Part shown: positions 1 to 10,970 of the stretch, piece by piece | Numbering within the stretch: position 1 is the stretch's first letter | Layout of the letters: each line of letters starts with the position of its first letter | Source: an uncultured archaeon | GTDB taxonomy: Archaea; Asgardarchaeota; Thorarchaeia; Thorarchaeales; Thorarchaeaceae | Direction of reading: 5' to 3' | Length of the DNA: 10,970 nucleotides | Assembly (NCBI GenBank): GCA_964648855.1 | Contig: CAZYLT010000036.1 | Location: forward strand, 1-10,970 | Translations under genes and position numbers: made by a program | Notes under the pieces: generated by a model | The model's input: only the letters and a program-made list of their open reading frames with translations | Told to the model about the DNA's origin: nothing | Databases searched by the model: none

Positions 1-16
1 TGAGTCTGACGGGGGC

Positions 17-23
17 TATTTAA
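17..23 (-). promoter_or_regulatory. Possible TATA box (TTAAATA on the minus strand) for a gene starting just left of the window
   Basis: TATTTAA on + reads TTAAATA on -, matching the archaeal TATA consensus. The target gene is outside the window, so this cannot be confirmed. Confidence 0.3.
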
Positions 24-300
24 GCTGCCACAAAACTCGCGGTGAGCACAGCTATGGGAAAATCTGACACTTCTATTGGACAATTTAACTAGAAAACGAG
101 GGGGTAGTGCATCACTCTAGAATGAGGCATAGCCGAATACAGATATCTTCTTGTTTCATATGTGTTCCAATGAGCCATGACTGCGTCCAAATCACTCATC
201 TCAAGTGCTCTGAGACGCACTTTCTTTCCGAGATACATAGCTTACTGCTTAGTCACCCTTCCAGATAAACATGTTCGCAAGTATTGCTTACAGAGATGTA

Positions 301-1068
301 TCAGTATGCCAGCCATCCGCCATCAACCGCGAGAGTGTGCCCCGTTATGTAACGAGCATCATCACTTGCAAGAAAGGCCACTGCTCCTCGAATCCACTCG
401 CTTTTTGCAAGCATAGGTAATGCAGTGCGAGGCTCGATAACTTTCTCTCGAAGTTCATCTGATTCTATTGCCTCCTTGGACATATCTGTTGGGAAAAATC
501 CGGGTGCTATTGAATTCACTCTGATATTATGTTTACCGAGTTCCACTGCAAGAGCCTTTGTCAGAGCAATCACCCCGCCCTTGGACGCATAGTACCCCAC
601 CTCAGTGAATTCTGTGGCACCAAGTCCAAAAGTTGAACTGATGTTGATTATGCAACCACTCTCCTTGGGTATCATGACCCTTGCCACCTCTCGAGATGCG
701 AGAAACGTGGAAGTCAGATTGACATTCATTACAAGATTCCAATCCTCCAGGGTCTGTTCTACTAGAGGCTTGACAACATACATCCCCGCGTTATTGACCA
801 GAATGTCTACAGTGCCAAACTCATCTACTGTTCTATCTACCATATTTACAATGTCTGTTTCCTTTGTCACATCGGTTTTAATGGGCAGAGATCGAACATC
901 ATATTTCTTTGACAGTGCATCTGCAATTTGTTTTAGGTTCTTTTCTCGCCTTGCAGCTAGAACAACGTTTGAGCCGGCCTCAGCTAATGCATGCGCGAAT
1001 TGCTCACCTAATCCGCCAGAGCCACCGGTGATTATTGCTATCTTTCCGTCCAAATCATATTTAGCCAT
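301..1068 (-). CDS. Classical short-chain dehydrogenase/reductase (FabG / gluconate 5-dehydrogenase-like), probably NADP(H)-dependent
   Basis: 255 aa with TGGSGGLG (TGxxxGxG), NNAG, NISS, catalytic YYASK (YxxxK), IRVNSIAPG and YITGHTLAVDGG. Basic residues (ARR) after beta-2 suggest NADP(H). GGAG lies about 10 nt upstream of the ATG. Confidence 0.95.
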   Translation of the reverse strand: MAKYDLDGKIAIITGGSGGLGEQFAHALAEAGSNVVLAARREKNLKQIADALSKKYDVRSLPIKTDVTKETDIVNMVDRTVDEFGTVDILVNNAGMYVVKPLVEQTLEDWNLVMNVNLTSTFLASREVARVMIPKESGCIINISSTFGLGATEFTEVGYYASKGGVIALTKALAVELGKHNIRVNSIAPGFFPTDMSKEAIESDELREKVIEPRTALPMLAKSEWIRGAVAFLASDDARYITGHTLAVDGGWLAY

Positions 1069-1150
1069 GTCAGTATTCTCCGTCTACAAAGACTATGAGA
1101 AGCAGCGGCAAAGCGGGCAATAAAGCAACCGGATAATCATTTCCTATTAC

Positions 1151-2410
1151 ATGAAAGTTAAGAATGCTAAGACCACACTCAGAATAGTGCATCATATGAA
1201 CGAGTCGGACTGCTCTAGTGGCACTATCCAATTGGCACAAAGTGAAGGCTGGTCCACTCTATCGAATCGCATTAGGGACTCAATTGAACATAACAGCGAA
1301 AAGGCAATCGCTGAATCCATAGAAGGGATGCAGGAGCGATTCCCGACTAATTGGGGCCTTTTCCGCAGGGCCCTTTTCCATGCCTCATCTATCCCAGAGT
1401 TCATCTACAGCAATGTGGGGGTTGATGATATTCTCACTCATTTGGAAGCACACTCTTCTGCAGACGAGGGCCTGCATATCTATGATGTTGCGTTAGAAGT
1501 TATGCGAAAGAAAATCGAAGATGGGAACACCCATTTCATTGAACTAAGCAGACTGAAGAAAACAAGACTTGCTCATCTGATACCATCCATCCTGGAAACG
1601 AGGGCATCTGAACTGAAGCAACTTGCAGATGAAACTGCGACCTCTTCAGATTTGATTAAGACATACTATGGATATATTTGTGTCACGTCAGCTATCCGAG
1701 GTAAAGGGTTGTTAAGAACGCTTGAATCATTCTTGCAGCAAAATTCCATCCGTCTCCACGATGAATGCTCTCTCATAGAGCCAGATTTTGCACAAGAGGA
1801 TTTCACATCTCGAAATATGAGCTCGAATGAGGCAACTTTGCTGAAGCTCGGTCTAGATCTTACATCTACTAATTCCAATACTCGAATGATTGCTGCGAGA
1901 AAAATGGGGAAAATTGGGGATCCGCGAACAGAACCCTTTCTCAGACGGAGTACTCAGGATGCATACAGCTGGGTACGGAAGGAAAGTGTTCGCGCTCTTG
2001 CAAAACTATGCATCCCCGAGAGTGCTGATGTTTTGGATGCATGCTTGGAGGATTTCAACGAAGATATAAGAAATATAGCTATATCAGGACTCATCGAAAT
2101 AGGCTCGCCAGCAAAACAGCAGCTAATAAATCGAATTAAGGCTGACATGAATTTTGACTACGAGTCTGCTGTTTCCTCTCTAGATGTTGCACATCCCCGC
2201 TCTCTAGATAGTTTCATTGCTGCCGTCAAATATCAGAAAGAGAATGCTCTTCTTTCTGCCATTAGGGTTATGGGTCACATTGCTGATTCATCCGACTTAA
2301 TCCTTCTTGAGAAGCTGTCTAGGAATCAAAATGAGAAAATAAGCAGTGCATCAAAGAATGCCATTAGACTAATCCAAGAGCGGACCAACAATGATAGTCA
2401 TTCTTCATGA
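1151..2410 (+). CDS. HEAT-repeat (PBS-lyase-like) protein with an uncharacterised N-terminal region; true start possibly the ATG at 1196
   Basis: The C-terminal half has tandem HEAT-like units: TRMIAARKMGKIGDPRTEPFL, WVRKESVRALAKL, DIRNIAISGLIEIG, AIRVMGHIAD. A BRE/TATA-like GAAAGTTAAGA at 1153-1163 favours the in-frame ATG at 1196. Confidence 0.8.
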   Translation: MKVKNAKTTLRIVHHMNESDCSSGTIQLAQSEGWSTLSNRIRDSIEHNSEKAIAESIEGMQERFPTNWGLFRRALFHASSIPEFIYSNVGVDDILTHLEAHSSADEGLHIYDVALEVMRKKIEDGNTHFIELSRLKKTRLAHLIPSILETRASELKQLADETATSSDLIKTYYGYICVTSAIRGKGLLRTLESFLQQNSIRLHDECSLIEPDFAQEDFTSRNMSSNEATLLKLGLDLTSTNSNTRMIAARKMGKIGDPRTEPFLRRSTQDAYSWVRKESVRALAKLCIPESADVLDACLEDFNEDIRNIAISGLIEIGSPAKQQLINRIKADMNFDYESAVSSLDVAHPRSLDSFIAAVKYQKENALLSAIRVMGHIADSSDLILLEKLSRNQNEKISSASKNAIRLIQERTNNDSHSS

Positions 2411-2425
2411 TGAGGCGTATTGACC

Positions 2426-4426
2426 CTATTGTAGAAGATTGCGAGCTCTCAAGACAACATTCTCACTTGTAAAACCAAAGCTCTCAAACAAGTCTTCATA
2501 GGGGGCTGAGGCTCCGAATCTTTCGATAGAGATGATGTCTCCTTCATCTCCTACCCATTTCTGCCATCCTTGCGCGACTCCAGCCTCCACAGCAAGTCTG
2601 GCCTTCACATTATCGGGTAGAATTGATTCTTTGTATGCAGGGTCTTGCTTCTCAAAGATTTCCCAGCTCGGAAATGAAACTACTCGTACGCTATAGCCTT
2701 CATCTGCCAGAGCTTCTGCTGCAGCAGCTATTAACGGTACTTCGGAACCAGATGCCATGAGAATAATATCAGGATTCTCTCCAAAATCCTTCAATATGTA
2801 TGCTCCCTTTTGTAACCCCTTTGGCGAGTTGTATATGGACCTATCTAGAGTAGGTACATTCTGGCGAGTCAACACAATGGTAGTTGGATCATCCCGTCTC
2901 TGAATTGCTACACGCCATGCTTCTGTGACCTCGTTTGCATCACCTGGTCTAATGACTACCATATTCGGCATTGCACGAAGAGAGGCAAGGTGTTCAATGG
3001 GTTGATGCGTGGGGCCATCTTCTCCTAGGCCAATGCTGTCATGGGTGAAGACCCAAATGCTGGGGTACCCTGAGAGGGCAGATAATCGAATGGCAGGTCT
3101 CATATAATCCAAAAAGACGAAAAACGTCCCACAATAGGGTAACAAACCTCCATGGACCGCCATGCCATTAACGATACCTCCCATGGCATGTTCCCTCACC
3201 CCGAAGTAGATATTTCGTTCTGCAGGAGAATCTGCTTGAAAATCCTTACTTCCTTCTATCCATGTCTTATTTGAGCCGGTGAGATCAGCTGACCCACCAA
3301 TCATCTCTGGAATTCTTGATGTGATTACATCAAGCGTCTTTCCGGAGGCCGCTCGTGTTGCGATTCCCTTCTCATCAGGGTCAAAAACAGGTAGGTCATT
3401 ATCCCAATCACCAGGCAATCTCCCTTCTAGGCGTCTCCTGAATTCAGCTGCCTTTTCCGGGTGTTCCTTCTCATAGTTTGAAACCAGTAGGTTCCAAGTC
3501 GACTGCAGCTCCTCTCCCTGTTCCAGTGCCTCTCTAAAATGTTCTAAGACCTCATCAGGAACATGGAATTTTTCCTGGGGCCAACCAAGATTGTTCTTTG
3601 CTCCCTTGAGTTCCTCCTCGCCGGCTGGCTCACCATGGGCCTTGGCGGTGTCTTGCCGGGTAGGCAATCCGTACCCAATATGAGTTCTGCACATGATGAG
3701 GGAGGGTTTACTGTTTTCCTTCGCCTCCCGAATTGCAGCATCTATTGCTTCCACATCATTTCCATTGTCAACCTTCTGCACATGCCATCCATATGCCTCG
3801 AAACGCTTACCCACATCTTCAGTGAAAGTCAGGTCGGTACTACCGTCGATGCTTATGTCGTTGTCATCATATAGCATTATGAGTTTGCCGAGCTTGAAAT
3901 GACCCGCAAGGGATGCTGCCTCCGAAGAGATGCCCTCCATTAAGTCACCATCAGTCACTATTGCATACGTATAATGATTGACAACATCATATTCCCCCTC
4001 GTTGAATACCGCCGCCAAATGTTTTTCTGCGACCGCCATTCCTACAGCATTGGCAAATCCCTGTCCTAGGGGCCCAGTTGTCACCTCAACTCCGGGTGTA
4101 CAAAATGACTCAGGATGTCCCGGGGTATTGCTTTGCCATTGTCGAAAATCCTTGATATCATTCAATGAAACGTCATATCCAGTAAGATACAGTAGAGAAT
4201 AGAGCAGCATTGAACCATGCCCTCCTGACAAGACAAATCGGTCACGATCGGGCCATTCTGGGTCTTTTGGATTGAATCTCAGATGGCGTTTCCATAGTGT
4301 ATACGACATTGCTGCTGCGCCCATGGGCATTCCTGGATGTCCAGAATTCGCCTTTTGCACAGCATCTGCTGAAAGAAATCGAATCGTGTTAATGGCTTTC
4401 TCATGAAGTGGGTCTTTTGAATTCAT
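2426..4426 (-). CDS. tkt: Transketolase, single-chain bacterial type (EC 2.2.1.1)
   Basis: 666 aa with [42 protein letters not shown], the ThDP motif DGDLMEG...[35 protein letters not shown] and FGASAP. GGAGA RBS upstream. Confidence 0.98.
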
Positions 4427-4572
4427 GAAATATATCTCCGGGGGTAGACCTTTGACTACAGAGTCTTTGGTGTATGTTATTTGCTTGAGGCCTTCTTTAT
4501 TATGCTTGCTGATTAGGTGACCTGCAACAGTACGGCAGCCAAAAATCCGAGTGAGATATATCGATAATTAAT

Positions 4573-4604
4573 AAAAAAGAATTGAAGCGGAGCAATCCGC
4601 TTCA
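4573..4604 (-). terminator. Hairpin plus U-tract terminator of the surface-protein gene
   Basis: Perfect 9-bp stem TGAAGCGGA (4583-4591) / TCCGCTTCA (4596-4604) with a 4-nt loop, 7 nt after the stop codon. It is followed on the minus strand by TTCTTTTTT. Confidence 0.7.
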
Positions 4605-4611
4605 CTGTATT

Positions 4612-5547
4612 CTACTTTCTGAACTTGACAACGAGGGCGATAACTACTACGACAACAATTCCGCCACCAATCAACAACAGCATTGTATTATCAGTGGGGA
4701 GGACGCCACCCGACTCAATTCCCAAGGTGGGATCATATTCGAGTGTTTCATTGCCAAAGTATTCGAAAGCCAAGTAGATTGCATTTCCTGCCTGCTGACC
4801 TGCAGCCTCACCATAGCTGGCCTTCACTTGAACCGTGTTCTGTGCGGCGAGAGCAGTTTCTGCGTATTCCATGTAGGCTCCATTGAACTGAAACTCGGTA
4901 CCAGTATGTCCGAAATCACCAGGGTCTCTAGACCCTTGTTCCTCTCCGTGAGCGCTCTCACTAATCGTGAATTGCAAAACGAGGATTGAGTCATCGTATG
5001 TCCAGTTCCAACTGTCAATGATCACATCGAACTTCAACTCGTTGGAATTTTGTACATCCATGTGAACCCGTATCTGTACCATTACATCAAAGGATGCCAT
5101 GTCAGGGATATTGCCTACCTCGCCTCCAGACCTGGGATTATGTTCTGTGGTGCTTGTGAAGTTGAAATGTATCGCCGTAACATTTCCATCTTCAGTTTCA
5201 GTTTCGAAACCGCTGAAGTCCCATCCTGTTGAGGGTAACGCAAATGGTGAACCTACAATCTGGTCCTCACTTGCATTGTATATTCCATCAGAATTAGTAT
5301 CGTTCGCTTCAAATAACTTGACAAAAATCAAGTGAAAGTCGGAATCAGGGCTATCTGGGTCCCACCAATGAAAATGAGGAACCTCTCCCGCGCCTGTCAC
5401 CTTCATCTCGATCTCATCAGTTGTCAGCCTGACCATTCCGGCTGTCTCTTGATACTGAATGCCATTTCCTTGTGCTGAAACCATTGGCACTGCTATAGCC
5501 AGCATGGCTGCGACAAGGGATGCAATCAAAAGTTTTGATTTTTTCAT
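4612..5547 (-). CDS. Secreted, C-terminally membrane-anchored acidic surface (glyco)protein of unknown function
   Basis: Start re-assigned to ATG 5547, which opens a Sec signal peptide (MKKSKLLIASLVAAMLAIAVPMVSA). The ectodomain is beta-rich and acidic, with a DxNxDG loop (DTNSDG) and six N-x-S/T sequons. It ends in a hydrophobic helix plus a KFRK tail. Confidence 0.85.
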   Translation of the reverse strand: MKKSKLLIASLVAAMLAIAVPMVSAQGNGIQYQETAGMVRLTTDEIEMKVTGAGEVPHFHWWDPDSPDSDFHLIFVKLFEANDTNSDGIYNASEDQIVGSPFALPSTGWDFSGFETETEDGNVTAIHFNFTSTTEHNPRSGGEVGNIPDMASFDVMVQIRVHMDVQNSNELKFDVIIDSWNWTYDDSILVLQFTISESAHGEEQGSRDPGDFGHTGTEFQFNGAYMEYAETALAAQNTVQVKASYGEAAGQQAGNAIYLAFEYFGNETLEYDPTLGIESGGVLPTDNTMLLLIGGGIVVVVVIALVVKFRK

Positions 5548-5578
5548 TGTGTAATCACTATACAATGCATATTGGTAT

Positions 5579-5588
5579 CTATATATAG
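5579..5588 (-). promoter_or_regulatory. TATA box of the surface-protein gene
   Basis: CTATATATAG lies 32-41 nt upstream of ATG 5547. This is almost the same spacing as the TATA at 10281-10290 relative to ATG 10250. Confidence 0.6.
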
Positions 5589-5974
5589 CAACTATTAGAA
5601 AAACTGGGGTTTATTAATAAAATATAGCAATGATAAAACTCCAAAATAAAAATAAAATTTTATGAAGGCTTTAAAATATTTTGAAAACCATCTAATAATC
5701 GATTTGCCTTAAATCTTAACCCATTATGGTCAAAAGGACTTGTCTAGGAAAATACTCCTTCTGACCATCGCTAGGTATGACCAACTCGATTCTTTCAGTT
5801 AGACCGTTTGCATAGATTATTCCTCGGAATAAACTAAACCGTAGTGAGGGTGCCAAAGGCATCTCACAACTCGCTTACTCTTTAAGACAGCTCGTTTTTG
5901 AATTTGTAGCAATTCTTTTATGTCACACCCGTGTAGATTTCTTACAATTCGCGTAATATGGAGGATTTGTCAAA

Positions 5975-6361
5975 ATGCAATTAGATTTTATTCCATTCCT
6001 AGGAACATTCGGAACAATAGTTTTGTTGATGATTGTAATCTCATTCATCATCACTGCTCTGTTACTCGGAGTGGCCCTAGGTCCAGTGAAGGGACGAAAT
6101 AGAGATTTCGGATCTACAGTAGTCACTGCGCTACTGATGGCCGTTTCCAACCTAGCCGCATTCGTCCCAGTCATTGGGCCTATACTGGTTTGTATTCTTC
6201 AATGGTACTTCATCAAGAGCCGCCATGATGTCGGTTGGGGTGGAGCAATTGTAGCTTGGATTGTTCTTATCATCCTGCAAGCTATCGTTCTCATTCTGAT
6301 TATACTGCTTCTAGGCGGTGGGCTCGGTCTCTTGTTCAATCTGATACCGATGTCCCCATGA
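5975..6361 (+). CDS. Small integral membrane protein (about 4 TM helices), unknown function
   Basis: 128 aa, almost entirely hydrophobic, with short polar loops (VKGRNRDFG, KSRHDVGWGG). Strong GGAGG RBS at 5960-5964. Confidence 0.85.
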   Translation: MQLDFIPFLGTFGTIVLLMIVISFIITALLLGVALGPVKGRNRDFGSTVVTALLMAVSNLAAFVPVIGPILVCILQWYFIKSRHDVGWGGAIVAWIVLIILQAIVLILIILLLGGGLGLLFNLIPMSP

Positions 6362-6404
6362 AGACATATCTTGATCATGAACTAAAGAAAATGCAAATCG
6401 GTCG

Positions 6405-7052
6405 GTGAAAAGGATCATATCTGCGACAGATGAGAAATCGTCGTTAGTGCTGAATCGAAGTGAAGTCTTACGGCACCCTCTTCTCTTTCTGAAGTCGGTT
6501 GGTTCCTTTCTCACCGCCCACCATCCTTTTTGTTCACCATTCGACTCACACACTATCAATCTGCGTGGACGTCGATGGTGCATCGGATGCACGTTCAATA
6601 ATATCTCGTTTTTTGCAACTCTTGGGTTGCTGCTAACTCTATGGTTAGTCGGATATACAAGTATCTCAAGATTCTTTTTATTCTATGGGGGACTAGCTGG
6701 ATCCACAATCTCCATTGTTTCGGGGCAGTTCAAGTTTGGTGACTCCCAGAAAGGTCGTCTAATCAGGAAGCTCATTTTGGGCAGCTCATTCGCCCTGTTT
6801 AGCTTCTCAATCTTGATTTTTGGAAACTCGATATTCTACATGTTCAAAGAGAAGTTTCTCTTTTTTGTGCTGATATACTATCCGTTGTTTTCTCTTATGA
6901 GTGCTACCAGGCTTTGGGAAGTATCGAAGACGTGTAGTCAGTGCGAGCATTCGACACAGTGGAGCAAATGCCCAGGATTTCATGAGATAGTATCGAAACT
7001 AGATCAAAATGGTTTTCTTAAGACTCGCGACAAAAATCTCAGCATTTCATAA
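6405..7052 (+). CDS. Membrane protein (about 4 TM) with Cys/His-rich putative metal-binding motifs (loosely DUF2085-like); start uncertain
   Basis: N-terminal HHPFC-x5-H-x9-CIGC precedes the TM segments. C-terminal CSQC-x8-CPGF follows them. GTG start. Confidence 0.75.
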   Translation: MKRIISATDEKSSLVLNRSEVLRHPLLFLKSVGSFLTAHHPFCSPFDSHTINLRGRRWCIGCTFNNISFFATLGLLLTLWLVGYTSISRFFLFYGGLAGSTISIVSGQFKFGDSQKGRLIRKLILGSSFALFSFSILIFGNSIFYMFKEKFLFFVLIYYPLFSLMSATRLWEVSKTCSQCEHSTQWSKCPGFHEIVSKLDQNGFLKTRDKNLSIS

Positions 7053-7128
7053 GCAAATCAGATAATCAATTACTCTCGTCGATACACTAATCTTTATTCC
7101 CTCGGTCATCGAATAATGAGGTGTTGGA

Positions 7129-7728
7129 TTGGTGCCGCCTCAGAAAGAAGTATTCAAAAATCCCGTCGTCAGAATCCCTATCGATAAGATAAGATTCCCT
7201 CGTATTTGCCCAATTTGTGGAAAAGAAGCTAATAAGCCAGCTAGAGTAACAGCCCGGCCTGGTATCTATCGATATCTTCGCCCCTCTTGGGATCCTGCAT
7301 TTTGGCCTCGAGTCAGACGAAGTGCGGGCATAAATCCTCCCGAATCAAAATCACTTATTCTATATGTATGTGAGGACCATTATCGATCAGATGAAGGAGA
7401 TAGTAATTACAAGACTCTTTGTATAGTCTGTGATGGGCTTATTGCTATGGCTCTTCTATTTGCGCTCTTTGAAATTGGGGGAACTTTCTGGTTGGGGCGG
7501 ATGCCAACTATATTATCCATAACAATGGTTCCAGTCTTCTTCATTGCCCTAGTCATTACCATTGTGGCATTTAGAGCAGGGCCATTGCGAAATGCAATCA
7601 GAATTGTAGGTTTTGATGCTGGCATTCAGAATGTATGGCTTGCATTCAAGCGATCAGACTATCGTGAAGCTTTCATTGAAGCTAACCCCATATATGCAGA
7701 AGAGGTTCGTTGGATAAGGCGCGCTTGA
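7129..7728 (+). CDS. Zn-finger (CxxC...CxxH) two-TM membrane protein, unknown function
   Basis: FPRICPICG ... VCEDH, then two hydrophobic helices and a soluble C-terminal tail. GAGGTG RBS at 7118-7123 precedes TTG 7129 / GTG 7132. Confidence 0.8.
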   Translation: MVPPQKEVFKNPVVRIPIDKIRFPRICPICGKEANKPARVTARPGIYRYLRPSWDPAFWPRVRRSAGINPPESKSLILYVCEDHYRSDEGDSNYKTLCIVCDGLIAMALLFALFEIGGTFWLGRMPTILSITMVPVFFIALVITIVAFRAGPLRNAIRIVGFDAGIQNVWLAFKRSDYREAFIEANPIYAEEVRWIRRA

Positions 7729-7898
7729 CACCTAATTCTCCCATGCAGTGTCCTGCTTCGTTCTTGTCCAATACTGAAAGCATTCATGTGTTCTGCTATG
7801 TGTATCATGTTCACATATGGACGCAAAATATGCGGAATCTCTTATGGCGAGAGCTGCTTTGCAGTTATTTTGGTTCGTATAAGGAAGGGAGCATGGTT

Positions 7899-8141
7899 AT
7901 GAGTAAGCATCCTGAAAAAATTGAGATAACTGGTCTTTTCTCTAAGATTAAGGACGAGTACTGCATCACATCTGATGATGAAGATGTATACGAACTATCT
8001 CCGTTCAAGCCGTGGGGTCCAGATTCTCCTCAAGAGATACCTCCTGAATACGAAAAGAATCTTGGAAAGAAACTCACCGCTAAAGGGCTTACTGATGGCA
8101 GAGTAATAGGGGGTGCAGAAATCAAAAGTTCAACCGATTAG
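7899..8141 (+). CDS. Small soluble hypothetical protein (about 80 aa, possibly an OB-fold-like beta-barrel)
   Basis: The ORF track starts at 7710, but AAGGAAGGGAG (7881-7891) precedes ATG 7893/7899. Only the part from there on has protein-like composition (IEITG...YCITS...YELS...LGKKLTAKG). Confidence 0.65.
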   Translation: MSKHPEKIEITGLFSKIKDEYCITSDDEDVYELSPFKPWGPDSPQEIPPEYEKNLGKKLTAKGLTDGRVIGGAEIKSSTD

Positions 8142-8206
8142 ACAACTGCCAATTGCCATAGATGTCCAGCTTCTAATCTCTATAAATTACCCGCAAACAA
8201 AAGTAC

Positions 8207-8246
8207 ACTAGAAGAAGCTCTTACACTCGTAAGAGCTCCAACTAGT
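8207..8246 (-). terminator. Long stem-loop between convergent genes, probable terminator or 3'-end structure of the SORL transcript
   Basis: AGCTCTTAC (8216-8224) / GTAAGAGCT (8229-8237) form a perfect stem, extended by ACTAG/CTAGT. The minus-strand RNA gains an extra G-U pair and is followed by CUUUUGUUUG. Confidence 0.6.
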
Positions 8247-8255
8247 TTGATGATG

Positions 8256-8648
8256 CTACTTAACTCCGATTTTCTTCTCATGCTTCCATAAGCCATGAAT
8301 GTTGCAATACGCTGTTGACATCAGTTTACCCGGTTTGTCCGTCTTGAACGCAAAAACTGCATGGGGCTCACAATACACAGTGCTAGTGTCTGCTCCCTTG
8401 ACTGAGGCTCCATGTGCGTCAAAGCTCATGTAACCTATCTCGTATGGAAATTTCTCCCCTTCAGGCCAGAAGAACAAGTCCATCCATTTTATGTGATGTG
8501 CAGTAGTGTTCGGATGTGAAATCTCTTTCCCTACTTGCACCTTGACATGGAAAACCTCGCCTTTCTTGACTTTATCTGGGGCATCGATTACCGGGACATG
8601 TTTTTCATTCTTCCAATCATCTGTTTGTAACCAATTCTTATCTGCCAT
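8256..8648 (-). CDS. Class II SORL-domain protein (neelaredoxin / 1Fe superoxide reductase-like)
   Basis: Non-heme iron ligand motifs EKHVP, HPNTTAHHI and CNIHGLW are present. There is no N-terminal desulforedoxin domain. AGAGGT RBS upstream. Confidence 0.93.
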   Translation of the reverse strand: MADKNWLQTDDWKNEKHVPVIDAPDKVKKGEVFHVKVQVGKEISHPNTTAHHIKWMDLFFWPEGEKFPYEIGYMSFDAHGASVKGADTSTVYCEPHAVFAFKTDKPGKLMSTAYCNIHGLWKHEKKIGVK

Positions 8649-8709
8649 TATCTCGTACCTCTCTTGACCTTAGAACAGAAGTTACTGTTCAGCTTAGAGG
8701 ATAGGTATT

Positions 8710-8727
8710 CGAAGTTAAAATACTTCG
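8710..8727. promoter_or_regulatory. Inverted repeat CGAAGT-N6-ACTTCG enclosing a TATA-like TTTTAA upstream of the SORL gene
   Basis: Perfect 6-bp arms. The spacer region reads ATTTTAA on the minus strand, about 70 nt upstream of the SORL start. Confidence 0.4.
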
Positions 8728-8762
8728 CTTATCTCAAAATTAGGCAACAAGAAATCCATGAG

Positions 8763-10250
8763 CTAGCTAGAAATTTCATCCATGTGGGTTAGTACATCTC
8801 TACCCTTTTCTGTTAGAGCATAATAGACTCTAGATGTCTTTCGTATAGTCATTTCCTTTCGCGTCTTTACTATTAGTCCATTGTCTCGAAGCTCATTGAG
8901 ATGTTGATATACACTCGGAATGCTAATCTCAACATCATACTCTTCGTTCAATGTCTTCCATATACCGTATCCATATGATTCCCCGCTATAGAGAATTTGC
9001 ATGACGAGGATTTTTGTTTCCCCCAGTTTCATAGTGAATCTCGGGCCCTCGACTCTTCGAATTATATGCTTTAGATCCTCTCTGCTGCTGACAAATGATT
9101 TCGCAATATCTGGGTACTTCAATCCCGTACTGGTAATGACGCAAACCACAGTATCCGATGCAGCAATTTCTCCAGACTCCACTAACTGCTTGAGAGCTGC
9201 TATTGTAGTTGCTGATGCCGGTTCAGCAAACACGCCCTCTGTCTTTGCAAGTGTTCTAACGGCATTGAGAATCTCTTCATCTGAAACAGCTAGAGCCATC
9301 CCCTCTGATTCCCTTAAGGCTTCCAATGCAAGCTCTCCACAGGATGGATTCTTAACTCCGATGTCGATTGCTATGGTGCTTACAGATGGCGCAGGAGAAA
9401 TGCTAGTGTTCTTTTTGAATGCATCAACTATAGGAGAACACCCCTTAGCCTGCACACCAAGCAATCTGGTATCTGTTGCGCCAATAAGTCCCGCCTGAAC
9501 CAACTGCCGTAGGCCTCTCTGGGCCATTGATAGATGACCCCCGCTTCCCATAGGTACTACTAACCAGTCAGGCGTACTCCATCTCATCTGTTCAATGATT
9601 TCAAATGTGGTTGTTTTGATTCCCTCCAAGAAGTAAGGGTTTGATGACATTATGTTATGTCCGGCACCATGTTCCTTAGTCGCTTGTCTTATTGCCGCTT
9701 CATAGTCTGACACCGTTTTCACATCCGCAGCATATGCCAGTATCTGATAGAGCTTTCCTACATCCACATCTCCTCTGCTGGGAATATATACAGAACATCT
9801 CATAGATGCTCGGGCTGCATAGGCGACTACCGATGCTGCAAGGTTACCAGTAGACCAGCAATATACCTCACCCACGCCCGCCTGTCTAAGGCCGCTTATC
9901 TCAACTGCAGTCCCTCTGTCTAGAAATGAACCTGTTGGGTTGGTTGTTTCATCCTTCAGGTACAGATTATCAAGTCCCAAGGTTGATGCTAGCCTATCAG
10001 CTTTATGAAAGGAGGTTCCTCCTTCTCCCAGTGTCACTTTTTCATCAGTGCTTTCCAGAGGTAAGAAGCTGCGATATCTCCACATCCCCAAATCGAATGC
10101 ATCCTCCATCTCCCCTTGCGCTTTCTCCTTGGTTTCCTCTATATCATAGTAAATGAGAAGCAGTCCCTCGCATCTTGGGCAACTGCCTAACTGTGCACTT
10201 ATGGAGGTTTCATAGCCACATCTTGTACATATGGCACGAGGGACTGACAT
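8763..10250 (-). CDS. Threonine-synthase-like (PLP fold type II) protein lacking the Schiff-base lysine, fused to a C-terminal PadR-like winged HTH; probable transcriptional regulator
   Basis: N-terminal Zn ribbon (CTRC...CPRC), WRYRSFLP, TLGEGGT, LKDETTNPTGSFLDRG (K->L), STGN, PMGSGG, EPASA and TSTGLK. Residues from about 407 to 495 form a PadR-type wHTH: ILYSGESYGYGIWK...SVYQHLNELRDNGLI...RVYYALTEKG. Confidence 0.88.
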   Translation of the reverse strand: MSVPRAICTRCGYETSISAQLGSCPRCEGLLLIYYDIEETKEKAQGEMEDAFDLGMWRYRSFLPLESTDEKVTLGEGGTSFHKADRLASTLGLDNLYLKDETTNPTGSFLDRGTAVEISGLRQAGVGEVYCWSTGNLAASVVAYAARASMRCSVYIPSRGDVDVGKLYQILAYAADVKTVSDYEAAIRQATKEHGAGHNIMSSNPYFLEGIKTTTFEIIEQMRWSTPDWLVVPMGSGGHLSMAQRGLRQLVQAGLIGATDTRLLGVQAKGCSPIVDAFKKNTSISPAPSVSTIAIDIGVKNPSCGELALEALRESEGMALAVSDEEILNAVRTLAKTEGVFAEPASATTIAALKQLVESGEIAASDTVVCVITSTGLKYPDIAKSFVSSREDLKHIIRRVEGPRFTMKLGETKILVMQILYSGESYGYGIWKTLNEEYDVEISIPSVYQHLNELRDNGLIVKTRKEMTIRKTSRVYYALTEKGRDVLTHMDEISS

Positions 10251-10258
10251 TACATATC

Positions 10259-10293
10259 AAACCTATATATAGGCTCAAGATTATATATAGTTT
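10259..10293. promoter_or_regulatory. Two interlocked, oppositely oriented BRE-TATA elements (divergent promoter)
   Basis: Plus strand AAACC-TATATATA (10259-10271) faces the ECF gene. Minus strand GAAAC-TATATATA (10294-10282) faces the ThrC-like/PadR gene, with the TATA 32-39 nt upstream of its ATG. Confidence 0.6.
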
Positions 10294-10295
10294 CA

Positions 10296-10341
10296 GCTCA
10301 TTGTGTGAGTGAACCAGTGGGCTACTAGAATGCTCATTGTG
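10296..10341 (+). repeat. 10-bp direct repeat GCTCATTGTG x2 (36-bp period), candidate operator
   Basis: Exact copies at 10296-10305 and 10332-10341. The second copy runs into the GGAGA RBS of the ECF gene. Confidence 0.5.
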
Positions 10342-10355
10342 GAGACGAACGCACC

Positions 10356-10925
10356 TTGAAATACCGTAGAAACAGTTTCAATACATCCCTATTTGTAGCC
10401 CTAACAGCAGTCATGTCTGGATTAGTGACAGTTTCCACCGCCATAATCGCAATTCCATTTCCAACTAGTACTGGCTATCTGAATTTTGGCGATACACTGG
10501 TGATGATTTCAGCCATGCTTCTTGGTCCCCTTGGGGGATTCATTGCAGGCGGTCTGGGGTCTGCTCTCGCTGATGTCTCGTTGGGTTATCTCGCCTTTGC
10601 ACCTCTTACATTCGTCGTCAAAGGCGCTGAGGGTTTCCTGGTAGGGCTGATTTCCAAAAGAACCAATGAATTCGGAAAACTCGGTGCTCGTGATCTAGCC
10701 GGACTCATTATTGGCGGAATTATCATGATGCTAGGGTATTTCATTGGTGAGGTTTTTCTTTTTGGTTATGAAGCAGCCTTAGCCGAACTCCTATTCCTTA
10801 ACTGGATTCAGGCTGTTTCCGGAATAGTTGTCGCTGCCTTGGTAGGACCTAAAGTTCGGGAATATCTGGTACAATCAACGGGTAACAATGGGTCACTACA
10901 AGCTGAAGAAGACGTAGAAGGGTGA
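10356..10925 (+). CDS. ECF transporter S-component (substrate-binding subunit), HmpT/PdxU-like group
   Basis: 189 aa with 5-6 TM helices, AxxxA-type helix 1 and the signature IPFPTSTGYLNFGD...LLGP..G...GGLGSALAD...GY...AP.T...KG.EG. TTG start with GGAGA 10 nt upstream. Confidence 0.9.
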   Translation: MKYRRNSFNTSLFVALTAVMSGLVTVSTAIIAIPFPTSTGYLNFGDTLVMISAMLLGPLGGFIAGGLGSALADVSLGYLAFAPLTFVVKGAEGFLVGLISKRTNEFGKLGARDLAGLIIGGIIMMLGYFIGEVFLFGYEAALAELLFLNWIQAVSGIVVAALVGPKVREYLVQSTGNNGSLQAEEDVEG

Positions 10926-10970
10926 CGATAGTAGACAGATTTAATACCTTCTGTGGTCAAATAATGTAAT

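Follow-up and report, generated by a model that had tools for sequence, protein, structure and literature searches.

A lysine-less threonine-synthase-like protein with a winged helix as a putative vitamin B6-sensing regulator of Archaea

Introduction

Archaeal vitamin regulators can combine a winged helix with a metabolic-enzyme domain, as in ThiR, which controls vitamin synthesis and uptake and whose enzyme domain comes from the vitamin's own pathway. RbkR (PMC5397151), an archaeal one-component regulator of synthesis and uptake genes, is likewise a winged helix joined to an enzyme domain of its own vitamin pathway, in this case a kinase that is still active. For vitamin B6, the PdxR/MocR factors (PMC5320631) carry an N-terminal DNA-binding domain of the GntR type and a sensor derived from a PLP enzyme, a fold-type I aminotransferase; their targets are pdxST and a PdxU-type importer, often divergently arranged and with multi-box operators. 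According to PMC5320631, Archaea lack MocR factors; how they regulate their pdxST route is, according to the literature, poorly characterised.

Here we describe a locus within a window of 10,970 nt (the whole stretch of DNA that was analysed) in which a gene for a putative regulator faces a gene for an ECF S-component. Like PdxR/MocR, the encoded protein pairs a winged helix-turn-helix (wHTH) with a sensor derived from a PLP enzyme and, judging from linkage and shared operators, has pdxST and a PdxU-type importer as targets. In contrast to PdxR/MocR, the sensor is of fold-type II, resembles threonine synthase (ThrC) and has lost the PLP lysine, and the DNA-binding domain is C-terminal and of the PadR type; PdxR/MocR are analogues of this protein, not homologues. 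RbkR and ThiR are concerned with different vitamins and have unrelated sensor folds, and whereas their enzyme domains stem from the vitamin's own pathway, that of the window regulator stems from an enzyme for which the vitamin is only a cofactor. The same architecture, with the lysine also lost (to Arg), is found in the Thermococcales proteins covered by NF004170/PRK05638 (Pyrococcus furiosus PF1406, Q8U123), a curated NCBI model that names them 'threonine synthase'; the window regulator belongs to a sister subfamily with a different operator. PF1406 appears among the predicted transcription factors of P. furiosus with no function given (PMC6316755, supplement).

Results

A threonine-synthase-like protein with a winged helix and without the PLP lysine

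Both open reading frames lie where the initial annotation had placed them (Table 1), separated by a spacer of 105 bp (10251-10355), and its description of a threonine-synthase-like protein that lacks the PLP lysine and bears a DNA-binding domain was borne out by profile searches: residues 72-373 match PALP (Pfam PF00291, 218.7 bits) and residues 416-488 match PadR (PF03551, 50.2 bits against a cut-off of 27), while the Pfam search gave no GntR match to the regulator. The predicted structure places the wHTH in helices 411-421, 427-437 and 444-456 followed by a beta wing (pLDDT 79-92). The N-terminal cysteines (C8, C11, C24 and C27) are invariant among homologues, and we infer that this Zn ribbon is inherited and is no new acquisition because the same motif occurs in the ordinary thrC-like genes of the same genome (L004 and L006). 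Foldseek returned only ThrC among its top matches, and the regulator shares with solved ThrC (PDB 2zsj, 1uim, 6cgq and 2d1f) the fold (TM 0.86 over the target; 35-40% identity), the dimer interface, the PLP phosphate loop and the ring anchors; unlike ThrC it has lost the Schiff-base lysine and the substrate-phosphate residues and gained a wHTH. NF004170 covers residues 8-490 at 265.3 bits, under its curated cut-off of 421. In a phylogenetic tree the regulators form a clade apart from ThrC (support 99).

Table 1. Features of the locus, with positions in the window.
Feature	Position	Strand	Remarks
Regulator gene, 495 aa: Zn ribbon, lysine-less threonine-synthase-like (fold-type II PLP) domain and PadR-type winged helix	8763-10250	(-)
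PadR-type winged helix-turn-helix, residues 416-488	8787-9005	(-)	GY and YQHL motifs nearly invariant
PALP domain, putative sensor of B6 vitamers	9132-10037	(-)	F109, N136, Gly loop 235-238, E343 and T373 kept
Leu110 (CTA) where the Schiff-base lysine is expected	9921-9923	(-)	Corresponds to K61 of T. thermophilus ThrC
CxxC...CxxC Zn ribbon, N-terminal, residues 8-27	10170-10229	(-)
Palindrome CCTATATATAGG, candidate operator	10262-10273	(.)	No binding data; flush with S-component BRE; 11 nt from regulator ATG
S-component promoter: BRE CTCAAGA (10274-10280) and TATA box TTATATAT (10281-10288)	10274-10288	(+)
ECF S-component, HmpT/PdxU2 (vitamin B6) class, 189 aa from TTG	10356-10925	(+)	Start uncertain; one database call is 170 aa

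The Schiff-base motif, GSFKDRG in four solved threonine synthases, reads GSFLDRG in the regulator. All 120 close homologues have I or L at the lysine position, the replacements across the family being I, L, M, V, T or R, with Arg in the sister subfamily, and a lysine is found in only 1 of 84 tree members compared to 15/15 outgroup sequences. Among representatives clustered at 50% identity, nearly all of those that bear the wHTH lack the lysine (one exception among 58 scorable), whereas full-length representatives without the wHTH keep it. A sequencing error was excluded, as hundreds of homologues share the loss and no Lys codon is a single change away from CTA. The T. thermophilus ThrC residues T88, N154, S155 and R160, which we take to be those that hold the substrate phosphate, align with L137, M201, S202 and F207 of the regulator; the equivalents of T88, N154 and R160 are lost from the regulators, and no Arg is among their common residues in the R160 column (Arg in 9/15 outgroup sequences). 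As far as aligned sequences can establish it, the Schiff-base lysine and the substrate-phosphate residues are gone, while the winged helix and the PLP anchors (the Phe, Asn, Gly loop, Glu and Thr of Table 1) are conserved.

A homodimer model of the regulator scored 0.80, compared to 0.00 for the best of three controls; 20 of 30 solved homo-pairs attain the score mark, as does 1 of 23 single chains. Runs shared 64% or more of their contacts, with pLDDT of at least 81. The predicted score may merely mirror the resemblance to solved ThrC dimers, and the ligand included in the complex was unscored and has no bearing on PLP binding.

The divergent gene encodes an S-component of the HmpT/PdxU2 class

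The divergent gene product carries a PTSTGYLNFGD motif and matches PF07155 (115 bits). Its placement in the HmpT/PdxU2 class, from which a B6 substrate is inferred, was upheld when its profile was compared with solved S-components (HmpT/PdxU2 118 bits, RibU 25 bits); the only strong solved relative is HmpT of Lactobacillus brevis (PDB 4HZU, E 3e-33). The pocket of HmpT comprises E41, H84, Q87, Y120, N140 and Q143 (PMC4860826), which become D46, K89, E92, Y128, N149 and Q152 here: the Tyr, Asn and Gln are identical, Glu to Asp is conservative and two positions are changed. The latter, Lys for H84 and Glu for Q87, recur in most of the aligned homologues and are non-conservative or partly so. The B6 ligand of HmpT itself, which was originally assigned to hydroxymethylpyrimidine (HMP), derives from a single MS/MD study. 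The genome also encodes an EcfA-A'-T module. Downstream of the S-component lies a 430-aa gene for which an Atlas feature search gave unnamed clusters only. The downstream superoxide reductase was considered as a regulon member and rejected, since it stays beside the S-component where the regulator is deleted.

The regulator family is linked to B6-class importers or pdxST

Conserved linkage to an S-component or pdxS/pdxT, for which the initial annotation had proposed a test, was found. Leaving the window aside, the S-component adjoins the regulator in all 29 Thorarchaeia loci with flank data, and the adjacency is conserved in Asgard archaea, Bathyarchaeia, Nitrososphaerota and Thermoprotei. In a wider set of 80 regulator loci the partner is the S-component in 64 and pdxS-pdxT in three; 13, some of them on short contigs, have neither within ~4 kb. 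Only 4/50 regulator-bearing genomes have pdxS, which in three of these is the divergent neighbour of the regulator, and pdxS-pdxT fills the slot of the S-component in two lineages, by two independent events, each pdxST case grouping with an S-component-linked one (support 100). None of 87 Thorarchaeales has pdxS. In one Bathyarchaeia clade (L056, L062 and L112) the motif stands before GNAT, EamA or radical-SAM genes, indicating that the regulon can drift.

A palindrome in the spacer comes and goes with the regulator gene

The spacer had been described as holding paired TATA boxes. The second of these is indeed a TATA box preceded by a BRE; the first is an operator-like palindrome, CCTATATATAGG, and the idea of two equivalent TATA boxes was rejected. 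This perfect 12-bp palindrome lies 2-11 nt from the regulator start codon in 37/42 loci, which is too near for it to be the TATA box of that gene; from the spacing we infer that the S-component TATA box is probably bidirectional and serves the regulator gene as well. Each of the 42 regulator-bearing genomes has the palindrome, as do two contig-end cases (reversed control, 0), and the same motif precedes pdxS as well as S-components remote from the regulator (L191 and L204). The 3.1-Mb genome of the window has a single exact copy, and its five one-mismatch copies lack a BRE-TATA context; a large regulon in this genome was accordingly rejected. A search against Rfam gave no riboswitch and no other RNA family anywhere in the window, and a sigma-70 promoter scan, which is unsuited to Archaea, gave chance-level counts only.

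Two gain/loss comparisons tie the regulator to its DNA sites. In Thorarchaeia, the palindrome has 0-1 mismatches in 30/30 loci with the regulator compared to 4-8 in 16/16 anchorable loci without it, in which the BRE-TATA is retained and the palindrome lost (30/30 with, 0/16 without). In Thermococcaceae, the regulator ortholog (PF1406 in P. furiosus; 36% identity to the window regulator, E 2e-64) is unlinked to pdxS and the S-component, and a different palindrome, TCAAGTT-N2-AACTTGA, follows the TATA box of pdxS in 22/31 genomes at up to two mismatches and 24/31 at up to three, and that of the S-component in 27/30 (control 2/456). The pdxS site is present in all 24 genomes with the regulator and in none of the seven without, the seven that lack the site being exactly those that lack the regulator. 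These counts are position-specific, the genome-wide background at one mismatch being ~1 per genome, and the seven regulator-less genomes may be one clade, in which case 7/7 does not stand for seven independent events. Among Bathyarchaeia members of the sister subfamily, all 27 matches (27/27) to TAGTATAG-N6-CTATACTA lie before the S-component. The palindromes differ between subfamilies with different recognition helices, and palindrome and regulator gene co-occur and co-disappear. The strongest evidence for a trans-regulon comes from the sister subfamily and not from the window's own. For the family, genome comparison shows that its genes are linked to pdxST or an importer of the B6 class and that a palindrome at those promoters is gained and lost along with the regulator gene.

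Discussion

Every computational check that had been proposed came out in favour of a B6-sensing regulator, and we put the probability that the window protein is a B6-sensing one-component transcription factor at roughly 0.87; ligand and DNA binding are inferred, there being no binding or expression data. It is also likely, again with binding inferred, that the family as a whole regulates vitamin B6 in Archaea, its members spanning the Asgard, TACK and Thermococcales lineages; a fold-type II PLP pseudoenzyme would then read free phosphorylated B6 non-covalently and act on subfamily-specific operators. The regulator would dimerise through the threonine-synthase interface, its old active site would hold a phosphorylated B6 vitamer (PLP, PNP or PMP) without a covalent bond, and the ligand would determine how the pair of winged helices sits on the palindrome. 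When B6 is plentiful, the regulator on CCTATATATAGG would hinder TFB at the adjoining BRE and switch the importer off; its own promoter would also be damped, because the palindrome lies between that TATA box and the regulator start. When B6 is scarce, the importer would be made and would work with the shared EcfA-A'-T module of the genome.

Given a B6 regulator, we favour such a repressor with reasonable but limited confidence. The same protein could instead be an activator or dual regulator, its apo form recruiting TFB from upstream of the BRE for the importer and repressing its own gene until released by PLP, in the manner of bacterial PdxR and of the scheme predicted for RbkR, a variant of the preferred explanation that remains possible though rather unlikely. 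The palindrome directly abuts the BRE, a placement that resembles the activator position of RbkR, whose sites 1-12 nt upstream of promoter elements are interpreted as activating (PMC5397151), and bacterial PdxR is reported to activate pdxST. However, the sister-subfamily sites lie downstream of the TATA box, a repressor position, and the promoter seems functional without the regulator, since regulator-less Thorarchaeia keep the BRE-TATA and the importer though none has pdxS.

Readings that do without B6 sensing fare far worse. That the protein is still an enzyme, performing the threonine synthase or another PLP reaction, with the palindrome as its own TATA box, would fit its passing of the TIGR00260 thrC cut-off (217 against 167.1 bits) and the many invariant residues beside the active site, but the family lacks the lysine, the genome has elsewhere a thrC-like gene (L004) that is intact and keeps the lysine, and the palindrome is too near the start codon and also precedes S-components with no divergent regulator; we hold this to be very improbable. 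Scarcely more can be said for the dead domain sensing O-phosphohomoserine or threonine and controlling amino-acid genes, with the transporter link incidental. Its ThrC ancestry speaks for this, as does an intact thrC as the upstream neighbour in three Bathyarchaeia loci (L105, L117 and L119); yet the S-component is still nearby in all three, with the operator before it in L105 and L119, no thr-operon linkage was seen in the other loci examined, and the occurrence of the operators goes with pdxS and the S-component. O-phosphohomoserine, which the initial annotation had entertained as an alternative ligand, is disfavoured by the loss of the substrate-phosphate residues with the PLP anchors kept. 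We likewise give little credence to a regulator of thiamine-precursor salvage, in which the S-component would carry HMP and a linked AIRS-fold protein would be a ThiL-like kinase: the first assignment of HmpT, the weak ThiL score of the AIRS-fold neighbour and the P. furiosus S-component PF1876, which faces a ThiL-like gene, are set against a sensor that is a PLP pocket, pyridoxamine identified on HmpT by MS, and three lineages in which the same operator stands before pdxST, a finding that HMP salvage leaves unexplained. With a B6 regulator, the AIRS/ThiL-fold protein might be the missing archaeal B6 salvage kinase, an assignment that we regard as tentative.

If the reading holds, this would be, as far as we know, the first regulator whose sensor is a fold-type II PLP pseudoenzyme. 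The initial annotation's statement that no regulator of this architecture is characterised holds in that no functional description of the family was found in the searchable full-text literature, from which most subscription papers are absent; it needs refining in that the architecture is widespread and PF1406 already stands in a transcription factor inventory. Homologues do carry the label of threonine synthase, as had been suspected, the curated NCBI model included, and a B6 regulator, if confirmed, would correct this widespread annotation, which can inflate calls of threonine prototrophy in archaeal genomes. The findings lend support to the idea that archaeal S-components of the HmpT class take up B6 and that Thorarchaeia are B6 auxotrophs, and they give archaeal B6 control, where MocR/PdxR do not occur, a named candidate with operators and a regulon. 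P. furiosus, which is in culture, offers a way to test this candidate through PF1406; there the site lies directly after the TATA box of pdxS (PF1529).

The regulator as a predicted dead enzyme

Both open reading frames and their 105-bp spacer lie where the initial annotation placed them, and the loss of the lysine for pyridoxal phosphate (PLP) that it described was confirmed: the Schiff-base position is Leu110, and Ile or Leu occupies this column in 120 of 120 close homologues. Pfam places a PALP domain at 72-373 and a PadR winged helix at 416-488 of the 495-aa regulator, which also has a Zn ribbon, and the AlphaFold model (pLDDT 84) has a low-confidence linker between these two Pfam domains. 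The best structural matches of the model are all threonine synthases, and the protein scores above the TIGR00260 thrC cut-off, which accounts for the database name ‘threonine synthase’. In a 99-row tree, 84 proteins with the winged-helix fusion group together as one clade (support 99), separate from 15 ThrC-like enzymes, and the Schiff-base lysine, kept in 15/15 outgroup rows, is absent from 83/84 fusions. The sole fusion with this lysine, P0183 from Lokiarchaeota, is nested among Arg-type members and could represent either a reversion or a retained state.

In T. thermophilus ThrC numbering, taken from the alignment, the positions of F60, N87, the Gly loop, E287 and T317, which we take to be PLP anchors, are nearly invariant in the regulator family, while T88, N154 and R160, presumably the substrate-phosphate residues, are lost. 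This combination of kept and lost residues would suit a pocket that can still accommodate a phosphorylated B6 ring and no longer O-phosphohomoserine. Judged from sequence, the family is a dead enzyme and not a threonine synthase. The source genome has another thrC-like gene that keeps its lysine (L004). A homodimer model of the regulator scored 0.80, compared to 0.00 for the best control, with contact agreement of at least 64% and pLDDT of at least 81. Of 30 solved homo-pairs 20 attained the mark for this score, as did 1 of 23 single chains; this predicted dimer may merely reflect likeness to solved ThrC dimers.

Linkage of the regulator to probable B6 genes

The regulator's partner is, judged by its class, a B6 gene. 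HmpT/PdxU2 is the sole solved relative of the S-component by single-sequence search, and a profile comparison upheld the class originally proposed (HmpT 118 bits, RibU 25). HmpT was shown by mass spectrometry to carry pyridoxamine (PMC4860826), and its pocket residues correspond to D46, K89, E92, Y128, N149 and Q152 of the window S-component. The suspected linkage also proved to be conserved, since the head-to-head pair occurs in 29/29 other Thorarchaeia loci examined, sometimes with an intervening GNAT gene. Among 80 loci (Asgard, Bathyarchaeia, Nitrososphaerota and others) the partner was an S-component in 64, pdxS-pdxT in the same divergent slot in 3 and neither in 13; in 10 of 18 further loci of the Thermoprotei class, an S-component or the AIRS-fold protein that usually accompanies it was nearby. 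Just 4 of 50 regulator-bearing genomes have pdxS, which neighbours the regulator in 3; in the fourth, the DNA upstream of pdxS is off the contig. Regulators linked to pdxST arose twice, each paired with an S-linked relative at support 100 in the 99-row tree. Across 87 Thorarchaeales genomes pdxS was not found, and 79 of them have the S-component.

Putative operator and natural losses of the regulator

Conservation of the spacer motif CCTATATATAGG-N7-TTATATAT extends from Thorarchaeia to Nitrososphaerota, and the motif likewise precedes pdxS. The operator-promoter motif was present in 42/42 regulator-bearing genomes of the order (reversed control, 0), and in two more motif-bearing genomes the regulator is cut by, or beyond, the contig end. 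In many Thorarchaeia the regulator is deleted, so that superoxide reductase adjoins the S-component, and its presence is mixed inside genera g6, g10 and g12, which suggests several separate losses. Where the regulator is present (30/30 loci) the palindrome has 0-1 mismatches, against 4-8 in 16/16 anchorable loci without it, where BRE-TATA is retained while the palindrome decays. That the palindrome is the regulator's own TATA box is ruled out by its position, as 2-11 nt separate it from the start codon in 37/42 loci, and contradicted by copies before S-components without a divergent regulator (L191, L204). On these grounds only the second of the paired TATA boxes read initially stands; the first spacer element, which behaves in step with the regulator gene, is a putative operator. 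In two loci (L084, L087) both elements are altered together to CATATATG, so a second, weaker site over TATA is possible.

A sister subfamily and its inferred regulon

Members of the sister subfamily, with Arg in place of the lysine, have a different recognition helix and other palindromes. In Bathyarchaeia, TAGTATAG-N6-CTATACTA precedes the S-component in 27/27 genomes hit, one site each, also where the regulator is located elsewhere. The Thermococcaceae ortholog (PRK05638) is part of the psmB-aCPSF1 operon and not linked to B6 genes, and TCAAGTT-N2-AACTTGA, which has the shared core AGTT-N2-AACT, follows TATA at pdxS in 24/31 genomes (≤3 mismatches) and at the S-component in 27/30 (≤2), compared to 2/456 control windows. 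In line with a prediction set beforehand, the regulator was absent from 7/7 genomes without the pdxS site and present in 24/24 with it; for the S-component site it was present in 26/27 with and 0/3 without. The seven regulator-less genomes may be one clade. One of the Thermococcaceae genomes with the regulator is, by coordinates, P. furiosus DSM 3638; its PF1406 shares 36% identity with the window regulator, one site comes after the PF1529 TATA and a weaker one precedes the S-component PF1876. The sister subfamily thereby appears to show a regulon in trans, on sequence grounds and without binding data. One genome (G087) has two regulator paralogues, one per subfamily, with different targets.

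Proposed mechanism

We infer that a regulator dimer would bind PLP, PNP or PMP non-covalently and that the ligand-loaded dimer would occupy the palindrome. Control of both importer and regulator genes would be possible, given that the window palindrome directly adjoins the importer BRE and is positioned between the TATA they share and the start of the regulator. We favour repression over activation, at roughly seven in ten, because organisms that lack pdxS and have lost the regulator retain the importer promoter unaltered, and because sister-subfamily sites lie downstream of TATA. Activation of the importer remains possible, as RbkR sites at a similar upstream position were interpreted as activating (PMC5397151). 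A link to thiamine instead of B6 gains a mild point from P. furiosus, where PF1876 is divergent from the ThiL-like kinase gene PF1877 (L368).

The proposed B6-responsive regulator works like bacterial PdxR, yet it fails both domain tests for MocR membership, and no MocR factors occur in Archaea (PMC5320631). The logic parallels RbkR and ThiR but the sensor is unrelated. A survey from 2023 on how PLP is made and salvaged named no regulators besides PdxR and PdxR2 and considered alternative B6 kinases still to be discovered (PMC9997740). A transcription factor inventory lists PF1406, under the name ‘putative threonine synthase’, as having a winged helix but gives it no function (PMC6316755). We rate the regulator as a new family among enzyme-derived vitamin regulators.

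Associated genes and genomic context

In many loci of Bathyarchaeia, Thermoprotei and Nitrososphaerota (L099:6032-7039 and relatives), the S-component is followed by an AIR-synthase/ThiL/SelD-fold protein that scores below every NCBIfam cut-off. The source genome (3.1 Mb, 94.6% complete) has an ortholog (45%) at C5:8300-9310, and neither a PdxK/ThiD-family nor a PF08543 kinase was found in it; this companion is a candidate for the missing B6 salvage kinase. In two Thorarchaeia, the full operator-promoter, with 1 mismatch, precedes a DUF89-like damage-control phosphatase (L184:105-130; L185, G052:C1:32869-32894), possibly a B6-phosphate phosphatase of the regulon or a chance operator copy. The same operator recurrently precedes GNAT acetyltransferase, radical SAM and EamA genes (L013, L017-L020, L022, L025, L056, L186, L216), which sometimes intervene between it and the S-component. 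In L088, L179, L197, L242 and L243 the S-component, of a divergent subtype in the first three, is followed by an amidohydrolase-2 gene, and salvage of a modified B6 form is possible.

Features of the window, which is the entire contig C36
Feature	Coordinates	Strand	Remark
Short-chain dehydrogenase	301-1068	-	ordinary gene
HEAT-repeat protein	1151-2410	+	ordinary gene
Transketolase, full-length	2426-4426	-	ordinary gene
ORF	4612-5565	-	no Pfam match
ORF	5975-6361	+	no Pfam match
ORF	6405-7052	+	no Pfam match
ORF	7129-7728	+	no Pfam match
ORF	7710-8141	+	no Pfam match
Desulfoferrodoxin/superoxide reductase	8256-8648	-	neighbour kept in Thorarchaeia irrespective of regulator
Regulator	8763-10250	-	
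Palindrome	10262-10273		candidate operator
BRE	10274-10280		
TATA	10281-10288		
S-component	10356-10925	+	

An EcfA-A'-T module lies elsewhere in the source genome, to which Thorarchaeota are the nearest named relatives. Directly downstream of the S-component, most Thorarchaeia have a 430-aa protein without Pfam or NCBIfam match, regulator present or absent (e.g. L044:1296-2591); that of the source genome sits at the end of contig C37 (C37:9369-10649), which suggests that C36 joins C37. In Thorarchaeia, superoxide reductase is accompanied by rubrerythrin at the far side of the cluster. The five Pfam-less ORFs are membrane proteins with Cys motifs and one likely secreted, C-terminally anchored protein, and the three membrane ORFs appear to have relatives that recur in synteny among Thorarchaeia.

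Follow-up and report, generated by a model that had tools for sequence, protein, structure and literature searches.

A gene in a 10,970-nucleotide stretch of DNA from an uncultured archaeon of the Thorarchaeaceae (referred to here as the window) encodes a threonine synthase (ThrC) fold joined to a PadR-type winged helix-turn-helix (wHTH). Where threonine synthase has the lysine that forms a Schiff base with PLP, this protein has a leucine. We propose that the gene product is not an enzyme but a one-component transcription regulator that senses PLP, and so vitamin B6, reversibly; we put the probability of this reading at roughly two in three. What we observe is the loss of the lysine, the conservation of the pocket around it, the fusion itself, purifying selection, recurrent gene neighbourhoods, a conserved palindrome upstream of the gene and canonical thrC paralogues in the same genome. 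From these we infer the ligand, the binding of DNA at the palindrome and the sign of the regulation.

Architecture of the fusion protein

The protein (P0001) has the layout found throughout its family, whose members are about 470-500 residues long: a zinc ribbon, a ThrC-fold domain and a C-terminal PadR wHTH (Table 1). The four cysteines of the ribbon are invariant in 49 of 49 family members. The ribbon is common to unfused ThrC proteins of the archaeal type as well, and the alignment of P0001 to the NF006050 model starts at residue 7. The central domain matches the Pfam PALP profile (PF00291) with 218.7 bits, and the tail matches PF03551 with 50.2 bits against a gathering threshold of 27. An AF2 model of the whole protein has a mean pLDDT of 84, and its top Foldseek match is the threonine synthase 2zsj (TM-score 0.87 by target, rmsd 1.9 A). 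The modelled PadR tail contains helices at residues 411-421, 427-437 and 444-456, a beta hairpin made of strands 460-467 and 473-479, and a last helix at 481-494.

The protein is also predicted to pair with itself. A homodimer modelled with ESMFold2 scored 0.82, compared with 0.00 for the best control; the mark it passed was attained by 20 of 30 proteins whose solved structures are pairs of one chain, compared with 1 of 23 whose structures are single chains. Agreement of contacts between runs was at least 76%, with a partner pLDDT of at least 81, and the predicted contact is made by the ThrC-like domain. Because ThrC dimers have already been solved, the pass may reflect likeness to those.

Table 1. 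Positions in the window of the fusion gene, its domains and key residues, the neighbouring gene and the candidate DNA sites
Feature	Position	Strand	Basis or remark
Lys-less ThrC-fold/PadR fusion gene (P0001), 495 aa	8763..10250, including stop codon	-	ORF and translation
Four-Cys zinc ribbon, N-terminal (C8, C11, C24, C27)	10170..10229	-	Four Cys conserved
Threonine-synthase-fold domain (PLP fold type II), residues 72-373, proposed ligand sensor	9132..10037	-	Pfam PALP
PadR-type winged helix-turn-helix, C-terminal, residues 416-488	8787..9005	-	Pfam PF03551
Codon CTA for Leu110, PLP Schiff-base lysine position	9921..9923	-	Plus-strand bases TAG
Asp296, family-specific acidic residue, in segment aligned to IATAIKIGNP of solved ThrC	9363..9365	-	Column comparison
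Perfect 12-bp palindrome CCTATATATAGG, candidate operator, possibly also core promoter element	10262..10273	.	12 nt upstream of start codon
Second, weaker box ATTATATATAGT	10280..10291	.	18 bp centre to centre from palindrome
ECF-transporter S component (PF07155, PdxU/HmpT type), divergent, proposed regulated target	10356..10925	+	Pfam

Leucine in place of the Schiff-base lysine

The motif NPTGSFKDRG of the solved threonine synthases 2zsj, 6cgq and 2d1f reads NPTGSFLDRG in P0001, with Leu110 opposite the lysine. The original prediction had singled out this replacement, and both the codon on the minus strand and the alignment to solved structures bear it out. It had also argued that a base-call error was unlikely, CTA being two substitutions from AAA (it is three from AAG); this argument is strengthened by an 81%-identical orthologue from an independent assembly (L008), which has the identical CTA codon. 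As predicted, the frame is open through all 495 codons and the other elements that contact the cofactor are kept: N136 in STGN, PMGSGG at 233-238, EPASA at 343-347 and T373 in TSTGLK. The substitution belongs to the family rather than to this genome. Among the closest 120 database homologues the motif is found in 117, where the residue is isoleucine in 100, leucine in 17 and lysine in none, and the trait is common to hundreds of homologues.

Neighbouring genes and the nature of the ligand

The fusion gene is divergent from a gene for the S component of an ECF transporter, which matches PF07155 with 115 bits and has a single relative in the PDB, HmpT (4hzu_S, E 1.9e-13). Pfam names this family 'riboflavin transporter'. 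PF07155/COG4720 includes PdxU and PdxU2/HmpT; apart from these and P5PA, which is from another family, no prokaryotic B6 transporter has been characterised (PMC9997740). HmpT binds pyridoxamine (PMC4860826). Glu41 and His84 of HmpT align to Asp46 and Lys89 in the S component. Since these ligand-contact residues are not identical, its specificity may differ, and we call it a putative B6 transporter.

The association is not confined to the window. Among 201 Asgard genomes we found 84 fused genes, in 83 genomes of many families. Of the 84, 63 have a PF07155 gene within 500 bp and 68 within 1.2 kb, three adjoin pdxS-pdxT (each in a genome of a different family; one is co-directional and two are divergent) and 13 have neither a PF07155 nor a pdxS neighbour, counts that overstate independence because the genomes surveyed are related. 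In one genome (G048) a PF07155 gene stands immediately upstream of pdxS-pdxT. No gene of the threonine or methionine pathway recurred as a conserved neighbour of the fused genes. The conserved neighbours suggest that the protein senses B6 and controls genes for its uptake or synthesis.

PdxS, PdxJ, PdxT above cut-off and a PdxK/ThiD-family kinase were not found in the window's genome, which is 94.6% complete; EcfT is present three times. PdxS was likewise found in none of 43 sampled genomes of the window's own family. Judged by gene content, the organism probably needs to take up B6. PdxS occurs in 32 of the 201 sampled Asgard genomes and a PdxU-like S component in 160. Within the window's own family, about half of the genomes sampled carry the S component but lack the fused gene, which argues that the regulator is dispensable.

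Several residues set the fused proteins apart from their unfused relatives. Position 296 is aspartate or glutamate in 64 fused representatives, compared with alanine, serine or glycine in unfused ones (total-variation distance 0.88) and alanine in 2zsj; Asp296 may have a role in ligand binding. Other fusion-specific residues are L137, M242, D163 and Y168. Phe207 stands opposite the arginine of the NPYRIEGQKT segment in 2zsj, 6cgq and 2d1f, and most fused forms have a hydrophobic residue there (F, L, Y or I).

How do these observations bear on the ligand? The protein could be a regulator that responds not to B6 but to an amino acid or pathway intermediate such as O-phosphohomoserine, threonine or homoserine, possibly held as an external aldimine on a permanently bound PLP in the manner of GABA in GabR; in that case the cargo of the transporter would be the same compound or a different vitamin. 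We regard this as unlikely, though there are real grounds for it. The sensor descends from threonine synthase, and the aldehyde of PLP, left free when there is no Schiff-base lysine, could capture an amine. The B6 substrate of the neighbouring transporter is itself putative, given the differences from HmpT, and D296, L137 and M242 point to a remodelled pocket. Against it, the neighbours that recur are PF07155 genes and pdxS-pdxT, with no conserved gene of the threonine or methionine pathway among them. O-phosphohomoserine in particular is disfavoured by the replacement of the NPYR arginine, which we take to be a contact to the substrate phosphate in solved ThrCs, by Phe207 here and by mostly hydrophobic residues in the fused forms, although just 24 of 74 unfused archaeal-type representatives have an arginine at this N-P-x-R position.

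Regulator or enzyme?

Loss of the lysine tracks the fusion, a comparison that the original prediction had called for. Our sample comprised 150 representatives, 68 of them fused and 78 unfused. Lysine is absent from 66 of the 68 fused proteins and present in 74 of the 78 unfused ones, and position 110 is the best single column for separating the two groups (total-variation distance 0.97). The residue in the fused representatives is leucine in 22, isoleucine in 18, valine in 8, methionine in 5, arginine in 5, threonine in 4, lysine in 2 (P0169 and P0185) and alanine, phenylalanine, asparagine or serine in one each; L026 retains the lysine as well. Two of the four unfused representatives without lysine, P0249 (306 aa) and P0171 (362 aa), are short fragments, and the other two, P0142 and P0258, have no detectable tail. 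P0142 terminates 34 residues past its PALP domain and the PALP match of P0258 stops at profile position 262 of 295. In a tree of the PALP domain P0171 and P0142 are nested beside fused sisters, and we presume that all four are truncated or frameshifted calls. The same tree (FastTree, unrooted) places 66 of 67 fused representatives on one side of a branch with a support of 89.

The pocket has been preserved during this divergence. Thirteen residues (N104, P105, T106, G107, F109, D111, R112, N136, G235, G237, E343, P344 and T373) are invariant in 49 of 49 family members, and the cofactor-contacting residues as a group are conserved as in real ThrCs. Relative to the L008 orthologue, dN/dS is 0.14 for the whole gene, 0.13 for the PALP domain and 0.08 for the PadR domain. 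The low value in the PALP domain and the invariant pocket agree with the earlier view that catalysis was lost selectively and the pocket kept, rather than that the gene is decaying.

Two further suggestions of that prediction proved fruitful. When fused and unfused columns were compared, no family-specific lysine emerged that could compensate for the one lost; K378 is conserved alike in real ThrCs. The genome does contain a second, canonical thrC: L002 bears the lysine and, with 178.7 bits, exceeds the TIGR00260 cut-off (167.1). L003 is a second lysine-bearing paralogue. With two such genes, threonine synthesis is covered elsewhere.

Automated pipelines miscall the fused gene as thrC, as had been foreseen. 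The reference models for ThrC (EC 4.2.3.1) were TIGR00260 and NF006050/PRK08197, with the structures 2zsj, 6cgq, 2d1f and 1uim. P0001 scores 217 against the TIGR00260 cut-off of 167.1, which accounts for the misannotation and is not proof of activity; against NF006050 it falls below the cut-off (291.1 versus 303). In NCBI and JGI records its homologues carry the name 'threonine synthase'. NF004170 (PRK05638), a 'threonine synthase' equivalog, aligns to P0001 over positions 4-441 of its 442, wHTH tail included, whereas the real ThrC paralogues of the genome end at model position 358-364. Because the alignment reaches into the tail, NF004170 seems to have been built on a fused subfamily. With 265 bits against a cut-off of 421, P0001 lies outside this equivalog, and none of 14 control genomes searched for its source lineage contained a protein above the cut-off. 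The sequences of the fused family lend no support to the enzyme function in its name.

Could the protein nevertheless be an enzyme that dispenses with the Schiff-base lysine or uses another residue, with the wHTH as an accessory domain? The highly conserved pocket, the score above the TIGR00260 cut-off and the lysine kept in P0169, P0185 and L026 speak for this, but we consider it highly improbable. In fold-type II enzymes, loss of the lysine of the internal aldimine abolishes or cripples turnover. The residues that replace it (L, I, V, M, T, R, A, F, N or S) fit no single chemistry, the fused proteins have no conserved lysine of their own and canonical paralogues are at hand. A sequencing or assembly error or a decaying pseudogene would explain the missing lysine alone, and its chance is negligible given a codon two or three bases from those of lysine that recurs in the independent L008 assembly, an intact frame with a dN/dS of 0.14 and hundreds of homologues with the same trait.

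A candidate operator

If the protein is a B6-responsive regulator, the palindrome upstream of its gene is a candidate for its binding site. An exact match to CCTATATATAGG occurs once in the 3.1-Mb genome, against an expectation of 0.27, and the window has two matches when up to two mismatches are allowed (0.26 expected). In L008, L009, L012 and L013 an exact copy precedes the orthologue by 9-24 nt, and copies with one mismatch are found in L010, L021, G011 and G096. The palindrome thus keeps its place in relatives with 48-55% protein identity, including L021, which is linked to pdxST. In L008, L009, L012 and L013 a AATATATAA-type box precedes it by 6-8 nt; the second box in the window, ATTATATATAGT, may be a TATA box or a second operator.

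The palindrome is TATA-like and may be a core promoter element instead of an operator. As a generic TATA box it is partly rejected, since TATATATA occurs 18 times in 3.1 Mb against about 107 expected. Its 10-bp core, CTATATATAG, has three copies in the genome, one of which is the apparent promoter element of another gene in the window (5579), so the palindrome may have a core-promoter role.

Searches for sites in trans gave little. The whole window genome (G000) holds five copies with one mismatch, two of them inside ORFs, and none adjoins an obviously B6-related gene (neighbours were judged without Pfam). Scans of G041, G007, G025, G096 and G011 returned no more matches than a reversed-pattern control, and in G041 and G007 the distant PF07155 genes had no site close by. 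The regulon appears to be local, or the strict pattern too narrow. An inverted repeat, TAAAG-N6-CTTTA, is common to the upstream regions of pdxS in one family (f7, subfamily B); as a motif shared with the fused genes it was discarded, as it was not convincingly found upstream of them.

Discussion

In the mechanism that we envisage, the ThrC-fold domain, with Leu110 for the lysine and its cofactor pocket kept, would be a reversible, non-covalent binding site for PLP or a different phosphorylated B6 vitamer, for example PMP. Occupancy of the pocket would then reflect the size of the free B6 pool. Dimerisation is probably through the ThrC-like domain, which would bring a pair of PadR winged helices to the palindrome; this lies in the 105-bp intergenic region, 10251-10355, that the fusion gene shares with the divergent S-component gene. 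Repression is the most likely logic, since the candidate sites overlap core promoters: plentiful B6 would most likely shut down both the B6-uptake gene and the regulator itself. In relatives, the same regulator may be wired to pdxS-pdxT instead.

How does the protein compare with known systems? It shares with ThrC the fold, 35-40% identity, the archaeal-type ribbon and the PLP-contact motifs (NPTGSF-DR, STGN, the Gly-rich phosphate loop, EPAS and T-x-x-GLK), and its predicted dimer uses the same domain. It differs in having leucine for the Schiff-base lysine, Phe207 for the NPYR arginine, the residues D163, Y168 and D296 and an added PadR wHTH, and in being surrounded by B6 genes rather than genes of the threonine pathway. 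Typical PadR proteins have about 110-180 residues, dimerise through a C-terminal helix and recognise an operator of the form ATGT-N8-ACAT. The wHTH of P0001 scores as a member of this family and, like a PadR protein, has a palindromic candidate site in its own promoter region; the palindrome is unlike the PadR operator, and the wHTH is the tail of a 400-residue pseudoenzyme through which the modelled dimer forms.

The closest counterpart in logic is the PdxR/MocR subfamily of Bacteria (with GabR and TauR), in which a sensor derived from a PLP enzyme is likewise joined to a winged helix. Reconstructed bacterial PdxR regulons contain pdxST, pdxK and the transporter gene pdxU (PMC5320631), and genes of the pdxST and pdxU kinds are the ones that adjoin the fused family. 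The two are built of unrelated parts: in MocR proteins a GntR wHTH at the N terminus accompanies a fold-type I aminotransferase-like domain that keeps its PLP lysine, whereas P0001 combines a fold-type II ThrC-like domain lacking that lysine with a PadR wHTH at the C terminus. From its sequence, the fused family would be an analogue of PdxR, not a homologue.

On balance we favour a broader proposal, with less assurance than attaches to the protein itself: that the fused family is a widespread archaeal B6 regulator, which arose when ThrC became a reversible PLP/PMP sensor by removal of its lysine and was then fused to PadR, and which controls uptake (through a PdxU-like ECF S component) or synthesis (pdxST), in convergence with PdxR; most Asgard archaea would be B6 auxotrophs living on regulated uptake. 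The family occurs in many Asgard lineages, and some database members are labelled Bathyarchaeia. In the openly accessible literature we found no description of an archaeal B6 regulator or of a protein with such an architecture. MocR regulators have been reported absent from Archaea (PMC5320631); if our reading is true, the family fills the gap left by MocR/PdxR and shows that PLP enzymes have given rise to PLP-responsive transcription factors a second time, independently. A cofactor that is held covalently can be made into a reversible ligand simply by deleting the Schiff-base lysine, which makes the family a clean, testable case of pseudoenzyme evolution. Hundreds of 'threonine synthase' entries in databases, and one NCBIfam equivalog whose model takes in the wHTH tail, probably misname a regulator as an enzyme, in which case metabolic reconstructions of Asgard archaea over-count thrC. 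The rarity of PdxS beside the S component (32 versus 160 of 201 genomes) suggests that many Asgard organisms depend on B6 made by partners.

Results

Loss of the Schiff-base lysine

The original prediction held that the catalytic PLP lysine of a threonine synthase (ThrC) had been replaced by leucine, with the other cofactor motifs retained, and that pipelines would miscall the gene as thrC. The replacement is confirmed. Plus-strand positions 9921-9923 read TAG, so on the minus strand the codon is CTA, which puts Leu at residue 110, within NPTGSFLDRG. In HMMER alignments its counterpart in the solved ThrCs 2zsj, 6cgq and 2d1f is the PLP Schiff-base Lys of NPTGSFKDRG. STGN, PMGSGG, EPASA and TSTGLK are all present. 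Among 49 members (45-81% identity), the pocket residues N104, P105, T106, G107, F109, D111, R112, N136, G235, G237, E343, P344 and T373 are invariant.

Could the leucine reflect a sequencing error or gene decay? Both are ruled out. The 120 best database homologues are each about 495 aa with PALP and PadR domains; the named ones bear the labels Thor-, Loki-, Hod-, Odin-, Sif- or Promethearchaeota. The motif is matched in 117, where position 110 is Ile in 100, Leu in 17 and Lys in none. CTA is also the codon in L008, the orthologue with 81% identity, and dN/dS between the two (Nei-Gojobori) is 0.14 overall, 0.13 in the PALP domain and 0.08 in the winged helix (wHTH). Together with the invariant pocket, these values support the proposed reading: a non-catalytic protein that lost its lysine selectively and kept its binding pocket.

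The predicted miscalling is supported as well. The fused protein passes the TIGR00260 (thrC) cut-off (217 vs 167.1), and in deeper clusters every named member (from Njord-, Odin-, Baldr-, Hel- and Lokiarchaeota and Bathyarchaeia) is called 'threonine synthase'. The fused protein scores below the cut-offs of NF006050 (291 vs 303) and NF004170 (265 vs 421). Its NF004170 match spans almost the entire model, wHTH tail included; those of the host's real ThrC paralogues end at model position 358-364. The host genome (G000; 3.11 Mb, 62 contigs of which C36 carries the window, 94.6% complete) has two such further genes, both retaining Lys: L002 on contig C11 (NPSGSFKDRP; 178.7 bits, above the TIGR00260 cut-off) and L003 on C5 (NPTLSFKDRG).

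Features of the window and of the fused protein
Feature	Position	Strand	Remarks
Fused protein ORF	8763-10250	-	495 residues (translation)
PALP domain	residues 72-373		218.7 bits (Pfam)
PadR domain	residues 416-488		50.2 bits, cut-off 27 (Pfam)
N-terminal zinc ribbon	Cys 8, 11, 24, 27		all four invariant
Perfect palindrome CCTATATATAGG, candidate operator	10262-10273		12 nt upstream of ATG of fused gene
Second box, AATATATAA-type	10280-10291		6-8 nt further upstream than palindrome
ECF S component, PF07155	10356-10925		189-aa membrane protein, divergent from fused gene; 115 bits (Pfam)
Superoxide reductase gene	8256-8648	-	Desulfoferrodoxin, PF01880, 113 bits; 114 nt downstream of regulator
317-aa protein	4612-5565	-	TTG start; no Pfam match; hydrophobic N- and C-terminal stretches
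TCTATATATAGC	5578-5589		13 nt upstream of TTG of 317-aa protein
666-aa ORF	2426-4426	-

The AlphaFold2 model, which drew on 49 relatives and has mean pLDDT 84, shows a low-confidence linker (about 376-409) joining the ThrC-fold body to the winged helix. Overlaid on Aquifex ThrC 2zsj, the body gives rmsd 1.9 Å and TM 0.87 (by target). ESMFold2 gives a homodimer score of 0.82 (best of three controls 0.00), with contact agreement between runs of at least 76%, partner pLDDT of at least 81 and a predicted interface in the ThrC-like domain. Of 30 proteins whose solved structures are pairs of one chain, 20 attained this score mark, as did 1 of 23 whose solved structures are single chains. Because ThrC dimers are already solved, the score for a putative homodimer through the ThrC-like domain measures likeness to those dimers and is not proof.

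Lysine loss follows the winged-helix fusion

Does loss of the lysine co-segregate with the fusion, the check proposed along with the original prediction? From a search of 1.84 billion representatives, we sorted the best 150 by tail and residue 110. Among 68 scored proteins with the wHTH tail, the residue is L in 22, I in 18, V in 8, M in 5, R in 5, T in 4, K in 2, and A, F, N and S in one each; without the tail it is K in 74 of 78. The four exceptions are two short fragments (P0249 and P0171), a protein that stops just past the PALP domain (P0142) and one whose PALP match is lost early (P0258).

Position 110 is the column that best separates fused from unfused proteins (TV 0.97), followed by D296 (D/E in fused, A/S/G in unfused), D163 and Y168. 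The last two fall within the predicted dimer interface; D296 aligns opposite an Ala in the 2zsj segment IATAIKIGNP. Cofactor-contact columns are equally conserved in both classes. We left column 110 out of the PALP-domain alignment for an unrooted FastTree, in which a branch with support 89 has 66 of the 67 fused rows on one side. The tree holds a 60-row hydrophobic-residue group that includes the window protein, and a well-supported 8-row group of Arg forms and both Lys-retaining fused forms.

A different ThrC fusion keeps Lys: in P0217 and P0225 (about 610-620 aa), Pfam places a LeuA allosteric/dimerisation domain, PF08502, at the C terminus. P0218, P0233, P0244, P0250, P0252 and P0259 are of like length and also keep Lys.

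Vitamin B6-linked genes beside the fused gene

The sole PDB relative of the window S component is 4hzu_S, HmpT. Three prokaryotic B6 transporters have been characterised, and two of them, PdxU and PdxU2/HmpT, belong to PF07155/COG4720 (PMC9997740); HmpT carries pyridoxamine (PMC4860826). The pairing with the fused gene recurs in loci of Thor-, Hod-, Sif- and Promethearchaeia. We found 84 fused genes, in 83 of 201 sampled genomes of the phylum; a PF07155 gene lies within 500 bp of 63 and within 1.2 kb of 68, counts that are not independent events because the genomes are related. Three further fused genes, in three different families, adjoin pdxS. Pfam confirms pdxS and pdxT at L020, ordered regulator-pdxS-pdxT, and at L021 and L022, where the regulator is divergent from them. 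The pattern spreads over many family codes. Thirteen of the 84 have neither neighbour, two of them at contig ends; among the 13 are genes of family f7, beside a DUF4147/MOFRL gene and GINS.

At another locus (L040 of genome G048, contig C242, 756-3126), one strand carries a PF07155 gene and, directly downstream of it, pdxS and pdxT, all head to tail and preceded by a 16-bp palindrome, ACTTTAATATTAAAGT. This arrangement is a further link of the S-component family to vitamin B6.

Other neighbours recur too. The superoxide reductase gene holds the same position in L008, L009, L012 and L013, and rubrerythrin and SufBC/D genes lie near it in relatives. Relatives also have a conserved protein, about 425 aa long and without a Pfam family, that adjoins the S-component gene or lies one gene off (L008 3879-5159, L009 3893-5170, L012 2287-3567, L013 3419-4696); the window contig stops short of that position. 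The 666-aa ORF is likened by position only to L008 and L012 genes with Transketolase_N/pyr/C Pfam hits. Split transketolase genes occur in many archaea.

A candidate operator

The palindrome CCTATATATAGG is the sole exact copy in G000 (0.27 expected). In L008, L009, L012 and L013 the orthologue is preceded by the same 12-mer at a distance of 9-24 nt, and L010, the pdxST-linked L021, G011 and G096 have one-mismatch copies. Elsewhere in those relatives' 9-13-kb loci the 12-mer is essentially absent. Each of the two boxes may be the TATA box of a promoter reading across the other, in which case protein bound at either would block both promoters.

CCTATATATAGG may instead be purely a core-promoter element and no operator. 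The 10-bp core, CTATATATAG, has just three genomic copies, and one of them resembles the promoter of another window gene: it lies within TCTATATATAGC, which is probably a promoter element since the L008 orthologue of the 317-aa protein has GCTATATATGGA at the same place. Against this, TATATATA is scarce in G000, with 18 copies. The third core copy lies between ORFs (C5:35107).

Four f7 genomes (L032, L033, L037, L038) share an inverted repeat of the type TAAAG-N6-CTTTA, which precedes pdxS by about 30-50 nt. Arg-type fused regulators (subfamily B) may use it as their operator; no tie between the repeat at these loci and those regulators was established.

Discussion

These features fit a one-component regulator whose sensor would be a ThrC-derived pocket unable to tether PLP covalently. 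The pocket retains its phosphate loop, Asn and Thr; F207 stands where NPYR has its Arg, and D296 is a new acidic residue. From ThrC structures we take the Gly-rich loop to contact phosphate, Asn to contact O3' and Thr the ring nitrogen. Judged from these residues, the ligand would most simply be PLP or PMP.

Among functional analogues, PdxR of bacteria comes closest: its regulons, as reconstructed, contain pdxST, pdxK and pdxU (PMC5320631). PdxR, however, combines a GntR wHTH with a fold-type I domain, whereas the fused protein joins a ThrC fold to PadR; Archaea reportedly lack the MocR subfamily, to which PdxR belongs (PMC5320631). A literature search found no description of a Lys-less ThrC-PadR architecture.

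How does the host obtain vitamin B6? In the 94.6%-complete G000, PdxS and PdxJ have no match, and neither PdxT above cut-off nor Phos_pyr_kin (PdxK/ThiD) was found; three EcfT genes are present. PdxS occurs in 32 of the 201 sampled genomes and in none of 43 from the window's own family; PF07155 occurs in 160. The host therefore appears reliant on imported B6, which suggests auxotrophy, and comparative genomics makes the fused protein a likely B6-responsive regulator of the uptake gene.
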